Source: Escherichia coli O157:H7 (lineage in GTDB: Bacteria > Pseudomonadota > Gammaproteobacteria > Enterobacterales > Enterobacteriaceae). Taken from it: a stretch of 64,000 bases of DNA. Below, piece after piece: positions 1-64,000 of this stretch. How positions within the stretch are numbered: position 1 is the first letter of the stretch; every line of letters begins with the position of its first letter. The DNA is taken from the NCBI RefSeq assembly GCF_013167455.1, contig NZ_CP038328.1; one strand, given 5' to 3'. Both the position numbers and the translations under genes were made by a program. Under the pieces are notes generated by a model. That model had not been told where the DNA came from. It ran no database searches and was given only the letters and a program-made list of their open reading frames with translations.

Positions 1-317
1 GTGAGTAAAATATTAAAGGGGTTGCGATAGCAGACCCATAAATGTACCCACCACGGCGACGGTTGTTGTGCGGGTAATTTATTTTCACCATGTTGTTCGC
101 GGGCAGATTCCACTTCCGCCTGATTTAACCCTTCCGGATGGGTGTCGAACGTTTTCCACAATTCTTCTTCGGGCATCACCGCCATTTTCAGGCAATGCGC
201 ACTTAAGGACGGCGGGACCACCGTATTCACTGTCTGCTGCGCGCCAGGCAATGGATCACGATGAACCAGACGGGAAGGTAAATGGCGAATGAGCCGGGTA
301 AAAATTTCTTTAAACAT
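1..317 (-). CDS. mgtA: Mg2+-importing P-type ATPase MgtA, N-terminal ~105 codons (rest of gene lies beyond window start)
   Basis: Reverse-strand translation from ATG at ~315-317 reads MFKEIFTRLIRHLPSRLVHRDPLPGAQQTVNTVV..., which I recognise as the MgtA N-terminus; open to position 1, so absent from ORF track. Confidence 0.9.
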   Translation of the reverse strand, partial: MFKEIFTRLIRHLPSRLVHRDPLPGAQQTVNTVVPPSLSAHCLKMAVMPEEELWKTFDTHPEGLNQAEVESAREQHGENKLPAQQPSPWWVHLWVCYRNPFNILL

Positions 318-580
318 AAGGAGTCCCTCCGCACTGTCTGAAACAGTACAGAAATGTCTTCAGGCGTGGCGAAGCCTTACCTGAAGGTAATAAAGCTGAG
401 CAGGGACGTTAAAACGTCACGGCCTTACGCATCCGGTAACGCCGTGAAAAGACGGGCTTACCGGAAAAGTTTTAATCTCCGTCGAGGGAGAGGCGTGGGA
501 TCAGGTTCCATATAACCTCCGGTAAGTGAAAAAAGCGCCGCAAATAATAAGGAGAATCCAATAATATTCGTAGCATCTAT
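318..580 (-). promoter_or_regulatory. mgtA 5' leader (long regulatory leader, Mg2+/proline-responsive) containing mgtL
   Basis: ~265 nt between predicted PhoP-dependent promoter and mgtA ATG; contains proline-rich leader ORF; fits known mgtA leader architecture. Confidence 0.7.
458..511 (-). CDS. mgtL: mgtA leader peptide MgtL, 17 aa ([17 protein letters not shown])
   Basis: Last 17 codons of ORF-track entry 458..799(-) start at ATG and encode the proline-rich MgtL peptide; the rest of that 113-aa ORF is a spurious upstream extension overlapping treR. Confidence 0.8.
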
Positions 581-586
581 GGCGAT

Positions 587-621
587 ATAATACCTGCTGG
601 CAACTAAACCAACGATAAACC
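587..621 (-). promoter_or_regulatory. PhoP-dependent mgtA promoter: PhoP box GGTTTA-N5-GGTTTA plus -10 TATTAT
   Basis: Reverse strand reads GGTTTATCGTTGGTTTAG at ~604-621 (direct hexamer repeat, 5-nt spacer) with TATTAT ~11 bp downstream at ~587-592. Confidence 0.65.
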
Positions 622-695
622 AGACTTTACCCATTGCTGAATGCACGGGTAAAGTTAGGCTCAAATAATTAAACAACACGTTACAGGACAACAGG

Positions 696-1643
696 ATGCA
701 AAATCGGCTGACCATCAAAGACATCGCGCGCTTAAGCGGCGTGGGGAAATCTACAGTTTCCCGGGTGCTGAATAACGAAAGCGGCGTGAGCCAGCGCACC
801 CGCGAGCGTGTTGAAGCAGTGATGAATCAGCATGGATTTTCCCCTTCCCGTTCTGCGCGCGCTATGCGTGGGCAAAGCGATAAAGTGGTCGCCATCATTG
901 TTACCCGTCTGGATTCGTTGTCAGAAAATCTCGCCGTTCAAACCATGCTGCCAGCGTTCTATGAACAAGGTTACGACCCAATCATGATGGAAAGTCAGTT
1001 TTCCCCGCAATTAGTTGCCGAACATTTGGGGGTGCTGAAACGGCGTAATATCGACGGCGTAGTGCTGTTCGGTTTTACTGGCATAACAGAAGAAATGTTA
1101 GCCCACTGGCAGTCATCGCTGGTTCTGCTGGCGCGTGACGCAAAAGGCTTTGCTTCGGTCTGTTATGACGACGAAGGGGCAATCAAGATCCTGATGCAAC
1201 GGCTGTATGACCAGGGGCATCGTAATATCAGTTATCTCGGCGTGCCGCACAGTGACGTGACAACCGGTAAGCGACGTCACGAAGCCTACCTGGCGTTCTG
1301 CAAAGCGCATAAACTGCATCCCGTTGCCGCCCTGCCAGGGCTTGCTATGAAGCAAGGCTATGAGAACGTAGCAAAAGTGATTACGCCTGAAACTACCGCC
1401 TTACTGTGCGCAACCGACACGCTGGCACTTGGCGCAAGTAAATACCTGCAAGAGCAACGCATCGACACCTTGCAACTGGCGAGCGTCGGTAATACGCCGT
1501 TAATGAAATTCCTTCATCCGGAGATCGTCACCGTAGATCCTGGTTACGCCGAAGCTGGACGCCAGGCGGCTTGCCAGTTGATCGCGCAGGTAACCGGACG
1601 CAGCGAACCGCAACAAATCATCATCCCCGCCAACCTGTCCTGA
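696..1643 (+). CDS. treR: trehalose operon repressor TreR (LacI family), 315 aa
   Basis: Full ORF; N-terminal HTH (TIKDIARLSGVGKSTVSRVLN) and periplasmic-binding-protein-like core; sits upstream of treBC. Confidence 0.97.
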   Translation: MQNRLTIKDIARLSGVGKSTVSRVLNNESGVSQRTRERVEAVMNQHGFSPSRSARAMRGQSDKVVAIIVTRLDSLSENLAVQTMLPAFYEQGYDPIMMESQFSPQLVAEHLGVLKRRNIDGVVLFGFTGITEEMLAHWQSSLVLLARDAKGFASVCYDDEGAIKILMQRLYDQGHRNISYLGVPHSDVTTGKRRHEAYLAFCKAHKLHPVAALPGLAMKQGYENVAKVITPETTALLCATDTLALGASKYLQEQRIDTLQLASVGNTPLMKFLHPEIVTVDPGYAEAGRQAACQLIAQVTGRSEPQQIIIPANLS

Positions 1644-1700
1644 TCGTTTCCTGAACGATAAATTGTGATCTTCGCTGCGTTTCGGGAACGTTCCCGTTTT
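1643..1700. promoter_or_regulatory. treB promoter region with two palindromes (candidate TreR operators) and a CRP-like half site
   Basis: ATCGTTtcctgAACGAT at ~1643-1659 and perfect palindrome CGGGAACGTTCCCG at ~1683-1696; TGTGATcttcgcTGCG at ~1664-1679. Confidence 0.45.
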
Positions 1701-1761
1701 TAAATTTTTCCGCGCAATATATTCTGCAGCCAACCAAAAATGTCATCTGCCATGGGGCTTT

Positions 1762-3183
1762 ATGATGAGCAAAATAAACCAAACGGATATCGATCGGTTG
1801 ATTGAACTGGTCGGCGGGCGCGGCAATATTGCGACGGTGAGCCACTGTATTACTCGCCTGCGCTTTGTCCTCAACCAACCGGCCAATGCCAGACCGAAAG
1901 AAATTGAGCAACTCCCCATGGTGAAAGGCTGTTTCACCAATGCCGGGCAATTTCAGGTGGTGATTGGCACCAACGTGGGTGATTACTATCAAGCACTGAT
2001 AGCGTCAACCGGACAGGCGCAGGTTGATAAAGAGCAGGTAAAAAAAGCCGCCCGGCAGAATATGAAATGGCATGAGCAGTTGATCTCTCATTTCGCAGAG
2101 ATCTTCTTCCCGTTGCTGCCCGCGTTGATTAGCGGCGGTTTGATCCTCGGTTTTCGCAATGTGATCGGCGATTTGCCCATGAGCAACGGTCAAACGCTGG
2201 CGCAAATGTACCCTTCCCTGCAAACGATCTACGATTTTCTGTGGTTGATCGGTGAAGCGATCTTCTTCTACCTGCCGGTCGGGATTTGCTGGTCAGCGGT
2301 GAAAAAAATGGGCGGCACGCCGATCCTTGGTATCGTGCTTGGCGTGACACTGGTTTCCCCCCAACTGATGAACGCTTATCTGCTCGGGCAGCAGCTGCCG
2401 GAAGTGTGGGACTTTGGCATGTTCAGCATCGCCAAAGTGGGCTATCAGGCGCAGGTGATCCCGGCACTGTTAGCCGGGCTGGCGCTGGGCGTTATTGAAA
2501 CTCGCCTTAAACGCATCGTGCCGGATTACCTCTATCTGGTGGTGGTGCCCGTCTGTTCGCTGATCCTCGCGGTGTTCCTCGCCCATGCGCTGATTGGTCC
2601 GTTTGGTCGCATGATTGGCGATGGCGTTGCCTTTGCGGTACGTCACCTGATGACCGGCAGCTTTGCTCCGATTGGCGCGGCATTGTTTGGCTTCCTGTAC
2701 GCCCCGCTGGTGATCACCGGTGTACACCAGACCACGCTTGCTATTGATTTGCAGATGATTCAAAGCATGGGTGGTACGCCAGTGTGGCCGCTGATTGCGC
2801 TGTCGAATATCGCTCAGGGCTCCGCCGTGATAGGCATTATCATTTCCAGCCGCAAGCACAATGAACGCGAGATCTCCGTGCCTGCGGCGATCTCCGCCTG
2901 GCTTGGGGTCACTGAGCCTGCAATGTACGGCATCAACCTGAAATATCGCTTCCCGATGCTGTGCGCGATGATTGGTTCTGGTCTGGCAGGATTGCTATGC
3001 GGCCTGAACGGCGTTATGGCGAATGGCATCGGCGTAGGCGGCCTGCCGGGAATTCTCTCGATTCAACCGAGCTACTGGCAGGTGTTTGCGCTGGCAATGG
3101 CTATCGCCATCATCATCCCGATTGTACTCACCTCGTTTATCTATCAGCGGAAATACCGCCTGGGCACGCTGGACATTGTTTAA
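1762..3183 (+). CDS. treB: PTS trehalose-specific EIIBC component, 473 aa
   Basis: Full ORF, polytopic membrane protein with N-terminal EIIB cysteine motif (TVSHCITRLRF); followed by treC. Confidence 0.97.
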   Translation: MMSKINQTDIDRLIELVGGRGNIATVSHCITRLRFVLNQPANARPKEIEQLPMVKGCFTNAGQFQVVIGTNVGDYYQALIASTGQAQVDKEQVKKAARQNMKWHEQLISHFAEIFFPLLPALISGGLILGFRNVIGDLPMSNGQTLAQMYPSLQTIYDFLWLIGEAIFFYLPVGICWSAVKKMGGTPILGIVLGVTLVSPQLMNAYLLGQQLPEVWDFGMFSIAKVGYQAQVIPALLAGLALGVIETRLKRIVPDYLYLVVVPVCSLILAVFLAHALIGPFGRMIGDGVAFAVRHLMTGSFAPIGAALFGFLYAPLVITGVHQTTLAIDLQMIQSMGGTPVWPLIALSNIAQGSAVIGIIISSRKHNEREISVPAAISAWLGVTEPAMYGINLKYRFPMLCAMIGSGLAGLLCGLNGVMANGIGVGGLPGILSIQPSYWQVFALAMAIAIIIPIVLTSFIYQRKYRLGTLDIV

Positions 3184-3191
3184 TTTTCTTC

Positions 3192-3209
3192 GGGGCGCAA
3201 TTGCGCCCC
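3192..3209. other. perfect 18-bp palindrome GGGGCGCAATTGCGCCCC in treB-treC intercistronic spacer (RNA stem-loop)
   Basis: Sequence is its own reverse complement; lies between treB stop and treC start. Confidence 0.6.
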
Positions 3210-3232
3210 CTCGCATTTGCAGGAATAACGTA

Positions 3233-4888
3233 ATGACTAATCTTCCCCACTGGTGGCAAAACGGCGTTATCTACCAGATTTATCCAAAGAGTTTTCAGGA
3301 CACCACGGGTAGCGGCACCGGCGATTTACGTGGCGTTATCCAACGCCTGGACTATCTGCATAAACTGGGCGTTGATGCCATCTGGCTAACCCCCTTTTAT
3401 GTCTCTCCGCAGGTCGATAACGGTTACGATGTAGCGAACTATACGGCGATTGATCCCACCTACGGCACGCTGGACGATTTTGACGAACTGGTGACGCAGG
3501 CAAAATCGCGCGGGATTCGTATCATTCTCGATATGGTGTTTAACCATACCTCTACCCAACATGCCTGGTTTCGCGAGGCGCTGAACAAAGAAAGCCCTTA
3601 CCGCCAGTTTTATATCTGGCGCGATGGCGAACCAGAAACGCCACCGAACAACTGGCGTTCAAAATTTGGCGGTAGTGCGTGGCGCTGGCATGCGGAAAGC
3701 GAACAGTACTATTTGCATCTCTTTGCACCAGAACAGGCGGATCTCAACTGGGAGAATCCAGCGGTACGCGCAGAGCTGAAAAAAGTCTGTGAGTTCTGGG
3801 CCGATCGTGGGGTCGACGGGTTGCGCCTGGATGTGGTGAATCTGATCTCCAAAGACCCGCGTTTCCCTGATGACCTGGATGGCGACGGGCGTCGCTTCTA
3901 CACCGACGGGCCACGAGCACACGAGTTTTTGCACGAGATGAACCGCGATGTGTTTACGCCACGCGGGTTAATGACCGTAGGTGAAATGTCCTCCACCAGC
4001 CTTGAGCATTGCCAGCGATACGCGGCACTGACAGGCAGTGAATTGTCGATGACCTTTAATTTTCATCACCTGAAGGTCGATTATCCCGGTGGTGAAAAAT
4101 GGACGCTGGCTAAACCTGACTTTGTGGCGTTGAAAACATTGTTCCGCCACTGGCAACAAGGAATGCACAACGTAGCATTGAATGCCTTGTTCTGGTGTAA
4201 CCACGATCAGCCGCGCATTGTTTCTCGCTTTGGTGATGAAGGTGAATACCGCGTGCCTGCGGCAAAAATGCTGGCGATGGTGCTGCATGGCATGCAGGGA
4301 ACGCCGTATATCTACCAGGGCGAAGAGATTGGCATGACCAACCCGCATTTCACGCGCATTACTGACTATCGCGACGTAGAGAGCCTCAATATGTTTGCCG
4401 AGCTGCGCAACGATGGGCGTGATGCCGACGAGTTATTGGCAATCCTCGCCAGTAAATCCCGTGACAACAGCCGCACGCCCATGCAATGGAGCAACGGCGA
4501 TAATGCCGGGTTTACGGCTGGCGAACCGTGGATTGGCCTGGGCGATAACTATCAACAAATCAACGTAGAAGCCGCGCTGGCCGATGAGTCCTCGGTGTTT
4601 TACACCTACCAAAAGTTAATCGCACTGCGTAAGCAGGAAGCCATCCTGACATGGGGCAATTACCAGGATCTGCTGCCAAACAGCCCTGTATTGTGGTGCT
4701 ATCGCCGTGAATGGAAGGGGCAAACCTTGCTGGTCATTGCCAACCTTAGCCGTGAGATCCAACCCTGGCAGCCAGGGCAAATGCGCGGCAACTGGCAGCT
4801 TGTGATGCATAACTACGAAGAAGCCTCACCACAACCCTGTGCCATGACTTTACGGCCTTTTGAGGCTGTCTGGTGGTTACAGAAGTAA
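3233..4888 (+). CDS. treC: trehalose-6-phosphate hydrolase, 551 aa (GH13)
   Basis: ORF-track 3086..4888 starts at an upstream TTG; the real start is the ATG giving MTNLPHWWQNGVIYQIYPKSF; alpha-amylase family motifs present. Confidence 0.95.
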   Translation: MTNLPHWWQNGVIYQIYPKSFQDTTGSGTGDLRGVIQRLDYLHKLGVDAIWLTPFYVSPQVDNGYDVANYTAIDPTYGTLDDFDELVTQAKSRGIRIILDMVFNHTSTQHAWFREALNKESPYRQFYIWRDGEPETPPNNWRSKFGGSAWRWHAESEQYYLHLFAPEQADLNWENPAVRAELKKVCEFWADRGVDGLRLDVVNLISKDPRFPDDLDGDGRRFYTDGPRAHEFLHEMNRDVFTPRGLMTVGEMSSTSLEHCQRYAALTGSELSMTFNFHHLKVDYPGGEKWTLAKPDFVALKTLFRHWQQGMHNVALNALFWCNHDQPRIVSRFGDEGEYRVPAAKMLAMVLHGMQGTPYIYQGEEIGMTNPHFTRITDYRDVESLNMFAELRNDGRDADELLAILASKSRDNSRTPMQWSNGDNAGFTAGEPWIGLGDNYQQINVEAALADESSVFYTYQKLIALRKQEAILTWGNYQDLLPNSPVLWCYRREWKGQTLLVIANLSREIQPWQPGQMRGNWQLVMHNYEEASPQPCAMTLRPFEAVWWLQK

Positions 4889-4900
4889 ATCTTCCCTAAG

Positions 4901-4934
4901 CCCCGGTAATGCCGGTCATTCCGGGGTTTTGTCT
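4901..4934 (+). terminator. rho-independent terminator after treC
   Basis: GC-rich hairpin CCCCGGTAATGCCGGTCATTCCGGGG followed by TTTTGTCTG. Confidence 0.6.
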
Positions 4935-5049
4935 GTCAGCATGTTGTTTTTGTTGATTTTTCAACCAGCAAATTCATTAAAAAATTTACATAACGCTGTA
5001 GCGCCCGTCATCCGTACGCTCTGCTTTTTACTTTGAGCTACATCAAAAA

Positions 5050-5130
5050 AAGTTCAAACATCCTTGATGCAAAGCACTATATATAGACTTTAAAATGCGT
5101 CCCAACCCAATATGTTGTATCAATCGACTA
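5050..5130 (+). promoter_or_regulatory. nrdDG promoter region: NrdR-box-like AT palindromes and FNR-like TTGAT half sites
   Basis: CACTATATATAG at ~5075-5086 and CAATATGTTGTAT at ~5108-5120; TTGATgcaa at ~5064-5072; assignment by resemblance to consensus only. Confidence 0.4.
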
Positions 5131-5169
5131 TAATTGCTACTACAGCTCCCCACGAAAAAGGTGCGGCGT

Positions 5170-5255
5170 TGTGGATAAGCGGATGGCGATTGCGGAAAGC
5201 ACCGGAAAACGAAACGAAAAAACCGGAAAACGCCTTTCCCAATTTCTGTGGATAA
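5170..5255 (-). promoter_or_regulatory. two consensus DnaA-box 9-mers (TTATCCACA on reverse strand) in the nrdD 5' region
   Basis: Plus strand shows TGTGGATAA at ~5170-5178 and again at ~5247-5255, same orientation, the second ~27 nt upstream of the nrdD ATG. Confidence 0.4.
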
Positions 5256-5281
5256 CCTGTTCTTAAAAATATGGAGCGATC

Positions 5282-7420
5282 ATGACACCGCATGTGATGA
5301 AACGAGACGGCTGCAAAGTGCCGTTTAAATCAGAGCGCATCAAAGAAGCGATTCTGCGTGCAGCTAAAGCAGCGGAAGTCGATGATGCCGATTATTGCGC
5401 CACTGTTGCTGCAGTTGTCAGCGAGCAGATGCAGGGCCGCAACCAGGTGGATATCAATGAGATCCAGACCGCTGTTGAAAACCAGCTGATGTCAGGTCCA
5501 TACAAACAACTGGCTCGTGCTTACATCGAGTACCGTCACGATCGCGACATTGAACGTGAAAAACGCGGTCGCCTGAATCAGGAGATCCGTGGTCTGGTCG
5601 AGCAGACCAACGCCTCGTTACTCAACGAAAACGCCAACAAAGACAGCAAGGTGATTCCAACCCAGCGCGACCTGCTGGCCGGGATCGTGGCTAAACACTA
5701 TGCACGTCAGCACCTGCTGCCGCGTGACGTGGTGCAGGCACATGAGCGTGGCGATATTCACTATCACGATCTCGATTACTCACCGTTTTTCCCGATGTTC
5801 AACTGCATGTTGATCGACCTGAAAGGCATGCTGACCCAGGGCTTTAAGATGGGGAACGCCGAGATTGAACCGCCGAAGTCGATCTCTACGGCAACCGCGG
5901 TAACTGCGCAGATTATTGCTCAGGTTGCCAGCCATATTTATGGCGGCACCACCATTAACCGTATCGATGAAGTGCTGGCACCGTTTGTCACCGCCAGCTA
6001 CAACAAACATCGCAAGACCGCAGAAGAGTGGAACATCCCGGACGCCGAAGGCTACGCTAACTCTCGTACCATTAAAGAGTGCTACGATGCCTTCCAGTCG
6101 CTGGAGTACGAAGTAAACACCCTGCACACCGCCAACGGTCAGACGCCGTTTGTAACCTTTGGTTTTGGTCTGGGCACCAGCTGGGAGTCGCGCCTGATTC
6201 AGGAATCTATCCTGCGTAACCGTATCGCAGGCCTCGGTAAAAACCGTAAAACTGCGGTGTTCCCGAAACTGGTGTTTGCGATTCGCGATGGTCTGAACCA
6301 TAAAAAAGGCGATCCGAACTACGACATCAAACAGCTGGCGCTGGAGTGCGCAAGCAAGCGCATGTATCCGGATATCCTGAACTACGATCAGGTAGTGAAA
6401 GTCACCGGTTCGTTTAAAACCCCGATGGGCTGCCGCAGCTTCCTCGGCGTGTGGGAAAATGAAAACGGCGAGCAGATCCACGATGGTCGTAACAACCTCG
6501 GCGTGATCAGCCTGAACCTGCCGCGTATTGCTCTGGAAGCAAAAGGCGATGAAGCCACCTTCTGGAAGCTGCTGGATGAACGTCTGGTGCTGGCACGTAA
6601 GGCTCTGATGACCCGTATCGCTCGTCTCGAAGGCGTGAAAGCGCGCGTGGCCCCGATCCTCTATATGGAAGGTGCTTGTGGCGTGCGTCTCAATGCTGAC
6701 GATGATATTTCTGAAATCTTCAAAAACGGTCGTGCGTCTATTTCGCTGGGTTACATCGGCATCCACGAAACCATTAACGCGCTGTTCGGCGGCGAACATG
6801 TTTACGACAACGAGCAGCTCCGCGCGAAAGGTATCGCCATTGTTGAACGTCTGCGTCAGGCAGTGGATCAGTGGAAAGAAGAAACGGGTTATGGTTTCAG
6901 TCTCTACAGCACGCCGAGTGAAAACCTGTGCGACCGCTTCTGCCGTCTCGATACTGCTGAGTTTGGCGTGGTGCCGGGCGTGACCGATAAAGGTTACTAC
7001 ACCAACAGTTTCCACCTCGATGTGGAGAAGAAGGTGAACCCGTACGACAAGATCGACTTTGAAGCGCCTTACCCGCCGCTGGCGAACGGTGGTTTCATTT
7101 GCTACGGCGAGTATCCAAACATTCAGCACAACCTGAAGGCGCTGGAAGATGTCTGGGATTACAGCTATCAGCATGTACCGTATTACGGCACCAATACACC
7201 GATTGATGAGTGCTACGAGTGTGGCTTTACCGGTGAGTTCGAGTGCACCAGCAAAGGCTTCACCTGCCCGAAATGTGGTAACCATGACGCCTCCCGTGTG
7301 TCGGTAACTCGCCGCGTGTGCGGATATTTAGGTAGCCCGGATGCACGTCCGTTTAACGCCGGCAAGCAGGAAGAAGTTAAGCGCCGCGTTAAACATTTGG
7401 GAAATGGGCAGATAGGTTGA
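5282..7420 (+). CDS. nrdD: anaerobic ribonucleoside-triphosphate reductase (class III), 712 aa
   Basis: Full ORF; N-terminal ATP-cone, C-terminal zinc ribbon (CYECGF...CPKCG) and glycyl-radical motif (RVCGYLG). Confidence 0.97.
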   Translation: MTPHVMKRDGCKVPFKSERIKEAILRAAKAAEVDDADYCATVAAVVSEQMQGRNQVDINEIQTAVENQLMSGPYKQLARAYIEYRHDRDIEREKRGRLNQEIRGLVEQTNASLLNENANKDSKVIPTQRDLLAGIVAKHYARQHLLPRDVVQAHERGDIHYHDLDYSPFFPMFNCMLIDLKGMLTQGFKMGNAEIEPPKSISTATAVTAQIIAQVASHIYGGTTINRIDEVLAPFVTASYNKHRKTAEEWNIPDAEGYANSRTIKECYDAFQSLEYEVNTLHTANGQTPFVTFGFGLGTSWESRLIQESILRNRIAGLGKNRKTAVFPKLVFAIRDGLNHKKGDPNYDIKQLALECASKRMYPDILNYDQVVKVTGSFKTPMGCRSFLGVWENENGEQIHDGRNNLGVISLNLPRIALEAKGDEATFWKLLDERLVLARKALMTRIARLEGVKARVAPILYMEGACGVRLNADDDISEIFKNGRASISLGYIGIHETINALFGGEHVYDNEQLRAKGIAIVERLRQAVDQWKEETGYGFSLYSTPSENLCDRFCRLDTAEFGVVPGVTDKGYYTNSFHLDVEKKVNPYDKIDFEAPYPPLANGGFICYGEYPNIQHNLKALEDVWDYSYQHVPYYGTNTPIDECYECGFTGEFECTSKGFTCPKCGNHDASRVSVTRRVCGYLGSPDARPFNAGKQEEVKRRVKHLGNGQIG

Positions 7421-7429
7421 TCTGCACTA

Positions 7430-7600
<171 letters not shown>

Positions 7601-7609
7601 GGCGAAATA

Positions 7610-8074
7610 ATGAATTATCATCAGTACTATCCTGTCGACATCGTCAACGGTCCCGGCACTCGCTGCACCCTGTTTGTCTCCGGGTGTGTTCATGAATGCC
7701 CCGGTTGCTATAACAAAAGCACATGGCGGGTAAATTCCGGTCAGCCATTTACTAAAGCAATGGAAGACCAGATCATTAACGATCTGAATGACACTCGTAT
7801 CAAACGCCAGGGTATTTCCCTCTCCGGCGGCGATCCGCTGCATCCGCAAAACGTGCCGGATATTCTGAAACTGGTACAACGCATCCGCGCCGAGTGTCCG
7901 GGTAAAGACATCTGGGTGTGGACAGGCTATAAACTCGACGAACTCAACGCTGCGCAAATGCAGGTTGTTGATTTGATTAACGTGCTGGTCGACGGCAAAT
8001 TTGTGCAGGATTTAAAAGACCCTTCCCTGATCTGGCGCGGCAGCAGCAATCAGGTGGTGCATCATTTGCGATGA
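7610..8074 (+). CDS. nrdG: anaerobic RNR activating enzyme (radical SAM), 154 aa
   Basis: ORF-track 7565..8074 trimmed to the ATG giving MNYHQYYPVDIVNGPGTRCTLFVSGCVHECPGCYN (CxxxCxxC cluster motif). Confidence 0.95.
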   Translation: MNYHQYYPVDIVNGPGTRCTLFVSGCVHECPGCYNKSTWRVNSGQPFTKAMEDQIINDLNDTRIKRQGISLSGGDPLHPQNVPDILKLVQRIRAECPGKDIWVWTGYKLDELNAAQMQVVDLINVLVDGKFVQDLKDPSLIWRGSSNQVVHHLR

Positions 8075-8078
8075 TAAG

Positions 8079-8110
8079 TTCCCTGTTACCTGAGTGCAGG
8101 CAACAGGGAA
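8079..8110. terminator. stem-loop between convergent nrdG and cybC (possible bidirectional terminator)
   Basis: TTCCCTGTT...AACAGGGAA 9-bp arms; no strong T-tract on either side. Confidence 0.45.
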
Positions 8111-8118
8111 ATGAGGAA

Positions 8119-8508
<390 letters not shown>

Positions 8509-8688
8509 TCACTTCCTTTTTTATTTACACTTCATCCTTCACACTGCCTCATCGACGACTACGCTCATTCGACCGGGTCACGTACTGCGAGTACGCTCCC
8601 CGGCCCTCATTCACTTTCCGTCTCGATGCAGTGCGAATGATTTTGTGTAATTTTTTAGTTTATAGCGCGGCAGGTCGCGCCAGTTTTT

Positions 8689-10041
8689 TTACTGTCCGGC
8701 GATTTTCATCTCCGGCAACAGCACAGAACCACACTGTATATTACTGCGTGTTTCAATATCGTTACCGACGGTGACAATATTGCGCCACATATCTTTTAAA
8801 TTACCTGCGATGGTGATTTCGCTAACCGGATACTGAATTTCGCCGTTTTCTACCCAGAAGCCCGCCGCACCACGGGAATAATCACCGGTAATTGCACTCA
8901 CGCCCTGGCCCATCAATTCCGTCACCACCAGCCCGGTGCCCATCTCTTTGAGCATCTGCTCGAAGCTTAGACCTTGTCCGGCAATCCGCCAGTTGTGAAT
9001 ACCGCCCGCATGTCCGGTGCTTTTCAGCCCCAGTTTCCGCGCCGAGTAGCTGGTCAGCAGCCACTGAGTCAGGATGCCATCTTTAATAATATCGCGACGC
9101 TCGGTGCGCACACCTTCGCTGTCAAATGGCGTCGATGCCAGCCCTTTCAGCAGATGCGGATGCTCTTCAATGGTCAGCCAGTCCGGCAGAATTTGTTTAC
9201 CCAGCGAATCCAGCAGGAAGGTAGATTTACGGTAAACCGATCCACCCGCTATCGCCCCCACCAGATGCCCAAAAAGCCCGGTTGCCACTTCATTGGCAAA
9301 AATGACCGGCGCTTTCATGGTGGAGAGTTTACGCGGTGACAGACGCGATAAAGTACGGCGAGCGCAATCGGCCCCGACCCACTCTGGCGTCTGCAAATCG
9401 CTCATCGCGCGGCCAATGGTGTAGGCGTAATCACGCTCCATATCGCCATTTTCTTCGGCAATTACACAGCTGGAGAGCGAATGACGCGTTGAGCAGTAAC
9501 CCTGCAACATGCCGTGGCTGTTGCCAAAAACTTTGACACCGTAGTGGCTGTTAAAGCTGCCACCTTCGGTATTGGTGATGCGTTTGTCCGCCTGCAATGC
9601 CGCCTGTTCTGCGCGGGCCGCCAGTTCAATGGCTTCATCCGGGGAAACTTCCGCAGGGTGGAACAAGTCGAGATCCGGTGCGTCAAAGGCCAGCAGCTCT
9701 TTGTCTGCCACGCCGGCACAGGGATCTGGCGAGGTATAACGGGCAATATCCAGCGCCGCCTGTACAGTACGGGCAATGGCCTGCGGGCTTAAATCGGTGG
9801 ATGATGCGCTACCTTTGCGGTTCTGGTGATAAACAGTGATCCCCAGCGCGCCATCGCTATTGAATTCAACATTCTCCACTTCACCATAACGCGTGCTTAC
9901 GCTAATGCCGGTGGTCTTGCTGACGGCAACTTCCGCACCGTCCGATTTGCCTGAGGCCAACTCCAGCGCAGTGGAAACTGCTTCTTCCAGAATCTTGCGC
10001 TGCGCTTCAACTTGAGAGATTACTTTCATTGCAAGTGCCAT
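8689..10041 (-). CDS. pmbA: metalloprotease PmbA/TldE, 450 aa
   Basis: Full ORF; PmbA/TldD family sequence. Confidence 0.95.
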
Positions 10042-10134
10042 AATGTAGAGAGTTTCTCTGAAGTCTAACAGAGAACCGTTTTTCAGTGCGCATCTTAACT
10101 GGTAACATTAGCCTCTTTTTTTAAGGAGCCTGAG

Positions 10135-10686
10135 ATGACTAAGCAGCCCGAAGACTGGCTCGACGACGTTCCCGGTGATGACATCGAAGACGAAGACGAT
10201 GAAATTATCTGGGTCAGTAAAAGTGAAATTAAACGTGATGCCGAGGAGCTAAAACGCCTTGGCGCGGAAATTGTTGATCTGGGGAAAAACGCGCTGGATA
10301 AGATCCCGTTAGATGCGGATCTGCGCGCGGCTATTGAGCTCGCCCAGCGTATTAAGATGGAAGGTCGCCGCCGCCAGTTGCAGCTCATCGGTAAGATGCT
10401 GCGCCAGCGCGATGTAGAACCGATCCGTCAGGCGCTGGATAAGCTGAAAAACCGTCACAACCAGCAGGTGGTGCTGTTCCATAAACTGGAAAACCTGCGC
10501 GATCGTCTGATCGATCAAGGTGATGACGCCATCGCTGAGGTATTAAATCTGTGGCCCGATGCCGATCGTCAGCAACTGCGTACTCTGATCCGCAACGCGA
10601 AGAAAGAGAAAGAAGGGAATAAGCCGCCGAAATCCGCACGCCAGATTTTCCAGTATCTGCGCGAACTGGCGGAGAATGAAGGGTAA
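10135..10686 (+). CDS. yjgA: ribosome-associated protein YjgA (DUF615), 183 aa
   Basis: Full ORF, acidic N-terminus then basic helical protein; divergent from pmbA as in K-12. Confidence 0.9.
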
Positions 10687-10704
10687 TTTTCGTTGTTGAT
10701 GTGA

Positions 10705-10820
10705 GTATGGTTTGCCGGATGCGGTGCACCTGTAGGCCTGATAAGACGCATCAAGCGTCGCATCAGGCACTATGCTCAAATGCCGGATGCGGCGTGAACG
10801 CCTTATCCGGCCTACGCACA
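10705..10820. repeat. REP elements between yjgA and mpl
   Basis: GCCGGATGCGG...CCTTATCCGGCCTAC and GTAGGCCTGATAAGACGC...CGCATCAGGC motifs. Confidence 0.85.
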
Positions 10821-10841
10821 CTATCTCAGGCTGAGGCCGAA

Positions 10842-12215
10842 TTACTGCGCAGCTTCCGCCTTCTTCGCCAGACCATCCAGTAGTTTCTGATGGATCCCAC
10901 CAAAACCGCCGTTGCTCATCACCAGAATATGGTCGCCAGGCTGAGCGGTTTTCACCACCATATCTGCCAGCGTATCCACATCGCCACTCCAGTGTGCAGG
11001 CTGAACGCAGGCTTCTGCCACTTCTGCCACCTGCCACGGAATATGCGCCGGTTGCAGCAGGAAGACTTCATCGGCACGACCTAATGAAGGTGCCAGATCG
11101 TCTTTGCAGATCCCCATTTTCATGGTATTCGAGCGCGGCTCCAGCACAGCAATAATGCGCGCCGTACCACCAACTTTGCCACGCAGCGCCGCCAGCGTTG
11201 CCAGAATCGCCGTCGGATGATGGGCAAAATCGTCATATACCGTGACGCCATTCGCTTCACCACGCAACTCCAGACGGCGGCGAGCGTTAATAAACGAACC
11301 CAGCGCGTTAGCGGCATCTGCCGGCGCTACACCAACATGGCGAGCCGCTGCAATCGCCATCAGGCCATTGTGCATATTATGTTCGCCTACCAGCGACCAT
11401 TTCACTTCGCCCACTTTTTCGCCATCCAGCAAAACTTCCCATTCGGAAGCATCGGTGGTCAGCTTTTTCGCCTGCCAGTGACCCTGCTCACCCACCAGCT
11501 CCTGCTCGCTCCAGCAGCCCATCGCCATGGTCTGTTTCAGGTTGATGTCATTTTCCGGCCAGATAATACGACCCTGCCCCGGAACGATACGCACCAGATG
11601 GTGGAACTGTTTCTGGATCGCTTTCAGGTCGTCAAAGATATCGGCGTGATCGAACTCAAGGTTGTTGAGGATCAGCGTACGCGGGCAGTAATGGACAAAT
11701 TTAGAGCGTTTGTCGAAGAAGGCGCAGTCGTACTCATCCGCTTCGATAACAAAGAAGTCGCTTTCGCCCAGACGCGCCGAAACCTCAAAGTTCCCCGGCA
11801 CACCGCCGATTACAAAGCCCGGTTTGTAACCACACTGTTCCAGAATCCAAGTCGCCATTCCCGCGGTGGTGGTTTTGCCGTGTGTACCGGCAACGGCCAG
11901 CACCCAGCGGTCGCGCAGCACAAAATCGTGCAGCCACTGTGGACCTGACATATAAGGGATGTTTTTTTCCAGTACCGCTTCCACACACGGATTTCCACGG
12001 GTCATGGCGTTGCCAATAATCACCAGATCCGGCTGCGGGTCGAGCTGGCTGGCATCGTAACCCTGAATCAGCTCAATGCCTTGCTTCTCAAGTAAGGTGC
12101 TCATCGGCGGATACACATTGGCGTCCGAACCCGTTACTTCATGGCCTAACTGGCGCGCCAGCATCGCCAGACCGCCCATAAACGTGCCACAAATTCCTAA
12201 AATATGAATGCGCAT
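10842..12215 (-). CDS. mpl: UDP-N-acetylmuramate:L-alanyl-gamma-D-glutamyl-meso-DAP ligase (murein peptide ligase), 457 aa
   Basis: Full ORF; Mur ligase family motifs (GTHGKTTT). Confidence 0.95.
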   Translation of the reverse strand: MRIHILGICGTFMGGLAMLARQLGHEVTGSDANVYPPMSTLLEKQGIELIQGYDASQLDPQPDLVIIGNAMTRGNPCVEAVLEKNIPYMSGPQWLHDFVLRDRWVLAVAGTHGKTTTAGMATWILEQCGYKPGFVIGGVPGNFEVSARLGESDFFVIEADEYDCAFFDKRSKFVHYCPRTLILNNLEFDHADIFDDLKAIQKQFHHLVRIVPGQGRIIWPENDINLKQTMAMGCWSEQELVGEQGHWQAKKLTTDASEWEVLLDGEKVGEVKWSLVGEHNMHNGLMAIAAARHVGVAPADAANALGSFINARRRLELRGEANGVTVYDDFAHHPTAILATLAALRGKVGGTARIIAVLEPRSNTMKMGICKDDLAPSLGRADEVFLLQPAHIPWQVAEVAEACVQPAHWSGDVDTLADMVVKTAQPGDHILVMSNGGFGGIHQKLLDGLAKKAEAAQ

Positions 12216-12390
12216 GCGTCACTATCCTTTTTTAATCTGCCGCTCATTTTACGCATATGTCGGGCAAGTGAGAAACGCATTTCAGGATAATCCGTAATTT
12301 GCTGGCGCGATTCACCTGAGCGCAACATTGAGATTATTTGTTAAGATTGTTGCGGTCGCTTTACTCCATAAACATTGCAGGGAAAGTTTT

Positions 12391-13389
12391 ATGAAAACGT
12401 TAGGTGAATTTATTGTCGAAAAGCAGCACGAGTTTTCTCATGCTACCGGTGAGCTCACTGCTTTGCTGTCGGCAATAAAACTGGGCGCCAAGATTATCCA
12501 TCGCGATATCAACAAAGCAGGACTGGTTGATATCCTGGGTGCCAGCGGTGCTGAGAACGTGCAGGGCGAGGTTCAGCAAAAACTCGACTTGTTCGCTAAT
12601 GAAAAACTGAAAGCCGCACTGAAAGCACGCGATATCGTTGCAGGCATTGCCTCTGAAGAAGAAGATGAGATTGTTGTCTTTGAAGGCTGTGAACATGCAA
12701 AATACGTGGTGCTGATGGACCCACTGGATGGCTCGTCCAACATCGATGTTAACGTCTCTGTCGGTACCATTTTCTCCATCTACCGCCGAGTTACGCCCGT
12801 CGGCACGCCGGTAACGGAAGAAGATTTCCTCCAGCCTGGTAACAAACAGGTTGCGGCAGGTTACGTGGTATACGGCTCCTCTACCATGCTGGTTTACAGT
12901 ACCGGATGCGGTGTTCACGCTTTTACTTACGATCCTTCGCTCGGCGTTTTCTGCCTGTGCCAGGAACGGATGCGCTTCCCGGAGAAAGGCAAAACCTACT
13001 CCATCAACGAAGGAAACTACATTAAGTTTCCGAACGGGGTGAAGAAGTACATTAAATTCTGCCAGGAAGAAGATAAATCCACCAACCGCCCGTATACCTC
13101 ACGTTATATCGGCTCACTGGTTGCGGATTTCCACCGTAACCTACTGAAAGGCGGTATTTATCTCTACCCAAGCACCGCCAGCCACCCGGACGGCAAACTG
13201 CGTTTGCTGTATGAGTGCAACCCGATGGCATTCCTGGCGGAACAAGCGGGCGGTAAAGCGAGCGATGGCAAAGAGCGTATTCTGGATATTATCCCGGAAA
13301 CCCTGCACCAGCGCCGTTCATTCTTTGTCGGCAACGACCATATGGTTGAAGATGTCGAACGCTTTATCTGTGAGTTCCCGGACGCGTAA
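12391..13389 (+). CDS. fbp: fructose-1,6-bisphosphatase class I, 332 aa
   Basis: ORF-track 12328..13389 trimmed to the ATG giving [32 protein letters not shown]. Confidence 0.95.
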
Positions 13390-13395
13390 TCTCCT

Positions 13396-13426
13396 GCGCC
13401 TCTCCACACGGAGAGGCGATTTTATT
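13396..13426 (+). terminator. rho-independent terminator after fbp
   Basis: GCGCCTCTCC-ACAC-GGAGAGGCG hairpin followed by ATTTTATT. Confidence 0.6.
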
Positions 13427-14417
13427 GCTGCGCAATGTTGACTCTTGTCACAGGCGAACTCTGACGATTCTCCCACAGCACCGTTAATCCACGCTGTAAT
13501 GCTATAAAAATAAACAACAAAATACCGATGGCGATTTTCGTCCACCATGAGCTCAGCGTACCATCAAAGTTTATGTAAGTCTGAATCAGTCCCTGAATCG
13601 CCACGCCAAAAAGCGTCCCTAATACCGTTCCAACGCCACCGCTCAAAAGCGTACCGCCAATCACCACTGAGGCGATAGCGTCCAGTTCCACACCTACGCC
13701 CGCCAGCGCGTATCCGGCCTGGGTATAAATCGAGAAGACAATCCCCGCCAGTGTCGCCAGTCCGGTAGAGAGCATATAAATGCGAATAGTTGTGCTGCGA
13801 GTGGAAATCCCCATCAGGTTTGCCGACGTCGCATTGCCGCCAATGGCGTACACCTGATTACCAAAGCGGGTACGATGCGCGAGGAATATGCCGATAACCA
13901 CCACCGCCAGCATCAGCAGCCCCATCGCACTTAAGCGACCGCCGCCAGGAATTTTCCATGCAAGGCTTGAGAGCGTGTCATAAACAGGATGGTTTATCGG
14001 GATCGACTCTTCCGAAACGAGGTAGCTGACGCCGCGCAAAAAGAACATTCCTGCCAAAGTAATGATAAATGCCGGGATCTTCAGGGCGTCGATCAAAAGC
14101 CCCATAAATGCGCCAAAGGCACAGCCCATTACCAGCACCAGCGGAAATGCCAGCAACGGCGAGAGGCCGAAATCGCCAATCACTTTTGCCAGAAACACGC
14201 CGGTAAAGGCGATCACCGAACCAACGGAGAGATCGATCCCACCGGAGAGGATCACAAAGGTCATGCCAACGGCGATTATCCCAAGAAAGGCATTATCGGT
14301 CAGGATATTGCAGATCACTCTTGTGGAAGCAAAACCGGGAAACTGGGTCAGGCAGTAGAGATAACCCAGCACAAAGACGCCGATGGTGATCATCAGTGGC
14401 AAATTACGTTTTATCAC
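13422..14417 (-). CDS. yjfF: ABC transporter permease (galactofuranose transporter), 331 aa
   Basis: Full ORF, polytopic membrane protein; last gene of ytfQRT-yjfF cluster. Confidence 0.9.
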   Translation of the reverse strand: MIKRNLPLMITIGVFVLGYLYCLTQFPGFASTRVICNILTDNAFLGIIAVGMTFVILSGGIDLSVGSVIAFTGVFLAKVIGDFGLSPLLAFPLVLVMGCAFGAFMGLLIDALKIPAFIITLAGMFFLRGVSYLVSEESIPINHPVYDTLSSLAWKIPGGGRLSAMGLLMLAVVVIGIFLAHRTRFGNQVYAIGGNATSANLMGISTRSTTIRIYMLSTGLATLAGIVFSIYTQAGYALAGVGVELDAIASVVIGGTLLSGGVGTVLGTLFGVAIQGLIQTYINFDGTLSSWWTKIAIGILLFIFIALQRGLTVLWENRQSSPVTRVNIAQQ

Positions 14418-15429
14418 GGCTACGCACTCCTTTAATCAGACTGATAAAGCGTTGCGACTGGACAATCAGCACGCAAAGCACCACCACCGCTTTCACCACC
14501 TGGTTCATCTCTGGCGGAAAGCCCGAAAGCAAAATTCCGGTGTTCATCCCCTGAATAATCAGCGCCCCCACCACCGAAAGCAGTAGGTTAAAACGTCCGC
14601 CCATCAGCGAACCACCGCCAATCACCACCGCGAGAATGGCGTCCAGCTCCAGCCATAATCCGGCGTTGTTGGCATCGGCACCGCGAATATCCGCCGCCAC
14701 GATAATGCCCGCAATCGCCGCACACAGCCCGCTCAACACGTAGGTAAGCATGACGATGATCCGCGTGTTTACCCCGGCATTTTTTGCCGCCCGAATGTTG
14801 ATACCAACGGCTTCGATAAACATCCCCAGCGCCGTTTTGCGGGTCAACAGCCAGAACAGGATAAGCGTCAGCACCGCGATAATGACCGGCGTTGGCAGGA
14901 ACAACAGCGATCCACTGCCGAACCATGAGAGATCCGGCGAGTTAAACGTGATGATCTGTCCGGAGGTGATCAGTTGCGCCACGCCGCGCCCGGCGACCAT
15001 CAGGATCAGAGTGGCGACAAACGGCTGAATTTTGAGGATCGCTACCAGTATGCCGTTCCACAATCCCGCCAGGATGCCGGTGCCCAGGGCGCTTAACAAA
15101 ACAATCGGCAGGCTGAATCCCGCGACCGTCATCGCAGCCGTTGTGGCTCCGGCGATAGCCATCACCGCCCCTACGGAGAGATCAATCCCACCTGTTGCGA
15201 TCACCAGCGTCATACCAATCGCCAGTAGCGCAACGGGGGCGGCGCGATTAAGAATGTCGATAGGGCTACCGAACAAACGCCCATCCTGAAGCACCACCTG
15301 CCAGAAATGCGGGGCCACCAGGCTATCGACCAGCAGCACCAGCAACAGTGCCGCCAGCTGCGGCATTCCCGTTGGCCAGCGAAAGCGCCTTTTTGGCGGC
15401 GTAGTGTCCGGGAGAGATTGAGGCATCAC
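14404..15429 (-). CDS. ytfT: ABC transporter permease (galactofuranose transporter), ~341 aa
   Basis: ORF-track 14404..15456; start set to the GTG preceded by GGAGAA (MMPQSLPDTT...); the ATG one codon downstream is an alternative. Confidence 0.88.
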   Translation of the reverse strand: MMPQSLPDTTPPKRRFRWPTGMPQLAALLLVLLVDSLVAPHFWQVVLQDGRLFGSPIDILNRAAPVALLAIGMTLVIATGGIDLSVGAVMAIAGATTAAMTVAGFSLPIVLLSALGTGILAGLWNGILVAILKIQPFVATLILMVAGRGVAQLITSGQIITFNSPDLSWFGSGSLLFLPTPVIIAVLTLILFWLLTRKTALGMFIEAVGINIRAAKNAGVNTRIIVMLTYVLSGLCAAIAGIIVAADIRGADANNAGLWLELDAILAVVIGGGSLMGGRFNLLLSVVGALIIQGMNTGILLSGFPPEMNQVVKAVVVLCVLIVQSQRFISLIKGVRSRDKT

Positions 15430-15439
15430 ACTGTTCTCC

Positions 15440-16942
15440 TTACGCCGCAATGGCATTCATGATCGCCGGAACGGAAAGCTCTGCCAGCGGGATCTCCGCC
15501 ACCTGTTTGCGATCGCGCATGATGATCACCCGGTCGGCATAGCCCACCAGTTCTTCCAGTTCGGAGGAGATCACCAGCAGCGCCAGACCATCGGCGCATA
15601 GCGTTTCAATCAGGCGGATGATCTCGGCGTGGGCACCAACATCAATGCCGCGGGTTGGCTCATCGAGGATCAGAAATTGCGGTCGGGTCAGTAGCCAACG
15701 TGAAAGCAACACTTTTTGCTGATTGCCGCCGGAGAGAAATTCAATCGGTTGTTCAGTTGAAGGTGTGCGAATGCCAAGCTGGCGGATAAAGCGTTCGGCA
15801 ATCTCTTGCTGTTCTTTGCGGGAAATGGGACGTAGCCAGCCGCGCCGGGCCTGGAGAGCGAGGATGATATTTTCCCGCACCGAGGCGGCAGCGATGATGC
15901 CATCGGTTTTCCTGTCTTCCGGGCAGAAGCCAATGCCAAGTACCGAAGCCTGATGTGGCGATCGCAGGTTTTGCGGTTTGCCTTTGATCAACGCCGTGCC
16001 GCTGTCAGCAGGTTTGATACCGAAGATCACTTCGGCGGTTTCGGTACGTCCTGATCCCAGCAATCCAGCCAGACCGACGATCTCGCCGGGGCGTACTTCG
16101 AGATCAAACGGTGCGATCGTTCCTTTTTTGCCGTAATTTTTGAACGCGGCAACGGGTTTGTCGCTCAACAATGTTCGCCCGGCACGCTGTAGCGCGTGGG
16201 TATCCAGCTCGCGCCCCAGCATCATTTTTACCAGTTCGATCTGCGGTAGCTCGCACGTTTCCCGACAGCCTACGAAACTGCCGTTGCGTAAGACGGTGAT
16301 CCGATCGCTGACCTGATAGACCTGATCGAGAAAGTGAGTGACAAAGATCAGGCTGACGCCGCGATCGCGCAACTGACGCATCAGGTCAAACAGTAACTCC
16401 ACTTCCTGGGTGTCGAGACTGGCGGTGGGTTCATCGAGGATCAGCACTTTGGCAGAGAGATCGATAGCCCGGCAAATAGCGACGATTTGCTGCATCGCGA
16501 CTGAAAAGCGGTTGAGCGGTTCGCGCACGTCGAGGGAGAAACCGTAAGATGCCATCAGTTCGGTGGCGCGCTTTTCCATCTCTTTGCGGCGTAGAAGGCC
16601 GAAGCGTTTGGGTTCGCGGCCTATAAATAGATTATCAGCGACCGACATATTGGGTAGCAGGTTGACTTCCTGATAGACGGTGCCAATGCCGAGTTGTTGC
16701 GCGTGGGCGGTATTTTTCGGTGAGATAGCCTGGCCTTCCAGCCAGATGGTGCCGCGATCAGCGTGGTATACACCAGTTAATGCTTTGATTAGCGTTGATT
16801 TTCCCGCCCCGTTTTCACCGAGCAGCGCCATGATTTCGCCACGGCGCAGGCTGAAATCAACGTTGTCTAACGCTTTGACGCCGGGGAAAAATTTACTTAA
16901 TCCTTCGGTGCGGAGGATCTCCTGGTGTTGGTCGGTCGTCAT
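15440..16942 (-). CDS. ytfR: ABC transporter ATP-binding protein with duplicated ATPase domains, 500 aa
   Basis: Full ORF; two Walker A motifs (GENGAGKST and GLLGSGRTE) and ABC signature motifs. Confidence 0.95.
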   Translation of the reverse strand: MTTDQHQEILRTEGLSKFFPGVKALDNVDFSLRRGEIMALLGENGAGKSTLIKALTGVYHADRGTIWLEGQAISPKNTAHAQQLGIGTVYQEVNLLPNMSVADNLFIGREPKRFGLLRRKEMEKRATELMASYGFSLDVREPLNRFSVAMQQIVAICRAIDLSAKVLILDEPTASLDTQEVELLFDLMRQLRDRGVSLIFVTHFLDQVYQVSDRITVLRNGSFVGCRETCELPQIELVKMMLGRELDTHALQRAGRTLLSDKPVAAFKNYGKKGTIAPFDLEVRPGEIVGLAGLLGSGRTETAEVIFGIKPADSGTALIKGKPQNLRSPHQASVLGIGFCPEDRKTDGIIAAASVRENIILALQARRGWLRPISRKEQQEIAERFIRQLGIRTPSTEQPIEFLSGGNQQKVLLSRWLLTRPQFLILDEPTRGIDVGAHAEIIRLIETLCADGLALLVISSELEELVGYADRVIIMRDRKQVAEIPLAELSVPAIMNAIAA

Positions 16943-16959
16943 GGTTTCCCCCGGTGTAA

Positions 16960-17075
16960 AGCGTGCTCCCAGTAGGCATGATAAGACGCGGTAAGCGTCG
17001 CATCAGGCTTCAGTGCACCATCGCCGGATGCGGCGCGAGCGCCTTATCCGGCCTACGAATCGGCATCAGGCATAG
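16960..17075. repeat. intercistronic REP elements between ytfQ and ytfR
   Basis: GTAGGCATGATAAGACGCG...CGCATCAGGC and GCCGGATGCGGCGCGAGCGCCTTATCCGGCCTAC motifs. Confidence 0.85.
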
Positions 17076-17081
17076 CAACCC

Positions 17082-18038
17082 TCAATACCCCATATTTTTC
17101 TTCTTCTCTAACTCTTCTTTTGCGGTATCAGGCAGGTAAAGGGTGGATTTGGTTAACGTCAGCTTTTCAGGCATGGTGCCGTCTTTTTTGTATTTCTCCA
17201 GCGCATCGAAAGCGGGTCCCGCCATGTTCGGCGTCAGTTCAACACTGGCGTTCGCTTCGCCATCCATCATCGCTTTGTAGATGTCCGGTACACCGTCAAT
17301 GGAACCCGTGAGGATATCTTTGCCCGGTTTCAGGCCCGCTTCTTTAATTGCCTGAATTGCACCAATCACCATGTCGTCGTTATGGGCGTAAACCATGCAG
17401 ATGTTTTTGCCGTTGTTTTCCGCTTTGATAAAGCTCTCCATGACTTCTTTGCCTTTACTGCGGGTGAAGTCACCTGACTGCGAGCGGATGATTTTGATAT
17501 TTGGCGCATTCTTAATGGCTTCGGCAAAGCCTTTCTTACGGTCAATGGCGACGCTGGCCCCAACGGTGCCCTGCAGCTCCACCACGTTGCATGGTTTGCC
17601 ATTCACTTCTTTTACCAGCCAGTCACCGATCAACTTACCTTCGAGGATGTTGTCGGCAGTAACGGTGGTCATATAGAGAGATTTGTCTTTCACATCGATG
17701 GAACGGTCGAGCAAGAAGACCGGGATTTCGGCATCTTTCGCCTCTTTTAATACCGGTTCCCAACCTGTCGCGACCACCGGAGCGATAAAGATCGCATCCA
17801 CCCCTTGTGCAACGAAGGAACGTACCGCTTTAATCTGGTTTTCCTGCTTTTGCTGACCATCGGCAATTTTCAGCGTAATTCCGCGTTTTTCGGCCTCACT
17901 TTTCGCCACATTGGTTTCTGCGGCGCGCCAGCCGGATTCCGATCCGACCTGCGAAAATCCTACGGTTAATGGAGCGGCCAACGCCATAGACGACATGGCT
18001 GCCGAGACTGCAGAGACTACAAGTAAGCGTTTCCACAT
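17082..18038 (-). CDS. ytfQ: periplasmic sugar-binding protein (galactofuranose-binding), 318 aa
   Basis: Full ORF with signal peptide (MWKRLLVVSAVSAAMSSMALA); periplasmic binding protein fold. Confidence 0.95.
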   Translation of the reverse strand: MWKRLLVVSAVSAAMSSMALAAPLTVGFSQVGSESGWRAAETNVAKSEAEKRGITLKIADGQQKQENQIKAVRSFVAQGVDAIFIAPVVATGWEPVLKEAKDAEIPVFLLDRSIDVKDKSLYMTTVTADNILEGKLIGDWLVKEVNGKPCNVVELQGTVGASVAIDRKKGFAEAIKNAPNIKIIRSQSGDFTRSKGKEVMESFIKAENNGKNICMVYAHNDDMVIGAIQAIKEAGLKPGKDILTGSIDGVPDIYKAMMDGEANASVELTPNMAGPAFDALEKYKKDGTMPEKLTLTKSTLYLPDTAKEELEKKKNMGY

Positions 18039-18108
18039 AGGGTTGTCCTCGTCGGAGTAATTATTATTGGTGAAAAGATGTTCGCGAAAAAACTATAGAC
18101 AATTCGTT

Positions 18109-18129
18109 ATGTAACGGATTGCGTTACAT
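18109..18129. promoter_or_regulatory. inverted repeat ATGTAACG-N5-CGTTACAT upstream of ytfQ (candidate operator)
   Basis: 8-bp perfect arms ~70-90 bp upstream of ytfQ start in the ytfQ-ppa divergent intergenic region. Confidence 0.35.
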
Positions 18130-18347
18130 CACACTTCAAAAAAGTAAATAAAACGTTAATCACAAGTTTGTAATCGCTTTCATCTCACTATGAAAAATGC
18201 GGCTACGGTTATGGATTTTCCTGCTCTGCATACCGTCTTAAAACTGGCGAAAAAGGAAAATGAAGACGAAAACAAGCGAAGACATTCGGCGCGAGTTGGC
18301 TATAATACTCGGCACTTGTTTGCCACATATTTTTAAAGGAAACAGAC

Positions 18348-18878
18348 ATGAGCTTACTCAACGTCCCTGCGGGTAAAGATCTGCCGGAAGACATCTACGT
18401 TGTTATTGAGATCCCGGCTAACGCAGATCCGATCAAATACGAAATCGACAAAGAGAGCGGCGCACTGTTCGTTGACCGCTTCATGTCCACCGCGATGTTC
18501 TATCCGTGCAACTACGGTTACATCAACCACACCCTGTCTCTGGACGGTGACCCAGTTGACGTACTGGTCCCAACTCCGTACCCGCTGCAGCCGGGTTCTG
18601 TGATCCGTTGCCGTCCGGTTGGCGTTCTGAAAATGACCGACGAAGCCGGTGAAGATGCGAAACTGGTTGCGGTTCCGCACAGCAAGCTGAGCAAAGAATA
18701 CGATCACATTAAAGACGTTAACGATCTGCCTGAACTGCTGAAAGCGCAAATCGCTCACTTCTTCGAGCACTACAAAGACCTCGAAAAAGGCAAGTGGGTG
18801 AAAGTTGAAGGTTGGGAAAACGCAGAAGCCGCTAAAGCTGAAATCGTTGCCTCCTTCGAGCGCGCAAAGAATAAATAA
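18348..18878 (+). CDS. ppa: inorganic pyrophosphatase, 176 aa
   Basis: Full [38 protein letters not shown]...; TATAAT -10 element at ~18301. Confidence 0.97.
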
Positions 18879-18957
18879 GTTCTTCTGGCGTAATAACCCT
18901 GAACGCCGGGCTTCGGTTAGTAAGGGTTTTTTTATGCCCGCGATAAATAAACACACC

Positions 18958-19308
18958 TTATTCCACCACCGCCTGCAAGCGTAATAACGCCTCTTCCACC
19001 ACCTCATCCGCAGCCAGACCAATACGCTTTGCCAGCCGGGCGCGTAGATCCATCATCCGCACCTGATTAACCAGCACCACGCCGTGCACATCGCCTTCTT
19101 CGCAATGTAAAGGAACGCTAAATCCGGCATAACGGGCAAAATTTCCACCCTGCGTAATGGGGGCCACCAGCGTCATTCCCAGTTGATTAAAGGCTTGAAC
19201 GGAGAGCACAAGCGCAGGTCGACCAGCACCTTGCTGTTCATGGCCGCTTGCTGGATCAAAGCCAACCAGCACAATGTCTCCCCGTTCAAATTCACTTTTC
19301 TTTACCAT
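18958..19308 (-). CDS. chpB: type II toxin ChpB (MazF/PemK-family endoribonuclease), 116 aa
   Basis: Full ORF; PemK/MazF-like sequence; overlaps upstream antitoxin gene by a few nt. Confidence 0.9.
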   Translation of the reverse strand: MVKKSEFERGDIVLVGFDPASGHEQQGAGRPALVLSVQAFNQLGMTLVAPITQGGNFARYAGFSVPLHCEEGDVHGVVLVNQVRMMDLRARLAKRIGLAADEVVEEALLRLQAVVE

Positions 19309-19553
19309 ATTTCGTCACCCGCAGGGGTGGATTTACCCCAGACATCCTGCTCGCTAAGTTCCGCGGCGTTCATGTCACACTGTGCCAGCAGTTCATCAAG
19401 CGAGTAGCGCCTGGAGATGGGTGTCAGAATCAGTTGGTTGTTGCTCACCTGCACTTCCACGCTCTGCCCCGGCTGTAAGTTAAGTTCTTTCATTACGATA
19501 TTGGGAATGACCATACCTGCACTGTTCCCCCATCTTTTTATGGTAATACGCAT
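19302..19553 (-). CDS. chpS: antitoxin ChpS (MazE/AbrB-like), 83 aa
   Basis: ORF-track 19302..19559 trimmed to the ATG giving MRITIKRWGNSAGMVIPN; strong RBS AAGGAGG upstream. Confidence 0.9.
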   Translation of the reverse strand: MRITIKRWGNSAGMVIPNIVMKELNLQPGQSVEVQVSNNQLILTPISRRYSLDELLAQCDMNAAELSEQDVWGKSTPAGDEIW

Positions 19554-19566
19554 CTGCACCTCCTTA

Positions 19567-19585
19567 AGTTATACAAAGTATAACT
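19567..19585. promoter_or_regulatory. palindrome AGTTATAC-AAA-GTATAACT immediately upstream of chpS RBS (candidate chpSB operator / -10)
   Basis: Perfect 8-bp arms with 3-bp spacer; contains TATACT -10-like hexamer on the reverse strand. Confidence 0.4.
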
Positions 19586-19721
19586 CACGGTGCTACAGGA
19601 AACGTTTTACCCCTGCGCATTTGTGAATGCCAGCAGAGTTTTTTATGCGTTAATAGATATGGAAAGCGGCTCGGAGAGAAAAGCAAAAGGTGAGGGAATT
19701 ACAAAACAGAATGCGAGTCGT

Positions 19722-19757
19722 CTCGCAAAAAACAACGCCACCCGAAGGTGGCGTATG
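19722..19757 (-). terminator. rho-independent terminator after ytfP
   Basis: Reverse strand hairpin ACGCCACC-TTCG-GGTGGCGT followed by TTGTTTTTTG. Confidence 0.6.
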
Positions 19758-19764
19758 CATAGGG

Positions 19765-20106
19765 TTACTTATCCCTGTCTAACCAGTCGCCGCTTTCAAT
19801 TAGCTTTAATCCATCGACGGGTCGTTGATAAACGTACATCCATGCACTCCCGTACGGCGTCTGAATCAACTGGCGCGCGTATTCACCGCCCCTGGTGCGC
19901 AAGGCATCAAGTTCGGCCAGCGTGGCGTTGTCAATACGATAAACTTCACCGTGTACCGTTCCGTTCCCCGGAACTGCGCCTGGATAGTGGCCCAGGCTAT
20001 ACAACTGGTAGTTATCGATACTGAAATCGCCCAGTAACTGGGCATTGGTCATCCAGTGACTGTTGCCTTGTTTGTGGCGTAAACTGCCGTAGACAAATAT
20101 TCGCAT
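19765..20106 (-). CDS. ytfP: gamma-glutamylcyclotransferase-family protein, 113 aa
   Basis: Full ORF MRIFVYGSLRHKQGNSH... (AIG2/GGCT-like YGSL motif); 3 nt downstream of tamB stop. Confidence 0.9.
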   Translation of the reverse strand: MRIFVYGSLRHKQGNSHWMTNAQLLGDFSIDNYQLYSLGHYPGAVPGNGTVHGEVYRIDNATLAELDALRTRGGEYARQLIQTPYGSAWMYVYQRPVDGLKLIESGDWLDRDK

Positions 20107-20108
20107 TG

Positions 20109-25660
<5,552 letters not shown>

Positions 25661-25823
25661 TTAAACGGCTTAACAAAAATCCAGTAATATGGATTAAAAA
25701 GCAGACTAAACCCCAAATATTTCTTATGTTTTACTTTAGACCTATTCACGGTGGTTATTGTGTGCAAATACGCCTCTTGTTACAACCTTAACCCCAATGA
25801 CCGATTTTCGGGAGAGCGACACC

Positions 25824-26462
25824 ATGAGTTTATTTGATAAAAAGCATCTGGTTTCCCCCGCCGATGCCCTGCCTGGACGTAACACCCCGATGCCCGTAGC
25901 CACGCTGCATGCGGTTAACGGTCACTCAATGACCAATGTACCTGACGGAATGGAGATTGCCATTTTTGCGATGGGTTGTTTCTGGGGTGTGGAGCGTCTG
26001 TTCTGGCAGTTACACGGCGTTTACAGCACCGCCGCAGGTTATACCGGCGGCTATACGCCAAATCCGACTTATCGGGAAGTGTGCTCCGGTGATACTGGTC
26101 ATGCCGAAGCGGTACGCATTGTTTACGATCCTTCCGTCATCAGCTATGAGCAGTTGCTACAGGTATTTTGGGAGAATCACGATCCCGCCCAGGGAATGCG
26201 TCAGGGCAATGACCACGGCACGCAGTATCGTTCAGCGATTTATCCGCTGACCCCAGAACAGGATGCCGCAGCTCGCGCCAGTCTGGAACGTTTTCAGGCG
26301 GCGATGCTTGCCGCCGATGACGATCGTCACATCACCACGGAAATCGCTAACGCCACACCGTTTTATTATGCCGAAGATGACCACCAGCAATATCTGCATA
26401 AAAACCCGTACGGTTACTGTGGAATTGGCGGAATTGGCGTCTGTCTGCCACCGGAAGCATAG
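25824..26462 (+). CDS. msrA: peptide methionine-S-sulfoxide reductase MsrA, 212 aa
   Basis: ORF-track 25758..26462 trimmed to the ATG giving [10 protein letters not shown]; GCFWG active-site motif present. Confidence 0.95.
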
Positions 26463-26504
26463 CGTTACGGGTACAAATGTAGATTGTTGATAAAGTGCGT
26501 TTTG

Positions 26505-26612
26505 TTTATGCCGGATGCGGCGTAAACGCCTTGCCAGGCCTACAAAATCGTCCAAATTCAATATATTGCAAGGACTGCGTAGGCCTGATCGGCATAGCGC
26601 ATCAGGCAGTTT
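26505..26612. repeat. REP elements downstream of msrA
   Basis: GCCGGATGCGGCGTAAACGCCTT...GGCCTAC and GTAGGCCTGATCGGCATAGCGCATCAGGC motifs. Confidence 0.8.
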
Positions 26613-26784
26613 TGCATTTTTCAGCTGTCTGAATTTTAACCCTCTGGCGGCTTTACAGTACCTTACGCTATACTAGCCACTGAAAATGCCGGTTCACTTT
26701 CTTCGAATCGGCTTTCAATGTGTATTTCACACAAATTAATCAACTTCCCCTTCCGAGGATCTGGCCTGAAAGGTCGGATAAGAT

Positions 26785-28128
26785 ATGTTAAACAGTATTT
26801 TAGTCATACTCTGCTTGATCGCTGTAAGTGCGTTCTTCTCGATGTCTGAGATCTCACTTGCCGCCTCACGCAAAATCAAACTTAAACTGCTGGCTGATGA
26901 AGGCAATATAAATGCCCAACGCGTTCTGAATATGCAGGAAAATCCCGGCATGTTCTTTACCGTGGTCCAAATCGGTCTGAACGCAGTGGCGATTCTCGGC
27001 GGTATCGTCGGTGATGCGGCATTTTCTCCAGCTTTTCACAGCCTGTTCTCCCGCTATATGTCGGCAGAGCTCTCTGAGCAACTGAGCTTTATTCTCTCTT
27101 TCTCGTTAGTGACTGGCATGTTTATCCTGTTTGCGGATTTAACCCCGAAACGCATCGGTATGATTGCGCCAGAAGCTGTGGCTTTGCGTATCATCAACCC
27201 GATGCGCTTCTGCCTGTACGTTTGCACCCCGCTGGTGTGGTTCTTCAACGGCCTGGCGAACATAATCTTCCGTATTTTCAAACTGCCAATGGTACGTAAA
27301 GATGACATCACTTCTGATGACATCTACGCGGTAGTGGAAGCCGGTGCGCTGGCGGGCGTGTTACGTAAACAGGAACACGAGCTGATTGAAAACGTCTTTG
27401 AGCTGGAATCCCGTACCGTTCCGTCTTCAATGACACCGCGTGAAAACGTGATTTGGTTTGATCTCCACGAAGATGAGCAAAGTCTGAAAAATAAGGTGGC
27501 GGAACATCCGCACTCTAAGTTCCTCGTCTGTAATGAAGATATTGACCACATCATCGGCTATGTCGATTCTAAAGACCTGCTGAACCGCGTGCTGGCTAAC
27601 CAAAGCCTGGCACTGAACAGCGGCGTACAAATTCGCAACACGCTGATTGTGCCGGATACGTTAACCCTTTCAGAGGCGTTGGAAAGTTTTAAAACCGCAG
27701 GAGAAGACTTCGCGGTGATCATGAACGAGTACGCGCTGGTAGTGGGGATCATCACCCTCAACGACGTGATGACCACGCTGATGGGCGATCTGGTCGGTCA
27801 GGGACTGGAAGAGCAGATTGTCGCCCGTGATGAGAACTCATGGCTGATTGACGGCGGCACTCCGATTGACGACGTCATGCGCGTGCTGGATATTGACGAG
27901 TTCCCGCAGTCGGGCAACTACGAAACCATCGGCGGCTTTATGATGTTTATGCTGCGTAAGATCCCGAAACGCACCGATTCGGTGAAATTCGCCGGCTACA
28001 AATTTGAAGTGGTGGATATCGATAACTACCGCATCGACCAGCTGCTGGTGACCCGGATCGACAGCAAGGCCACAGCCCTTTCGCCAAAACTGCCTGACGC
28101 TAAAGATAAAGAAGAAAGCGTCGCGTAA
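26785..28128 (+). CDS. ytfL: inner-membrane protein with DUF21-CBS-CorC/HlyC domains (CNNM/UPF0053 family), 447 aa
   Basis: Full ORF; N-terminal TM region, tandem CBS region and C-terminal CorC_HlyC-like segment. Confidence 0.93.
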   Translation: MLNSILVILCLIAVSAFFSMSEISLAASRKIKLKLLADEGNINAQRVLNMQENPGMFFTVVQIGLNAVAILGGIVGDAAFSPAFHSLFSRYMSAELSEQLSFILSFSLVTGMFILFADLTPKRIGMIAPEAVALRIINPMRFCLYVCTPLVWFFNGLANIIFRIFKLPMVRKDDITSDDIYAVVEAGALAGVLRKQEHELIENVFELESRTVPSSMTPRENVIWFDLHEDEQSLKNKVAEHPHSKFLVCNEDIDHIIGYVDSKDLLNRVLANQSLALNSGVQIRNTLIVPDTLTLSEALESFKTAGEDFAVIMNEYALVVGIITLNDVMTTLMGDLVGQGLEEQIVARDENSWLIDGGTPIDDVMRVLDIDEFPQSGNYETIGGFMMFMLRKIPKRTDSVKFAGYKFEVVDIDNYRIDQLLVTRIDSKATALSPKLPDAKDKEESVA

Positions 28129-28144
28129 CCCCCATAAACATCAA

Positions 28145-28170
28145 CGGCTCCTGAATCAGGAGCCGTCTTA
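28145..28170 (+). terminator. rho-independent terminator after ytfL
   Basis: CGGCTCCTGA-ATCAGGAGCCG hairpin followed by TCTTATT. Confidence 0.55.
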
Positions 28171-28222
28171 TTACTGCATAGCACTTTTTACTGCATAGCA
28201 CTTTTTACTGCATAGCACTTTG
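28171..28222. repeat. tandem direct repeat, ~17-18 bp unit (ACTGCATAGCACTTTTT) x ~3
   Basis: Three consecutive copies read directly in sequence between convergent ytfL and ytfK stops. Confidence 0.7.
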
Positions 28223-28223
28223 G

Positions 28224-28430
28224 TTAAGCCATCTCTGTTTGCAGACGCATAACCTGACGGTTAACTTCGGACATCACTGACAAATGCAGCTTATCCTTCA
28301 CTTTTGGGATAAGAATCTTACCCTTATCGAATTCAAAAGCGCCAACGTCCTTGATGTATAATCGTCCACGGAACAGGATCTTTACGTACTTCGCCACCTG
28401 AAGTGGGTTGTACCGTTGGAAAATTTTCAT
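28224..28430 (-). CDS. ytfK: small protein YtfK (DUF1107), 68 aa
   Basis: ORF-track 28224..28496 trimmed to the ATG giving [19 protein letters not shown], preceded by AGGAGA RBS. Confidence 0.9.
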
Positions 28431-28754
28431 TGTTATCTCCTGCTGAGTATTACGCCTGTGCGGTGCCACAATCGGCCCAACTATTATGAGGCGCAAATTT
28501 TAATGCTTAGTGACTATAGACTATCCGGGCAATGTTTCCACCGCGTATAACTTTTTTTACCTAAAGGTTACAATTATTCAGAATTATCTTTTTACCGAAG
28601 CGCGGTCTTCAGTATAAGCATTCATTTTTCATATGATTTGTGCGCTTGACCGCAAACTGGCATCACACTTGCGGGAAATTCGATAAATAGCACATATGAT
28701 TAAAACTCAGACCCAAGTGGTCGGATCACCTGCATATCATAAGAAGGAAACACC

Positions 28755-29309
28755 ATGACCCTACGCAAGATTCTGGCACTCACCTGCCTGCTGTTGCCGA
28801 TGATGGCTTCCGCACATCAGTTCGAAACCGGTCAGCGAGTGCCGCCGATTGGCATTACCGATCGGGGCGAGTTGGTGCTTGATAAAGATCAGTTTAGCTA
28901 CAAAACCTGGAACAGCGCGCAGTTAGTGGGAAAAGTGCGAGTACTGCAACATATTGCTGGTCGCACCTCTGCAAAAGAGAAAAACGCGACGCTGATTGAA
29001 GCGATTAAATCAGCGAAGTTACCGCACGATCGTTACCAGACCACCACCATTGTTAACACCGACGACGCGATTCCGGGTTCCGGCATGTTTGTGCGCAGCA
29101 GTCTGGAGAGTAATAAAAAGCTTTATCCCTGGTCGCAGTTTATTGTCGATAGCAATGGCGTCGCGCGCGGTGCCTGGCAGCTGGATGAAGAAAGTTCCGC
29201 TGTAGTGGTGCTGGATAAAGACGGTCGCGTGCAATGGGCCAAAGACGGGGCGCTCACTCAGGAAGAGGTGCAGCAAGTGATGGACCTGCTGCAAAAGTTG
29301 CTCAAATAA
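28755..29309 (+). CDS. ytfJ: periplasmic protein YtfJ, 184 aa
   Basis: Full ORF with signal peptide (MTLRKILALTCLLLPMMASA). Confidence 0.9.
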   Translation: MTLRKILALTCLLLPMMASAHQFETGQRVPPIGITDRGELVLDKDQFSYKTWNSAQLVGKVRVLQHIAGRTSAKEKNATLIEAIKSAKLPHDRYQTTTIVNTDDAIPGSGMFVRSSLESNKKLYPWSQFIVDSNGVARGAWQLDEESSAVVVLDKDGRVQWAKDGALTQEEVQQVMDLLQKLLK

Positions 29310-29329
29310 TGGCAATAACATAAATTCTG

Positions 29330-29371
29330 CAAAAATAATTTTCCCCTATCGTTATCTATGGGATAGGGGAA
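29330..29371 (-). terminator. rho-independent terminator after ytfI (hairpin shared with convergent ytfJ)
   Basis: TTCCCCTATC...GATAGGGGAA 10-bp stem; T-tract on reverse strand (AATTATTTTT). Confidence 0.6.
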
Positions 29372-30310
29372 TTAAGTCTCTGAGTTCTTACGCCGAACTA
29401 ATACTGGTAACGCTAGTTGCTCTTTTTTAAACGCCTCAATGGTCGATTTATATTTCTCGCAAATCTTTTCTTTGGTAATATCACTATCTGCGGCCAGATT
29501 CGCACTTACTATCGCATCCACTTGTTCGGCTAATTCGACTTGTTGGCAACCCGCATTAACCAGAAAATTATAAATAAGAGAGTAATCTTCATCCTCCAAG
29601 ACAACAGAGGAACCATTACGAAAACGTTCATCCCCTCCATAGATTTTAAGCGCAAAGCCCAAAGATTCTATGACTATGGCAAAATTATCATCAATTATTT
29701 TTTCGTAAATATACCATCCATCGCACTGTTTAATTCCACCTCCTGGCCCTTGTAGTTCAAATTTACCCCGTTTTAATTTGCTTACTATATCATCCAATAA
29801 AGCATAACCTAAAGACACGTCACCAATCGCCTGGTGAATATAACCTTTAATCCTTTTCGGTATGTCAGACTGTTTTTTCTGCAGAATATCCCAGGCATAC
29901 AATCGTCTGTTTTGTTCTAACGGAAATTCACGGTTCTTGAAATCCATGAATGAGTTATACTCATTTATTGTTATGGGGATTTCTTCGTATTCAAATCCAC
30001 TGCCTCGCAATGTCATTGTATATTCGGCACCGTTATCTTTAAGGCTGAAACTGATAAGAAACTTATCCATAGCGTTAACAGTTTCATTTTTTGATGAAAG
30101 CACCTGATAACTACTTTTATCAATCTGAGTTGCGCAACGAAAGAACTCCCTCAAAGTTAACAGGCTATCATAATTCGAAATCCAATCTTTTTTCTTAAAT
30201 GCATGATGGATGTTGTTAAAAAAATTGTTTGAATGTGTTTTTGTATACGAAGACTTTACAAATAACTCCACCGCACCAATAAAATTATTGTGTCTGATCC
30301 TGGGTAACAT
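29372..30310 (-). CDS. ytfI: uncharacterized protein YtfI, 312 aa; AT-rich orphan gene
   Basis: Full ORF, visibly AT-rich relative to neighbours, no recognisable domain by eye; same position as ytfI in K-12. Confidence 0.8.
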   Translation of the reverse strand: MLPRIRHNNFIGAVELFVKSSYTKTHSNNFFNNIHHAFKKKDWISNYDSLLTLREFFRCATQIDKSSYQVLSSKNETVNAMDKFLISFSLKDNGAEYTMTLRGSGFEYEEIPITINEYNSFMDFKNREFPLEQNRRLYAWDILQKKQSDIPKRIKGYIHQAIGDVSLGYALLDDIVSKLKRGKFELQGPGGGIKQCDGWYIYEKIIDDNFAIVIESLGFALKIYGGDERFRNGSSVVLEDEDYSLIYNFLVNAGCQQVELAEQVDAIVSANLAADSDITKEKICEKYKSTIEAFKKEQLALPVLVRRKNSET

Positions 30311-30480
30311 ATGACAACCTTATTTTATTTGGTTACTTTATATCGCCATTAAATATCTCACTATAGAAGTAAACTATCAAAAAACGCTCATTATTAAAAT
30401 GTAACTTATTAGCAATTGAATTTTTGCACTTTAAATACAATCTCTTTTTATTTATAACTTTTTAGGTTGGGAGAAATCAG

Positions 30481-30516
30481 GATGGCAGAATCAGGAAATA
30501 CACTGTTTCTGCCATC
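30481..30516 (-). terminator. stem-loop downstream of cysQ (candidate terminator)
   Basis: GATGGCAGAA...TTCTGCCATC 10-bp arms with 16-nt loop. Confidence 0.45.
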
Positions 30517-30521
30517 TGAAT

Positions 30522-31262
30522 TTAGTAAATAGACACTCTGAACCCCGGATTCAGGAACGACTCGCGCGGAGTGTAATCCAGCGGTTTACCCTGCCAGTCG
30601 TGAACGTGCGCTCCGGCAGCTGCAGCCACAGCATGTCCAGCGGCGGTGTCCCAAATATTCGTTGGTCCGAAACGCGGGTACAGCTGCGCCTGTCCTTCCG
30701 CCACCAGGCAGAACTTCAGCGAAGAGCCGATGGACGTGGTCTGATGTTCGCCAAGCTGTTGCAGATACTCTTTCAGCTCCGCATCCGCATGAGAGCGGCT
30801 GATCACCACCAGCGGCGGGCGCGCATCGCGGACCTGAATCTGCTTGCGCACGCCGCACTCTTCTTTCCAGGCCTTGCCTTCTGCCGCGCTGTACATTACG
30901 TTCATTACCGGCGCATACACCACACCTAAAATCGGTTTGCCATGGTCAATGAGCGCAATGTTAACGGTGAATTCGCCATTACGTTTAATAAACTCTTTCG
31001 TACCATCCAGCGGGTCTACCAGCCAGTAACGCTGCCAGTGCTGACGGACTTCCCAACCGGGAGGATCTTCTTCAGAAAGGACCGGAATATCCGGTGTCAG
31101 CGTACGTAAACCGTCCATGATAACGGTGTGAGCGGCAATATCCGCTGCCGTTACCGGAGAATTGTCCGCTTTGCTGACGACGTCCATCGGTTTCGCCCCG
31201 TCGTAGACCTGCATAATGGCATCGCCTGCATTCCGTGCAAGCTGGCATACTTGATCTAACAT
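30522..31262 (-). CDS. cysQ: 3'(2'),5'-bisphosphate nucleotidase CysQ, 246 aa
   Basis: Full ORF; inositol monophosphatase family motifs (WLVDPLDGT). Confidence 0.95.
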
Positions 31263-31451
31263 TTCTCCACCTCGTCTCTGTGAGCGGTGTTAACTTATTG
31301 TTTTACTTATACCCTATCATTAATGAATGCGCCAACTGTGATAGTGTCATCATTTTCAAAGCGTAAAATTGTGGCATTCTTCACTGTTCTATAAGTAAGA
31401 CGTTTATTCTCCCTTTTCTTTCGTATTCCCGATGATAAAAGGATGTCCCTG

Positions 31452-33395
31452 ATGATTAAGTTTAGCGCAACGCTCCTGGCCACGCTGATTGCCGCCAGTG
31501 TGAATGCAGCGACGGTCGATCTGCGTATCATGGAAACCACTGATCTGCATAGCAACATGATGGATTTCGATTATTACAAAGACACCGCCACGGAAAAATT
31601 CGGACTGGTACGTACGGCAAGCCTGATTAACAATGCCCGCAATGAAGTGAAAAACAGCGTACTGGTCGATAACGGCGATTTGATTCAGGGGAGTCCGCTG
31701 GCCGATTACATGTCGGCGAAAGGATTAAAAGCAGGTGATATTCACCCGGTCTATAAGGCATTAAATACGCTGGACTATACCGTCGGAACGCTTGGCAACC
31801 ACGAGTTTAACTACGGTCTGGATTACCTGAAAAATGCGCTGGCAGGAGCGAAATTCCCTTATGTAAATGCCAACGTCATTGACGCCAGAACCAAACAGCC
31901 AATGTTTACACCGTATTTAATTAAAGACACCGAAGTGGTCGATAAAGACGGAAAAAAACAGACGCTGAAGATTGGCTATATTGGCGTCGTGCCGCCGCAA
32001 ATCATGGGCTGGGATAAAGCTAATTTATCCGGAAAAGTGACGGTGAATGATATTACCGAAACCGTGCGCAAATACGAGCCTGAAATGCGCGAGAAAGGTG
32101 CCGATGTCGTTGTCGTTCTGGCGCATTCCGGGCTGTCTGCCGATCCGTATAAAGTAATGGCGGAAAACTCAGTTTATTACCTCAGTGAAATTCCGGGCGT
32201 TAACGCCATTATGTTTGGCCATGCTCACGCCGTTTTCCCGGGTAAAGATTTTGCTGATATCGAAGGGGCTGATATCACCAAAGGCACGCTGAATGGTGTT
32301 CCGGCGGTAATGCCGGGCATGTGGGGCGATCATCTTGGGGTGGTCGACTTACAACTCAGTAATGACAGCGGTAAATGGCAGGTGACGCAGGCGAAAGCGG
32401 AAGCACGGCCGATTTACGACATCGCCAATAAAAAATCCCTCGCGGCGGAAGACAGCAAGCTGGTAGAAACACTCAAAGCCGATCACGATGCCACACGCCA
32501 GTTCGTCAGCAAGCCAATCGGTAAATCTGCCGACAATATGTATAGCTATCTGGCGCTGGTGCAGGACGATCCGACCGTGCAAGTAGTGAACAACGCGCAA
32601 AAAGCGTATGTCGAGCATTACATTCAGGGCGATCCGGATCTGGCAAAACTGCCGGTGCTTTCAGCTGCCGCACCGTTTAAAGTCGGTGGTCGCAAAAATG
32701 ACCCGGCAAGCTATGTGGAGGTGGAAAAAGGCCAGTTGACCTTCCGTAATGCCGCCGATCTTTATCTCTATCCCAATACGCTGATTGTGGTGAAAGCCAG
32801 CGGTAAAGAGGTGAAAGAGTGGCTGGAGTGCTCCGCCGGACAGTTTAACCAGATTGATCCCAACAGCACGAAACCACAGTCACTCATCAACTGGGATGGT
32901 TTCCGCACTTATAACTTTGATGTTATTGATGGTGTGAATTATCAGATTGATGTTACCCAGCCCGCCCGTTATGACGGCGAGTGCCAGATGATTAATGCCA
33001 ATGCGGAAAGGATTAAGAACCTGACCTTTAATGGCAAGCCGATTGATCCGAACGCTATGTTCCTCGTTGCCACCAATAACTATCGCGCTTACGGCGGCAA
33101 ATTTGCCGGGACGGGCGACAGCCATATCGCTTTTGCTTCACCGGATGAGAACCGCTCGGTGCTGGCAGCGTGGATTGCTGATGAGTCGAAACGTGCGGGG
33201 GAAATTCACCCGGCGGCAGATAACAACTGGCGTTTAGCACCGATAGCTGCCGATAAGAAACTGGATATCCGTTTCGAAACTTCCCCGTCAGATAAAGCCG
33301 CAGCGTTTATTAAAGAGAAAGGGCAGTATCCGATGAATAAAGTCGCGACCGATGATATCGGGTTTGCGATTTATCAGGTGGATTTGAGTAAGTAA
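31452..33395 (+). CDS. cpdB: periplasmic 2',3'-cyclic-nucleotide 2'-phosphodiesterase / 3'-nucleotidase, 647 aa
   Basis: ORF-track 31443..33395; start set to the ATG giving [19 protein letters not shown] signal peptide; calcineurin-like and 5'-nucleotidase C-terminal regions. Confidence 0.95.
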
Positions 33396-33419
33396 AACAC
33401 TTCTTTTTCGGCCTATAAA

Positions 33420-33525
33420 TCATCAATCGCATCCGGCATTTATTGGCGGATGCGATGCTGGCGCATCTTATCCGCCCTACAAGTCATACACCGTAGGCCG
33501 CGCATCCGGCAGTTATGCCGCACGT
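33420..33525. repeat. REP-like elements downstream of cpdB
   Basis: CATCCGGCA / GGCGGATGCG...CTTATCCGCCCTAC / GTAGGCCGCGCATCCGGCA motifs. Confidence 0.7.
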
Positions 33526-33893
33526 TCATCCCGCACCGCCAACACCTCGGGCAAATTCAACTCAATCCAGTCCGCCAGTGCAGCAACCTTTTCGCTCACC
33601 TGCTCGCCCAGCGGCGTGAGGCTGTATTCAACATGCGGCGGCACCACCGGATACGCGATACGGTTAAGAAAACCATCCTGTTCTAACGCCTGTAACGACT
33701 GCGCAAGCATCTTTTCGCTCACCCCGCCGATTTTGCGCCGCAGGTCGCTAAAGCGATGAGTACCTTCGCGTAGCGCCACCAGAATCAACACCCCCCAACG
33801 GCTGGTGACGTGTTTCAACACCTCGCGCGACGGGCACTGTTCCGCAAAGAGATTACCCTCTTTCAGTTGTTGCGACAGGCTAACCTGACTCAT
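33513..33893 (-). CDS. ytfH: HxlR-family transcriptional regulator, 126 aa
   Basis: ORF-track 33513..34004 trimmed to the ATG giving MSQVSLSQQLKEGNLFAEQCPSREVLKHVTSRWGVLIL. Confidence 0.9.
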   Translation of the reverse strand: MSQVSLSQQLKEGNLFAEQCPSREVLKHVTSRWGVLILVALREGTHRFSDLRRKIGGVSEKMLAQSLQALEQDGFLNRIAYPVVPPHVEYSLTPLGEQVSEKVAALADWIELNLPEVLAVRDERAA

Positions 33894-33981
33894 TTCATAC
33901 TTACCTTTTTGTGCGTACTTACTAAAAGTAAGTTTAGGTGTTAGCGTATTTAAACACAAGACAAAACGATGGAGACTTCCC

Positions 33982-34842
33982 ATGATCGCTATTACTGGTG
34001 CCACTGGCCAACTTGGTCAGTATGTTATTGAATCCTTGATGAAAACGGTTCCTGCCAGCCAAATAGTGGCTATCGTTCGTAATCCGGCAAAAGCCCAGGC
34101 ACTGACAGCACAAGGCATTACCGTGCGTCAGGCTGACTACGGCGATGAAGCCGCACTGACATCTGCACTTCAGGGAGTGGAAAAACTACTGCTGATCTCT
34201 TCCAGCGAAGTGGGTCAACGTGCCCCGCAGCATCGTAATGTTATTAATGCCGCAAAGACGGCTGGCGTGAAATTTATCGCTTATACCAGCCTGCTTCACG
34301 CGGATAAATCTCCGCTCGGCCTCGCCGATGAGCACATCGAGACGGAGAAAATGCTGGCTGATTCTGGCATCGTTTACACCCTACTGCGCAACGGCTGGTA
34401 CACCGAAAACTACCTCGCCAGCGCCCCGGCAGCACTGGAACACGGCGTATTTATCGGTGCGGCGGGCGATGGCAAAATCGCCTCAGCAACGCGGGCAGAT
34501 TATGCGGCAGCTGCGGCACGCGTGATTAGCGAAGCCGGTCACGAAGGCAAGGTTTACGAACTGGCGGGCGATAGTGCCTGGACGTTGACACAGTTAGCGG
34601 CAGAGCTGACCAAACAGAGCGGCAAACAGGTTACCTATCAAAATCTGAGCGAAGCCGATTTCGCCGCGGCACTGAAAAGCGTCGGACTGCCCGACGGACT
34701 GGCGGATATGCTGGCGGATTCTGACGTTGGCGCATCGAAAGGCGGTCTGTTTGATGACAGCAAAACACTTAGCAAATTGATTGGCCACCCAACGACAACG
34801 TTAGCCGAAAGCGTAAGCCATCTTTTTAATGTTAATAACTAG
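33982..34842 (+). CDS. qorB: NAD(P)H:quinone oxidoreductase (NmrA-like), 286 aa
   Basis: Full ORF with Rossmann GATGQLG motif; divergent from ytfH. Confidence 0.9.
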   Translation: MIAITGATGQLGQYVIESLMKTVPASQIVAIVRNPAKAQALTAQGITVRQADYGDEAALTSALQGVEKLLLISSSEVGQRAPQHRNVINAAKTAGVKFIAYTSLLHADKSPLGLADEHIETEKMLADSGIVYTLLRNGWYTENYLASAPAALEHGVFIGAAGDGKIASATRADYAAAAARVISEAGHEGKVYELAGDSAWTLTQLAAELTKQSGKQVTYQNLSEADFAAALKSVGLPDGLADMLADSDVGASKGGLFDDSKTLSKLIGHPTTTLAESVSHLFNVNN

Positions 34843-34940
34843 TTAATTAAAGTGGCATCCTCCCGCATCCTCTCTGATAATGACGGGATGCCGGGAGCAA
34901 TCATGTCTGCTTCCTGAACTTTCTTCTGACAGATCAATGG

Positions 34941-35915
34941 ATGCCAGTAATGATTAGCGGCGTGCTGTACGCCCTGTTAGCAGGGTTGATGTGGGGGCTT
35001 ATTTTTGTCGGGCCGTTGATCGTGCCGGAATACCCGGCGATGTTGCAGTCGATGGGGCGTTATCTGGCGTTAGGGTTAATTGCGCTGCCCATTGCCTGGC
35101 TGGGACGCGTGCGTCTGCGTCAGTTGGCGCGTCGCGACTGGCTTACCGCCTTGATGCTCACTATGATGGGCAACCTCATCTATTACTTCTGCCTTGCCAG
35201 TGCCATTCAACGTACTGGTGCGCCTGTTTCCACGATGATTATCGGCACCCTGCCGGTGGTGATTCCCGTCTTCGCCAATCTGCTTTATAGCCAGCGCGAC
35301 GGCAAACTCGCGTGGGGAAAACTCGCCCCGGCACTGATTTGTATTGGCATCGGCCTGGCGTGTGTGAATATTGCTGAGTTAAACCACGGACTCCCCAATT
35401 TTGACTGGGCACGTTATACCTCTGGCATCGTGCTGGCGTTAGTTTCCGTGGTCTGCTGGGCGTGGTATGCCCTGCGCAACGCCCGCTGGCTGCGGGAAAA
35501 TCCCGACAAACATCCGATGATGTGGGCAACAGCGCAGGCGCTGGTCACACTGCCGGTTTCACTTATCGGCTATCTCGTCGCTTGTTACTGGCTGAATACG
35601 CAAACGCCGGACTTCTCCCTACCCTTTGGCCCCCGTCCGCTGGTGTTTATTAGTCTGATGATTGCGATAGCCGTGCTTTGCTCATGGGTTGGCGCACTCT
35701 GCTGGAACGTCGCCAGCCAGCGATTACCGACAGTGATTCTCGGGCCGCTGATTGTTTTCGAAACGCTGGCAGGTTTGCTGTACACCTTTTTACTCCGCCA
35801 GCAAATGCCGCCGCTAATGACGCTGAGCGGTATCGCGCTGTTAGTGATTGGCGTGGTCATCGCGGTTAGAGCAAAACCAGAAAAACCTTTAACTGAATCT
35901 GTCTCAGAAAGTTGA
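34941..35915 (+). CDS. ytfF: inner-membrane protein YtfF (DMT/EamA-like), ~321-324 aa
   Basis: Full ORF, polytopic membrane protein; start may instead be the ATG 9 nt downstream (34950). Confidence 0.85.
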   Translation: MPVMISGVLYALLAGLMWGLIFVGPLIVPEYPAMLQSMGRYLALGLIALPIAWLGRVRLRQLARRDWLTALMLTMMGNLIYYFCLASAIQRTGAPVSTMIIGTLPVVIPVFANLLYSQRDGKLAWGKLAPALICIGIGLACVNIAELNHGLPNFDWARYTSGIVLALVSVVCWAWYALRNARWLRENPDKHPMMWATAQALVTLPVSLIGYLVACYWLNTQTPDFSLPFGPRPLVFISLMIAIAVLCSWVGALCWNVASQRLPTVILGPLIVFETLAGLLYTFLLRQQMPPLMTLSGIALLVIGVVIAVRAKPEKPLTESVSES

Positions 35916-35973
35916 CACGCTGGCAGTGAGTTAAATAAGCCTCTGCTACGTAAGGGTTATAGCTTTTGCCTTA

Positions 35974-35996
35974 AAGATGCATTTAAAATACATCTT
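35974..35996. promoter_or_regulatory. NsrR operator upstream of ytfE (AAGATGCATTT-A-AAATACATCTT)
   Basis: Near-perfect 11-1-11 inverted repeat matching the NsrR binding consensus, ~30 bp upstream of ytfE start. Confidence 0.8.
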
Positions 35997-36022
35997 ATCT
36001 TATTAAGAATGAGGTATCAGCT

Positions 36023-36685
36023 ATGGCTTATCGCGACCAACCTTTAGGTGAACTGGCGCTCTCTATTCCTCGCGCTTCGGCTCTGTTTCGTAAATATGAT
36101 ATGGATTACTGCTGCGGCGGTAAGCAAACGCTGGCGCGTGCGGCGGCACGTAAAGAACTGGATGTTGAGGTCATTGAAGCTGAGCTGGCAAAGCTTGCTG
36201 AACAACCGATTGAGAAAGACTGGCGTAGCGCCCCGCTGGCAGAAATCATCGACCATATCATCGTGCGCTACCACGCTCGTCACCGCGAGCAACTGCCGGA
36301 GCTGATTCTGCAAGCGACTAAAGTCGAGCGCGTTCACGCCGACAAACCGAGCGTGCCAAAAGGGCTGACAAAATACCTGACCATGCTGCATGAAGAGCTT
36401 TCCAGCCACATGATGAAAGAAGAGCAGATCCTCTTCCCGATGATCAAACAAGGCATGGGCAGCCAGGCAATGGGGCCAATCAGCGTAATGGAAAGCGAGC
36501 ACGATGAAGCGGGTGAACTGCTGGAAGTGATCAAACACAATACCAATAACGTCACACCGCCGCCGGAAGCCTGCACCACCTGGAAAGCGATGTATAACGG
36601 CATTAATGAACTGATTGATGACCTGATGGATCACATCAGCCTGGAAAACAATGTACTGTTCCCAAGGGCGCTGGCGGGTGAGTGA
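36023..36685 (+). CDS. ytfE: iron-sulfur cluster repair di-iron protein (RIC), 220 aa
   Basis: Full ORF; ScdA N-terminal region and hemerythrin-like histidine motifs. Confidence 0.95.
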
Positions 36686-36692
36686 TCTAAAA

Positions 36693-36717
36693 GCTGGATG
36701 GCATTGCGCCATCCAGC
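36693..36717. terminator. bidirectional terminator hairpin between convergent ytfE and cycA
   Basis: GCTGGATGGC-ATTGC-GCCATCCAGC perfect 10-bp stem. Confidence 0.6.
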
Positions 36718-36729
36718 ATGATAATGCGG

Positions 36730-38142
36730 TTATTTCCGCAGTTCAGCAGCCCGCTTCTTACCAATAAACAACCAGCCCAGCCCCAGCGCGATAAACCACA
36801 GCGGGGTAACCAGCAGCGCCTGGCGAGTGTCATCTTCCAGTGTCAGCAACACGACCACGAACACAAAGAACGCCATACATACCCAGCACATCAGCTTGCC
36901 GAGCGGCATCTTGTAGATCGACTTCTCATGTAGATGAGGACGCTGTTTGCGATACACAAGGTACGAGCAAAGGATAATCGTCCAGACGAACATAAACAGA
37001 ATCGCGGAAACGGTTGTAATCATCGTGAACGCGCCAATCACGCTAGGATTCACATACAACATCACCACGCCGCCGAGCAGACAGATACACGAGAAAGTCA
37101 ACCCTTTCGCGGGTACTGCGCGCTTAGAAAGTTTAGCGAACGCTTTCGGTGCCACACCTTCCTGCGCCAGACCAAACAGCATACGGCTGGTAGAGAAGAC
37201 GCCACTGTTAGCGGAAGACGCCGCAGAGGTCAGCACCACAAAGTTGATCACGCTGGCAGCCGCAGGCAAACCTACCAACACAAACAGTTCAACAAACGGG
37301 CTTTTCTCCGGGACTACCGAACTCCACGGCGTCACGGACATAATAACAATCAGCGCGAAGACGTAGAACATAATGATACGGATCGGAATGGAGTTAATCG
37401 CGCGTGGCAGTGATTTCTCTGGATCTTTGGTTTCCGCAGCTGTTGTACCTACCAGCTCAATCCCCACGAAAGCGAAAACCGCTATCTGGAATCCGGCAAA
37501 GAAGCCACTTAAACCTTTCGGGAACCAGCCGCCGTCATTCCACAAATGCGCGAATGACGCTTCCACACCAGTCGGTGACTGAAAGTGCATCGCCACCATG
37601 ACCAGGCCGACGACAATCAGCGACACAATGGCGACGATTTTGATCATCGCAAACCAGAACTCCATCTCACCGAACATTTTCACAGTGGCGAGGTTAAGCG
37701 TCAGCAGCAGCACTATCACCGCCAGCGAGGCGACCCAGTCGGAGAGATCGGGGAACCAGAACTGAGCATAAGCCGTGATCGCCACCACGTCTGCCATACC
37801 GGTTACAACCCAGCAGAACCAGTAAGTCCAGCCGGTGAAATATCCTGCCCACGGCCCGAGTAAATCGGAAGCGAAGTCACTAAAAGATTTGTATTCCAGA
37901 TTCGAAAGCAGCAATTCCCCCATTGCCCGCATCACGAAAAAGAGCATAAAACCAATGATCATATAAACGAAAATGATCGACGGCCCGGCAAGGCTAATCG
38001 TTTTGCCAGACCCCATAAACAACCCCGTACCAATGGCACCACCAATGGCAATAAGCTGAATATGTCGGTTTGTGAGATTGCGCCGTAGCGACTGTTCAGC
38101 CGGAGCCTGATCATCGGCAACGACTTTTACCTGATCTACCAT
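36730..38142 (-). CDS. cycA: D-serine/D-alanine/glycine:H+ symporter (APC family), 470 aa
   Basis: Full ORF, 12-TM amino-acid permease sequence. Confidence 0.95.
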   Translation of the reverse strand: MVDQVKVVADDQAPAEQSLRRNLTNRHIQLIAIGGAIGTGLFMGSGKTISLAGPSIIFVYMIIGFMLFFVMRAMGELLLSNLEYKSFSDFASDLLGPWAGYFTGWTYWFCWVVTGMADVVAITAYAQFWFPDLSDWVASLAVIVLLLTLNLATVKMFGEMEFWFAMIKIVAIVSLIVVGLVMVAMHFQSPTGVEASFAHLWNDGGWFPKGLSGFFAGFQIAVFAFVGIELVGTTAAETKDPEKSLPRAINSIPIRIIMFYVFALIVIMSVTPWSSVVPEKSPFVELFVLVGLPAAASVINFVVLTSAASSANSGVFSTSRMLFGLAQEGVAPKAFAKLSKRAVPAKGLTFSCICLLGGVVMLYVNPSVIGAFTMITTVSAILFMFVWTIILCSYLVYRKQRPHLHEKSIYKMPLGKLMCWVCMAFFVFVVVLLTLEDDTRQALLVTPLWFIALGLGWLFIGKKRAAELRK

Positions 38143-38450
38143 GTTTTTTTCTTCCTGTACCTGTCTGTGTTGTTCAGGCTCTACGGCCTTTAGTCAGTCT
38201 ATGATACGACGAATCTGTATCGGGACTCATCGATATTAGGTAACAATACGCGGGATGAATACTAAGATTTAGATCTAATGTTAATTTTATGTTTAAAGTG
38301 AGTGTCATATCACGGTGATAACGCGAAACAGCTCACAAAAATACACGCTTACGGGGTCTTTGCAACACAAAATAGCGCCGTTTGGCAAACTGAAGGGTTT
38401 ATTGCTGAATGCCTGCTCCCCTCTGGTTCGAGGGGAACAGAATGCGCTGC

Positions 38451-39071
38451 TTAGAGGATTTCCAGCAGTTCGACTTCAAACACCAGGGTGCTGAACGGAG
38501 GGATGGATGCGCCTGCGCCGCGCTCGCCATATGCCAGTTCCTGCGGGATAGTCAGTTCCCATTTAGAACCTACCGGCATCAGAGTCAGTGCTTCAATCCA
38601 GCCAGGGATCACGCCATTAACCGGAAATTCAGCGGGTTCACCACGAGCAACGGAGCTGTCAAACACGGTGCCGTCGATCAGTTTACCGGTGTAATGAACA
38701 CGAACGCGGTCGGTACGTGCCGGAATTGCGCCTTCACCCTGGTTGATCACGCGGAATTGCAGGCCAGATTCGGTGCTATTCACACCTTCTTTTTTGGCGT
38801 TTTCTTCCAGGTATTTCACACCTTCAGCAGCCATCGCCTGGAAACGCTGACGACGAACGGCATCGGCGCGCTCGTGGATTTCACGCAGCGCGCGATGCAC
38901 CACATCAACCGGAACAGCCGGATGTTTGCCTTCCAGCGCATCGGCAATACCTGCAACCAGTGCTTCTGGCAGCAGCCCTTCCAGGCCAGATTCACTCAGT
39001 TGTTGCCCTACCTGCAAACCAATGCCGTAGCTTGCTTGCGCTTCGATGGTGTCAAAAGTTGGGGTGGTCAT
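38451..39071 (-). CDS. fklB: FKBP-type peptidyl-prolyl cis-trans isomerase, 206 aa
   Basis: ORF-track 38451..39230 trimmed to the ATG giving [20 protein letters not shown]; FKBP domain at C-terminus. Confidence 0.93.
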
Positions 39072-39288
39072 CGTATTTCCTTTCTTAGGGTATAAAGTAG
39101 CGGGCAGCATATCAGCCACACTTCTTTGGGTAAAACTTTGTCGCGGGAATGATGACAAATCCCAGGGAAAAAGAAACAATAGCAATATCCCGTATGAATA
39201 TAATAAAGGCGGGTTTACCACGGACATCATAGCGTTAGCTTATTCATAGGCTATGATTGAGGAACAAGACGCGGAGCAGGAGGAAACC

Positions 39289-39927
39289 ATGCCCGGGCGC
39301 TTTGAACTAAAACCAACCCTGGAGAAAGTCTGGCACGCACCGGACAATTTTCGCTTCATGGACCCGCTGCCGCCGATGCATCGTCGGGGGATCATTATTG
39401 CCGCCATTGTATTGGTGGTCGGATTTCTGCTTCCATCTGATGATACGCCCAACGCGCCGGTGGTGACGCGTGAAGCGCAGTTAGATATTCAGTCGCAATC
39501 ACAACCGCCGACAGAAGAACAGCTGCGGGCGCAATTAGTCACCCCACAAAATTATCCTGATCAGGTGGCTCCGGTCGCTCCAGAACCTATACAGGAAGGC
39601 CAGCCAGAAGAACAGCCGAAAACTACCCAAACGCAACCATTCCAGCCAGATAGCGGAATTGATAATCAATGGCGCTCTTACCGTGTCGAACCCGGTAAAA
39701 CGATGGCGCAGCTGTTCCGCGACCACGGACTGCCCGCTACCGATGTCTATGCAATGGCGCAGGTAGAAGGCGCGGGTAAGCCGCTGAGTAATTTGCAAAA
39801 CGGGCAGATGGTGAAAATCCGCCAGAACGCCAGCGGCGTGGTGACGGGCTTAACCATTGATACGGGGAATAATCAACAGGTCCTGTTCACCCGCCAGCCG
39901 GATGGCAGTTTTATTCGTGCGCGGTAG
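39289..39927 (+). CDS. ytfB: OapA-domain cell-division protein YtfB, 212 aa
   Basis: ORF-track 39253..39927; start set to the ATG giving [16 protein letters not shown] preceded by AGGAGG RBS; TM segment, Pro/Gln-rich linker, C-terminal OapA-like domain. Confidence 0.88.
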
Positions 39928-40061
39928 ATGAAGGGTCAACCAAAAGCCAGCTAAGGATTGTCTCTTTGATGACCTTACGTCTGGCTTCCAGTGCCTGGGG
40001 TGAAACCATACTGATGTGTTGACATCCTCCAAGCCCTGAAGGACGTGGATCCCTGCTACGT

Positions 40062-41270
40062 TCAGGCTGTCGCCTGAATCATTTCGGTGGGTTCCTGCTT
40101 CAACGGGCGGCCTGACTGCACCATCTCCCCACAGGCAAGAACGGCGTGCCCCGCCGCTAAAATGTTACGAGCGCCATTTACATCAGCGTTCGCTGTATAT
40201 CCACATGCCTGGCATCTGAATTTACTTTGTGACAGGCGATTTTCTTTCGCTGTATGACCACAGCACGCGCAACGCTGGCTTGTGTACGCTGGCGGAACAG
40301 CAAGCACCTGACCGCCACGCCAGAGCTGCTTGTACTCAAGCTGGCGGCGCATTTCATACCAGCCCTGATCCAGTATCGAACGGTTTAAACCTGATTTTGC
40401 CCGGACATTGCGCCCCGGCTGGCTGACCGTACCCGCTGCTGACTTTGACATGTTGCTGACCTTCAAATCCTCAATGACTATCATTGCGTGGTTTTTGCTG
40501 ACGGTCGTTGTGACTTTGTGAAGGTAGTCCCTGCAGATATTTGCGATACAGGAATGCAGTCGCTGTATTTTGCGTTTCTGCTTCTGCCAGTTGTTGCTGA
40601 ATTTGACCTTGCGGCTTAACTGTCGCTGAAGTCTCGCCAGCGTCTTCTGGTTTTTCTGAAAACTGTTTACAGGTCCAAAGACTGTGCCATCTGACAGCGT
40701 GGCGAGTTTAGCCACGCCAGCATCCAGTCCGACCATTAATGCTGAAGGGTGAACCGGAGTTGATACTTCATTTTCAGTCTGAATACTGATGTACCACTTA
40801 CCGCAGGACTGGCTGGCAGTGACATTTTTCACAACACCCGTGACCTGACGGCTATTCCGGTAGCGCATCCAGCCAAGTTTCGGCAGAAAAATACGGCTGT
40901 TTTCCTGATCGAGCTTAACGCCCTGCGGGTAGCGGAATGCATCATTCTGTCCCCGCTTTTTGAATCGGGGAAAAGCAGCCCGCTTCCGGAAGAAGTTTTT
41001 GTAAGCCCGCTCAAGGTCTTTCAGTGACTGTTGCAATGGCTGTGACGGGGCATCTTTAAGCCATTGCGTTTCAGTGGCATTTTTCCACTCAACCAGCCAG
41101 GAAGCCATTTTCCCGTAAGGGATGTATTTATTACCGGCCTCATGATTCTCATTCTGAAGCGCCAGAGCACGATTGAAAACGAAACGACATGCGCCTGCGA
41201 AGCGCCTCATTTCACGCTCCTGTTGACCACCGGGTCTTAACTGGAATTTAAATGCCTGTAGTCGTTTCAC
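40062..41270 (-). CDS. tnpB: TnpB (IS605 OrfB family; putative RNA-guided endonuclease), 402 aa
   Basis: Full ORF; RuvC-I ([15 protein letters not shown]), RuvC-II ([11 protein letters not shown]), zinc finger CACCGH...CQACGY and RuvC-III ([11 protein letters not shown]) all present. Confidence 0.92.
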
Positions 41271-41277
41271 AGGCCAA

Positions 41278-41709
41278 ATGATACTTTGGTCTGTGAAAAA
41301 AGAAACCGATATCCGGCGTGGAAGGCATTGTGTTTTCCTGATGCATGTTCACCTGGTCTTTGTCACCAGATACCGACGCCAGATTTTTGACCATGACGCG
41401 ACAGAAAAACTACGCACTTACTTTTCAAAGGTATGTGCTGATTTTGAAGCTGAACTGGTTGAAATGGATGGCGAACCAGATCACGTCCATTTGTTAATTA
41501 ACTATCCTCCCAAACTGGCGATATCCAGTCTGGTAAACAGCCTCAAAGGCGTATCGGGTAGGTTACTGCGACGAGATCGACCAGATATTGCAGTCAGGTA
41601 TTACTACAAAGGCGTTTTGTGGAGTCCTGGCTATTTTGCCAGTAGCTGCGGAGGTGCGCCAATATCCGCCATCCGTCAATACATTGAACAACAGCAAACA
41701 CCTGGTTAG
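41278..41709 (+). CDS. tnpA: IS200/IS605-family Y1 (HUH) transposase TnpA, ~143 aa
   Basis: HUH motif (DHVHLL) and catalytic Tyr region (SPGYFASS); divergent from tnpB with start codons ~8 nt apart; true start may be a downstream Met. Confidence 0.9.
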
Positions 41710-41765
41710 GTGGAAAACCGCGCCGTATATCCCCGCCCTGAAGGACGGGGTTTTACGGCGCACCG

Positions 41766-41985
41766 GATAAACCAGGCCAAGCGTATGCTGGTTGATCAAA
41801 TAATATCCCCCAAGCGCAGCAATATTAATATTCACCTGCAATGGGTCGATATCTGGCTTAAAAATATTGTATTTCTTCCCTTCATCCAATAAGGATTCCA
41901 TTAACTGCAAGTGCGCATGGTTGATTTCTAAGAGACGCTGTGATTTTGCATAATGCACACCTTTACTTTGATTTTCACTATGCAC
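41766..41985 (-). pseudogene. ytfA: N-terminal portion of ytfA-like ORF, interrupted by the IS insertion
   Basis: Reverse-strand frame [36 protein letters not shown]... runs from a GTG into IS sequence; a matching C-terminal frame (...[32 protein letters not shown]) lies on the other side at ~39911-40010. Confidence 0.45.
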
Positions 41986-42331
41986 AATTTTTAAAAACCA
42001 GGGGTTAGCAATATAATAATCCCATGTAAAATCAATAATTTTCTCAATGGCTTTTTGTGGCTGGTTAACCTGCTGATTAACGAATACACCGATACCGACA
42101 GCGTAGAATAATTACATACCGCACAACAAGAATGTACGGTGTAAGGCGTGGAAGTCATTTTCTCCCCGGGTGCATCGTTATATCCATAATGAGCGATTTT
42201 TGATATTAATATCTTTCACCATCCGCTATTTTCACCACTTCAGAAAACAAACTTATTTTTATTAATATCGATTTTTTTCTGTGAACATTCAGCTGCGATA
42301 TTTATAAAAACATTAAACAGGTCACATTACA

Positions 42332-43126
42332 ATGACATTACCAACCACTATTTATTCATTTCCTGCATATTTATCTCGTTTTTCGTCCACCGACAAACCA
42401 GTAAAATTAAAATTTCATCAATACGCACGCGCTACATTACTTTCAAATCGTGGAAGAGATCATAATTGCGATGGCAGACGTACTGTTGAGATCCACAAAC
42501 TAGATCTCTCAGACTGGCAAGCATTCAATAAGTTAGCAACGAAGTGTAATGCTTACGATGGAGTAACAATGAATGGTGATAATTCTTTTGGATGGAACCA
42601 TGAAGCTACATTAGATAATATTCACGCCCAGAAATACAATAAAGCTTACGCGGGTGCGAGGTTAACCGCAGAACTGAAATATTTATTGCAAGATGTCGAA
42701 TCCTTCGAACCCAACAGTAAATACACAATACACGAAGTGGTTTTGGGACCTGGTTATGGTACTCCAGACTATACCGGCCAAACGATAGGATACGTTGTAA
42801 CCCTTCCTGCCCAAATGCCTAATTGCTGGTCATCTGAACTACCAACAATCGATCTTTATATCGACCAACTTCGCACTGTTACAGGCGTTTCTAATGCCCT
42901 CGGATTCATCATTGCTGCATTGCTAAACGCGTATTCTGATTTACCCCATGATTTGAAAATTGGTCTGCGTTCCTTATCAAGTTCAGCCGCAATCTACTCG
43001 GGTTTGGGTTTCGAGCGAGTGCCGCAGGAGCGAGACATCAGTTGCGCTCGTATGTATCTAACGCCAGCAAACCATCCTGACTTATGGACACAAGAGAATG
43101 GTGAATGGATCTACTTGCGAAACTAA
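42332..43126 (+). CDS. yjfZ: uncharacterized protein YjfZ, 264 aa; AT-rich orphan
   Basis: Full ORF with AT-rich sequence and long AT-rich upstream region; no recognisable domain by eye. Confidence 0.85.
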   Translation: MTLPTTIYSFPAYLSRFSSTDKPVKLKFHQYARATLLSNRGRDHNCDGRRTVEIHKLDLSDWQAFNKLATKCNAYDGVTMNGDNSFGWNHEATLDNIHAQKYNKAYAGARLTAELKYLLQDVESFEPNSKYTIHEVVLGPGYGTPDYTGQTIGYVVTLPAQMPNCWSSELPTIDLYIDQLRTVTGVSNALGFIIAALLNAYSDLPHDLKIGLRSLSSSAAIYSGLGFERVPQERDISCARMYLTPANHPDLWTQENGEWIYLRN

Positions 43127-43196
43127 TACCTGACGAAAAATAGAAAGCAAAACGCCGACCAGTGGTCGGCGTTTTTACGTCTCGTTGAATAACGAA

Positions 43197-43658
<462 letters not shown>

Positions 43659-43687
43659 TCAAAGTCGTATTAATGGACCGTGACCGA

Positions 43688-44234
<547 letters not shown>

Positions 44235-44240
44235 CAGAAA

Positions 44241-44654
<414 letters not shown>

Positions 44655-44962
44655 TTATTCAGCCTCCTGTCTGGGTCAGCCGAATCCCGGGGAGGCAAGG
44701 AACGTGTTAAAGGTCGGCTGAAAAATGACGCGTTATAGTACTGACATACCCCGCTAAACTCAAGGCCAGCCGACAAATAAATCTCATCTTTCACCAAAGT
44801 GGACTAACACGCTGATTTGAAGTTCATCACACTTCATCATGGTGTTTTTTCGAACAACTGCATCAGAAATGGTCACCATCAACTTCTTTATCATTGATTA
44901 AAATTAAATCAGAAGATCATCACAGAGGAGAGCACACAAAGTCAGCCGTCGAGGAGGTATCT

Positions 44963-45238
44963 ATGTTCAGTCGAGTTTTAGCCCTTCTGGCTGTGCTTTT
45001 GCTAAGTGCAAATACATGGGCAGCCATTGAAATTAATAACCACCAGGCCAGAAATATGGACGATGTGCAAAGCTTAGGCGTGATTTATATCAATCATAAT
45101 TTCGCCACTGAAAGCGAAGCACGTCAGGCATTAAATGAAGAAACAGATGCGCAAGGCGCAACGTACTACCACGTAATTCTGATGCGGGAACCGGGGAGTA
45201 ACGGCAATATGCACGCCAGCGCGGATATTTATCGCTAG
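44963..45238 (+). CDS. yjfY: DUF1471-family small periplasmic protein YjfY, 91 aa
   Basis: ORF-track 44894..45238 trimmed to the ATG giving MFSRVLALLAVLLLSANTWA signal peptide. Confidence 0.85.
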   Translation: MFSRVLALLAVLLLSANTWAAIEINNHQARNMDDVQSLGVIYINHNFATESEARQALNEETDAQGATYYHVILMREPGSNGNMHASADIYR

Positions 45239-45278
45239 CACCAGGTATAACCAACGAAACATTGCCATAGTTTGCTTT

Positions 45279-45303
45279 GCCCCCTTCGCAGGGGGCTTTT
45301 TTT
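45279..45303 (+). terminator. rho-independent terminator after yjfY
   Basis: GCCCCC-TTCGCA-GGGGGC hairpin followed by TTTTTTT. Confidence 0.7.
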
Positions 45304-45366
45304 GAAAAACGGCTGCGGAATTAGACCAGTTATCTCCCGAGGAAGGAAATTTCCGCAGCGCGTGTT

Positions 45367-46053
45367 CTACTTCTGCCCGTAATAAGCGTTGGGGCCGTGC
45401 TTACGCATGAAGTGTTTATTCATCAGGAAGCTGTCGATGTGATTGAGTTGTGGATTAATACTGCGCGCAATCCACGCCATTTTCGCCACTTCTTCCATCA
45501 CTACCGCGTTATGCACCGCGTCGTGGGCATCTTTCCCCCAGGCGAACGGTCCGTGCTGATACACCACAATTCCCGGCGTATGCAGCGGCTCGGCGTTGCC
45601 CAGCGTTTCGATAATCACTTTGCCAGTGTTCAGTTCATACTCACCCTGCACCTCTTCTTCGCTTAATCCACGCGTACACGGGATATCACCAAAGAAGTAG
45701 TCAGCGTGCGTGGTGCCTAACGCCGGGATCGCCAGCCCCGCCTGCGCCCATGCGGTAGCATGAGTGGAGTGGGTATGGACAATGCCGCCAAGCGACGGAT
45801 AACGACGGTAGAGTTCGAGATGCGTCGCGGTGTCGGAAGACGGACGATATTCCCCTTCCACCACCTTACCGCTCATATCGACCACCACCATATCGTCTGC
45901 TTTCATGGTTTCGTAGGCGACGCCGCTGGGCTTGATCACCACCAGCCCGCGTTCGCGGTCGATAGCGCTGACGTTGCCCCAGGTAAAGGTCACCAGCCCA
46001 TAGCGCGGCAGATCCATGTTGGCTTCAAACACCTGCTGTTTTAGCTTTTGCAT
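45367..46053 (-). CDS. ulaF: L-ribulose-5-phosphate 4-epimerase, 228 aa
   Basis: ORF-track 45367..46101 trimmed to the ATG giving [21 protein letters not shown]; start overlaps ulaE stop by 1 nt. Confidence 0.95.
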
Positions 46054-46907
46054 TATGCCGCCTCCACCATGCCCGCTTTCGCCATGCGCGCTTTCACCCA
46101 ATCACGCGCTTTCGCCACTTCTGCCGCCGGGTCTTCCGCCGTTTCGCTCCACATCTCAATCAGGTACGGCCCGCAATAGCCACTCTGTTTGAGCGTTTCG
46201 AAGCAACGTTCGAAATCCACCACACCTTCGCCAAATGGCACGTTTTTGAAGACGCCCGGTTTGGTGTCTTTCACATGTACCGCGACGATATGCCCGATTC
46301 CGGCCTGCAACTCCATCTGCACATCGTTGTCCCACGCCGACAGGTTGCCGATATCCGGGTAGAGCTGGAACCACGGATTGTTGAGATAGTGCGCGTAGCC
46401 CAGCGCCTTGCTGATGGAGTTCATCAACGGATAATCCATGATCTCCATCGCCAGCGTCACCTGCGCGCGGCTCGCCATCTCAACGCTCTCTTTCAGGCCG
46501 TCACGGAAACGACGACGCGTTTCGTTATTGGCTTCCTGATAGTAAACGTCATAGCCCGCCAGTTGGATCACGCGAATACCAACGTCCTGGGCGAACTGGA
46601 TAGCTTTACGCATAATCTCCAGCCCCTGCGCCCGCACCGCGTCATCTTCACTGCCCAGCGGGAAACGACGATGAGCAGAAAAGCACATGGACGGCACGCG
46701 CACGCCGGTTTCAACAATCGCATTCACCAGCGCCAGACGCTGCTCGCGGCTCCAGTCGAGGCGCGACAGGCGCTCGTCCGTTTCATCTACCGACATCTCG
46801 ACAAAATCGAAGCCCAACGTTTTTGCCAGTTGCAGGCGTTCCAGCCAGCACTCCCCGGCGGGGAGCGCTTTTTCATAGATGCCAAGCGGGATTTGTTTGG
46901 ACAACAT
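46053..46907 (-). CDS. ulaE: L-ribulose-5-phosphate 3-epimerase, 284 aa
   Basis: Full [45 protein letters not shown]... (TIM-barrel sugar-phosphate epimerase). Confidence 0.95.
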
Positions 46908-46916
46908 ATCCGCTCC

Positions 46917-47567
46917 TTAGCCCCACAGTTCGGCGATGGAACGTTTGAACTGACGTGCGGCTTCCACCGGAGAAGCGGCATCACGGATACTACGGCCCGC
47001 GATAAAGACGTGAATCGGAATGCCTTTGAACAGCGGCAGATCTTCCAGCGCCAGGCCACCAGTGACGGTGACTTTGAAGCCCATATCGGAAAGACGTTTG
47101 ATCGCGGTGATGTCCGCTTCGCCCCACGCCACGCCTGCGGCCTGCGCGTCACGGCTGCGGTGATAAACCACCTGCTGAATACCTGCGTCGCGCCACTGTT
47201 GCGCCTGTTCCCAGGTCCAGTAACCGGTCAGTTCGATCTGCACGTCGCCGTTAAACTCTTTTGCCACGTCCAGCGCGCCTTTGGCGGTGTTGATATCCGC
47301 ACAGCAAATTACCGTCACCCAGTCAGCGTTGGCTTCGAAGCACATACGCGAAAGGATTTTGCCTGCATCGGCAATTTTGGCGTCTGCCAGTACGATTTTG
47401 TGCGGGTAGAGCGCTTTCAGGTCACGAACCGCACGCACGCCTTCGCCCACGCACAGAATGGTGCCCACTTCGATAATGTCGACTTCTTCGGCAATCAGGC
47501 GAGTGGTTTCGTAGGCGCTATCCATAGTCTGGTTGTCCAGCGCGACTTGCAACATCGGTAATGACAT
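46917..47567 (-). CDS. ulaD: 3-keto-L-gulonate-6-phosphate decarboxylase, 216 aa
   Basis: ORF-track 46917..47765 trimmed to the internal ATG giving [20 protein letters not shown]; start coordinate may be off by 1 nt. Confidence 0.93.
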
Positions 47568-47580
47568 GTTCAATTCCTTC

Positions 47581-48045
47581 TTAAGCTGCCGCGTTGGTGC
47601 GGTCAATGAGATCCAGTACTTCCTGCTCGGTACGGCAGGCGCGTAAACGGTCAAAATTCTCTTCATCTTCAAACAGGTTGACGATCTGCATGATGCCCAC
47701 TTCCTGGTGAGTATTGGCATCGACCGCCGCCATGGTGATGAGGATATCCACCGGATCGTTGTCATCGTGGTTGAACTCCAGCGGCTTTTTCAGCGTTACC
47801 AGAGAGAAACCGGTTTTCTTAACGCCCTCTTCCGGACGCCCGTGCGGCATTGCCAGGCCCGGAGCGATAACGAAATAAGGACCGAACTGTTCAACGCCAT
47901 CCAGAATCGCCTGGTAGTAACGCGGCTCTACCACATCTGCCGCCACCAGCAGGTCAACGCCGATTTTCACCGCTTCCTGCCATGTCTCTGCTTCAGCCTG
48001 CAGACGGATGGATTTATTTTCAGCCAGCGAATCACGTAATTTCAT
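47581..48045 (-). CDS. ulaC: PTS ascorbate-specific EIIA component, 154 aa
   Basis: Full [32 protein letters not shown]... Confidence 0.95.
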
Positions 48046-48054
48046 GGCGCGTCC

Positions 48055-48360
48055 TTACTTCACGTCCTGCGGGAAATGCTCTTTGATCACTTCCAGCAGT
48101 TTCGGGCCAAAGTCGGCAGGAGAGAGCATGTTGCGCACGCCAACCACGTATTTGTTGCCGGTCACGGTGATTTCGCCCGCAATGTGCGTAGAAGCGATGA
48201 TGATATCCGCGCCACTCAACTCGCTTTTGTACTCGCCAACCGCGCAGCTGTTTACCGTATGGTCAATGTTTGATTGGGTTAAAAACTGGTCCACTTTCAT
48301 CTTCATGATCATGGAACTGCCTTGTCCGTTGCCACACACAGCCAGAATACGTACGGTCAT
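48055..48360 (-). CDS. ulaB: PTS ascorbate-specific EIIB component, 101 aa
   Basis: ORF-track 48055..48366 trimmed to [16 protein letters not shown] (phospho-cysteine motif). Confidence 0.95.
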
Positions 48361-48375
48361 AATCAAAACTCCTTA

Positions 48376-50127
<1,752 letters not shown>

Positions 50128-51192
50128 ATGAGTAAAGTGAAAAGTATCACCCGTGAATCCTGGATCCTGAGCACTTTCCCGGAGTGGGGTAGCTGGTTGA
50201 ATGAAGAAATTGAACAAGAACAGGTCGCTCCTGGCACATTTGCGATGTGGTGGCTTGGCTGCACCGGGATCTGGTTGAAATCGGAAGGTGGCACCAACGT
50301 TTGCGTTGATTTCTGGTGCGGCACTGGCAAACAAAGTCACGGTAACCCGTTAATGAAACAGGGTCACCAGATGCAGCGCATGGCTGGCGTGAAAAAACTG
50401 CAGCCAAACCTGCGTACCACCCCGTTTGTTCTTGATCCGTTTGCGATTCGCCAGATCGACGCGGTACTGGCGACTCACGATCACAACGATCATATCGACG
50501 TTAACGTCGCTGCTGCCGTGATGCAGAACTGTGCTGATGACGTACCGTTTATCGGACCGAAAACCTGTGTGGATTTGTGGATTGGCTGGGGCGTACCGAA
50601 AGAGCGTTGCATCGTGGTCAAACCGGGCGATGTAGTAAAAGTGAAAGACATTGAAATTCATGCGCTTGATGCTTTCGACCGTACTGCACTGATCACCCTG
50701 CCTGCCGATCAAAAAGCGGCTGGCGTACTGCCAGATGGCATGGACGATCGCGCGGTGAACTACCTGTTCAAAACGCCTGGCGGCTCCCTGTATCACAGCG
50801 GCGACTCCCACTACTCTAACTATTATGCGAAGCACGGTAACGAACATCAGATCGACGTGGCGTTAGGATCGTACGGCGAAAACCCGCGCGGTATCACCGA
50901 CAAGATGACCAGCGCCGATATGCTGCGTATGGGTGAAGCGCTGAATGCGAAAGTGGTTATCCCGTTCCACCACGATATCTGGTCAAACTTCCAGGCCGAT
51001 CCGCAAGAGATCCGCGTGCTGTGGGAGATGAAAAAAGATCGTCTGAAGTATGGCTTCAAGCCGTTTATCTGGCAGGTGGGCGGCAAATTTACCTGGCCGC
51101 TGGATAAAGACAACTTCGAGTACCACTATCCGCGCGGTTTCGATGATTGCTTCACTATTGAACCGGATCTGCCGTTCAAGTCATTCCTGTAA
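50128..51192 (+). CDS. ulaG: L-ascorbate-6-phosphate lactonase (metallo-beta-lactamase fold), 354 aa
   Basis: ORF-track 50122..51192 trimmed to [14 protein letters not shown]; HxHxDH metal motif (THDHNDHID). Confidence 0.95.
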
Positions 51193-51213
51193 TCTGTCGT
51201 TTATACCGGATAG

Positions 51214-51245
51214 CGTGGAGAAGTTCGCGCTATCCGGCGTAGTAT
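51214..51245 (+). terminator. stem-loop downstream of ulaG
   Basis: CCGGATAGCG...CGCTATCCGG 10-bp arms. Confidence 0.5.
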
Positions 51246-51299
51246 TTCCTGGCTATTTCAAATATCATCTAAAAAAATCAAATTTTATCGGAATAGCTC

Positions 51300-52055
51300 A
51301 TGACTGAAGCACAAAGACATCAAATCCTCCTGGAAATGCTCGCACAATTGGGCTTTGTGACCGTTGAGAAAGTCGTTGAGCGTCTGGGAATTTCGCCTGC
51401 CACTGCGCGACGCGATATCAATAAACTTGACGAAAGCGGCAAACTGAAAAAAGTGCGCAATGGTGCAGAAGCTATTACCCAACAGCGCCCGCGCTGGACG
51501 CCGATGAATCTGCATCAGGCGCAGAATCACGATGAAAAAGTACGTATCGCTAAAGCGGCCTCGCAGCTGGTTAATCCGGGCGAAAGCGTAGTCATCAACT
51601 GCGGCTCCACCGCGTTTCTGCTTGGGCGGGAAATGTGTGGCAAGCCAGTGCAAATCATCACTAATTATCTACCGCTGGCAAATTACCTGATCGATCAAGA
51701 ACATGACAGCGTGATCATTATGGGCGGACAGTACAACAAAAGTCAGTCCATCACTTTAAGCCCGCAGGGCAGCGAAAACAGTCTCTATGCCGGGCACTGG
51801 ATGTTTACCAGCGGAAAAGGGCTGACCGCAGAAGGGTTGTATAAAACCGATATGCTGACAGCAATGGCAGAGCAGAAGATGCTGAGCGTGGTAGGGAAAC
51901 TGGTGGTACTGGTTGATAGCAGTAAGATTGGCGAACGCGCGGGAATGCTTTTTAGCCGTGCCGATCAAATCGATATGCTTATCACCGGCAAAAATGCTAA
52001 CCCGGAAATCCTGCAACAACTGGAAGCGCAAGGGGTCAGCATTCTGCGTGTTTAA
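51300..52055 (+). CDS. ulaR: DeoR-family repressor of the ula regulon, 251 aa
   Basis: Full ORF with N-terminal HTH and DeoR C-terminal sugar-phosphate-binding region; 3' end overlaps convergent yjfP by 4 nt. Confidence 0.95.
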
Positions 52056-52801
52056 AGATGCTGGCGGAAAAATGTCACGGCAGCATCTAACGCCTCAGGC
52101 GTAATGCGGTGACGCACGCCTGGCTGCCATGAACAGGTTAGCAGTTTATCCCGTCCCGTCTCGCTTAAGGCCTGCTGCAAACGTAGTGATTCGTCGGCAG
52201 GCACAACGTCATCGTCGAGGCCATACCACAGCAGTAGAGGTCTGTCACTAAGTTGTTCCAGGTGGTTTGTCGCTTCCCACTCTGCCAGTGGCGCGACAAT
52301 GTTATTGAATTCATTCTGCTGTGCTACCGTTTCAGGTATCAGCGGTGGAAACAGTGAACGGGCGAGTGATGTAAAATAGCCCGATCCCATCATGCTGGCG
52401 GTACATCTCACCGTGGGGTGGCGAGCGGTAATCCCCAGTGCCGTCATCGCGCCCATCGACGCACCACCGACTGCCAGACGGTCATCAAGCAGCCACTTTT
52501 CTTCGGCTATTGCCGCACGTAAAGTAGTGAATTCCTGCATACTTTGTAGCAAGATTTGCCAGAATTGATTTAACCGCCGCGCTGCGTCACCACTAAAACG
52601 GCTACCGTGATCGGGCGCATCCGGCATGATCACCCGCAAACCAGCCTGCGCCAGCGCAACGGCAAAATAGCTATACACCAGACTGGACGAAGTAAAGCCG
52701 TGATAAAAAATCACGCACGGTAACGGGGTATCTTTTTGTCCGACAGGATAAGCATGAAGAACGGGAATATCTGCCAGCTCGCGTGATTCTATTTCAATCA
52801 T
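52052..52801 (-). CDS. yjfP: alpha/beta-hydrolase esterase YjfP, 249 aa
   Basis: Full ORF; GxSxG nucleophile motif (GGASMGA). Confidence 0.9.
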
Positions 52802-52982
52802 CTGTCTCTCCTTTTTGTCTGGTATGACATGAAGAAATCCTTAGCACAAGTTTCTGCTGGCGGTATTAGTTCATAATGTTGAGATGTGGGTTACGCTTTC
52901 GTCACGTTTTCATTCGAAAATCGCGTACCAGGTAACAATTCGGGAACATTCCCCCAAAGTTAAATTAATAAGGCACTACACT

Positions 52983-53312
52983 ATGGTTAGCAGGAAACGT
53001 AATAGCGTTATTTACCGGTTTGCCAGTTTATTATTGGTGTTGATGTTAAGTGCCTGTAGCGCACTGCAAGGTACGCCACAGCCAGCACCGCCAGTAACGG
53101 ACCATCCGCAAGAGATTCGCCGCGACCAGACGCAAGGGTTACAGCGAATAGGTAGCGTAAGCACAATGGTTCGGGGTTCTCCGGATGACGCATTAGCAGA
53201 AATCAGAGCAAAAGCTGTCGCTGCAAAAGCTGATTATTACGTTGTCGTCATGGTGGACGAAACCATCGTGACAGGACAGTGGTATTCACAAGCCATTTTG
53301 TACCGTAAATAA
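52983..53312 (+). CDS. bsmA: DUF1471-family lipoprotein BsmA (YjfO), 109 aa
   Basis: ORF-track 52884..53312 trimmed to MVSRKRNSVIYRFASLLLVLMLSACSA (lipobox LSAC). Confidence 0.85.
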   Translation: MVSRKRNSVIYRFASLLLVLMLSACSALQGTPQPAPPVTDHPQEIRRDQTQGLQRIGSVSTMVRGSPDDALAEIRAKAVAAKADYYVVVMVDETIVTGQWYSQAILYRK

Positions 53313-53460
53313 ATCAGACAACTTACATAGTCAGCTTTACATTGCTTTGCGTCCCTATGCGTTTACCTGTGCACAATAAATTACCGGCTGGAAGCCTGGG
53401 CGTTTATTACCGCGATGGAATGCCCTGCAACATGTGGGGAAACGAAAAATGGAGCTGACG

Positions 53461-53736
53461 ATGAAACAATTACTTGCCTCACCCTCGCTGCAATTAGTGA
53501 CTTATCCTGCGAGCGCCACGGCACAGTCTGCAGAATTCGCCAGTGCTGACTGCGTGACGGGCCTGAATGAAATAGGTCAGATCTCAGTTAGCAATATTTC
53601 AGGGGATCCGCAGGACGTGGAACGTATCGTGGCGTTAAAGGCCGATGAACAAGGTGCGTCATGGTACCGCATTATTACCATGTACGAAGACCAGCAGCCT
53701 GATAACTGGCGCGTACAGGCGATACTGTATGCATGA
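53461..53736 (+). CDS. yjfN: DUF1471-family small periplasmic protein YjfN, 91 aa
   Basis: ORF-track 53434..53736 trimmed to MKQLLASPSLQLVTYPASATA; C-terminus resembles yjfY and bsmA. Confidence 0.85.
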   Translation: MKQLLASPSLQLVTYPASATAQSAEFASADCVTGLNEIGQISVSNISGDPQDVERIVALKADEQGASWYRIITMYEDQQPDNWRVQAILYA

Positions 53737-53757
53737 GTGTCATCTACAGCAAATGAA

Positions 53758-53798
53758 CAATGCCGGATGCGGCGCGAGCGCCTTGTCCGGCCTACAAT
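53758..53798. repeat. REP element downstream of yjfN
   Basis: GCCGGATGCGGCGCGAGCGCCTTGTCCGGCCTAC motif. Confidence 0.8.
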
Positions 53799-53852
53799 TT
53801 TCACATATTTCATTTAGTTAATCGAAACCAGCGTCGCATCAGTCGTATACGC

Positions 53853-55478
53853 TTACACACACACTCCCCCCGTCGCCCGCAGCAATAAATCATTCTGGAT
53901 CTGCTCTGACAACCGTACGCCGCCGCGCGTATCTAACATCACCTGACACCACGCCTGCGCCATTGGCGGAGAAGCATATTTCAACATTTGCGCACCGCAG
54001 CCCAGCAGGAATAGCTGATGAGTAATCTCTCGCCCCAGTTCTTCAGCTGGCTTACGCAGCTGCTGCTGTAAACGACGAACCGCGCAATCAAAATAGCGAT
54101 CCTGCCCTTTCACTTCTACAAATGCTTCCGACAATAAGTCGTATACGCCCGCTTGCTTATTGAGAACGCGCAGCACATCCAGGCACATAATATTGCCGGA
54201 ACCTTCCCAAATACTGTTTACCGGCATCTCCCGGTAAAGCCGCGGCAGCTCGCTCTCCTCGCAATAACCAATGCCGCCCAGCACCTCCATCGCTTCGGCC
54301 ACAAACGGCATACCTCGTTTGCAGATCACAAATTTTGCCGCAGGCGTAAATAAACGCGCCCACAGAGCTTCTTTGGCATCGGCGCGCCGGTCCCACGCTC
54401 GCGCAAGACGAAACAGCAACGCCGTTTGCCCTTCAAGCTGAAGTGCCATGCGACTTAAGACATGACGCATAAGGGGCTGTTGGATCAATGGATTACCAAA
54501 AACATGGCGTTGATGCGCATGATAAATCGCCAGCGAGAACGCACGGCGCATCATGGCATGGCTACCCAGGGCGCAATCAAAACGCGTCATCCCCCCCATT
54601 TTCAGGATCAGACGAATTCCTTCCCCTTCCTGCCCCAATAACCAGCCAATGGCATCCTGAAACTCCACTTCACAACTGGCGTTAGAGCGATTACCCAGCT
54701 TATCTTTCAGCCGCTCGAGGCGAATCGCGTTGCGTTGCCCGTCAGGCAAAAAGCGCGGCACAAAAAAGCAGGACAAACCGCCCGCGGTCTGCGCCAGCAC
54801 CAGATGCGCATCGCTTTGCGGAACTGAGAAAAACCATTTATGCCCCACCAGCCGATAAGAGCCATCCTCCAGACGCTCTGCGCGGGTGGTGTTGCTCATG
54901 ACATCGGAACCGCCCTGCTTTTCCGTCATTCCCATGCCAATCAACAAACCGCGTTTTTGCCCACCTGGCAATAAGTGAGAATCGTAGCGATCGCTCAACA
55001 GCGGTGTGGTCCAGTCCTGAAACGGCGCGGGTAACATCTGTAACAACAATGGCGTGGCGGCAAAGGTCATGGTTATCGGACATAACGACCCCGCCTCAAC
55101 CTGTGCGTGCAACATAAAACGCGCCGCGCGCGCCACAAATGCGCCGGAGCGAGCGTCTTCTTCCCAGGCAAGATTGTGCACCCGATTGGTACATAGTGCC
55201 TGCATCAGCAGGTGCCAGGCGGGGTGAAAACGCACATCGTCCAGACGGCGTCCTTGCGCATCGTAGCGCAACAGTTCAGGCGGATTCACATTCGCCAGCC
55301 GCCCCAGTTCAAGGGATTCAGCCGTTCCTAACTGCTGACCAATACTGGCTAGAAAATCGCTATCCCAGCCAGCACCTTCACGCGTTACCGCTTCGCAAAG
55401 CGCGCCATCAGACAGGTATAAGTTGCTGTTATTTAATGGTATAGGTTGATTAAAAACGGTGTGAGTTTGCCAGTGCAC
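53853..55478 (-). CDS. aidB: acyl-CoA-dehydrogenase-like adaptive-response protein AidB, 541 aa
   Basis: ORF-track 53853..55496; start set to the GTG giving (M)HWQTHTVFNQPIPLNNSNLY; acyl-CoA dehydrogenase fold. Confidence 0.92.
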   Translation of the reverse strand: MHWQTHTVFNQPIPLNNSNLYLSDGALCEAVTREGAGWDSDFLASIGQQLGTAESLELGRLANVNPPELLRYDAQGRRLDDVRFHPAWHLLMQALCTNRVHNLAWEEDARSGAFVARAARFMLHAQVEAGSLCPITMTFAATPLLLQMLPAPFQDWTTPLLSDRYDSHLLPGGQKRGLLIGMGMTEKQGGSDVMSNTTRAERLEDGSYRLVGHKWFFSVPQSDAHLVLAQTAGGLSCFFVPRFLPDGQRNAIRLERLKDKLGNRSNASCEVEFQDAIGWLLGQEGEGIRLILKMGGMTRFDCALGSHAMMRRAFSLAIYHAHQRHVFGNPLIQQPLMRHVLSRMALQLEGQTALLFRLARAWDRRADAKEALWARLFTPAAKFVICKRGMPFVAEAMEVLGGIGYCEESELPRLYREMPVNSIWEGSGNIMCLDVLRVLNKQAGVYDLLSEAFVEVKGQDRYFDCAVRRLQQQLRKPAEELGREITHQLFLLGCGAQMLKYASPPMAQAWCQVMLDTRGGVRLSEQIQNDLLLRATGGVCV

Positions 55479-55561
55479 TGTGTCTCCCTCCATCAATGGC
55501 AGTCACCATTAGTATGGTCACTGCCATGGATTCATGACAGAAAGAGATTGCTAAAACATTC

Positions 55562-56725
55562 TTATCCAGCAATGTAATGCGGAACGAAACGTGAGGTGTC
55601 TTTGGTGATCAGTGTGTTATCTTCACGGATCCCCATTCCGCACGCTTCATCATCGACAATCCAGCTACCGATGAGTGTGTAGCTATCGCCAAACCGCGGC
55701 AGAGGTTGAAACGCCTGGTAGATCATCGGTTCATCGGCGTAATCACCATCAGCGTGGTCAACGACGTTATTCTGGCCGTCGAAAATGGTGACATTTCCGC
55801 CTTCGCGCGAGTAGATCGGTTTACGCACATAGCTTTCGCCAGCGGCAATCTGCGGTTTTTCACCCTCAAACCAGGATGCAAGAAGGTTAGGATGACCAGG
55901 GAAGAAGCGCCAAAGCAGCGGCATTAGCCCTTTATTACTCAAGATACTTTTCCATAACGGCTCCACCCATTGCTCGCGACGCTTGCGCAGCAGCGGACCG
56001 TTATCGTCACGCATCATCCACTCCAGCGGATACAGCTTAAATGCACGCTGGATGACATTATCATCAAGATCGGTCAGTACGCCGCCGACGCCCAAACCGA
56101 GATCTTCAATGTAGATAAACCGCGACTCCTGCCCTGCCTGCTGGGCGCAGTCCTGCAAGTACAGCACGGTACTCCTGTCTTCATCGGTGTCCTGACAGCA
56201 GCAAAAATAAAACGGTTCCCGACTGTAAAGCTCGCTAAAGCGTGAAATCAGGCGTTCCTGAATAGCATTGTACTGATCGGCATCACGCGGAATAATGCCG
56301 CTGCGCCGGGCATCCTCCAGCCACAGCCACTGGAAATAAGCCGACTCGTACAATGAAGTTGGCGTATCGGCGTTGTACTCCAGCAGCTTCACCGGCGCAT
56401 TGCCACACCAGGCAAAATCCATCCGTCCATACAGCGAAGGATCGCGGGCGCGCCAGCTTTCAGCGATCACATCCCAGTACAACGGCGGGATCGCCAGTTG
56501 CGTCAGGATCTCTTCATCTTTTACCGCGCGATCCACCACCTCAAGGCACATCTGATGCAGTTCCGCAGTCGGTTTTTCGATCTGCTCTTCAATCTGGCGC
56601 AGAGTAAAACGGTAAGCCCGACTCTCATCCCAATAGATTTCATTGTCGATGATATGAAAGTCGAAACCGTTGTCAGCGGCGATCTGGTCCAGATCCCGTC
56701 GCACAGGAACGTTGTGTCTCAGCAT
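55562..56725 (-). CDS. yjfC: ATP-grasp protein YjfC (glutathionylspermidine-synthetase-like), 387 aa
   Basis: ORF-track 55562..56740 trimmed to MLRHNVPVRRDLDQIAADNGFDFHIID; 2 nt downstream of yjfM. Confidence 0.9.
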   Translation of the reverse strand: MLRHNVPVRRDLDQIAADNGFDFHIIDNEIYWDESRAYRFTLRQIEEQIEKPTAELHQMCLEVVDRAVKDEEILTQLAIPPLYWDVIAESWRARDPSLYGRMDFAWCGNAPVKLLEYNADTPTSLYESAYFQWLWLEDARRSGIIPRDADQYNAIQERLISRFSELYSREPFYFCCCQDTDEDRSTVLYLQDCAQQAGQESRFIYIEDLGLGVGGVLTDLDDNVIQRAFKLYPLEWMMRDDNGPLLRKRREQWVEPLWKSILSNKGLMPLLWRFFPGHPNLLASWFEGEKPQIAAGESYVRKPIYSREGGNVTIFDGQNNVVDHADGDYADEPMIYQAFQPLPRFGDSYTLIGSWIVDDEACGMGIREDNTLITKDTSRFVPHYIAG

Positions 56726-56727
56726 GA

Positions 56728-57366
56728 TTAGCCTCCCCAATGCCCACGGGCGCTGGAAGAACGACCATAGCCGCCGCGAGAAACGGTTGACGCTTTTTTG
56801 GTGGTAAAGCCGCCTGAAGAGTAAGACTCTTTTTTGCCAGAACCGGAGCGCCAGGAGTAATCACCGGAAGTGTTGCGCCAGACGGGGCGGGAAGCAAATG
56901 AGGATCCGCCGCTGTTATAGACAAACGGCTCATCGCGATCTTTACGAATAACCCGGCTTAACAAAAATCCAGAAACGACCGGGATCCAACTCTGTTCAAC
57001 ATTGTCGTAGTAGCAATTTTCGTACTTAGACTGACAGTTCTGCTGAGTCATATTCTTCGGAACATCGGCATAAAATGCCGCTTTGGCGTTGTTCCAGCCA
57101 CGCGCGCAAATGTCGGCATTATTACCGTCATCAATACAATCCTGCACTGTCGAATAAAACGTTCCGTCGCCGTCGTTATCGACATCGCCACTATCGCCAC
57201 AACCTTTCAATACAAAAAAAGCGGCACCGCCCATTAGCGCCAACGTTAAGTATTTTTGTGCGTAGCGATTGCGACGCGGTTCAAAAGGATTATTCGGTCT
57301 ACCAATGCGACTGATCGCTCCGTGACCAATTTTACTGTTATTTCTTGATTTGCGTTTTCTGGCCAT
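56728..57366 (-). CDS. yjfM: uncharacterized protein YjfM (DUF1190), 212 aa
   Basis: Full ORF; basic N-terminus, one hydrophobic segment, Gly/Ser-rich C-terminal tail. Confidence 0.85.
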   Translation of the reverse strand: MARKRKSRNNSKIGHGAISRIGRPNNPFEPRRNRYAQKYLTLALMGGAAFFVLKGCGDSGDVDNDGDGTFYSTVQDCIDDGNNADICARGWNNAKAAFYADVPKNMTQQNCQSKYENCYYDNVEQSWIPVVSGFLLSRVIRKDRDEPFVYNSGGSSFASRPVWRNTSGDYSWRSGSGKKESYSSGGFTTKKASTVSRGGYGRSSSARGHWGG

Positions 57367-57375
57367 GATCGTCCA

Positions 57376-57774
57376 TTACCATGTCATACAAGCTGCGTTA
57401 AAAATACCGCCAGCCAGCGCGGCGGTTCCCATAAACATTCCTGCTGCGGTATTGTGATTAATAATTTTTTCGCTTAATGCGGGCATATAAAGTCTGACAC
57501 CAGCAAAAACGAGTAACTGAATCACCAGTGCAATCCCGCCCCAGGCGAAATAGTCTGGAATACTCACCGCATTGATTGCCGCACTGGATAAGGGGATCAC
57601 GTAACCCAACAATGTACCGCTGAACGCCAGTGACGCTGCGGTATTATTGTTTTTGATTAATTGCCATTCATTGTGCGGTGTAATTTTGGAGTAGATAAAC
57701 AGAAAAATAATCACCATAGCCACGCCAATAAAAAAATAGGCACTAAAGGCAAGAAGTGAATCCAGTATATGCAT
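57376..57774 (-). CDS. yjfL: small inner-membrane protein YjfL (DUF350), 132 aa
   Basis: ORF-track 57376..57855 trimmed to the ATG giving MHILDSLLAFSAYFFIGVAMVIIFLF; four hydrophobic segments. Confidence 0.85.
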   Translation of the reverse strand: MHILDSLLAFSAYFFIGVAMVIIFLFIYSKITPHNEWQLIKNNNTAASLAFSGTLLGYVIPLSSAAINAVSIPDYFAWGGIALVIQLLVFAGVRLYMPALSEKIINHNTAAGMFMGTAALAGGIFNAACMTW

Positions 57775-57791
57775 TGTAAACGTCCTTGTAA

Positions 57792-58451
57792 TTAACCAAT
57801 AATATGAAGTGATGTCAGCGGGATATCGACACCCAACGCGCGCGAAAATAACCACTCTGGCTCGCCGAGATCGTTAAAAGATTCCTCACCATTTAGCAGC
57901 AAATATTCGTAAGTATCTTCGGTCACTTGCCGCTGGTAGCCCATGGTAAAATTATGGACTTCCCATTTAGCATGATTTTGATTTTCTACTTTTTCCAGCA
58001 TGTAGACGGGTTCGATATTTCCCGGTTCTTCGCTGTTAAAAAATCGCTGCCAGCGTTTTTCCTGCCAGTTTAAGGTCATTGCCCCCATCGTTTTGGCGTT
58101 GATCGCCTCGCGCCAGTGATTCTCTTTACTGATACCGTAGCTCTCTTCATAGACAAAGAGCTTGATATCATCAATGTCATCAATATCTTCGCCGCCGGTG
58201 GTATTGATTTGCAGAAACTCATCGCCTGAAGTGTAGTAGCGGAAAATCTGACTACCGCCGCCCAGATCGATGTGGCTGACAGCGACTACCGTAAATTCCT
58301 CACCCGGCAGCGCAATCAGCAATTCATCTTCCAGCAAACGAAACGCTAACGTGTCGAGCGTAAAGCCACTATTGAGATGAAGTCCCAGCGGACCGCGAGC
58401 GATAGCAGGCTTATTATCCTTGCCAAACAGACGCTGGAAAAAACCAGACAT
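57792..58451 (-). CDS. yjfK: uncharacterized protein YjfK (DUF2491), 219 aa
   Basis: Full ORF in tight series with yjfJ and yjfL. Confidence 0.85.
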   Translation of the reverse strand: MSGFFQRLFGKDNKPAIARGPLGLHLNSGFTLDTLAFRLLEDELLIALPGEEFTVVAVSHIDLGGGSQIFRYYTSGDEFLQINTTGGEDIDDIDDIKLFVYEESYGISKENHWREAINAKTMGAMTLNWQEKRWQRFFNSEEPGNIEPVYMLEKVENQNHAKWEVHNFTMGYQRQVTEDTYEYLLLNGEESFNDLGEPEWLFSRALGVDIPLTSLHIIG

Positions 58452-58501
58452 ATTTTATCCTTAAAATAGTTGCCAGCCTTGCAGTGAGGCTGGCAAAAAA
58501 A

Positions 58502-59200
58502 TTACTCGCCCTGTTGGCGTTGCAGTCTTGCTAATACATCCTGGGCGCTACTTTTATTGCTACCGCCAATTCCGGCTTCCGCCAGCTTTTCGTCAAGGTC
58601 GCGACCGTCTGCGACTTTTTCTAACTGTGCGGCAGCATCCAGGCGAGCCTGACGTTCGGCCTGACGCGTTTGCAGGCGTTTTAAGGATTCTGCTGCTGTC
58701 GAAACGCTGGAAGATGCGCCAACGGTAGAAGTCGTTACAGCCTGTTGTGCACGCTGCATGGCTTCAGTGGCTTTAACGACTTCCATTTGCTGCTCAAACT
58801 GAGCGATACGCTGCGCTGTCGCTGCAACTGCTTTTTCCACGCCATCACGGGAGACTTCCAGATTCGACAACACTTGCTCTTCAGCGGTAATGAGATTCTC
58901 AAGGCGCGCGATTTCTTCAGCAACTTCGTTAATCAACGACGGATTAACGTTCTTGCTTAACGCTTCCAGCGTACGGGCTTCCAGACTGGCTTTGCGCTCA
59001 CGTAAATCTTTCAGCTTATCGTGACTTAATTTCACCCGCGCCAGCAGATCAACGCGAGATTTTCCGGCTTTATCGAGTTCAGCTTTAGCGTCACGAATAT
59101 GCTGTTCCAGCATGCGCACACCCTGGGTTTCTTCAATGGATTCTTCCGCCTGGGAGATAAACGATTTCCCCAGCGTAAATAAACTTTTTAAAATTCCCAT
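58502..59200 (-). CDS. yjfJ: PspA/IM30-family protein YjfJ, 232 aa
   Basis: Full ORF; long coiled-coil sequence typical of PspA/Vipp1 (ESCRT-III-like) proteins. Confidence 0.9.
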   Translation of the reverse strand: MGILKSLFTLGKSFISQAEESIEETQGVRMLEQHIRDAKAELDKAGKSRVDLLARVKLSHDKLKDLRERKASLEARTLEALSKNVNPSLINEVAEEIARLENLITAEEQVLSNLEVSRDGVEKAVAATAQRIAQFEQQMEVVKATEAMQRAQQAVTTSTVGASSSVSTAAESLKRLQTRQAERQARLDAAAQLEKVADGRDLDEKLAEAGIGGSNKSSAQDVLARLQRQQGE

Positions 59201-59218
59201 AAATACCCGTCCTTGTAA

Positions 59219-59620
59219 TTAGTGTGAATATTCTTCTGTAATTTCAGCCAGATCCAATGCGTTATCTACCAGCGAGGTTATCTCAAGCAGGATATCTTCA
59301 AGAGAAGATTTAAGCGATAACGCCCCGAAAACAATGTAATACTCTTCTTGTTGTACGCTGGAGATTCCTACCGATGACAACGGCATCATCTTCTGATTTC
59401 TTAATAAGAAGGTATTAAATTCATCTGGATTGCTGATACTACTCACCGGACAAATAAAGGTTTCGATAATCATTTGGCGGGAAGTAAAAAGAATATTGAT
59501 TTGCAAATCGCCATAATCATTCATTTTAATAATTAATGCGTTCTCGCTATTTGTTACATCAATATTTTGTTCAGGTACAGTTTGCAGCGCCGTCGCCAGC
59601 GCCAACGGATTCCATGTCAT
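59219..59620 (-). CDS. yjfI: uncharacterized protein YjfI (DUF2170), 133 aa
   Basis: Full ORF, first gene of the yjfIJKLMC series. Confidence 0.85.
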   Translation of the reverse strand: MTWNPLALATALQTVPEQNIDVTNSENALIIKMNDYGDLQINILFTSRQMIIETFICPVSSISNPDEFNTFLLRNQKMMPLSSVGISSVQQEEYYIVFGALSLKSSLEDILLEITSLVDNALDLAEITEEYSH

Positions 59621-59698
59621 ATATTATTCCATATAGATTAAGTTTAAATATTAATAAAATGAATATTTGCAATACGTAATTATCTTACCAGCTATAGA

Positions 59699-59727
59699 CA
59701 AAAAAAAACCATCCAAATCTGGATGGC
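59699..59727 (-). terminator. rho-independent terminator after rlmB
   Basis: Reverse strand GCCATCCA-GATT-TGGATGG hairpin followed by a run of ~9 T. Confidence 0.7.
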
Positions 59728-59746
59728 TTTTCATAATTCAGAGGAA

Positions 59747-60478
59747 CTAGCTGCGCTGACGAACCGCTTCAAATAAGCAAATTCCGGTTGCAACCGAAAC
59801 GTTCAGGGAAGAAACACTTCCTGCCATTGGGATGCTGATCAACTCATCGCAATGTTCACGGGTCAGGCGACGCATACCTTCACCTTCCGCGCCCATCACC
59901 AGCGCCAGGCGTCCGGTCATTTTGCTTTGATAGAGCGTATGATCCGCCTCACCTGCCGTACCGACGATCCAGATATTCTCTTCCTGCAACATACGCATGG
60001 TGCGCGCAAGGTTAGTCACCCGAATCAGTGGAACGCTTTCTGCCGCGCCGCAGGCTACTTTTTTCGCCGTGGCGTTGAGCTGTGCGGAGCGATCTTTCGG
60101 CACAATCACCGCGTGAACGCCAGCAGCGTCCGCGCTACGCAGGCACGCGCCGAGGTTGTGCGGATCGGTTACACCGTCGAGGATCAGCAGGAACGGTTGA
60201 TCGAGCGAAGCGATCAGATCCGGCAGATCGTTTTCCTGGTACTGACGTCCTGGCTTCACGCGGGCGATAATGCCCTGATGCACGGCACCGTCGCTTTTCT
60301 CGTCGAGATATTGGCGGTTTGCCAACTGGATAACCACGCCCTGGGACTCAAGGGCGTGGATCAGCGGTAACAGACGTTTATCTTCACGGCCTTTTAAAAT
60401 AAAGACTTCCTGAAAACGTTCAGGGGCGCGCTCCAGCAGGGCCTGCACTGCATGGATGCCGTAAATCATTTCGCTCAT
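59747..60478 (-). CDS. rlmB: 23S rRNA (guanosine2251-2'-O)-methyltransferase, 243 aa
   Basis: Full ORF; SpoU/TrmH-class methyltransferase sequence. Confidence 0.95.
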
Positions 60479-60504
60479 TAATGTACTCGTTGTTTACGTT
60501 TTGC

Positions 60505-60600
60505 CTGATGCACTACGTTTATCCGGTCTACATGATCCCTGCAATATATTGAATTTGCGTGATTATGTAGGCCGGATAAGGCGTTCACGCCGCATCCGGC
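60505..60600. repeat. REP elements between rnr and rlmB
   Basis: TTATCCGGTCTAC...GTAGGCCGGATAAGGCGTTCACGCCGCATCCGGCA motifs. Confidence 0.8.
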
Positions 60601-60658
60601 ATGAACAAAGCGCATTTTGTCAGCAATCTAACCCTCTTCTGTTTGAAGAGGGTAATGA

Positions 60659-63100
60659 TCACTCTGCCACTTTTTTCTTCGCCGCACGCTTCGCTTTGGT
60701 CGCTGCAGCTATTTTCTGCGTTTTCGCCGATGGCTTTTTCGCTTTTCTCGCGTCTTTCTTCGCTGCTTTCGGCTTCGTTTTTTTCTCACCGCGGAAGGCG
60801 CTGTCTGGCTCAAAGTTTACCTTTTTACCGACCTGACGACGCTTGCCGCCTTTTTTACCTGCATCGCCTTTTTTCGCTTTCTCGCGCGCCGTTTTACCGA
60901 CGTTGCGCGGTGCGCGTTCGCTGGAGATCAGGCTAAAGTCGATTTTGCGCTCGTCCATATTAACCGCTTCGACGCGAACTTCCACGCGATCGCCCAGGCG
61001 ATAAGTCTGGCCGCTGGATTCACCCATCAGGCGTTGCCCTACCTGGTCAAAGCGATAGTAGTCATTGTCCAGCGAAGAGACATGGACCAGCCCATCAATG
61101 AACAAGTCGTCCAGACGGACGAAGAAGCCAAAGCCAGTGACGCTGGAAATTACGCCTTTAAAGACGTTACCTACCTGGTCGAGCATGAAGTCACACTTCA
61201 GCCAGTCAGACACATCGCGCGTTGCTTCGTCGGCACGACGTTCCGCCATCGAACAGTGCTGACCCAATTGCAGCATCTCTTCCATCGAATAATGGTAGCC
61301 ACCGGTTTCAGTGGTGTTGCCCTGATGCCCCTGCTCTTTCGCCAGCAGATACTTAATGGCGCGGTGCAGCATCAGGTCAGGATAACGACGAATCGGCGAA
61401 GTAAAGTGCGCATAGGACTGCAATGCCAGGCCAAAGTGACCACGGTTTTCCGGATCGTAAATCGCCTGTTTCATCGAGCGCAGCAGCATGGTTTGCAGCA
61501 TTTCTGCATCAGGACGGTCGGCAACCGACTCCAGCAGCTCCGCGTAGTCGCGCGGTTCCGGCTTGTTACCGCCCGGCAGTTCCAGCCCCAGCTCTGCCAG
61601 CACTGAACGGAAAGAGGTAATCGCTTCGGTGCTCGGCTTGTCGTGAATACGGAACAGTGCCGGTTCTTTCGCTTTCTCAACGAAACGCGCCGCCGAGATA
61701 TTCGCCAGAATCATGCACTCTTCAATTAACTTGTGTGCGTCGTTACGCTGAGTCTGTTCGATACGTTCAATACGGCGTTCAGCGTTGAAAATGAACTTCG
61801 CTTCTTCGCTCTCAAATGAGATCCCGCCGCGTTCTTCACGGGCTTTATCCAGCACTTTATAGAGGTTATGCAACTCTTCGAGATGCTTAACCAGCGGGGC
61901 GTACTGCTCGCGCAGATCCTGATCGCCCTGCAGAATATGCCAGACTTTGGTGTAGGTCAGACGCGCGTGAGAGCTCATCACCGCTTCGTAGAATTTGTAG
62001 CCAGTCAGGCGGCCTTTCGACGAAACCGTCATCTCGCACACCATACACAGGCGGTCTACCTGCGGATTGAGCGAGCACAGACCGTTAGAGAGCACTTCCG
62101 GCAGCATCGGGATAACCTGCGAAGGGAAGTACACCGACGTACCACGGTTACGCGCTTCTCTGTCCAGCGGCGTTGGCGGACGCACATAGTAGCTGACGTC
62201 AGCAATCGCGACCCATAAACGCCAGCCGCCGCCGCGTTTTTTCTCGCAGTAAACCGCATCGTCAAAGTCACGGGCGTCTTCGCCATCAATGGTGACCAGC
62301 GGTAAATCGCGCAAATCGACACGGCCCGCTTTTGCTTCTTCCGGCACTTCTTCTTTCAGCCCAGCAACCTGTTGCTCAACAGCCTGCGGCCAGATGTACG
62401 GAATTTCATGGGTACGCAGAGCGATATCAACCGCCATGCCCGTGCCCATATTGTCGCCCAGCACTTCGACGATTTTACCCACCGCTTTGGTACGGCGAGT
62501 CGGGCGTTGGGTCAGTTCAACAACCACCACAAAGCCCATCCGCGCGCCCATGATCTGATCGGGCGGGATTAAGATATCGAAGCTCAGACGGCTATCGTCA
62601 GGAACCACAAAGCCGACGCCCGCTTCGGTAAAGTAGCGACCAACAATCTGGCTGGTTTTTGGCACCAGTACGCGGACAATACGCGCTTCACGACGACCTT
62701 TACGGTCAGCACCCAGCGGCTGAGCCAGCACCTGATCGCCATGAATGCAGGTTTTCATCTGCTCGCTGGAGAGATACAAATCATCTTTACGCCCTTCAAC
62801 CCGCAGAAAGCCGTAGCCATCACGGTGGCCAATAACGGTACCTTTCACCAGGTCGAGGCGTTCCGGCAGCGCATAGCACTGACGACGAGTAAAGACCAGT
62901 TGACCATCGCGCTCCATCGCGCGCAGGCGGCGACGCAGGCCTTCAAGCTGCTCTTCGCCTTCAATGTGCAGTTCTACCGCCAGCTCATCACGGCTGGCCG
63001 GTTTTTCACATTTGGTTAAATGTTCGAGGATAAATTCCCGACTAGGGATGGGATTCGCGTATTTTTCAGCTTCGCGTTCCTGGAAAGGATCTTGTGACAT
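60659..63100 (-). CDS. rnr: ribonuclease R (3'-5' exoribonuclease), 813 aa
   Basis: ORF-track 60659..63142 trimmed to the ATG giving [20 protein letters not shown]; RNB catalytic domain, S1 domain and Lys-rich C-terminal tail. Confidence 0.95.
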
Positions 63101-63138
63101 CTCGGTTCCTCCGTTGTCATCTCTGATGAAGATTTTCG

Positions 63139-63564
63139 TCACTCCACCAGCAATAATTTATAAAGCGGTTGATTCTCTTCAACCAAATCGGCAAGCGTGT
63201 AGTTATCCAGTTCCGTAAGAAAACTTTGCACGGCCTTAGAAAGCGCCTGTTTCAACCGACAGGCAGGTGTAATGTGGCAAAACTCACTGCTGCAATTCAC
63301 CAGCGATAAGGGCTCCAGCTCGCGCACCACATCACCAATACGTATCGCACTCGCCGGTTTACCCAGGCGAATGCCGCCATTTTTTCCACGAACAGCAGTC
63401 ACGTAGCCGGCACGACTAAGTTGATTGATTATTTTGACCATATGATTACGGGAGACGCCGTAGACGTCAGTCACTTCAGAAATACTGGTCATCCGCCCTT
63501 CTGGCAATGACGCCATGTAGATCAGCGCACGTAATCCGTAATCAGTGAAACTCGTTAACTGCAC
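63139..63564 (-). CDS. nsrR: NO-sensing Rrf2-family repressor NsrR, 141 aa
   Basis: Full [53 protein letters not shown]...; three-Cys cluster motif. Confidence 0.95.
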
Positions 63565-63768
63565 ATCAACCTCAAAAGGGAAATCGGGAAAAAATACATT
63601 TATATTGATGATAAACCAGCCACAAGCTGTGTCGCTAATTTATTTCAGTTCGGGGAAGGAAAAAAGCGAGGATTTAACACTGTGTCGGATAGCGTAATGG
63701 CTTAACCGACACAGCAATGTATCACACTGTTAGCCCGGCAGGCAAAATATCTGCCAGGCGTACCAGAA

Positions 63769-64000
63769 TTACGCGTCGAACGGGTCGCGCAGAATCATGG
63801 TTTCAGTACGATCCGGACCGGTAGAGATGATATCGATCGGTACACCGGTCAGCTCTTCAATGCGCTTGATGTAGTTCAGCGCCGCCTGCGGCAGGCCGCT
63901 ACGATCTTTCACGCCGAAGGTGGATTCAGACCAGCCCGGCATGGTTTCGTAAATCGGCTCTACACCTTTCCAGTCGTCAGCTGCCAGCGGAGTGGTAGTC
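63769..64000 (-). CDS. purA: adenylosuccinate synthetase, C-terminal ~77 codons (5' part of gene beyond window end)
   Basis: Reverse strand ends ...LRDPFDA-stop at ~63769, matching the PurA C-terminus; frame open to the window end. Confidence 0.9.

Follow-up and report, generated by a model that had tools for sequence, protein, structure and literature searches.

The mgtA control region in Escherichia coli O157:H7: PhoP box, Mg2+ sensor leader and the leader peptide MgtL

Described Mg2+-responsive leaders and identity of the locus

The control of mgtA, which encodes a Mg2+-importing P-type ATPase, is textbook biology: transcription initiation is governed by PhoP/PhoQ, and elongation is governed by a leader RNA together with its leader peptide. 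Mg2+-responsive leaders located 5' of a Mg2+ transporter gene also occur in Firmicutes, namely the M-box (ykoK, the Mg_sensor-I type of Rfam). However, the M-box is unrelated to the mgtA leader in both sequence and structure and, unlike the latter, contains no leader peptide. We found no match to the M-box in an Rfam E-value scan of positions 1-5000 of the window, by which we mean the whole 64,000-nt stretch of DNA analyzed here.

The orthologous mgtA of Salmonella enterica, a member of another genus, has the same architecture, in which stem-loops A and B are set against stem C, as well as the same position of mgtL and a leader of ~264 nt. Stems A and B form at high Mg2+ and stem C forms at low Mg2+; mgtA is repressed when mgtL is translated efficiently and expressed when elongation is inefficient at the Pro and acidic codons of mgtL (PMC11552253). 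The EPDP sequence of E. coli MgtL causes intrinsic ribosome destabilization at low Mg2+, and complete translation of mgtL keeps the Rho-dependent terminator accessible (PMC11282234). Rho dependence has been firmly shown for mgtA of Salmonella, whereas one ChIP study, as it is cited in PMC11552253 (ref. 23 therein), saw no evidence of Rho-dependent termination at mgtA of E. coli. The corA leader of E. coli and Salmonella, which contains corL, has similar mutually exclusive structures, a uORF within stem-loop A, and Rho-dependent termination (PMC11552253). However, it belongs to a different gene located elsewhere in the genome, it has no PhoP box, and corL contains a single Pro codon; it was not matched by RF01056 in this window.

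All of the mgtA control features in the window are located on the minus strand, next to the start of the gene itself:

1..317, minus strand: start of the mgtA coding sequence, comprising its first 105 codons (the rest of the gene lies outside the window), from translation and RefSeq

Translation placed the mgtA ATG at 317..315(-) and position 318 as the final base of the leader; the interval 318-621 therefore begins with that base and extends to the far end of the PhoP box. The mgtA reading frame begins MFKEIFTRLIRHLPSRLVHRDPLPG..., translates as MFKEIFTRLIRHLPSRL..., and exits the window at its left end. The first 1,000 bases of the window matched 5,425 of the 5,426 complete E. coli genomes, and identity over 1 kb was 100% to several E. 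coli chromosomes, including one of O157:H7. The annotation under the 100% match consists of treR, mgtL ('mgtA regulatory leader peptide MgtL'), and mgtA ('magnesium-translocating P-type ATPase'). On the plus strand, treR (696-1643) is followed by two long ORFs where treB and treC are expected, and the same neighbors, divergent treR and then treB and treC, are found next to mgtL and mgtA (b4702 / b4242) in E. coli K-12 MG1655.

An alignment of 441 nt with MG1655 revealed two substitutions, at window positions 653 and 600, both of which are upstream of the transcript. Position 653 (T here, G in MG1655) lies in the treR-proximal part of the intergenic region. Position 600 (C here, T in MG1655) lies within the 12 nt that separate the PhoP box from the -10 hexamer; it is the one base that differs between the PhoP box and the mgtA start, and the sole difference inside 318-621. 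The PhoP box, the -10 hexamer, the whole leader, every codon of mgtL, and the mgtA start are identical in the two strains. An earlier reading of this DNA, made from the sequence only, had placed the complete mgtA control region at 318-621, with no strand given, and had named an alignment in which the hexamer repeat or the mgtL codons differ from those it had read as the observation that would speak against it; the alignment with MG1655 showed all of them to be identical. The assignment was further borne out by the 100% match to E. coli, the full-length match to RF01056, and the likeness of the PhoP box to that of Salmonella. We conclude with near certainty that the native mgtA promoter and 5' leader of E. 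coli, with two levels of control, occupy 318-621 on the minus strand. The control region found here (PhoP box, Mg2+ sensor leader, and MgtL) is already known and well studied, and the sequence-only reading was correct in describing it as well-characterized biology.

The importance of the locus is one of annotation only: a naive longest-ORF track buries mgtL in a meaningless 113-aa frame, and the promoter and the riboswitch are invisible to an ORF-based reading. This window makes no open question more testable, and the questions about sensing and Rho are not specific to it.

PhoP box and promoter

Two promoter elements were identified upstream of the leader:

605..621, minus strand: PhoP box, a direct repeat GGTTTA-TCGTT-GGTTTA (GGTTTATCGTTGGTTTA); unique match, identical to MG1655
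587..592, minus strand: candidate -10 hexamer, read from the sequence as TATTAT, which follows the PhoP box after 12 nt

The PhoP box had been read as GGTTTA-N5-GGTTTA, and our search upheld this at 621..605(-), with 0 mismatches to (T/G)GTTTA-N5-(T/G)GTTTA. It is located at approximately -41 to -25 relative to the inferred transcription start site, where it occupies the position of a -35 element. The spacer between the box and the -10 hexamer is 12 nt long (GTTGCCAGCAGG, 604..593(-)). A scan for the two sigma-70 hexamers across window positions 250-760 detected no complete promoter and no -35 consensus, as expected for an activator-dependent promoter, although such a scan is uninformative on its own. 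The overlapping promoters of treR and mgtA are reportedly the subject of Yamamoto et al. 2002.

Promoters of 'architecture I' contain one box in direct orientation, located 12 nt 5' of the -10 hexamer and overlapping the -35 position (Zwir et al. 2012, PMC3335776). PhoP is a class II activator at these promoters, as demonstrated for mgtA, and activation of the Salmonella mgtA promoter does not need the alpha-CTD (PMC3335776). The mgtA box of Salmonella has been mapped by DNase footprinting to TGGTTTATCGTTGGTTTAA; the PhoP box in the window matches it at 18 of 19 positions, and the distance of 12 nt from the box to the -10 hexamer is the same in both (PMC3335776). The same box sequence has also been listed for mgtA/treR of Shigella (PMC5775216). 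Judged by its sequence, the promoter is a PhoP-activated class II promoter of the 'architecture I' type.

If the hexamer repeat were a chance match, the promoter would be independent of PhoP. We regard this as extremely improbable: KGTTTA-N5-KGTTTA had a single match across the two strands of the 64-kb window, against 0.01 expected from dinucleotide-preserving shuffles, and its orientation and its spacing to the -10 hexamer are those of the footprinted orthologous promoter. The box has also been kept in place among relatives, with the same position in Escherichia, Leclercia, Pseudescherichia, and Pseudenterobacter, as well as in Citrobacter, in which the first half-site is the variant GGTATA.

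Leader RNA, mgtL and their conservation

The transcript upstream of mgtA contains the following elements:

318..581, minus strand: mgtA 5' leader RNA, ~263-264 nt, its putative first base being A580 or C581
411..526, minus strand: Mg2+-sensing element, Rfam RF01056 Magnesium-II (stem-loops A and B), from the covariance model
457..526, minus strand: stem-loop A, in which 526..516 pairs with 467..457 (Rfam structure and MFE)
516..520, minus strand: mgtL Shine-Dalgarno sequence GGAGG, 4 nt before the AUG and in the 5' strand of stem A, read from the sequence
458..511, minus strand: mgtL, 17 codons and a stop (translation; RefSeq WP_001387276.1; b4702 at the same place)
447..456, minus strand: pyrimidine-rich linker CCCGUCUUUU from stem A to stem B, with C4 and G1 in 10 nt
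418..446, minus strand: stem-loop B (CACGGCGUUACCGGAUGCGUAAGGCCGUG), supported by covariation, -15.8 kcal/mol
433..464, minus strand: alternative stem C, in which CCGGUAAGCC (464..455) pairs with GGC-G-UUACCGG (443..433)
387..417, minus strand: C-rich, G-poor stretch 3' of stem B, with C9 and G4 in 31 nt

The transcription start was inferred from the position and spacing of the -10 hexamer and from the length of the Salmonella leader, which is 264 nt (PMC3335776). The leader folded at -87.3 kcal/mol, with a z-score of -4.27 relative to shuffled sequences. The Rfam scan that the sequence-only reading had suggested as a check returned RF01056 at 526..411(-) with 125.8 bits against a gathering score of 40 (E = 4e-26); the match covered positions 1-115 of the 115-position model, was not truncated, and ended 94 nt upstream of the mgtA ATG. 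It was the only Rfam match in window positions 1-5000, and a scan of the whole window confirmed RF01056.

Stem-loop A, with an evaluated energy of -19.7 kcal/mol, encloses mgtL and two small inner hairpins, and its 3' strand consists of the last codons of mgtL and the stop codon. The mgtL AUG is at 511 and its UAA is at 460..458, within CCGGUAAG. Ten pairs joining the 3' strand of A to the 5' half of B make up stem C (-14.4 kcal/mol), which is incompatible with A as well as with B. The stretch at 387..417 contains a small hairpin, GACGUUUUAACGUC, and a conserved GUCCCUG; this GTCCCTG after stem B is nearly invariant across species.

The claim of a 17-codon mgtL held true, at 511..458; that of three consecutive Pro codons within PLPRRR did not. 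In MgtL, positions 2 and 4 are acidic and Pro occupies positions 3, 5, 7, and 9, with one other codon between successive Pro codons, which are never adjacent, and PLPRRR contains two Pro split by Leu and followed by three consecutive Arg codons (CGA CGG AGA). The statement that mgtL is absent from the ORF track applies to a naive longest-ORF list but not to RefSeq, which annotates mgtL at this very place in E. coli genomes. As had also been noted, mgtL is hidden in a 113-aa ORF, 458..799(-), of which its 17 codons form the C-terminal end in the same frame.

A DNA pattern from the non-coding part of the element was searched for in a genome collection and gave 47 loci. Orthologous leaders were present in 26 enterobacterial genomes of the genera Escherichia, Citrobacter, Kosakonia, Leclercia, Enterobacter, Pseudescherichia, and Pseudenterobacter; Salmonella was not retrieved by the DNA pattern. 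Approximately 21 matches in unrelated phyla were discarded as chance, ~24 having been estimated beforehand. The alignment comprised 25 sequences, namely 24 retrieved leaders and the window. One locus, L034, was left out as probably coming from an error-laden assembly, and the Kosakonia sacchari group, with an insertion of ~100 nt, was left out of the alignment of the 3' part of the leader.

The layout was kept in all 24 relatives, with mgtL and its own Shine-Dalgarno sequence in stem-loop A and the mgtL stop within the strand that A and C have in common. The segment containing the mgtL Shine-Dalgarno sequence, TTACCGGAGG, was invariant in 25 of the 25 aligned species, and the core M(D/E)PDP(T/A)P(L/H)P was present in all 25 sequences; the C-terminal half of MgtL was variable in sequence and in length (14-17 residues). 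Within mgtL codons 1-12, the third position was variable in 6 of the 12 codons, the first in 3, and the second in 2. Codon differences from the window within codons 1-10 amounted to 56 synonymous and 24 non-synonymous changes, and this synonymous excess lends indirect support to the translation of mgtL.

The 113-aa ORF is the longest on its strand in a mechanical list, and if it were a real gene the 17-codon reading would be an artefact. However, the ORF begins inside treR, which is on the opposite strand, and it crosses the promoter and the PhoP box. Across the 24 relatives, the nearest in-frame stop upstream of the mgtL AUG was located at distances ranging from 10 to 107 codons, which marks the 113-aa ORF as an accident of frame, whereas an mgtL of 14-17 codons with its own GGAGG was kept in every one of them. 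RefSeq likewise annotates mgtL alone and no 113-aa gene. We therefore rejected the 113-aa ORF as a gene, since it is not kept among relatives, and see virtually no chance that it is one; mgtL is the reading that we retain.

Stems A, B, and the alternative stem C were all kept in the 24 other enterobacterial species. Across 24 distinct sequences, 98.1% of the cells were paired according to the Rfam structure, compared with 34-49% when the partners were slid by 1-3 columns. For stem A, 97% of the cells were paired (24 distinct sequences), and the stem was invariant in the alignment, which indicates conservation without covariation either way; such invariance is expected where a segment is constrained both as RNA and as coding sequence. 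For stem B, 97.7% of the cells were paired, and compensatory double changes occurred at four pairs. The core of stem C was also invariant, but it was partly fixed by the search pattern and thus shows conservation but no independent covariation.

Switching, termination and the mgtA translation start

PhoP binding is taken here from published work on identical (K-12, Shigella) or near-identical (Salmonella) sequences, and the dependence on Mg2+ and proline and the dependence on Rho are likewise taken from the literature. The region would operate at two levels. At initiation, PhoQ would sense low periplasmic Mg2+, and phosphorylated PhoP would bind the direct repeat, which takes the -35 position 12 nt upstream of TATTAT, and would act there as a class II activator that recruits RNA polymerase. 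The leader would then adopt one of two folds, either stem-loops A and B or stem C, in which the 3' strand of A would pair with the 5' strand of B, with the mgtL stop codon placed in the strand common to A and C. When there is enough cytoplasmic Mg2+ (and proline), ribosomes would reach the mgtL stop and cover the shared strand, and B would form; its pyrimidine-rich flanks would thereby be exposed, and Rho would terminate transcription at approximately leader nt 216-264. At low Mg2+, ribosomes would stall or drop off at the EPDP/Pro codons early in mgtL, so that A cannot close. The shared strand and the 5' half of B would then form stem C, Rho loading would be hindered, and the polymerase would enter mgtA.

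For a ribosome at a given P site, we folded the leader under a mask that began where stem A begins on its 5' side and that included the whole ribosome footprint. The energies were -35.5 kcal/mol for A and B together, -15.8 kcal/mol for B, and -14.4 kcal/mol for C. A P site at codon 3, 7, or 9 gave an MFE structure with stem C, and one at codon 12 or 17 gave an MFE structure with stem B. A P site at codon 5 still yielded stem B, by way of a different local pairing; the thermodynamic model is therefore indicative only. Masking a 28-nt ribosome footprint alone was rejected as a model: stem A still closed, which is physically impossible around a 70S ribosome. The switch in our folds thus requires the steric assumption that a ribosome within the loop keeps stem A open. 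With this assumption, the constrained folds reproduce the published switch logic, as an indication from modeling.

How Mg2+ is sensed, by direct binding to the RNA or through translation of mgtL, is debated and not fully understood (PMC11552253). The leader might act mainly as a true riboswitch, in which Mg2+ binds the RNA and stabilizes A and B and mgtL has a secondary role in the response to proline or osmotic conditions. This is a possibility of some weight, even if we consider it unlikely. The Rfam class is a riboswitch aptamer, relatives preserve the RNA helices and show covariation in stem B, and, as cited in PMC11552253 (ref. 8 therein), Mg2+-dependent folding of the RNA alone sufficed to modulate Rho-dependent termination in vitro. 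However, newer work on E. coli and Salmonella points to sensing of Mg2+ by mgtL elongation, involving the EPDP/Pro codons, bL31, and EttA (PMC11552253, PMC11282234). Moreover, the MgtL core has been kept at the amino acid level with synonymous variation, which would be needless for a purely RNA-level sensor. Sensing through translation of mgtL is the reading that we adopt for the switch described above.

The flanks of stem B are C-rich and G-poor (C4/G1 in 10 nt and C9/G4 in 31 nt). By analogy with mgtA of Salmonella and with corA, the linker at 447..456 is putatively part of a Rho-loading (rut) region, and 387..417 is its putative second half. A 3' end mapped by Term-seq in MG1655, at 4467490, corresponds to window position 452, in the linker between A and B. 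Another, at 4467576, has been flagged as Rho-dependent and as 'riboswitch' (PMC7815308 supplement); it corresponds to window position 366, that is, to leader nt ~216 and to -49 of mgtA, where the sequence is identical here. The Term-seq flag and the ChIP study mentioned above constitute conflicting evidence on Rho at E. coli mgtA.

Since the leader peptide lies within alternative hairpins, as in the attenuators of amino acid operons, attenuation might instead occur at an intrinsic terminator (a hairpin followed by a U-tract, like the trp and his leaders) and not through Rho. However, no terminator-like site was found in window positions 250-760 on either strand; although such a scan is uninformative alone, its result is consistent with Rho-type termination. 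The sequence after stem B is GACGUUUUAACGUC, with no U-tract, and both the published work and Term-seq assign the 3' end to Rho. We consider attenuation by an intrinsic terminator very unlikely and rejected it; termination of the Rho type is preferred.

Three further elements are located between the 387..417 stretch and the mgtA start:

358..386, minus strand: hairpin D (CUUCAGG...CCUGAAG), from the RNAalifold consensus, with compensatory changes
329..351, minus strand: hairpin E (MFE), which adjoins and overlaps the first two G of the mgtA Shine-Dalgarno sequence
325..330, minus strand: mgtA Shine-Dalgarno sequence GGAGGG, read from the sequence

The 3' end at window position 366 falls in the 3' half of hairpin D. 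GUCCCU (407..402), just after stem B, is predicted to be able to pair with AGGGAC (328..323) of the mgtA Shine-Dalgarno sequence, and the covariation-supported hairpins D (386..358) and E (351..329) are located between the two. This raises the possibility, which we hold to be rather doubtful, that the 3' third of the leader (407-323) adds a control beyond the A/B/C model by gating the initiation of mgtA translation. The helix between GUCCCU and the Shine-Dalgarno sequence is predicted and draws little independent support from covariation, and a description of such control may already exist. In hairpin D, RNAalifold detected compensatory changes across species, and in hairpin E, four of the six consensus pairs showed compensatory changes, in 5-9 sequences. 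The G-rich block 7-9 nt before the mgtA ATG was conserved in all species, and the start of an mgtA-like ORF was 144-151 nt after the anchor in 20 of the 21 relatives in which it was located.

Structure of the 3′ leader

The leader downstream of stem-loop B contains two hairpins, D and E, both of which show compensatory changes among 21 relatives, and neither of which is covered by the Rfam model:

358-386, minus strand, hairpin D of the 3′ leader
329-351, minus strand, hairpin E of the 3′ leader

Hairpin D contains the Term-seq 3′ end at window position 366 that is flagged as Rho-dependent. A second Term-seq 3′ end, at MG1655 position 4467490, was mapped to window position 452 on the minus strand, which is 6 nt past the mgtL stop codon and immediately beyond the base of stem A; it may mark a pause, a processing site or a product of termination.

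A nearly invariant hexamer lies 3′ of stem B and is complementary to part of the Shine-Dalgarno (SD) sequence of mgtA:

402-407, minus strand, GUCCCU
323-328, minus strand, AGGGAC of the mgtA SD

Folding of the whole leader places these two segments in a helix in the minimum free energy structure; the helix is present only partly in the RNAalifold consensus, and independent covariation is scant. These predictions raise the possibility that GUCCCU and AGGGAC form an anti-SD helix.

Conserved block upstream of the PhoP box

A comparison of the promoter regions of relatives revealed a conserved block that adjoins the PhoP box on its upstream side:

622-637, minus strand, 16-nt block GCAATGGGTAAAGTCT

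Escherichia, Citrobacter, Leclercia and Kosakonia retain this block. Its connection to one GGTTTA half-site persists in Kosakonia and Enterobacter sp. Bisph1, where the half-site is followed by an insertion of approximately 40 bp and then by a second box, TATACGTTTGGTTTA, located 12 nt upstream of a TATGAT hexamer. The block probably belongs to the divergent treR promoter, which overlaps mgtA P1.

Variant leaders in other genomes

The loci of the Kosakonia sacchari group (L007, L040 and L041) carry approximately 100 extra nt in the 3′ leader, between hairpin D and mgtA; the distance from the leader pattern site to the mgtA start was approximately 251 nt in L040 versus approximately 147 nt in the remaining species. 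In Enterobacter sp. EA-1 (CP025776.1, L034), the mgtL frame is lost through an internal 2-nt deletion and the first codons of mgtA carry indels, all of which look like assembly errors rather than biology.

Among the 5,426 complete E. coli genomes searched, one had no match to the region, and three matches fall on records labelled plasmid. In E. coli GCU-H1 (NZ_CP178558.1, hits H20 and H50), the match covered window 695..576 alone, the 120 nt of intergenic sequence nearest treR. Since this match ends approximately at the mgtA start site, the sequence suggests that the mgtA leader of this strain has been interrupted or deleted.

Antisense frame and other RNA elements in the window

The strand opposite the mgtA leader and mgtL carries an open reading frame:

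354-515, plus strand, 53-aa ORF with an ATG start

This frame has no support as a gene and most likely arose by chance. No tRNA genes were found in the 64-kb window. The remaining Rfam matches above the gathering score across the whole window were as follows:

7436-7506, 10735-10812 and 16975-17053, minus strand, three copies of naRNA4
26544-26586, plus strand, ES036
26666-26723, plus strand, STnc450
31329-31451, minus strand, ES239 sRNA
44634-44718, minus strand, RpsF leader

Follow-up and report, generated by a model that had tools for sequence, protein, structure and literature searches.

The trehalose genes treB and treC lie on the + strand of the window analysed here (the whole 64-kb stretch of Escherichia coli O157:H7 DNA, from contig NZ_CP038328.1). 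Their identities are taken from the RefSeq annotation of identical E. coli genomes; a 250-nt query spanning the hairpin site described below has 100% identity to many E. coli strains, and the matched stretches carry treB and treC annotations. The features of the region are collected in Table 1. The treC start codon is the ATG at 3233, and the treB-treC spacer (3184–3232) is 49 nt long. Its hairpin starts 8 nt past the treB stop, and its end is separated by 11 nt from the treC Shine-Dalgarno sequence AGGAA and by 23 nt from the ATG (7 nt lie between AGGAA and the ATG). The 8 nt that follow the stem, CUCGCAUU in the RNA and CTCGCATT in the DNA, contain three T/U, only one of them in the first six positions. 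Between the hairpin and the Shine-Dalgarno sequence, at +4 from the mapped RNA 3' end (below), position 3218 is T in the window and C in K-12 MG1655 (CATTTGCAGG versus CATTCGCAGG). Farther upstream, in the treR-treB intergenic region, positions 1683–1696 hold a perfect 14-bp palindrome, CGGGAACGTTCCCG, then TTTTTAAATT; the terminator scan lists it as terminator-like, and both the CG at its centre and its location upstream of treB resemble those of an operator for a LacI-family protein (TreR).

Table 1. Features of the treBC region (positions in the window)
Feature	Position	Strand	Basis
treB, PTS trehalose EIIBC, upstream cistron	1762..3183	+	ORF list, RefSeq annotation of identical genomes
treB stop codon TAA	3181-3183	+	ORF list
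Pyrimidine tract UUUUCUUC, directly 5' of hairpin	3184..3191	+	Sequence, 72 orthologous spacers
Hairpin GGGGCGCAATTGCGCCCC	3192..3209	+	Sequence, fold, RNAalifold, compensatory changes, stem identity
Hairpin 5' arm GGGGCGC	3192-3198	+	Sequence
Hairpin loop AAUU	3199-3202	+	Sequence
Hairpin 3' arm GCGCCCC	3203-3209	+	Sequence
In vivo mapped RNA 3' end	3214	+	Term-seq (Adams et al. 2021), aligned to window
GC↓AUU around mapped end, fits RNase E core RN↓WUU (putative site)	3213..3217	+	Motif of Chao et al. 2017
treC Shine-Dalgarno AGGAA	3221..3225	+	AGG invariant in 72 sequences
treC, trehalose-6-phosphate hydrolase, downstream cistron	3233..4888	+	ORF frame, RefSeq annotation
Operon-end intrinsic terminator, CCCCGG...CCGGGG then TTTTG (comparison reference)	4901..4932	+	Term-seq end at 4932

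The first-pass annotation of this DNA had reported a perfect 18-bp palindrome in the spacer, and GGGGCGCAATTGCGCCCC does lie at exactly 3192–3209 on the + strand and is perfectly self-complementary. It is the sole perfect palindrome of at least 16 bp within the window. Markov-1 simulations gave a mean of 0.31 perfect 18-bp palindromes per 64-kb window, and because 22% of the simulated windows hold at least one, the count alone proves nothing and is compatible with chance; a search for GGGGCGCN4GCGCCCC with at most two mismatches likewise finds one match in 64 kb against 0.38 expected. When the + strand RNA is folded, a 7-bp all-G·C stem with a 4-nt loop is predicted at about -15 kcal/mol, and this structure dominates the spacer ensemble. 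The palindrome reflects, at the DNA level, a stable RNA hairpin of the polycistronic treBC mRNA; such a stem-loop had also been proposed in the first pass, and the predicted energy, the compensatory changes and the variable loop (below) all agree with it. The exact 18-bp palindromy is incidental and the conserved object is the helix, because the AATT centre is rare and other genera keep the stem but vary the loop. At the treC start the folds show another, separate pairing: the Shine-Dalgarno AGGA (3221–3224) is predicted in E. coli to pair with UCUUCC in treC codons 4–6 (about 3243–3250), and across the orthologues the Shine-Dalgarno sequence has a mean predicted probability of 0.57 of being paired with any partner. 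This AGGA-UCUUCC pairing may be a weak translational structure.

A genome scan for TreC gave 80 species-level loci from more than 20 genera of Enterobacteriaceae, and the alignment analysed consists of 72 distinct stop-to-ATG spacers (that of the window and those of 71 other species). The same hairpin is found across these 72 spacers, so the conservation that had been suggested as a check on the palindrome is indeed present across the Enterobacteriaceae. RNAalifold returns exactly the same helix and no other in the spacer. On this structure 99.2% of the cells pair in the standard way, and compensatory two-sided changes that keep the pairing are present at four of the seven pairs; the arms are GGGGUGC/GCACCCC in Citrobacter gillenii-type genomes, GGGGCCG/CGGCCCC and GGGGCCA/UGGCCCC in Buttiauxella, and GGGCGCGG/CCGCGCCC in Franconibacter. 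None of 500 shuffles reached the observed pairing values, and controls in which the structure was slid along the alignment were only 53–73% paired. We regard the covariation as supportive and not overwhelming, since the independent events are few and come from about four lineages. The loop has 24 variants of 3–6 nt, the most frequent being AGUU (25 of 72); AAUU, the centre that gives the perfect DNA palindrome, is present in only four of the spacers.

Pairwise identity among the 72 spacers is 0.956 in the stem columns, compared with 0.58 at fourfold-degenerate sites in the neighbouring treC codons (themselves highly conserved), 0.52 in the loop and 0.55–0.60 in the flanks. By a different measure, the mean frequency of the commonest base (not a pairwise identity), the CAGGAA columns at the treC Shine-Dalgarno sequence stand at 0.95 and the stem columns at 0.98. 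Judged by this alignment, the helix is evidently under strong selection. Pyrimidines make up about 90% of the 8 nt that immediately precede the stem in the 72 orthologous spacers, in all genera, and we found no explanation for the role of this tract. The operon-end terminator behaves quite differently: its hairpin differs completely between genera (CCCCGG…, GCCCGG…, GGAGATACAGC… or REP-like), whereas the intercistronic hairpin keeps one sequence throughout, although the comparison is affected by the fact that synteny also changes at the operon end. Conservation of the intercistronic stem sequence goes well beyond that of the terminal terminator. Downstream of the stem, the T-content of the tail ranges from one to seven of 8 among the genera while the hairpin is invariant, so the conserved function would sit in the hairpin and not in the U-tract; from this pattern, selection would act on the hairpin, and the contribution of any transcription termination at the site would differ between lineages.

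Within E. coli the element is nearly fixed. A 41-nt segment at this site is present in 5,423 of 5,426 complete E. coli genomes, unchanged in 4,963 of them, and occurs once per genome; in one of the variants sampled, the outermost pair is changed from G·C to G·U. Strain SL124 (NZ_CM194971.1, L082:1501-1545) has naturally lost 16 nt between two TTGC repeats, and with them the hairpin's 3' arm and the position of the mapped 3' end, but retains the treC Shine-Dalgarno sequence (its spacer reads GGGGCGCAATTGCAGGAATAACG), so that this allele is a ready-made natural hairpin mutant. In E. coli O145:NM FWSEC0002 (L083:1501-1640) a deletion fuses treB and treC, which are annotated as two partial pseudogenes, and the spacer and hairpin are gone. 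Beyond E. coli, Klebsiella pneumoniae has an 8-bp version, GGGGCGCC-UUU-GGCGCCCC, and the 164-nt treB-treC spacer of Buttiauxella gaviniae (L080) contains an ERIC-like repeat (…AAGTAAGTGACTGGGGTGAGCG…) in place of the GGGGCGC hairpin. The gene arrangement differs in Siccibacter colletis (L062), where treC is not preceded by a treB reading frame and the hairpin is missing. In Citrobacter sp. Res13-Sevr-PEB04-36 (L014:2400-2450) an apparent 1-nt insertion in treB (CCAGACGTAAG) leads to a premature stop 31 nt early; it could be a real frameshift or an assembly error, and the hairpin there is intact.

A search of a plasmid collection yielded tre examples from Erwiniaceae, Aeromonas and Firmicutes only. 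Two Erwiniaceae megaplasmid copies and Bacillus thuringiensis have no hairpin and have treB-treC spacers of 13–18 nt, and in Aeromonas caviae this spacer is about 90 nt long and holds an unrelated G+C-rich hairpin, GGCGGAGC...GCUCCGCC. The element thus seems to be strongly kept in the Enterobacteriaceae and yet not indispensable to a tre operon, since the Erwiniaceae megaplasmid copies and B. thuringiensis do without it.

A published Term-seq map places an RNA end at the hairpin. Adams et al. (2021, eLife, PMC7815308; Supplementary file 1, sheet LB OD 0.4) list a 3' end at MG1655 position 4464728 (- strand) with an average count of 425,606 and the class 'primary' for treB. Each printed string in that file gives the end nucleotide with 50 nt before it and 10 nt after it, a register that we verified with the thrL, sgrS and aspV rows. 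On the window this end falls at C3214, 5 nt past the stem, and the RNA terminates in ...GCGCCCCCUCGC-3'. The first-pass annotation had taken the palindrome to be an mRNA stability or processing element or a protein-binding site and had named end mapping as a way to find out. The strong 3' end 5 nt downstream of the hairpin in E. coli K-12 is what is expected of a stability or processing element and favours that half of the proposal; the protein-binding half fares badly, as the loop varies over 3–6 nt and the changes in the arms are compensated so as to keep pairing.

The operon-end terminator has its own row, at 4463010 (-), which corresponds to window position 4932, with a count of 64,109 (Adams et al. 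2021, PMC7815308). The 3'-end count at the treB hairpin is 6.6-fold higher, and, although such read counts are only roughly quantitative, this hints at an excess of treB-only RNA. Same-strand counts of a similar order are listed for 3' ends near rpsT (as an orphan) and at dapD. Both tre ends are listed in exponential LB only and are absent from the LB OD 2.0 and M63-glucose sheets, so they appear to track expression of the operon. The tre operon is induced by trehalose and repressed by glucose, and the pattern of conditions fits this. Term-seq ends may stem from termination or from processing (Adams et al. 2021, PMC7815308). A Rho-dependent termination site with a trimmed end is not supported, since the Rho termination-region table of the same paper, which is built on bicyclomycin read-through and may under-call, has no entry in treB/treC (4463xxx–4464xxx). 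Our search of the literature on treB or treC in combination with intergenic, hairpin, RNase E, ProQ, Hfq or sRNA found nothing on the hairpin (the 1994–95 treB/treC sequence papers lay outside this search), and its RNA end appears so far to have been recorded only as a supplementary-table row and not to have been studied on its own account.

The site thus combines a helix that is conserved through compensatory changes and that forms a stable stem-loop directly 3' of treB on the mRNA strand with, in E. coli, an abundant in vivo 3' end a few nucleotides past the stem when the operon is expressed. We consider it moderately probable that a treB-only RNA owes its 3' end, and the protection of that end, to the hairpin, which would block exonucleases once the transcript has been cleaved and might also work as a weak terminator. 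The end in E. coli would be made mainly post-transcriptionally; efficient release of RNA polymerase is unlikely in E. coli and Salmonella because the tail is U-poor (three and one U in 8, respectively). An RNase E-like endonuclease would act on the single-stranded GC↓AUU that separates the stem-loop from the treC ribosome-binding site, or perhaps on sites farther downstream, the 3'-to-5' exonucleases PNPase and RNase II would then be halted by the 7-bp G·C stem, and the treB segment would thereby be insulated from decay of the treC segment. The mapped end is at the distance at which 3' exonucleases stall before a stable stem. In the genera with six or seven U after the hairpin, the polymerase probably also terminates intrinsically in part of the rounds, to the same effect, and the two mechanisms are not mutually exclusive. 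As to the cut itself, the core motif of RNase E is RN↓WUU (Chao et al. 2017), to which the mapped end conforms; CGCATTT is present in 32 of the 72 orthologues and some match to RN↓WUU in 44. The supplements of a Salmonella RNase E cleavage map (TIER-seq) contain no entry for treB or treC, and no treB/treC entry was found in the TERMITe supplements.

The main alternative, which we regard as possible but rather unlikely, is that the hairpin is a leaky, non-canonical intrinsic terminator or attenuator at which polymerase stops a few nucleotides past the stem in some rounds of transcription; it would give more treB than treC transcript with no difference in half-life. The hairpin is G+C-rich with a short loop, as in canonical terminators, and the RNA end lies 5 nt downstream of it, compared with 6 nt at the treC terminator. 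The absence of a T-tract remarked on in the first pass is real, as CTCGCATT has three T in 8, fewer than the five or so (at least) U in 8 of a canonical terminator, and the consensus terminator scan does not report the site. Efficient intrinsic termination by E. coli RNA polymerase depends on a proximal U-tract. The E. coli tail CUCGCAUU thus counts against a terminator there, as does that of Salmonella with its single U, and the hairpin is equally conserved in these U-poor lineages. On the other hand, six or seven T in 8 follow the same hairpin in seven of the 72 orthologues (examples are those of Kosakonia, Trabulsiella and the Klebsiella oxytoca group, together with L060 and L063), where it looks like a true terminator. 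The tail score is -2.1 at the treB hairpin versus -4.6 at the operon-end terminator; the best scores (Kosakonia, L060 and L063) equal that of the real treC terminator, and 52 of the 72 orthologues pass a cut-off of -2.5, with formula and cut-off after TransTermHP. The fact that no Rho dependence is listed is also consistent with an intrinsic terminator.

Published decay data bear on both of these explanations. Dar & Sorek (2018, PLoS Genet, PMC5927463) included treC-treB among 390 analysed operons (S2), a set purged of operons with an intergenic stem-loop plus U-tract, and treBC was retained; the terminator motif filter of their pipeline thus did not flag the spacer, which speaks against a terminator. 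The operon is not among their 47 operons with correlated differences in half-life and level (S3), a list that required both criteria and whose pairs have ratios of roughly 2-fold or greater (Dar & Sorek 2018, PMC5927463). Since both criteria were required, this absence argues against a sizeable difference in decay between treB and treC, and it fits a transcriptional mechanism better than one based on decay; any difference in decay may be small, and partial termination is compatible with the result. The 6.6-fold excess of 3' ends is in tension with the absence of a called difference in decay.

It is improbable, in our estimation, that the hairpin serves to modulate treC translation, by blocking re-initiation coupling, as a standby-site element or by sequestering the Shine-Dalgarno sequence together with the pyrimidine tract. 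The hairpin does end close to the Shine-Dalgarno sequence and ATG (11 and 23 nt), the pyrimidine tract upstream of it is complementary to AGGAA and is paired with it in the K. pneumoniae minimum-free-energy fold, and the hairpin-less lineages have spacers (13–18 nt) suited to coupling. But RNAalifold gives no second conserved helix, and partition-function folding of the 72 spacers gives a median predicted probability of 0.02 for the pairing between tract and Shine-Dalgarno sequence, with values above 0.5 in only two of the 72, and on these two grounds an anti-Shine-Dalgarno clamp was rejected. A role in translation would leave the mapped 3' end unexplained, although it is compatible with an exonuclease barrier at the same place. 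A further candidate, for which we see only a slim chance, is that the spacer yields a stable treB-3'-derived RNA, or carries a sequence-specific 3'-hairpin module of the ProQ or Hfq type, that regulates trehalose or carbon metabolism post-transcriptionally. The near-invariant GGGG...CCCC stem, the obligatory pyrimidine/U-rich tract and the very abundant 3' end suggest that the hairpin may be more than a passive barrier.

A site acting at the DNA level, whether bound by a dimeric regulator or forming a cruciform or other DNA structure, is very improbable, in spite of the perfect 18-bp dyad in E. coli and its near-invariant half-site GGGGCGC. The centre varies in both sequence and length (the 24 variants above), and changes in one arm are matched in the other so that pairing and not sequence is kept; for these reasons a palindromic operator for a dimeric transcription factor was rejected. 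The site is, moreover, within the transcription unit, 1.5 kb from the promoter, a TreR-type palindrome being present upstream of treB instead, and an RNA end maps beside it. Lastly, a chance palindrome with no function is scarcely credible even though perfect 18-bp palindromes are not rare at this scale (see the simulations above), since the sequence is conserved far above neutral sites in more than 20 genera, is close to fixation in E. coli and coincides with a strong, experimentally mapped RNA 3' end, and the covariation and the stem identity relative to fourfold-degenerate sites effectively refute a chance origin.

No Rfam family matches the treB-treC hairpin. Rfam hits above the gathering score elsewhere in the window, at 411–526 (-), 7436–7506 (-), 10735–10812 (-), 16975–17053 (-), 26544–26723 (+), 31329–31451 (-) and 44634–44718 (-), are the Mg riboswitch (mgtA leader), three copies of naRNA4 (REP-derived), ES036 and STnc450, ES239 and the RpsF leader. 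Membership of the tre hairpin in the REP/BIME family was rejected, as its pattern has one match in 64 kb, it is single copy per E. coli genome and its sequence is different.

Among known systems the closest likeness is to the stem-loops between malE and malF in the malEFG operon. Both are G+C-rich stem-loops after the first cistron of a sugar-uptake operon, both are at the 3' end of an RNA that contains the upstream gene only, and in both cases a block to PNPase and RNase II after an endonucleolytic cut has been proposed. The mal stabiliser is reportedly a classical case, said to go back to the work of Newbury et al. in 1987. The mal element is made of REP repeats, which have hundreds of genomic copies, whereas the tre hairpin is single copy, 18 nt long and unrelated in sequence; and a differential decay of about 3-fold has been measured for malE versus malF, whereas none is reported for treB versus treC. 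The REP-based 3' stabiliser model for malEFG is described by Dar & Sorek (2018, PMC5927463), and the protective 3' structures that they report are, like the tre element, stable hairpins conserved in the Enterobacteriaceae with a steady-state 3' end just downstream, for which the proposed model is cleavage by RNase E and then arrest of the exonucleases, as we suggest for tre. Those structures are mostly inside the downstream coding region, whereas the tre hairpin is intergenic and treBC was analysed by them and not called.

Rho-independent and partial terminators inside operons also resemble the tre element in having a G+C-rich hairpin and a 3' end a few nucleotides on, and in some genera the tre spacer has the full U-tract as well. 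Unlike canonical terminators, the tre hairpin has no U-tract in E. coli, Salmonella and Citrobacter, and its upstream flank is pyrimidine-rich, not A-rich. The Hfq- or ProQ-bound 3' hairpins of mRNA-derived small RNAs provide a third comparison, in that a U-rich stretch is followed by a G+C hairpin at an abundant 3' end. The Hfq module is said (the description is ascribed to Ishikawa et al., 2012) to comprise a U-rich stretch, a hairpin and a U-tail, and in Kosakonia-type tre spacers the U-tail is present too. In E. coli the tre tail is CUCGC and not poly(U), and the likeness is a lead only. One such mRNA-derived small RNA is MalH, which comes from the malG 3' end (PMC8081044).

Seen against these systems, the tre hairpin is a further example of the known elements that form or stabilise RNA ends within operons, and the gain in knowledge is incremental. 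It is a clean, single-copy, non-REP intercistronic hairpin that would give a shorter first-gene transcript in a classical sugar operon, and, if this is true, expression of the transporter TreB and of the hydrolase TreC is not strictly coupled. It also comes with a natural series, one stem having tails that run from U-poor (Salmonella and E. coli) to fully terminator-like (Kosakonia and Trabulsiella), and with the E. coli deletion allele; such a series could reveal how one element shifts between a decay barrier and a partial terminator.

Follow-up and report, generated by a model that had tools for sequence, protein, structure and literature searches.

Conserved DnaA boxes upstream of nrdD in Escherichia coli and other Enterobacterales

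The treC–nrdD spacer

The window, the whole 64,000 nt stretch of Escherichia coli O157:H7 DNA that was analysed, contains the E. coli treC–nrdD locus, in which the treC ORF runs to 4888 and nrdD begins at 5282, leaving a spacer of 393 bp. The 421 bases around the DnaA boxes described here are 100% identical to an O157:H7 chromosome, where treC and nrdD are annotated, and have a match in 5425 of 5426 complete E. coli genomes. The nrdD coding sequence, for the anaerobic ribonucleoside-triphosphate reductase, runs from 5282 to 7420 on the plus strand, as seen from the ORF and from the RefSeq annotation of identical E. coli DNA, and has a Shine-Dalgarno sequence, GGAG, at 5273–5276 on the same strand.

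There are two FNR sites in the nrdDG promoter, centred at -33.5 and -64.5 (PMC10425943). From the positions published there, FNR site 1, TTGATGCAAAGCAC, is at 5064–5077 (plus strand, centred on 5070.5) in a conserved block, and from the positions and the oligonucleotide FNR site 2, TTGAGCTACATCAA, is at 5033–5046 (plus strand, centred on 5039.5). The NrdR-binding 57-mer of Rozman Grinberg and colleagues (PMC12176259) is the same as window positions 5070–5126 except for one base; NrdR box 1 is at 5074–5089 and NrdR box 2 at 5105–5120, both on the plus strand and in conserved blocks, with the -10 hexamer TAAAAT between them at 5091–5096. The FNR centres at 5070.5 and 5039.5 would place the nrdDG transcription start at about A5104, for a leader of 178 nt with the ATG at +179.

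There is also a perfect -10-like hexamer, TATAAT, at 5129–5134 (+26 to +31), which is conserved across genera in the form CTAYAAT or CTATTAT and has no matching -35. Such a hexamer might serve as a sigma-70 pause element or as a second promoter.

A sequence-only reading of this DNA had reported two perfect DnaA boxes of the same orientation about 77 bp apart before nrdD, the second about 27 nt from the start codon. Indeed, exact matches to the 9 bp consensus of the high-affinity DnaA box, TTATCCACA, are present at 5170–5178 (the distal box) and 5247–5255 (the proximal box), both on the minus strand, with its reverse complement TGTGGATAA on the plus strand. The boxes are in direct orientation with 77 bp from start to start, and 26 nt separate the end of the proximal box from the ATG at 5282. 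With a start near 5104, both boxes would be inside the transcribed leader, at about +67 to +75 and +144 to +152, a placement where RNA polymerase at this gene can be affected. No promoter-like site was found downstream of the boxes in a consensus scan.

The proximal box has a weak partner, TTAAGAACA (6/9, at 5258–5266 on the minus strand), 2 bp away and in the same orientation, making this site a "double DnaA box", that is, two boxes of the same orientation 2 or 3 bp apart. In E. coli the distal box stands alone, its best neighbours at 2–3 bp spacing in the window matching the consensus at 4/9 and 2/9, which is the level of chance.

No other perfect copy of the consensus is present in the 64 kb window. 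Shuffled windows have a mean of 0.34 perfect boxes, and variants with one mismatch number 14 in the window against 11.9 expected, which is chance level; the signal is therefore in the clustering of the two perfect boxes. From the 32 consensus DnaA boxes in the E. coli genome (Stringer, Fitzgerald and Wade, Microbiology 2024, PMC11317965), about 0.02 pairs no more than 100 bp apart would be expected genome-wide.

DnaA binding at nrdD and conservation of the boxes

In a DnaA ChIP-seq study of strain MG1655, nrdD is one of 16 bound regions, at 62-fold over control, and its Table 1 assigns the double box tTTAAGAACAggTTATCCACAg to the nrdD peak (PMC11317965). This sequence is present in the window at 5246–5267 on the minus strand, with the proximal box as its consensus half. 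Strain K-12 carries the same two boxes (NC_000913.3 4462687–95 and 4462764–72), and its leader differs from the window at three positions only, none of them in a box. The peak coordinate, 4462739, corresponds to about 5203 in the window, between the boxes; it fits the boxes only in NC_000913.3 numbering, while the table footnote of PMC11317965 says NC_000913.2. A look at DnaA ChIP-seq data had been suggested as a check on the boxes, and this published peak provides it; we are highly confident that DnaA binds at the nrdD leader. Two sites 77 bp apart are not separable at the resolution of ChIP-seq, and it is from conservation that we infer that the lone distal box would be occupied as well, and thus both boxes rather than one.

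Earlier predictions of DnaA sites in front of nrdD, by Messer and Weigel (1997) and Torrents et al. (2007), are cited in PMC11317965, according to which these sites were undemonstrated before and DnaA probably regulates nrdD and nrdG. The gene has already been counted in the DnaA regulon (PMC12371093; bioRxiv 10.64898/2026.05.06.723188), and is not mentioned in a 2021 review of DnaA and transcription. The proposal in the sequence-only reading of an unrecognised link between DnaA and anaerobic dNTP supply therefore holds for the link, which has the binding and the conservation of the boxes behind it, and fails for "unrecognised", given the predictions of 1997 and 2007 and the ChIP-seq of 2024. 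The finding of DnaA boxes at nrdD is correct but already known. What is added here is modest: the placement of the boxes in the leader, their conservation across the order in two architectures, the invariance of the lone distal box, and the possibility of a helix or terminator in the leader. The literature searched describes neither this placement nor the two architectures nor the helix, and contains no direct test of regulation.

Like the double boxes of purH, polA, and DARS2 (PMC11317965), the proximal nrdD site has two boxes of the same orientation 2 bp apart, one of them perfect. The nrdD partner, at 6/9, is weaker than those of purH or polA (7/9 and 8/9), and nrdD differs in having a second, lone perfect box 77 bp away, which is absent from the table in that study.

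Species-representative genomes were scanned with the first 200 residues of NrdD, giving 80 Enterobacterales loci. The Enterobacteriaceae set is made up of the window and 55 of these loci (56 sequences), with 52 sequences in the alignment. Both boxes are perfect, in the same orientation, and 77–79 bp apart in 50 of the 56, and in these 50 the proximal box starts 29–40 nt before the ATG. Column identity in the alignment is 99.8% in the boxes, but falls to 59% between them and to 50% over the 34 nt that precede the distal box, showing that both are conserved above the surrounding non-coding background. In the same alignment, the FNR-1 site and the -10 hexamer of the promoter stand out as further conserved blocks, together with the NrdR boxes, and at the gene start so do the Shine-Dalgarno sequence and the region of the start codon. 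Among the matches listed for the 5425 E. coli genomes, the most divergent, at 91.5% identity, has kept both boxes.

Conservation in the 52-sequence alignment extends past the proximal box as the block TGTGGATAACCT. In keeping with the double-box rule, 42 of 50 species have a partner for the proximal box, a 5–7/9 match at 2 bp spacing, where random sequence would give one in about 10%. A partner for the distal box, TAATCCCCA (6–7/9, 2 bp spacing), is seen only in the Cedecea/Buttiauxella group (L032, L036–L039, L041, L043, and L044), which makes the distal site a double box in these species. Many lone consensus boxes are not bound by DnaA (PMC11317965). The invariance of the lone distal box is notable, since the same study argues that lone boxes are usually unbound; a lone consensus box that is invariant across dozens of genera bears on this recent claim that DnaA needs paired boxes in vivo.

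The boxes are lost or degraded in L047 and L048 (Pseudescherichia-like, with a leader deletion) and in L046, L050, L067, L070, L077, and L078. These lineages are natural knock-outs for comparative expression work. They include a Klebsiella-labelled species (L050), Sodalis (L070), Rouxiella (L077), and Acerihabitans (L078).

Chance occurrence of both 9-mers has in its favour that two perfect copies are reached somewhere in the window in 5 of 100 shuffles, and then not side by side. Against this are the 77 bp spacing, when so few such pairs are expected in a whole genome, the invariance of the boxes across genera while the neighbouring bases vary, and the binding of this region in vivo (PMC11317965). 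Conservation and the ChIP-seq data rule out chance, to which we give a negligible likelihood, and the judgement of the sequence-only reading that two copies are unlikely to be accidental is borne out. The two nrdD boxes are real and strongly conserved, and almost certainly functional.

In the other families of the order (loci L055–L080) the nrdD leader has a different layout, found in Edwardsiella, Hafnia, Yersinia, Serratia, Pectobacterium, Brenneria, and Dickeya. Here a strong double box, TTATCCACA-nnn-TCATCCACA, is followed by a short GC-rich hairpin and then by an inverted perfect box, TGTGGATAA, as at L063:1411–1486 and L068:1411–1486. By alignment with E. coli, the double box occupies about +18 to +38, immediately next to NrdR box 2. 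The DnaA sites have therefore stayed in the nrdD leader across the Enterobacterales despite being rebuilt in number, orientation, and spacing, which argues for a function at this gene in particular over general titration.

The reading in which the boxes are mainly titration or reservoir sites for DnaA, with no gene-specific effect on nrdDG, does have points in its favour. Consensus boxes bind DnaA-ATP and DnaA-ADP alike, and the 62-fold ChIP-seq signal is strong. It has also been suggested that the boxes of regulon promoters may serve titration as well (PMC12371093). A pure titration site, however, would have no reason to stay at one gene, and the nrdD leader sites, kept across the order, hold a fixed place with respect to the NrdR box or the start codon. 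Like datA, DARS1, and DARS2, the nrdD leader has a cluster of consensus boxes outside oriC that gives a strong DnaA ChIP signal. The DARS loci have closely spaced, oppositely oriented boxes I and II with a box III, and datA has several boxes around an IHF site. At nrdD just two strong boxes are present, 77 bp apart as direct repeats, and the sites are tied to the nrdD leader across species. There is no exact match near the boxes to the IHF consensus WATCAANNNNTTR; a single match with one mismatch, at 5118–5130, is at the frequency expected by chance for the window. The missing IHF consensus and the wrong box layout rule out a datA- or DARS-like locus and also count against titration, which we consider improbable as the main function of the boxes. 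Nothing suggests a role for them in DnaA-ATP/ADP cycling.

Possible structure in the leader RNA

Between the boxes, on the plus strand at 5189–5243, there is a possible leader helix in which ATTG (5189–5192) and GGAAAG (5194–5199) would pair with CTTTCC (5234–5239) and CAAT (5240–5243) around a variable loop of about 34 nt, the helix ending 3 nt before the proximal box. Pairing of the purine-rich GGGAAG (GGAAAG in E. coli) with the pyrimidine-rich CTTCCC (CTTTCC) recurs in single-sequence and subgroup folds. When the sequences are aligned under a covariance model, pairing is seen in 81% of cells, against 35–66% in slid controls, 11 of the 12 pairs have compensatory changes, the covariation score reaches 0.31 against 0.06–0.14, and G-U pairs outnumber A-C by 57 to 33, these figures coming from an alignment that was fitted to the structure and so leans towards it. 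Because the covariation is clear only on this structure-fitted alignment, the helix is rated as suggestive, and not proven.

Other measures of folding are weak. RNAalifold gives no consensus structure on a plain MAFFT alignment of 50 inter-box regions, and the mean z-score of the inter-box minimum free energy is -0.89 for the sense strand and -0.57 for the antisense (-0.35 for the window sequence). When the purine-rich 5' arm was set against the pyrimidine-rich 3' arm in a duplex test, the mean z-score relative to shuffles was -0.77, also weak, and the antisense did as well. The fold of the whole leader, with z = -1.46, is not unusual, and no relevant Rfam match (E ≤ 1) is present in 4500–5800 of the window or in seven related loci.

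The short direct repeat noticed earlier between the boxes is real and longer than had been claimed, being 17 nt (GAAAGCACCGGAAAACG at 5195–5211 and GAAAAAACCGGAAAACG at 5216–5232, plus strand) with 88% identity, a period of 21 bp, and an exact core, ACCGGAAAACG, at 5201–5211 and 5222–5232. It is located in the loop of the possible helix, within an A-rich stretch. Only E. coli and E. albertii have the repeat; it is absent from all other genera, where there is unrelated sequence of the same total length, as well as from L002, a divergent leader labelled E. coli. This limited distribution rules out the ACCGGAAAACG repeat as a conserved operator; judged by its distribution, it is a lineage-specific rewrite and not a conserved element. 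A possible leader peptide, seen by eye in Citrobacter, was set aside because E. coli does not conserve it.

In the second architecture, the inner hairpin, specified by hand, has 83.5% of cells paired against 27–47% in slid controls, with compensatory changes at three pairs and U-G pairs on the sense strand. It is followed by a T-run in Brenneria and Pectobacterium, where a scan calls it terminator-like (L063 1435–1458, L068 1436–1457). RNAalifold, on the set from outside the Enterobacteriaceae, picks up only the invariant pairing from box to box. The inverted boxes of these leaders could pair with each other in the RNA.

Given these features, it might be proposed that the conserved element works at the level of RNA, where UGUGGAUAA in the leader transcript would, with the helix, be a structure or a protein site (an "rDnaA box") for attenuation, stability, or translation, binding to DNA being secondary. 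Both boxes would be transcribed, the helix has some support from covariation and from its G-U pairs, and the inverted boxes of Yersinia, Serratia, and Pectobacterium can pair and flank a terminator-like hairpin. At the his leader, binding of DnaA to RNA has been proposed (PMC10989985), the "rDnaA box" idea being speculative; that paper found no DnaA–RNA binding in vitro. The conserved 9-mer is, however, exactly the DNA consensus and DnaA is on the nrdD DNA in vivo. Furthermore, the E. coli copies, as direct repeats, cannot pair with each other, and the weak folding scores, the lack of an RNAalifold consensus, and the lack of an Rfam match argue the same way. An element acting at the RNA level is highly improbable, less probable even than titration.

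Possible effects of DnaA on nrdDG expression

The explanation that we consider likely is that there are two genuine high-affinity DnaA operator sites in the nrdDG leader, at which the effect of DnaA would most probably be negative. A regulatory role of some kind for DnaA at nrdDG is very likely, while repression specifically is favoured only slightly. Repression is put forward because the boxes are downstream of the start, because the double box is beside NrdR box 2 in the other families, and because of published roadblocks and the proteomics of NrdD.

The promoter is activated by FNR and repressed by NrdR, and RNA polymerase starting at about 5104 would have to pass DnaA at +67 to +75, on the lone consensus box, and again at +144 to +163, where the consensus box and the weak partner 2 bp away would probably hold a DnaA dimer. 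DnaA bound in the leader may hinder elongation as a roadblock, or promote premature release. Synthesis of the class III ribonucleotide reductase would rise when free or active DnaA falls and would drop when DnaA is abundant, which would tie the anaerobic dNTP supply to the replication-initiation cycle, as described for nrdAB.

For nrdAB, the DnaA boxes reportedly lie at or upstream of the promoter and are said to have been tested both genetically and biochemically (Augustin 1994; Olliver 2010). The nrdD boxes differ in being in the transcribed leader (+67 and +144), as two separate sites 77 bp apart. The likeness is otherwise close, nrdAB (class Ia) being a ribonucleotide reductase operon with a consensus box, TTATCCACA, and a weaker partner, gTTATCCACAaagTTATGCACTt, 2–3 bp away, bound in the same ChIP-seq (14-fold) and with NrdR boxes in its promoter also (PMC11317965, PMC12176259). 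If DnaA controls both the aerobic nrdAB and the anaerobic nrdDG, dNTP supply would be tied to replication initiation whatever the oxygen level, an idea that has already been published.

The mechanism proposed for the nrdD boxes is the same as for DnaA bound within the transcription unit in the asnC terminator region, guaB, and datA box 2, where it impedes RNA polymerase (Schaefer and Messer 1988, 1989, as cited in later work). Of these roadblock sites, that of guaB is not bound in the ChIP-seq, whereas nrdD is (PMC11317965). The nrdD boxes have TTATCCACA on the template strand. Roadblocking by DnaA is reported to depend on the orientation of the box (Schaefer and Messer 1989), and the template-strand orientation may be the less effective one; a text search of the literature for this orientation rule gave no match.

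In the literature searched there is no direct test of box mutations or of DnaA dosage on nrdD transcription, and the expression evidence is proteomic. NrdD protein is increased in DARS2-deleted and triple-deletion strains, described as lowering the DnaA-ATP fraction (PMC12371093), and NrdD and NrdG are up 3.6–8-fold at very low DnaAcos (bioRxiv 10.64898/2026.05.06.723188). Both proteins are also up on DnaAcos induction, which the authors of that preprint attribute to hyper-replication stress, and in PMC12371093 the DnaA regulon is concluded to respond little to shifts in the DnaA-ATP fraction or in titration. Derepression through NrdR could be an alternative source of all of these proteomic changes.

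The increase on DnaAcos induction would also be expected if DnaA activated nrdDG, or acted as a dose-dependent switch as proposed for nrdAB, giving more anaerobic dNTP at high initiation potential; indeed, positive regulation of nrdA and polA by DnaA has been described (PMC11317965). Both boxes are, however, well downstream of the start, which is unusual for classical activation, and the double box of the other families, at about +18 to +38 and directly after NrdR box 2, is in a typical repressor position. That NrdD is up also at very low DnaA and in DARS2-deleted cells does not fit either, and activation is considered unlikely, though less so than titration.

The preferred reading, repression from within the leader, might be taken further. 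The nrdDG leader would then be a DnaA-operated checkpoint after the transcription start, where the DnaA sites and an RNA helix together decide whether polymerase passes on to nrdD. The helix ending just before the proximal box would fit such a checkpoint, as would the terminator-like hairpin and T-run in Pectobacterium, Brenneria, Serratia, and Yersinia, and the module would have been kept in two architectures, as direct boxes 77–79 bp apart in the Enterobacteriaceae and as a double box at NrdR box 2 with an inverted box elsewhere. This extension is tentative, and we hold it to be doubtful.

Two further observations concern the end of the leader. There is a Dam site, GATC, directly before the nrdD start codon (window 5278–5287). 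Identity within the block ATCATGACA is 98% or higher across 52 species, beyond what a spacer between the Shine-Dalgarno sequence and the ATG calls for.

Follow-up and report, generated by a model that had tools for sequence, protein, structure and literature searches.

The region between the divergent genes ytfQ and ppa of Escherichia coli O157:H7 contains a dyad, ATGTAAC-N7-GTTACAT, that lies in the predicted core promoter of ytfQ. We regard this dyad, with a probability of about one half, as a candidate operator for a dimeric repressor that is encoded elsewhere and competes with CRP and RNA polymerase at the ytfQ promoter. Several other explanations, namely a GalR/GalS site, promoter architecture, an activator site, an RNA hairpin and chance, rank lower.

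The window analysed, a stretch of 64,000 nucleotides from contig NZ_CP038328.1, reads ATGTAACG-GATTG-CGTTACAT at positions 18109-18129. An earlier note on this DNA had described a perfect 8-bp inverted repeat here, about 70-90 bp before ytfQ, and both the sequence and the position match; the dyad is located 71-91 nt 5' of the ytfQ ATG (at 18038, minus strand). In the orientation of ytfQ, the arm ATGTAAC runs from 18129 to 18123 and is followed by a 7-nt spacer (18122 to 18116) and by the arm GTTACAT (18115 to 18109). The same element can be written as TGTAA-N9-TTACA, and in the window it is TGTAA-CGGATTGCG-TTACA with both arms perfect. The letters of the 8-bp unit with an N5 spacer are thus present as the note gave them, but the conserved unit has 7-bp arms and an N7 spacer. 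The eighth pair is G-C in 11 of 24 sequences, G-T in 7 and something else in 6, and E. coli K-12 has G-T there; because it varies, we take ATGTAAC-N7-GTTACAT as the true unit.

Features of the ytfQ control region, with positions in the window
Feature	Position	Strand	Basis and remarks
Dyad	18109..18129	.	Read directly; arms identical in 20/23 orthologous promoters, without covariation
ytfQ, first gene of ytfQRT-yjfF; periplasmic galactofuranose/arabinofuranose-binding protein	17082..18038	-	ORF list, RefSeq annotation
GalR/GalS operator O2, GTGGAAACGCTTACTT, over the ytfQ start codon	18021..18036	-	Published ChIP-chip site (PMC5110547, Tables 3 and 4); 18.8 bits; conserved
-10 element TCTATAGTT, sigma-S-like; hexamer TATAGT 18097->18092, with -14T and -13C	18091..18099	-	Conservation
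CRP-like site TGTGA-TGTAAC-GCAAT	18118..18133	-	Conserved half-sites; class II, centre at about -40.5 as deduced from the -10 box
GalR/GalS-type operator O1, ATGAAAGCGATTACAA	18168..18183	-	15.3 bits; 147 bp from O2
AraC-type half-sites, direct repeat 21 bp apart: AGCAGGAAAATCCATA 18225->18210, AGCCGCATTTTTCATA 18204->18189	18189..18225	-	Match to AGC-N7-TCCATA, conservation
ppa promoter-like site AAGACA-16-TATAAT	18279..18306	+	Promoter scan; about 150 bp from the dyad, outside the ytfQ control region

The intergenic region is 309 bp long. On its far side ppa (18348-18878, plus strand) is transcribed divergently from ytfQ, in agreement with the RefSeq annotation, which also places ytfR and ytfT on one side of ytfQ, and chpB, chpS, ytfP and tamB on the other. 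The earlier statement that no regulator gene adjoins the site is borne out by these neighbours (ppa, chpBS, ytfP and ytfRT). Upstream of ytfQ in other genera, likewise, no regulator gene was found, and the longer intergenic DNA present there is non-coding. Given an operator-like dyad with no adjoining regulator gene, a regulator encoded elsewhere is the natural reading.

Comparison of orthologous promoters, which the earlier note had named as the place where its proposal could fail, gives the clearest view of the dyad. The ytfQ loci were fetched from a collection of species-representative genomes and 23 Enterobacteriaceae loci were aligned. All 14 arm positions (ATGTAAC and GTTACAT) are identical in 20 of these 23 promoters, from Escherichia, Citrobacter, Enterobacter, Kluyvera, Pseudocitrobacter, Siccibacter, Superficieibacter, Phytobacter, Mangrovibacter and others. 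None of the 5 nt immediately downstream of the dyad is conserved, and within the spacer only the CA of a CRP half-site is. The dyad keeps a constant distance of 11 nt to the TATAGT hexamer downstream of it. It is absent from the ytfQ loci compared in more distant Enterobacterales, Aeromonas and Vibrio; Cedecea and the Erwiniaceae are among those without it. In Pluralibacter gergoviae both arms are replaced (by CCTCGC and GTTCATT), with TGTGA, GCATT, the exact spacing and the -10 box all kept; since the two arms were lost together, they are a single unit and distinct from the signals for CRP and the polymerase. Judged from this pattern of conservation, the site is real, stands above chance and is of the protein-binding type.

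The arms lie within what is predicted to be the core promoter of ytfQ. The sequence ATTGTCTATAGTT is nearly invariant across the aligned promoters, and with TATAGT taken as the -10 hexamer, transcription would start near 18085. Relative to this predicted start the dyad extends from about -44 to -24, with its centre at -34. A T at -14 and a C at -13, just before the hexamer, are features of sigma-S promoters. The CRP-like site shares bases with the dyad, in the upstream arm and in the spacer; its TGTGA, which abuts the dyad, is invariant in the 24 sequences, as is the CA of its right half, and in all it matches the CRP consensus at 5/5 positions in the left half and at 2/5 in the weak right half. 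No -35 hexamer could be recognised in the ytfQ promoter in a promoter scan. This predicted promoter, of CRP and sigma-S type, agrees with the reported cAMP and RpoS dependence of the operon. Expression of ytfQ and ytfR is reduced in a cya mutant (PMC4512719). In O157:H7 strain EDL933, ytfQ is 879-fold RpoS-dependent and ytfQRT-yjfF is among the top 100 RpoS-dependent genes, with ratios of 879, 76, 36 and 34 (PMC2907692); that table names no regulator for the operon. The supplements of one start-site paper contain no entry for ytfQ. In Enterobacteriaceae bacterium RIT691 (locus L014, around 3840-3950) an insertion of about 112 bp separates the -10 box from the ytfQ ribosome-binding site and would give ytfQ a much longer leader.

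The mechanism that we propose starts from a DNA-binding protein that acts as a dimer, has its gene elsewhere in the genome and would bind ATGTAAC-N7-GTTACAT, where the spacing of the half-sites would suit a winged-helix dimer of the Rrf2 type. The dyad covers the -35 region and the downstream half of the predicted class II CRP site, and any protein occupying it would keep cAMP-CRP and RNA polymerase out, so that this is most likely a repressor site, acting as a further input beside control by GalR/GalS, AraC, CRP and RpoS. We infer repression by occlusion, as we do the transcription start and the family of the binding protein. The arrangement would resemble that of class II CRP sites that are under a specific repressor, in that a second dyad extends into the predicted CRP site (centre at about -40.5); given the overlap, CRP and a second protein would not be able to bind together.

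It could be argued that no separate factor is involved, the conserved bases simply serving recognition by CRP and by RNA polymerase containing sigma-S, and the symmetry being incidental. The dyad does overlap the CRP-like site and the -35/spacer region, close to a conserved sigma-S-like -10 box, and ytfQ is cAMP-dependent and very strongly RpoS-dependent. However, CRP does not read its N6 spacer base by base, and the upstream arm fills just that spacer, so that CRP alone would not explain why this arm is invariant. The downstream arm falls at -30 to -24, a stretch that the polymerase does not specify. Neither CRP nor the polymerase would be expected to fix the arm bases, which argues for a separate reader of the arms, and against a purely architectural origin stand also the simultaneous loss of both arms in Pluralibacter, where the CRP half-sites, spacing and -10 box are intact, and the fact that each conserved block is, over 7 bp, the exact reverse complement of the other. 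We therefore consider this explanation unlikely, and return to an operator for a protein other than those that make up the basal promoter.

Known regulators of ytfQ have to be weighed as possible readers. The proposal of an operator made in the earlier note stands in its main part, on the invariance of the arms, their fixed position in the core promoter and their joint loss, but its premise that the operon has no known regulator does not hold; the literature reports control of ytfQ by GalR/GalS, AraC, cAMP-CRP and RpoS. GalR occupies the ppa/ytfQ region in vivo, with a ChIP-chip signal of 22 (PMC5110547), control by GalR/GalS and AraC has been described (PMC10191376), and that by AraC also in a further study (PMC7843439). 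Conserved GalR-type, AraC-type and CRP-type sites are present in the same intergenic region. In the ytfQ orientation the elements follow one another in the order AraC sites, O1, a stretch of variable length, an A/T-rich tract, TGTGA, the dyad, TCTATAGTT, the ribosome-binding site and O2. O2 was scored with a matrix built from the other published operators; the 18 published operators score 14.4-22.1 bits, a range into which O1 also falls. All 23 promoters have a GalR-type operator at the O1 position, and its distance from the start of the AraC-like repeat is 50 bp in each; O1 does not appear in the tables of the genome-wide GalR paper (PMC5110547). The pair formed by O1 and O2 recalls the OE/OI layout of the gal operon. 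The AraC/O1 module has this rigid 50-bp internal spacing and lies, depending on genus, 40-155 bp from the dyad (about 40, 45, 56 or 143-155), the variation arising from a non-coding stretch of about 100 bp that is present in many genera (loci L001-L052). Such a variable distance suggests either a separate upstream AraC-dependent promoter or action by looping.

In view of these sites, the dyad might be a non-canonical GalR/GalS site that aids an O1-O2 repression loop or directly represses the CRP-dependent promoter. It sits between the two conserved GalR-type operators, its arms are the same as the outer 7 nt of genuine GalR/GalS operators (ATGTAAC, as in mglB ATGTAACCGCTTTCAA; operator list in PMC5110547), and the strong GalR signal at ppa/ytfQ would not distinguish it, since sites 60-90 bp apart are inseparable by ChIP-chip. 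The half-site (A/G)TGTAAC is indeed common to the dyad and to the operators of galE (OE and OI), mglB, galP and galS, and the same operon carries O1 and O2. These operators (GTGKAANCGNTTNCAC), however, are 16 bp long with abutting half-sites and a central CG, whereas the dyad is 5 bp longer, no LacI-family operator has its half-sites so far from each other (the excess is 5 bp), and a central CG is neither present nor conserved. The best 15-mer overlapping the dyad reaches 7.2 bits, compared with 14.4-22.1 bits for the published operators; about 1 in 1,000 random 15-mers from the window reaches 5 bits on this matrix. A LacI-type dimer, as known from the LacI and PurR complexes, cannot span both arms. 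A GalR/GalS site at the dyad thus seems improbable.

For a repressor of another family, the form of the dyad offers a lead. It matches the consensus site of no known ytfQ regulator, and on the sequence it has the same form as published Rrf2 operators: it is a perfect instance of TGTAA-N9-TTACA, the 19-bp core of operators of the HypR/SifR type. HypR of Staphylococcus aureus binds TAATTGTAACTA-N3-CAGTTACAATTA (PMC6067689), and the SifR operator of Streptococcus pneumoniae is TGTAA-N9-TTACA, termed the canonical Rrf2 operator by its authors (PMC9218516); both proteins are repressors (PMC6067689, PMC9218516). Of the thiol-based Rrf2 systems, which also include B. anthracis SaiR and the B. subtilis YwnA subfamily, HypR and SifR have a core identical to that of the ytfQ dyad, and the HypR operator in addition shares its TGTAAC-N7-GTTACA (PMC6067689). 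These operators overlap core promoter elements, and so would the ytfQ dyad if transcription begins at the predicted start. It differs from them in having no adjoining Rrf2 gene, the cognate repressors being usually adjacent and autoregulated, in preceding a sugar ABC transporter and not redox or quinone detoxification genes, and in being interleaved with a predicted CRP site.

Matches to ATGTAAC-N7-GTTACAT in metagenomes point in the same direction for other organisms. A scan returned at least 120 loci, and among the matches listed 6 are ytfQ promoters and 114 are other loci. An Rrf2 ORF lies within 1.5 kb in 11 of these 114 exact matches (Pfam PF02082, E = 1e-30 to 1e-32); as a genome has only a few Rrf2 genes, far fewer than one such neighbour would be expected by chance. 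Again among the matches listed, the motif coincides with the start codon or the promoter of an Rrf2 gene or Rrf2-containing operon in about 9 of the 11 Rrf2-linked loci; it overlaps the Rrf2 start codon in 5 loci, lies ahead of an Rrf2 gene as well as an MFS transporter gene in 1, and in others stands before an azoreductase-like or OYE-type oxidoreductase gene that is linked to an Rrf2 gene. Many of the non-ytfQ matches are in contigs of 60-70% G+C, where an A/T-rich pattern of this kind should be rare. The metagenome Rrf2 proteins have a TNPVVVRR reading helix and a single conserved Cys, and their profile finds B. subtilis YwnA as its best match (PDB 1xd7, E = 1.7e-37), with E. coli IscR at 1e-4. 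This co-occurrence tells of the role of the motif elsewhere and not of its reader in E. coli.

A few of the metagenome loci deserve separate mention. Four high-G+C loci (L089, L156, L159 and L195), and also L158, have in common an extended intergenic 27-bp palindrome, AACATGTAACGTATTACGTTACATGTT, to which no regulator gene nearby could be assigned. In L095 (154-174) and L138 (5220-5240) the dyad is found 12-18 nt before genes for RpoD-like sigma factors, and L138 has an Rrf2 gene directly upstream. In L120 (11757-11815) two identical copies of ATGTAACATACGGTGTTACAT, 38 bp apart from start to start, occur within a longer direct repeat, the nearest ORF found being 133 nt away.

In the Enterobacteriaceae themselves a matching reader is less easily named. 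In none of the genera examined is there an Rrf2 gene near ytfQ. To our knowledge, the Rrf2 family of E. coli K-12 consists only of the Fe-S proteins IscR and NsrR, and the published motifs of these two do not fit the dyad in register. NsrR would be an Rrf2-family reader already present in E. coli, with an ATG(C/T)A core in each half-site, but its ATGCA-N7-TGCAT compares with ATGTA-N11-TACAT in the dyad, so that the NsrR cores are 4 bp closer together. With the centres aligned on the 11-1-11 motif AAGATGCATTT-N-AAATGCATCTT, by reading, only 2/11 positions match per half, and the cores of the dyad are displaced 2 bp outward on each side relative to the ATGyA cores of NsrR. The NsrR motif was taken from PMC5320621; the main text of the CFT073 NsrR ChIP-seq paper does not mention ytfQ. 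A reference for the NsrR register exists within the window itself, where GATGCATTTAAAATACATC at 35976-35994 is a perfect match to the 11-1-11 core, and we take it to be the NsrR site of the ytfE promoter.

No member of the thiol-based Rrf2 class that uses the motif is known from E. coli and its close relatives. YwnA-type Rrf2 genes are present on Klebsiella plasmids. On one of these, from K. pneumoniae (NZ_LR890179.1, locus L211), the sequence TTTCATGTAATAGTATAAGATACATGAAA at about 1913-1941, of the form ATGTAAT-N7-GATACAT, lies upstream of such a gene; this is a TGTAA-N9-ATACA dyad of the same class, and the Rrf2 gene adjoins an RND efflux gene. The repeat upstream of the plasmid Rrf2 gene in another Klebsiella locus (L210) is different and adds no support. 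The DNA of two Klebsiella plasmid YwnA-type genes found no match in 5,426 complete E. coli genomes by blastn, a search that could miss a distant chromosomal homologue. The top matches in a search with a YwnA-type profile were alpha- and beta-proteobacterial only, which is uninformative on the Enterobacteriaceae. Against an Rrf2 reader, moreover, a regulator that senses redox state or quinones has no obvious reason to control a sugar transporter. We rate an Rrf2-family reader of the ytfQ dyad in E. coli as rather unlikely, though not remote. Similarly unlikely is the view that a perfect Rrf2-type operator has been retained in the ytfQ promoter, by E. coli and by its close relatives, for an unrecognised second binding mode of IscR or NsrR, or for an undescribed regulator.

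If the dyad is bound by a dedicated protein, this might be an activator or a factor of sigma selectivity and not a repressor, an idea that gains from the lack of a recognisable -35 hexamer and the extreme RpoS dependence of ytfQ, and from the existence of activators that occupy the -35 region. With its centre at -34, however, a dimer would fill -44 to -24 and collide both with CRP at -40.5 and with sigma region 4, and the Rrf2 proteins that use TGTAA-N9-TTACA are repressors. An activating role is in our judgement improbable, and a repressor operator is the better account.

Other identities were compared with the dyad as well. The CRP consensus TGTGA-N6-TCACA has its half-sites 6 bp apart, and the TGTAA arms of the dyad are 9 bp apart. 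The AraC site consists of two 17-bp half-sites (AGC-N7-TCCATA) in a 21-bp direct repeat; the dyad is inverted and contains no such half-site. The TyrR box, TGTAAA-N6-TTTACA, has a fixed spacing, and TGTAAC-N7-GTTACA is 1 bp too long for it. By reading, the dyad fits none of the OmpR, RstA, CytR, PurR, KdgR, LexA, FNR and MerR-type sites. NrdR overexpression lowers YtfQ protein, yet no NrdR box fits the dyad, again by reading. A literature search for the dyad sequence and for TGTAAC/GTTACA gave nothing relevant. There is no second copy with up to 3 mismatches in the 64-kb window, and the dyad is not found at the promoters of araBAD/araC, araFGH, araE, galETKM, galP, galR, galS-mglBAC and alsR/rpiB in about 230 kb of K-12 sequence. 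With no second dyad in the roughly 300 kb of E. coli sequence examined, no regulon can be proposed.

A symmetrical element could also act as RNA, here as a hairpin in the leader of a transcript from an upstream AraC-dependent promoter. The sequence folds (-9.2 kcal/mol, z-score -2.2), and the AraC/GalR-O1 module upstream could drive such a transcript. On the other side, none of the 8 pairs shows a change on both sides and the innermost is mismatched in 6 of 24 sequences, so that, compensatory changes being absent, an RNA helix is not what the dyad represents; what is conserved in the arms is the sequence, there is no U-tract or terminator-like site, and no Rfam family scores above threshold, the only match being OrzO-P with 22 bits against a threshold of 60. 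We regard a hairpin as very unlikely. The match to the OrzO-P antitoxin RNA (window 18105-18169, plus strand, E = 0.31) was treated as chance.

Taken as a bare palindrome, the element is statistically ordinary and without significance; with spacers of 0-12 nt, at least one perfect 8-bp inverted repeat occurs in 8.2% of Markov simulations of the intergenic region. In the whole window there are 39 such repeats, a count that includes overlapping registers of longer palindromes, compared with about 15 in simulations. A chance palindrome without function, which some 8% of simulated intergenic regions would contain, is nevertheless scarcely credible, being contradicted by arms that stay invariant over about ten genera as the neighbouring bases vary.

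The operon ytfQRT-yjfF, among the most RpoS-dependent operons of O157:H7, already integrates galactose, arabinose and cAMP signals, and a fifth, unassigned and perfectly conserved site in its core promoter would mean that regulation is not yet fully described even in so well-studied a model organism. The dyad, short and sharply defined, is a ready bait for the missing regulator, and Pluralibacter provides a natural design for a loss-of-site mutant. Should IscR or NsrR prove to be the binder, Fe-S, NO or redox status would be linked to the uptake of furanose sugars and the known recognition modes of the Rrf2 family would be extended; should it be another protein, a function would be assigned to an uncharacterised E. 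coli transcription factor.

A further perfect palindrome, AGTTATAC-N3-GTATAACT, is located nearby at 19567-19585 in the window, 14-32 nt upstream of the start of chpS, and is probably the autoregulatory operator of the chpS-chpB toxin-antitoxin system.

Follow-up and report, generated by a model that had tools for sequence, protein, structure and literature searches.

The closest described relative of the chpSB toxin-antitoxin (TA) operon of Escherichia coli is parD of plasmids R1/R100 (kis-kid/pemIK), in which an AbrB/MazE-fold antitoxin is followed, as in chpSB, by a PemK/MazF-type toxin. Region I of R1 parD is an 18-bp perfect dyad bound by Kis dimers, as determined by hydroxyl-radical footprinting, EMSA, and native mass spectrometry; Kid-Kis complexes bind this region more tightly than Kis, and its left half overlaps the parD -10 element (PMC1865072). 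In mazEF, the homologous antitoxin binds an alternating palindrome, the "cab" operator, through its N-terminal swapped-hairpin domain, and in an NMR-based model of MazE on its operator, the K, R, W, and N of the KRWGNS motif contact DNA (PMC4333400).

For chpSB, the literature searched yielded no experiment on the binding of ChpS to DNA; older chpSB papers may already depict the palindrome considered here. No mapped operator or transcription start of chpSB was found in the searchable literature, and autoregulation of the operon has apparently been assumed by analogy in database annotation. Here, we analyze a 64,000-nt stretch of the E. coli O157:H7 genome (NZ_CP038328.1; hereafter, the window) that contains chpSB and a palindrome immediately upstream of it. 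Comparison with related loci leads us to propose, with considerable confidence, that this palindrome is the operator by which the chpSB operon represses itself.

Results

A perfect palindrome adjoins the chpS Shine-Dalgarno sequence

A preliminary description of the window had reported a perfect palindrome that abuts the chpS ribosome-binding site and contains a -10-like TATACT, and all three features can be read directly from the DNA (Table 1). The arms are perfect over 8 bp each and enclose a 3-nt spacer, a single base separates the palindrome from the chpS Shine-Dalgarno (SD) sequence, and TATACT is found at 19582-19577 on the minus strand. On that strand, which encodes chpS, the region reads CGTG-AGTTATAC-TTT-GTATAACT-T-AAGGAGG-TGCAG-ATG, and the centers of the two half-sites are spaced 10 bp apart. 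The two genes that follow are those named chpS and chpB in E. coli genome annotations. We take the chpS SD sequence to complement the 3' end of 16S rRNA at 10/10 positions; a perfect complement of this length is uncommonly strong for a chromosomal gene.

Table 1. Features of the chpSB region, in window coordinates
Feature	Position	Strand	Basis or remark
Palindrome AGTTATAC-AAA-GTATAACT, 8+3+8	19567..19585	plus-strand reading	proposed ChpS / ChpS-ChpB operator
Core GTTATAC-TTT-GTATAAC, 17 bp	19568..19584	-	kept between genera
TATACT, candidate -10 (left arm plus first spacer base)	19577..19582	-	invariant, parD-like position
Shine-Dalgarno UAAGGAGGUG of chpS	19557..19566	-	read from sequence
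Extended imperfect inverted repeat, 21-nt arms, 76% complementary	19554..19598	-	repeat search
chpS, AbrB/MazE-type antitoxin, KRWGNS in N-terminal DNA-binding domain	19302..19553	-	Pfam PF04014 MazE_antitoxin, E 2e-12
chpB, PemK/MazF-type endoribonuclease toxin, presumed co-repressor	18958..19308	-	Pfam PF02452 PemK_toxin, E 8e-26
Blocks GCTGG (19634-19630) and GTAAAAC (19610-19604)	19604..19634	-	conserved in spacer alignment A7
Two terminator-like hairpins after ytfP	19754-19735 and 19727-19712	-	terminator scan
ytfP	19765..20106	-	

Taken alone, the palindrome is only moderately unusual, that is, out of the ordinary but not exceptional. Dinucleotide shuffling of the 211-bp ytfP-chpS spacer produced a perfect inverted repeat with arms of at least 8 and a spacer of at most 6 in 1.5% of cases; for the 50 bp nearest chpS, the figure was 0.5%. 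The whole window holds 17 such repeats (approximately 11 distinct) versus 8.05 +/- 2.8 in its shuffles, and the others are for the most part GC-rich terminator stems. A chance AT-rich inverted repeat, with function limited to the -10-like hexamer, would be in keeping with an expectation of about eight perfect 8+8 repeats per 64 kb. The significance of the palindrome derives from its conservation.

A separate perfect inverted repeat, ATGTAACG-GATTG-CGTTACAT, lies at 18109-18129 in the divergent ytfQ/ppa spacer, some 70 bp before ytfQ, and is a possible binding site of a regulator.

The palindrome core persists while its flanks diverge

From 19540 to 19620, the window is identical to the K-12 MG1655 sequence, which places the palindrome at NC_000913.3 4448415-4448433, and over 19280-19780 it matches an O157:H7 chromosome at 100% identity. 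The letters of the palindrome do not vary between K-12, O157, UPEC, and three further species of Escherichia. Proteins sharing over 90% identity with ChpS are confined to Escherichia, where the entire 130 bp upstream of chpS is conserved. Comparison at the species level therefore does not single out the palindrome, and conservation of the whole upstream region is compatible with a chance repeat.

Using a 64%-identical metagenomic homolog (L008) as the search seed, we recovered chpS-like genes in Enterobacter, Scandinavium, Lelliottia, and Trabulsiella. The gene order tamB-ytfP-chpS-chpB-ppa is shared by the three genera compared (Enterobacter, Scandinavium, and Trabulsiella). An alignment of the spacers of Escherichia, Enterobacter, Scandinavium, Trabulsiella, and L008 (A7) shows that GTTATAC-T(T/C)T-GT(A/C)TAAC is the conserved block closest to the gene, apart from the SD sequence and the start codon. 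TATACT is unchanged in 9/9 sequences of the ChpS lineage. The flanks of the core are unalignable across the orthologs and the 64% homolog, and the longest identical run among 430 aligned bases of E. coli and this non-syntenic homolog is GTTATACTTTGTATAACTT, 19 nt in length. Retention of the core in four genera and the 64% homolog despite such diverged flanks argues against a repeat that arose by chance.

The substitutions that do occur are informative as to what is being conserved. The right arm carries an A-to-C change in Scandinavium and Trabulsiella without a compensating change, and in the divergent E. coli E69 it carries an uncompensated G-to-A change, accompanied by an outer T-to-C change. 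The half-site letters, beyond mere pairing, are conserved down to approximately 40% protein identity. Uncompensated changes in the right arm together with sequence-level conservation of the half-sites fit recognition by a protein better than an RNA stem.

The motif recurs upstream of distant antitoxin genes

We extended the comparison to loci selected by protein similarity alone, at 35-45% identity to ChpS. The pattern TATAY-N3-4-RTATA, with at most one mismatch and 27-38 nt before the start codon, is present at 11/15 of these loci and in 6/10 independent lineages. Approximately 72 kb of background sequence contained no exact and two one-mismatch matches (0.002 per 80 bp), which puts the probability of this recurrence far below 1e-6; within the 64-kb window the pattern is found once. 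Exact dyads precede the antitoxin genes of L013, L015/L016, and L011, as well as PemI (L001) and a PemI-like prophage gene (L143). L162 has a one-mismatch dyad, AGTTATAC-AAA-GTAAAACT, and L141 a different dyad of equal geometry, GTAGTAAC-TTT-GTTGCTAC. No dyad was found upstream of the antitoxin genes of L017, L160, and L161. ChpS-like loci have a 5-nt gap between the hexamers, and PemI-like loci a 6-nt gap. This recurrence before distant homologs, along with the match to the footprinted parD operator described below, renders a chance repeat extremely improbable.

In L013, a metagenomic homolog with 40% identity, TTATACAATGTATAA occurs as two identical copies 40 bp apart (527-581) upstream of the antitoxin gene. 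The pair recalls the layout of parD regions I and II; E. coli chpS has no such pair.

The distribution of the motif also bears on whether another DNA-binding protein, such as MazE or a nucleoid-associated or global regulator of AT-rich dyads, might own the site. The mazEF operator does hold related TATATAC/GTATCTAC elements (PMC4333400), and the literature includes a report of cross-talk between proteins of chpB and parD. Against this, the motif accompanies ChpS/PemI-family genes across unrelated contexts and organisms, and a motif that travels with the antitoxin gene is unlikely to serve a host-specific regulator. Half-site details, moreover, vary with the antitoxin subfamily, as the 5-nt and 6-nt gaps illustrate. 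We therefore regard the site of another protein as very improbable.

Searches seeded with the motif rather than the protein were less revealing. Of 120 viral-contig loci with GTTATAC-N3-GTATAAC, a ChpS-like open reading frame (ORF) is nearby in one only, and this one is E. coli chpS itself, so that the viral set is uninformative; in metagenomes, a family ORF follows 5/60 sites matching a more specific pattern. Five phage contigs (L072, L045, L111, L121, and L088) carry GTTATAC-N3-GTATAAC 4-11 times each with no ChpS-like gene nearby, and these repeats are probably an unrelated regulatory motif. A profile search with a smaller alignment returned mainly proteins whose similarity is limited to the C-terminal toxin-binding motif. 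Among the viral contigs, a set of small, prophage-like ones (L145-L159) has this ChpS/PemI C-terminal motif, YTLEELLAQCDPNA, joined to a non-AbrB N-terminal domain (MKRTEQWSRFDA...DGDPALL...), which looks like antitoxin domain shuffling.

Resemblance to the parD and mazEF operators

The closest parallel is with parD, whose antitoxin PemI/Kis is 37% identical to ChpS. Region I reads GTTATATTTAAATATAAC, then TTTTATGGAGG..ATG, with TTTTATGGAGGTGAAGAATG as the longer reading (sequence in L001 and PMC1865072); the chpS counterpart reads GTTATACTTTGTATAAC, then TTAAGGAGG..ATG, with TTAAGGAGGTGCAGATG as the longer reading. The GTTATA/TATAAC half-sites are common to both, as is the placement just upstream of the antitoxin SD sequence, and in both a -10 or -10-like hexamer (TATATT in parD and TATACT in chpS) falls in the left half of the dyad. 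The two elements differ in the gap between hexamers, which is 5 nt in the 17-bp chpS element (GTTATAC-TTT-GTATAAC) and 6 nt in the 18-bp parD element (GTTATAT-TTAA-ATATAAC). They also differ in number: parD has an imperfect region II 33 bp upstream, whereas chpS has a single site, and a search of the ytfP-chpS spacer for a second match to GTTATACNNNGTATAAC at up to three mismatches found none. Operator binding has been demonstrated for parD and, by analogy, would be expected for chpS.

The mazEF operator resembles the chpS palindrome in being AT-rich, in its TATAC/GTAT elements, and in overlapping a promoter, and the toxin enhances binding to it; it differs in comprising three adjacent sites over 47 bp with two promoters, compared with the one 17-19-bp dyad of chpS (PMC4333400). 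ChpS aligns with MazE end to end, and its best PDB matches are the MazE structures 1mvf/1ub4. Residues K6, R7, W8, and N10 of ChpS correspond to K7, R8, W9, and N11 of MazE. The base-contacting R16 of MazE is replaced by V15 in ChpS, consistent with an operator sequence unlike that of MazE.

The dyad coincides with predicted promoter elements

TATACT matches the sigma-70 -10 consensus TATAAT at 5/6 positions, including A2 and T6. By eye, the hexamers at upstream spacings of 16-18 nt share 0-1/6 positions with TTGACA, and of an extended -10 TGn only the G is present (aGt in chpS versus TGt in parD). A strict sigma-70 consensus scan of 19300-19900 called no promoter before E. coli chpS. The same scan also missed the experimentally defined promoter of R1 parD, so this negative result weighs little. 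Since a -35 element is absent in E. coli and Enterobacter, the chpS promoter is probably weak there. From the position of TATACT, we infer a transcription start near 19570 (K-12 ~4448430).

Among relatives, the scan yielded promoter calls at four loci. In L008, the call is ATGACA-16-TATACT, with the -10 being the TATACT inside the left arm; by eye in alignment A7, Scandinavium is arranged in the same way. L162 gives TTGACA-17-TAAAGT, the last three -10 bases of which begin the dyad; L015 gives TTGACA-17-TATGTT, with the dyad beginning approximately 2 nt after the -10; and L011 gives TTGACA-17-TACTAT, with the -10 at the dyad center. In these four relatives, the dyad thus always lies on or abuts the predicted -10 element, where a repressor would act.

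Farther upstream, the GCTGG and GTAAAAC blocks are conserved in Escherichia, Enterobacter, Scandinavium, and L008, and they are kept in E. coli genomes without chpSB as well. They can be read as CTGGCA-18-TAAAAC, with an 18-nt spacer, and are absent from the promoter calls of the consensus scan. We speculate that they might form a very weak upstream promoter with a start at the base of the long hairpin discussed below.

Transcription entering from ytfP appears to be restricted. The tandem hairpins after ytfP span 4448246-4448288 in K-12 (window 19712-19754), and the 3' end of ytfP mapped by Term-seq falls at K-12 4448270 (window 19730), with an intrinsic score of 14.2 and a significant Rho score of 2.36; upon bicyclomycin treatment, coverage over chpSB, downstream of this end, rises from 114 to 191 (PMC7815308 supplementary file 3). 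The hairpins imply that upstream transcription is largely kept from chpS. The palindrome itself was rejected as an intrinsic terminator: the terminator scan calls only the ytfP hairpins, and the palindrome stem has 2/8 G-C pairs and no T-run after it.

Approximately 1650 of 4749 E. coli genome matches cover the ytfP side only, without chpSB. In one such genome, L006 (CP039298), positions ~768-868 are the counterpart of window 18951-19603 and hold a frameshifted ChpB remnant. The remnant matches ChpB residues 15-48 (tblastn E 8e-6, 50% identity) and includes a stop codon. It indicates that E. coli genomes without chpSB lost the operon by decay, as opposed to never having had it.

A predicted leader hairpin would pair with the SD sequence

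The palindrome could alternatively act mainly as RNA, forming the apical stem of an approximately 45-nt chpS leader hairpin whose lower stem pairs a pyrimidine-rich stretch lying upstream with the very strong SD sequence. Such a hairpin would limit ChpS translation or stabilize the 5' end, and it could coexist with operator function. Like SD-sequestering leader hairpins elsewhere, the predicted sense-strand structure pairs the SD sequence, and in several ChpS lineages it extends as far as the start codon. The E. coli sense strand from 19598 to 19554 folds at -19.8 kcal/mol (z -3.35) with three SD bases paired; the 64% homolog, with unrelated flanks, reaches -20.8 kcal/mol (z -5.1) and pairs the whole SD sequence, five bases in all.

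Restricting shuffling to the 19-nt left flank of the hairpin gave low P values when G-U pairs were allowed, in E. coli (0.016-0.022), Scandinavium (0.017-0.02), Trabulsiella (0.017-0.018), L008 (0.01), L212 (0.006), and L203 (0.009). In the five lineages tested in this way, significance is lost without G-U pairs (P 0.05-0.85), as it is on the antisense strand (P 0.07-0.77), a pattern that suggests structure in the sense RNA and not an extended dyad in the DNA. The exception is L203, whose signal is independent of G-U pairs (P 0.009 without them) and so speaks against the RNA reading. L203 and L212 are also distinguished by one U-A to C-G double change within the SD-pairing stem, which counts in favor of the RNA reading.

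Several further observations weigh against the hairpin. It requires a start upstream of ~19598, where the consensus scan calls none, and if TATACT is the -10 element, the left arm of the hairpin would not be transcribed. Covariation is weak, with an RNAalifold term of +0.17 and a score that is equalled by 78/500 shuffles and is not above controls, and the variation is mostly C-G to U-G opposite an invariant purine-rich SD sequence. The extension is missing in Enterobacter (P ~0.3), L231 (P 0.17), and the distant homologs including parD, so that the structure is absent from the wider family, and several Escherichia variants break pairs without compensation. An Rfam scan of the spacer returned no match, and the half-site sequence is kept well beyond the needs of a stem. 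We consider it improbable that the palindrome acts mainly as RNA; a real hairpin layered on the operator is somewhat easier to accept, although still unlikely.

Discussion

The element upstream of chpS is very probably an autoregulatory operator, as would be expected for a classic type II TA operon, and is a clear relative of parD region I. The proposal of a chpSB autoregulatory operator had been made from the window alone; comparison now lends it support in the match to parD region I, the conservation of the core, the recurrence of the motif before distant homologs, and the overlap with promoters in relatives.

In the model we favor, AbrB/MazE-fold ChpS dimers would recognize the two GTTATA(C) half-sites, spaced by one turn of the helix. 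On the precedent of Kid with Kis and of MazF with MazE, ChpB is presumed to be a co-repressor, which would tighten binding by bridging ChpS dimers. The candidate -10 hexamer TATACT consists of the left half-site and the first spacer base, and transcription is predicted to start within the right half-site; with both inside the palindrome, a bound complex would exclude RNA polymerase. In our best model, the promoter repressed in this way is a weak one that in E. coli has no -35 element. Under stress, degradation of ChpS would vacate the operator and raise chpSB transcription. Fusions to the chpSB promoter are induced under antitoxin-depleting stresses (PMC5296605), which fits derepression upon loss of ChpS.

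The operator and the predicted hairpin might also be combined, in a dual role that we regard as doubtful. Here, the palindrome would serve as a DNA operator over a weak autoregulated promoter, whose transcripts would start inside it, while longer transcripts, arising from CTGGCA-18-TAAAAC or from ytfP read-through, would form the 45-nt hairpin and lock the perfect SD sequence. Translation would then proceed only from transcripts of the autoregulated promoter. A further possibility under this scheme is that the ACY-specific toxin ChpB could cleave an ACU in the loop and open the lock, which would amount to antitoxin synthesis triggered by the toxin.

The autoregulatory operator, as the preferred reading, leaves the current view of type II systems unaltered, and the hairpin is the only potentially surprising part; if true, an SD-locking hairpin would add a post-transcriptional layer to chpSB control. 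For chpSB, a classic TA locus of E. coli K-12, the putative operator is now narrowed to 17 bp and is open to direct testing. The family motif, TATAY-N3-4-RTATA located 27-38 nt ahead of the start codon, may be used to annotate candidate operators of ChpS/PemI type in genomes and metagenomes.

Follow-up and report, generated by a model that had tools for sequence, protein, structure and literature searches.

Organization of the paeA-ytfK intergenic region

The 64 kb stretch of DNA that was analysed (hereafter the window) carries the convergent genes paeA (ytfL) and ytfK, and along it paeA is followed by a hairpin, a 4 nt spacer, a short tandem array, the dinucleotide GG and the stop codon of ytfK on the minus strand (Table 1). 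Read directly and with a script, the array consists of three identical 17-bp copies of TTACTGCATAGCACTTT, arranged head-to-tail at 28171-28221. A sequence-only reading of the same DNA had placed three tandem copies at 28171-28222, between the ytfL hairpin and the ytfK stop codon, and its description holds: the recount gives three perfect 17-bp copies in the TTACTGCATAGCACTTT register, the coordinates are essentially exact, and the array lies 4 nt from the hairpin and 2 nt from the stop codon. In the register used by that reading, ACTGCATAGCACTTTTT, two copies are perfect and the last one carries two mismatches at its end; by chance this pattern is expected to match 0.23 times per 64 kb, and three or more matches occurred in none of 100 shuffles. 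TRF reports the array at 28167-28221 with a period of 17, 3.2 copies, 97% matches and a score of 103, which tops the ranking in the window (the runner-up scores 51).

Table 1. Features of the paeA-ytfK region, in window coordinates.
Feature	Position	Strand	Basis or remark
paeA (ytfL) CDS, convergent neighbour	26785..28128	+	447-aa ORF; paeA/hemolysin family protein in matching E. coli records
MLVA primer ECMLV7-R (VNTR O157-33) site	28092..28115	+	Exact match to PMC11773471 Table 1
Inferred ytfK 3'UTR	28140..28223	-	CC, three repeat units, UAA, hairpin, UUGAU; K-12 Term-seq end transferred
Shared hairpin, ACGGCTCC-TGAATCA-GGAGCCGT	28144..28166	both	Terminator-like score on either strand
Repeat copy 1, hairpin-proximal	28171..28187	-	FnrS-complementary core 28170-28184, 15 bp
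Repeat copy 2	28188..28204	-	FnrS-complementary core 28188-28201, 14 bp
Repeat copy 3, stop-codon-proximal	28205..28221	-	FnrS-complementary core 28205-28218, 14 bp
ytfK stop codon	28224-28226	-	
ytfK CDS	28224..28430	-	68 aa, DUF1107, stringent-response modulator YtfK; MKIFQRY... in the 28224-28496 ORF; annotation
MLVA primer ECMLV7-F (VNTR O157-33) site	28278..28301	-	Exact match to a PMC11773471 primer

Over 301 bp the paeA-ytfK region is 100% identical to O157:H7 genomes. The repeat unit has no second occurrence within the 64 kb window, to which the unit scan was confined, and the only other occurrence of its core that we know of is in the fnrS gene itself. A scan of 27000-29500 with the Rfam 15 covariance models gave zero matches at a permissive E-value of at most 1, a promoter scan found no promoter-like site in the array, and a terminator scan found no site inside the repeat units, the terminator-like hairpin lying outside the array. 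The units themselves are predicted to fold only weakly, with no stable hairpin. Two roles were considered for the array and rejected: coding DNA, since ORFs starting inside the units are only spurious and 17 bp do not make a whole number of codons, and an intrinsic terminator, since the G+C-rich stem-loop with its U-tract sits outside the units.

Copy-number variation at a typing locus

The array is the VNTR O157-33 of E. coli MLVA. Both ECMLV7 primers match the window once and flank the array, with a predicted O157-33 amplicon of 210 bp (28092-28301) at three copies. The primers are given in a poultry-phage paper (PMC11773471) for a seven-locus E. coli MLVA, in which the seventh locus is labelled 'O157-33 (ytfL)'; this universal seven-locus scheme is credited to Camelena et al. 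2019 in both PMC11773471 and PMC12175529, the latter being a second paper that employs the marker.

For a census of copy number, we designed queries and matched them to 5,426 complete E. coli genomes, of which 5,420 carry the locus. At least two copies are found in 1,250 genomes, at least three in 214 and four in 3. Expressed by allele, a single copy is the state of the E. coli majority (~4,170 genomes, 77%), whereas two copies are present in ~1,036 genomes, including K-12, CFT073, O55:H7 TB182A and O157:H7 SS52 and TW14588, and three copies in ~211, which among the matches listed are all O157:H7 or O157-like. The three genomes with four copies are strains 472, PA20 and the PA20 derivative 20R2R, and a five-copy allele was found in none of the 5,426 complete genomes. 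The paeA-ytfK region as such gave 5,427 matching places, 3 of them on records labelled plasmid, and 6 genomes were without a match. The suggestion, made from the sequence, that copy number can differ between strains is thus borne out by perfect alleles of one, two, three and four copies, and the polymorphism was already in use as an MLVA marker.

The alleles that were fetched differ by clean 17-bp steps with every copy perfect, and the hairpin and its flanks are identical across all of them. One flanking SNP haplotype was found with differing copy numbers and O157:H7 alone has two, three and four copies, from which it follows that changes in copy number have been recurrent. The other Escherichia species and clades sampled were all single-copy. 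In the one-copy allele, CTT is already repeated 17 bp apart (GTCTTA...CACTTT), and judging from the sequence this pair is a plausible microhomology that may have seeded the first slippage. One genome, RM13745 (NZ_CP044312.1), gave the only strongly truncated match, with the paeA 3' end and the array replaced; it was considered as a natural deletion of the array and rejected as an assembly artefact, since what stands in their place is ~200 bp of poly-G-rich junk and then AT-rich sequence.

Position within the ytfK 3'UTR

In published Term-seq data for K-12, the ytfK strand has a strong 3' end at 4439860(+), on the U that closes ...GGAGCCGUUGAU, right after the hairpin, with average read counts of 21,988 in LB at OD 0.4 and 91,116 in LB at OD 2.0. 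As this end lies beyond the hairpin, the array is inside the ytfK 3'UTR, which measures 67 nt in K-12 and, by sequence identity, an inferred 84 nt in the window (28223 to 28140). Functionally, the array belongs to the ytfK 3'UTR and not to ytfL/paeA.

On the paeA strand, the array lies past the hairpin. The same K-12 Term-seq study reports Rho-dependent termination in the paeA-sense direction, in a region at 4439794 (-) that corresponds to window ~28223 at the ytfK-proximal edge of the array, and the location of this region at the far edge means that some paeA read-through crosses the array. Such read-through RNA would hold three copies of the FnrS nt 65-78 sequence, antisense to the ytfK 3'UTR. 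Separately, a strong Term-seq 3' end coincides with the start codon of paeA (K-12 4441214 (-), window ~26786; 70,082 reads in LB at OD 2.0); it is assigned to the unnamed gene G0-10706, and the study also built a 'ytfL 5'UTR + ORF' reporter. This end suggests that, upstream of paeA, transcription terminates prematurely or an RNA arises from the 5'UTR.

Complementarity of the repeat unit to FnrS

On the ytfK strand the repeat unit reads AAAGUGCUAUGCAGUAA, and in each unit the GUGCUAUGCAGUAA that it contains can form unbroken Watson-Crick pairs with FnrS throughout nt 65-78. FnrS is an FNR-induced, Hfq-dependent small RNA. The MG1655 sequence that we used matches Rfam RF01796 with 134.8 bits, and its nt 64-78, AUUACUGCAUAGCAC, are the same letters as the plus strand of the window. 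The pairing is 15 nt long in the hairpin-proximal copy (nt 64-78) and 14 nt in the other copies.

Duplex energies were obtained from cofolding together with region-restricted duplexes and shuffles; these replaced a duplexfold of the whole UTR against the whole FnrS, which ignores intramolecular structure and gave unrealistically long duplexes. The 15-bp duplex has an energy of -25.3 kcal/mol, compared with a mean of -7.4 kcal/mol (sd 2.2) for shuffled sequences, none of 5,000 being as low. The intermolecular helix is included in the cofold MFE structure of the ytfK UTR with FnrS, with a net gain of 17-19 kcal/mol. According to the Rfam consensus structure as well as the MFE fold, the pairing segment of FnrS sits in a weak internal hairpin, which must open. 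Neighbouring sites form 14-bp helices with 3 nt between them, and in a multi-strand thermodynamic model, which ignores Hfq and steric limits, n copies take n FnrS molecules at about -18 kcal/mol each. The junction between units, AGUAAAAAG, is A-rich and A-R-N-like, and motifs of the A-R-N type bind the distal face of Hfq (Tree et al. 2014, PMC4104026).

ytfK-FnrS pairs in published interactome data

The predicted pair has been captured in published data. In an Hfq RIL-seq study of K-12 (PMC12262471), which has two copies of the unit, the chimera 'ytfK.EST3UTR-fnrS' ranks first in each of the two wild-type replicates (112,573 and 85,192 chimeras, cells grown in LB to OD 1.0) and accounts for about one fifth of the FnrS chimeras (112,573 against 426,380 others). 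In Hfq mutants the chimera is depleted, the replicate counts being 11/not detected for R16A (rim), 995/1,985 for Y25D (distal face) and 11,463/14,864 for K31A. The loss in Y25D agrees with AGUAAAAAG acting as an A-R-N-type motif. The pair is absent from the iRIL-seq data of the same study, and a 2025 RIL-seq preprint mentions in passing a 'highly abundant FnrS-ytfK pair'.

In O157:H7 Sakai, one hybrid read from RNase E-CLASH joins CTTAACCAAAGTGCTATGCAGTA to GAATTACTGCATAGCACAATTGAA. We find that the ytfK half is window 28228->28206 on the minus strand, that is, the stop codon together with the stop-proximal unit, and that the FnrS half is nt 62-85. This hybrid provides support for the pairing at the level of nucleotides, from a single read. 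Iterated sRNA binding sites were among the roles that had been suggested from the sequence, and this is the suggestion that the data favour, with a perfect FnrS complement of 14-15 nt in each unit and the pair recovered both in RIL-seq and in CLASH.

Other RNAs also contact the ytfK mRNA, which is enriched 31.8-fold in a Salmonella Hfq co-IP. Hfq-CLASH in K-12 yielded hybrids of ChiX, CpxQ (from the cpxP 3'UTR) and GcvB with the ytfK 5'UTR or CDS (window ~28300-28500, minus strand), and RIL-seq also contains a BhsB-ytfK pair; several sRNAs thus seem to converge on the ytfK mRNA as a hub. A literature search, with subscription journals largely outside its reach, found no published analysis of the ytfK-FnrS interaction, of its effect or of a link to the VNTR. 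Searching by the unit sequence returned nothing relevant, and the MLVA papers that were accessible treat O157-33 as an anonymous length marker.

Conservation across genera

We compared the ytfK loci of 80 species representatives and scored FnrS duplexes over 76 of them. The short ytfK 3'UTR is unusually conserved: identity to the consensus is 85-100% in many genera for the core (GTGCTATGCAGTA), an A-rich stretch, the stem of the hairpin and GATGTTT, to be compared with a mean of 82% at the third codon positions of ytfK, itself a very conserved gene, and conservation disappears directly past the hairpin tail. The stem is kept across genera, Kosakonia having a compensatory CGGCCCC/GGGGCCG variant.

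The fnrS sequences of MG1655 and of eight further genera, reached through their ZntB neighbours, are invariant over nt 1-93 in all nine genera. Co-variation is therefore uninformative and only one-sided retention or loss in the ytfK 3'UTR can be scored. Complementarity to FnrS is retained in ~60 of the 76 species representatives, with 15-30 pairs and z from -4 to -9.5. The genera concerned are Escherichia, Salmonella, Citrobacter, Enterobacter, Kosakonia and Trabulsiella, together with Lelliottia, Leclercia, Yokenella, Franconibacter and Phytobacter, all with predicted duplexes of -21 to -34 kcal/mol. In Raoultella, a 12-bp core with one G.U and at most 21 predicted pairs gives -19 to -21 kcal/mol and z of about -3 to -4.5. 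In Klebsiella and a few outliers, there is no pairing above chance (z ~0), the nearest proxy for Klebsiella FnrS being that of Raoultella, which equals E. coli FnrS over nt 1-93. The loss in Klebsiella indicates that the anti-FnrS element is not indispensable. A gene other than paeA lies downstream of ytfK in several loci of Klebsiella and Raoultella.

An A->G change in Citrobacter preserves a G.U pair with FnrS. In most genera the pairing extends to the U-rich nt 55-63 of FnrS, giving 20-30 predicted pairs that span 25-35 nt; the anti-FnrS complementarity is shortest in E. coli, yet only there has it been tandemly multiplied. From these alignments, the single-copy unit is the E. coli version of a predicted anti-FnrS element that is conserved in most Enterobacteriaceae ytfK 3'UTRs. 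A motif duplication on a small scale is seen outside E. coli: in Leclercia, Lelliottia, Franconibacter and some Citrobacter, a partial second GCAGTA lies a few bases past the core and, in the predicted duplexes, pairs again with the FnrS UACUGC.

Discussion

The array is VNTR O157-33 and lies in the ytfK 3'UTR, and in light of these data we consider it probable that each of its units is a docking site for FnrS. The ancestral state would have been a single anti-FnrS unit that was duplicated by replication slippage within E. coli; the CTT microhomology, 17 bp apart, may have seeded the first duplication, and perfect repeats would permit more changes. The alleles would then present one to four FnrS docking sites, three in this O157:H7-type window, each extra copy adding one more position for FnrS to bind and copy number setting the capacity of a ytfK transcript for FnrS capture. 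Pairing could titrate FnrS, couple the fate of the ytfK mRNA to FnrS, or do both, and a reciprocal RNase E-mediated effect on ytfK mRNA stability is possible. By analogy with other RNAs, capture or titration of FnrS by ytfK transcripts, or co-regulation, is the favoured outcome, because mRNA-borne sRNA decoys are brought to mind by the extent of the pairing in most genera, by the very large part of the FnrS chimeras that the pair takes up and by the abundance of the 3' end.

A single copy in 77% of E. coli and in all other Escherichia sampled implies that the extra copies are dispensable and could be neutral slippage. It is accordingly a serious possibility, although we would not call it likely, that the locus is a neutral VNTR in which the unit merely includes an ancestral FnrS site and the additional copies are functionally irrelevant products of slippage that happen to be useful for typing. 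Such a reading would agree with the single copy being both the majority and the ancestral state, with recurrent changes across flanking haplotypes and within O157:H7 (two, three and four copies) of the kind that is typical of mutational noise, with the perfection of all copies, expected if the duplications are young, and with the service of the locus as an MLVA marker. However, every added copy restores the full 14-nt FnrS complement and the A-rich junction, and since ytfK heads the FnrS partners recovered on Hfq from a two-copy strain, it is unlikely that additional sites have no consequence for the RNA. The three-copy allele, moreover, is kept in ~211 genomes, and those listed are all O157:H7-like.

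The docking of FnrS on the ytfK 3'UTR may also serve the opposite direction of control, with FnrS regulating ytfK through a change in mRNA stability, by recruitment of RNase E or by protection from 3' exonucleases. Anaerobiosis would then be linked to the YtfK/SpoT stringent-response switch, and copy number would change the sensitivity of ytfK and not the availability of FnrS. The chimeras contain the ytfK 3'UTR as RNA1 and FnrS as RNA2, the usual order of target and sRNA, the O157:H7 hybrid came from RNase E, and the ytfK mRNA is a hub for ChiX, CpxQ, GcvB and BhsB, all of which would suit this direction. Nevertheless, we think it unlikely as the main role: the site is ~210 nt downstream of the start codon, which makes a direct block of translation impossible, the 20-30 predicted pairs in most genera exceed typical seed pairing and come closer to decoy or sponge RNAs, and the pair makes up about a fifth of FnrS chimeras. 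Regulation of ytfK by FnrS is compatible with titration and is a live alternative to it.

A role of the repeats as a terminator or 3'-end module, in which for example U-rich tracts after the paeA hairpin or a Rho loading site for paeA read-through would influence how the transcript of either gene terminates or how stable its 3' end is, appears very improbable. On the paeA strand the units do end in TTTTT directly after the hairpin, and the Rho-dependent region at K-12 4439794 on the paeA-sense strand coincides with the far edge of the array, but the units have no stable hairpin of their own, the hairpin and flanks lie outside the array and are the same in all alleles, the ytfK 3' end follows the hairpin whatever the array, and conservation across genera tracks FnrS complementarity and not T-tracts. 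That the repeats act at the DNA level, as iterons to which a protein binds or as part of a promoter, is scarcely credible, as the tandem arrangement alone speaks for it, whereas the array has no promoter-like match, the unit holds only a 3-bp inverted repeat and has no other copy in the window, and the RNA complement to an invariant sRNA fully explains the conserved core; the proposal of iterated protein binding sites in the sequence-only reading thus found nothing in its favour.

Returning to FnrS capture, a further step would be to regard the VNTR as a heritable rheostat, in which slippage alters the number of FnrS sites and so tunes both FnrS capture and the coupling of ytfK/SpoT-dependent (p)ppGpp to oxygen limitation. 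We offer this as speculation and hold it to be rather improbable. If it were true, the FnrS regulon of O157:H7, which has three sites and AsxR, would be measurably weakened or re-timed with respect to one-copy E. coli, including haem use through chuS.

The locus is already known as a tandem repeat and strain-typing VNTR. What is apparently new, in that it was not found in the literature searched, is that the repeated unit is an FnrS pairing site, that this site explains the most abundant Hfq-bound RNA pair of a K-12 RIL-seq study, and that it forms part of an anti-FnrS element conserved across Enterobacteriaceae and present in one to four copies in natural E. coli lineages. To our knowledge, the iteration of an sRNA site in a 3'UTR with a number that varies between strains is also new, and this would be a rare case of a bacterial VNTR that alters the number of sRNA binding sites. 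The natural series of alleles with one to four copies is suited to probing the role of the ytfK 3'UTR-FnrS pair, be it as a sponge of an anaerobic sRNA or in the control of a stringent-response modulator. It also follows that results from K-12, with two sites, may not hold in quantitative terms for most E. coli, with one, or for O157:H7, with three.

Comparison with known systems

With respect to VNTR O157-33, the array is the same locus, with the same primers and the same 17-bp copy-number polymorphism; the accessible typing papers make no link to the ytfK 3'UTR or to FnrS.

Among RNA-based systems, comparison can be made with the sponges and decoys of sRNAs that reside in mRNAs or are processed from them, examples of which are the chbBC intergenic trap for ChiX, SroC for GcvB and 3'ETS-leuZ for RyhB/RybB. 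As in these sponges, a segment of the ytfK mRNA has extended complementarity to an Hfq-dependent sRNA, is conserved, and is abundant together with FnrS on Hfq. Unlike them, the ytfK site is tandemly iterated and strain-variable in number, features that we do not know of for chbBC, SroC or 3'ETS-leuZ, and its effect on FnrS is a predicted one. The case of the ChiX trap is cited in PMC4104026.

The ytfK pair has in common with the canonical FnrS targets (sodB, sodA, metE, iscR and chuS) the same sRNA and a dependence on Hfq, the chimeras collapsing in R16A and Y25D. Canonical target sites are located at or near ribosome-binding sites and pair with the C/U-rich seed region I or with the 5' end of FnrS. 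This description is taken in part from Tree et al. 2014. The ytfK sites, in contrast, are in a 3'UTR and engage another segment of FnrS.

AsxR, an anti-sRNA from the Stx2 prophage of EHEC by which FnrS is destabilised (Tree et al. 2014, PMC4104026), is a second RNA of O157:H7 that is complementary to FnrS and has been described as an anti-FnrS. Use of the same FnrS site by the two RNAs was considered and ruled out, as AsxR targets the terminator loop of FnrS (PMC4104026), whereas the ytfK units pair with nt 64/65-78, adjoining seed region I. The two also differ in origin, the AsxR sRNA having been acquired horizontally, while the ytfK element belongs to the core genome and is conserved across genera.
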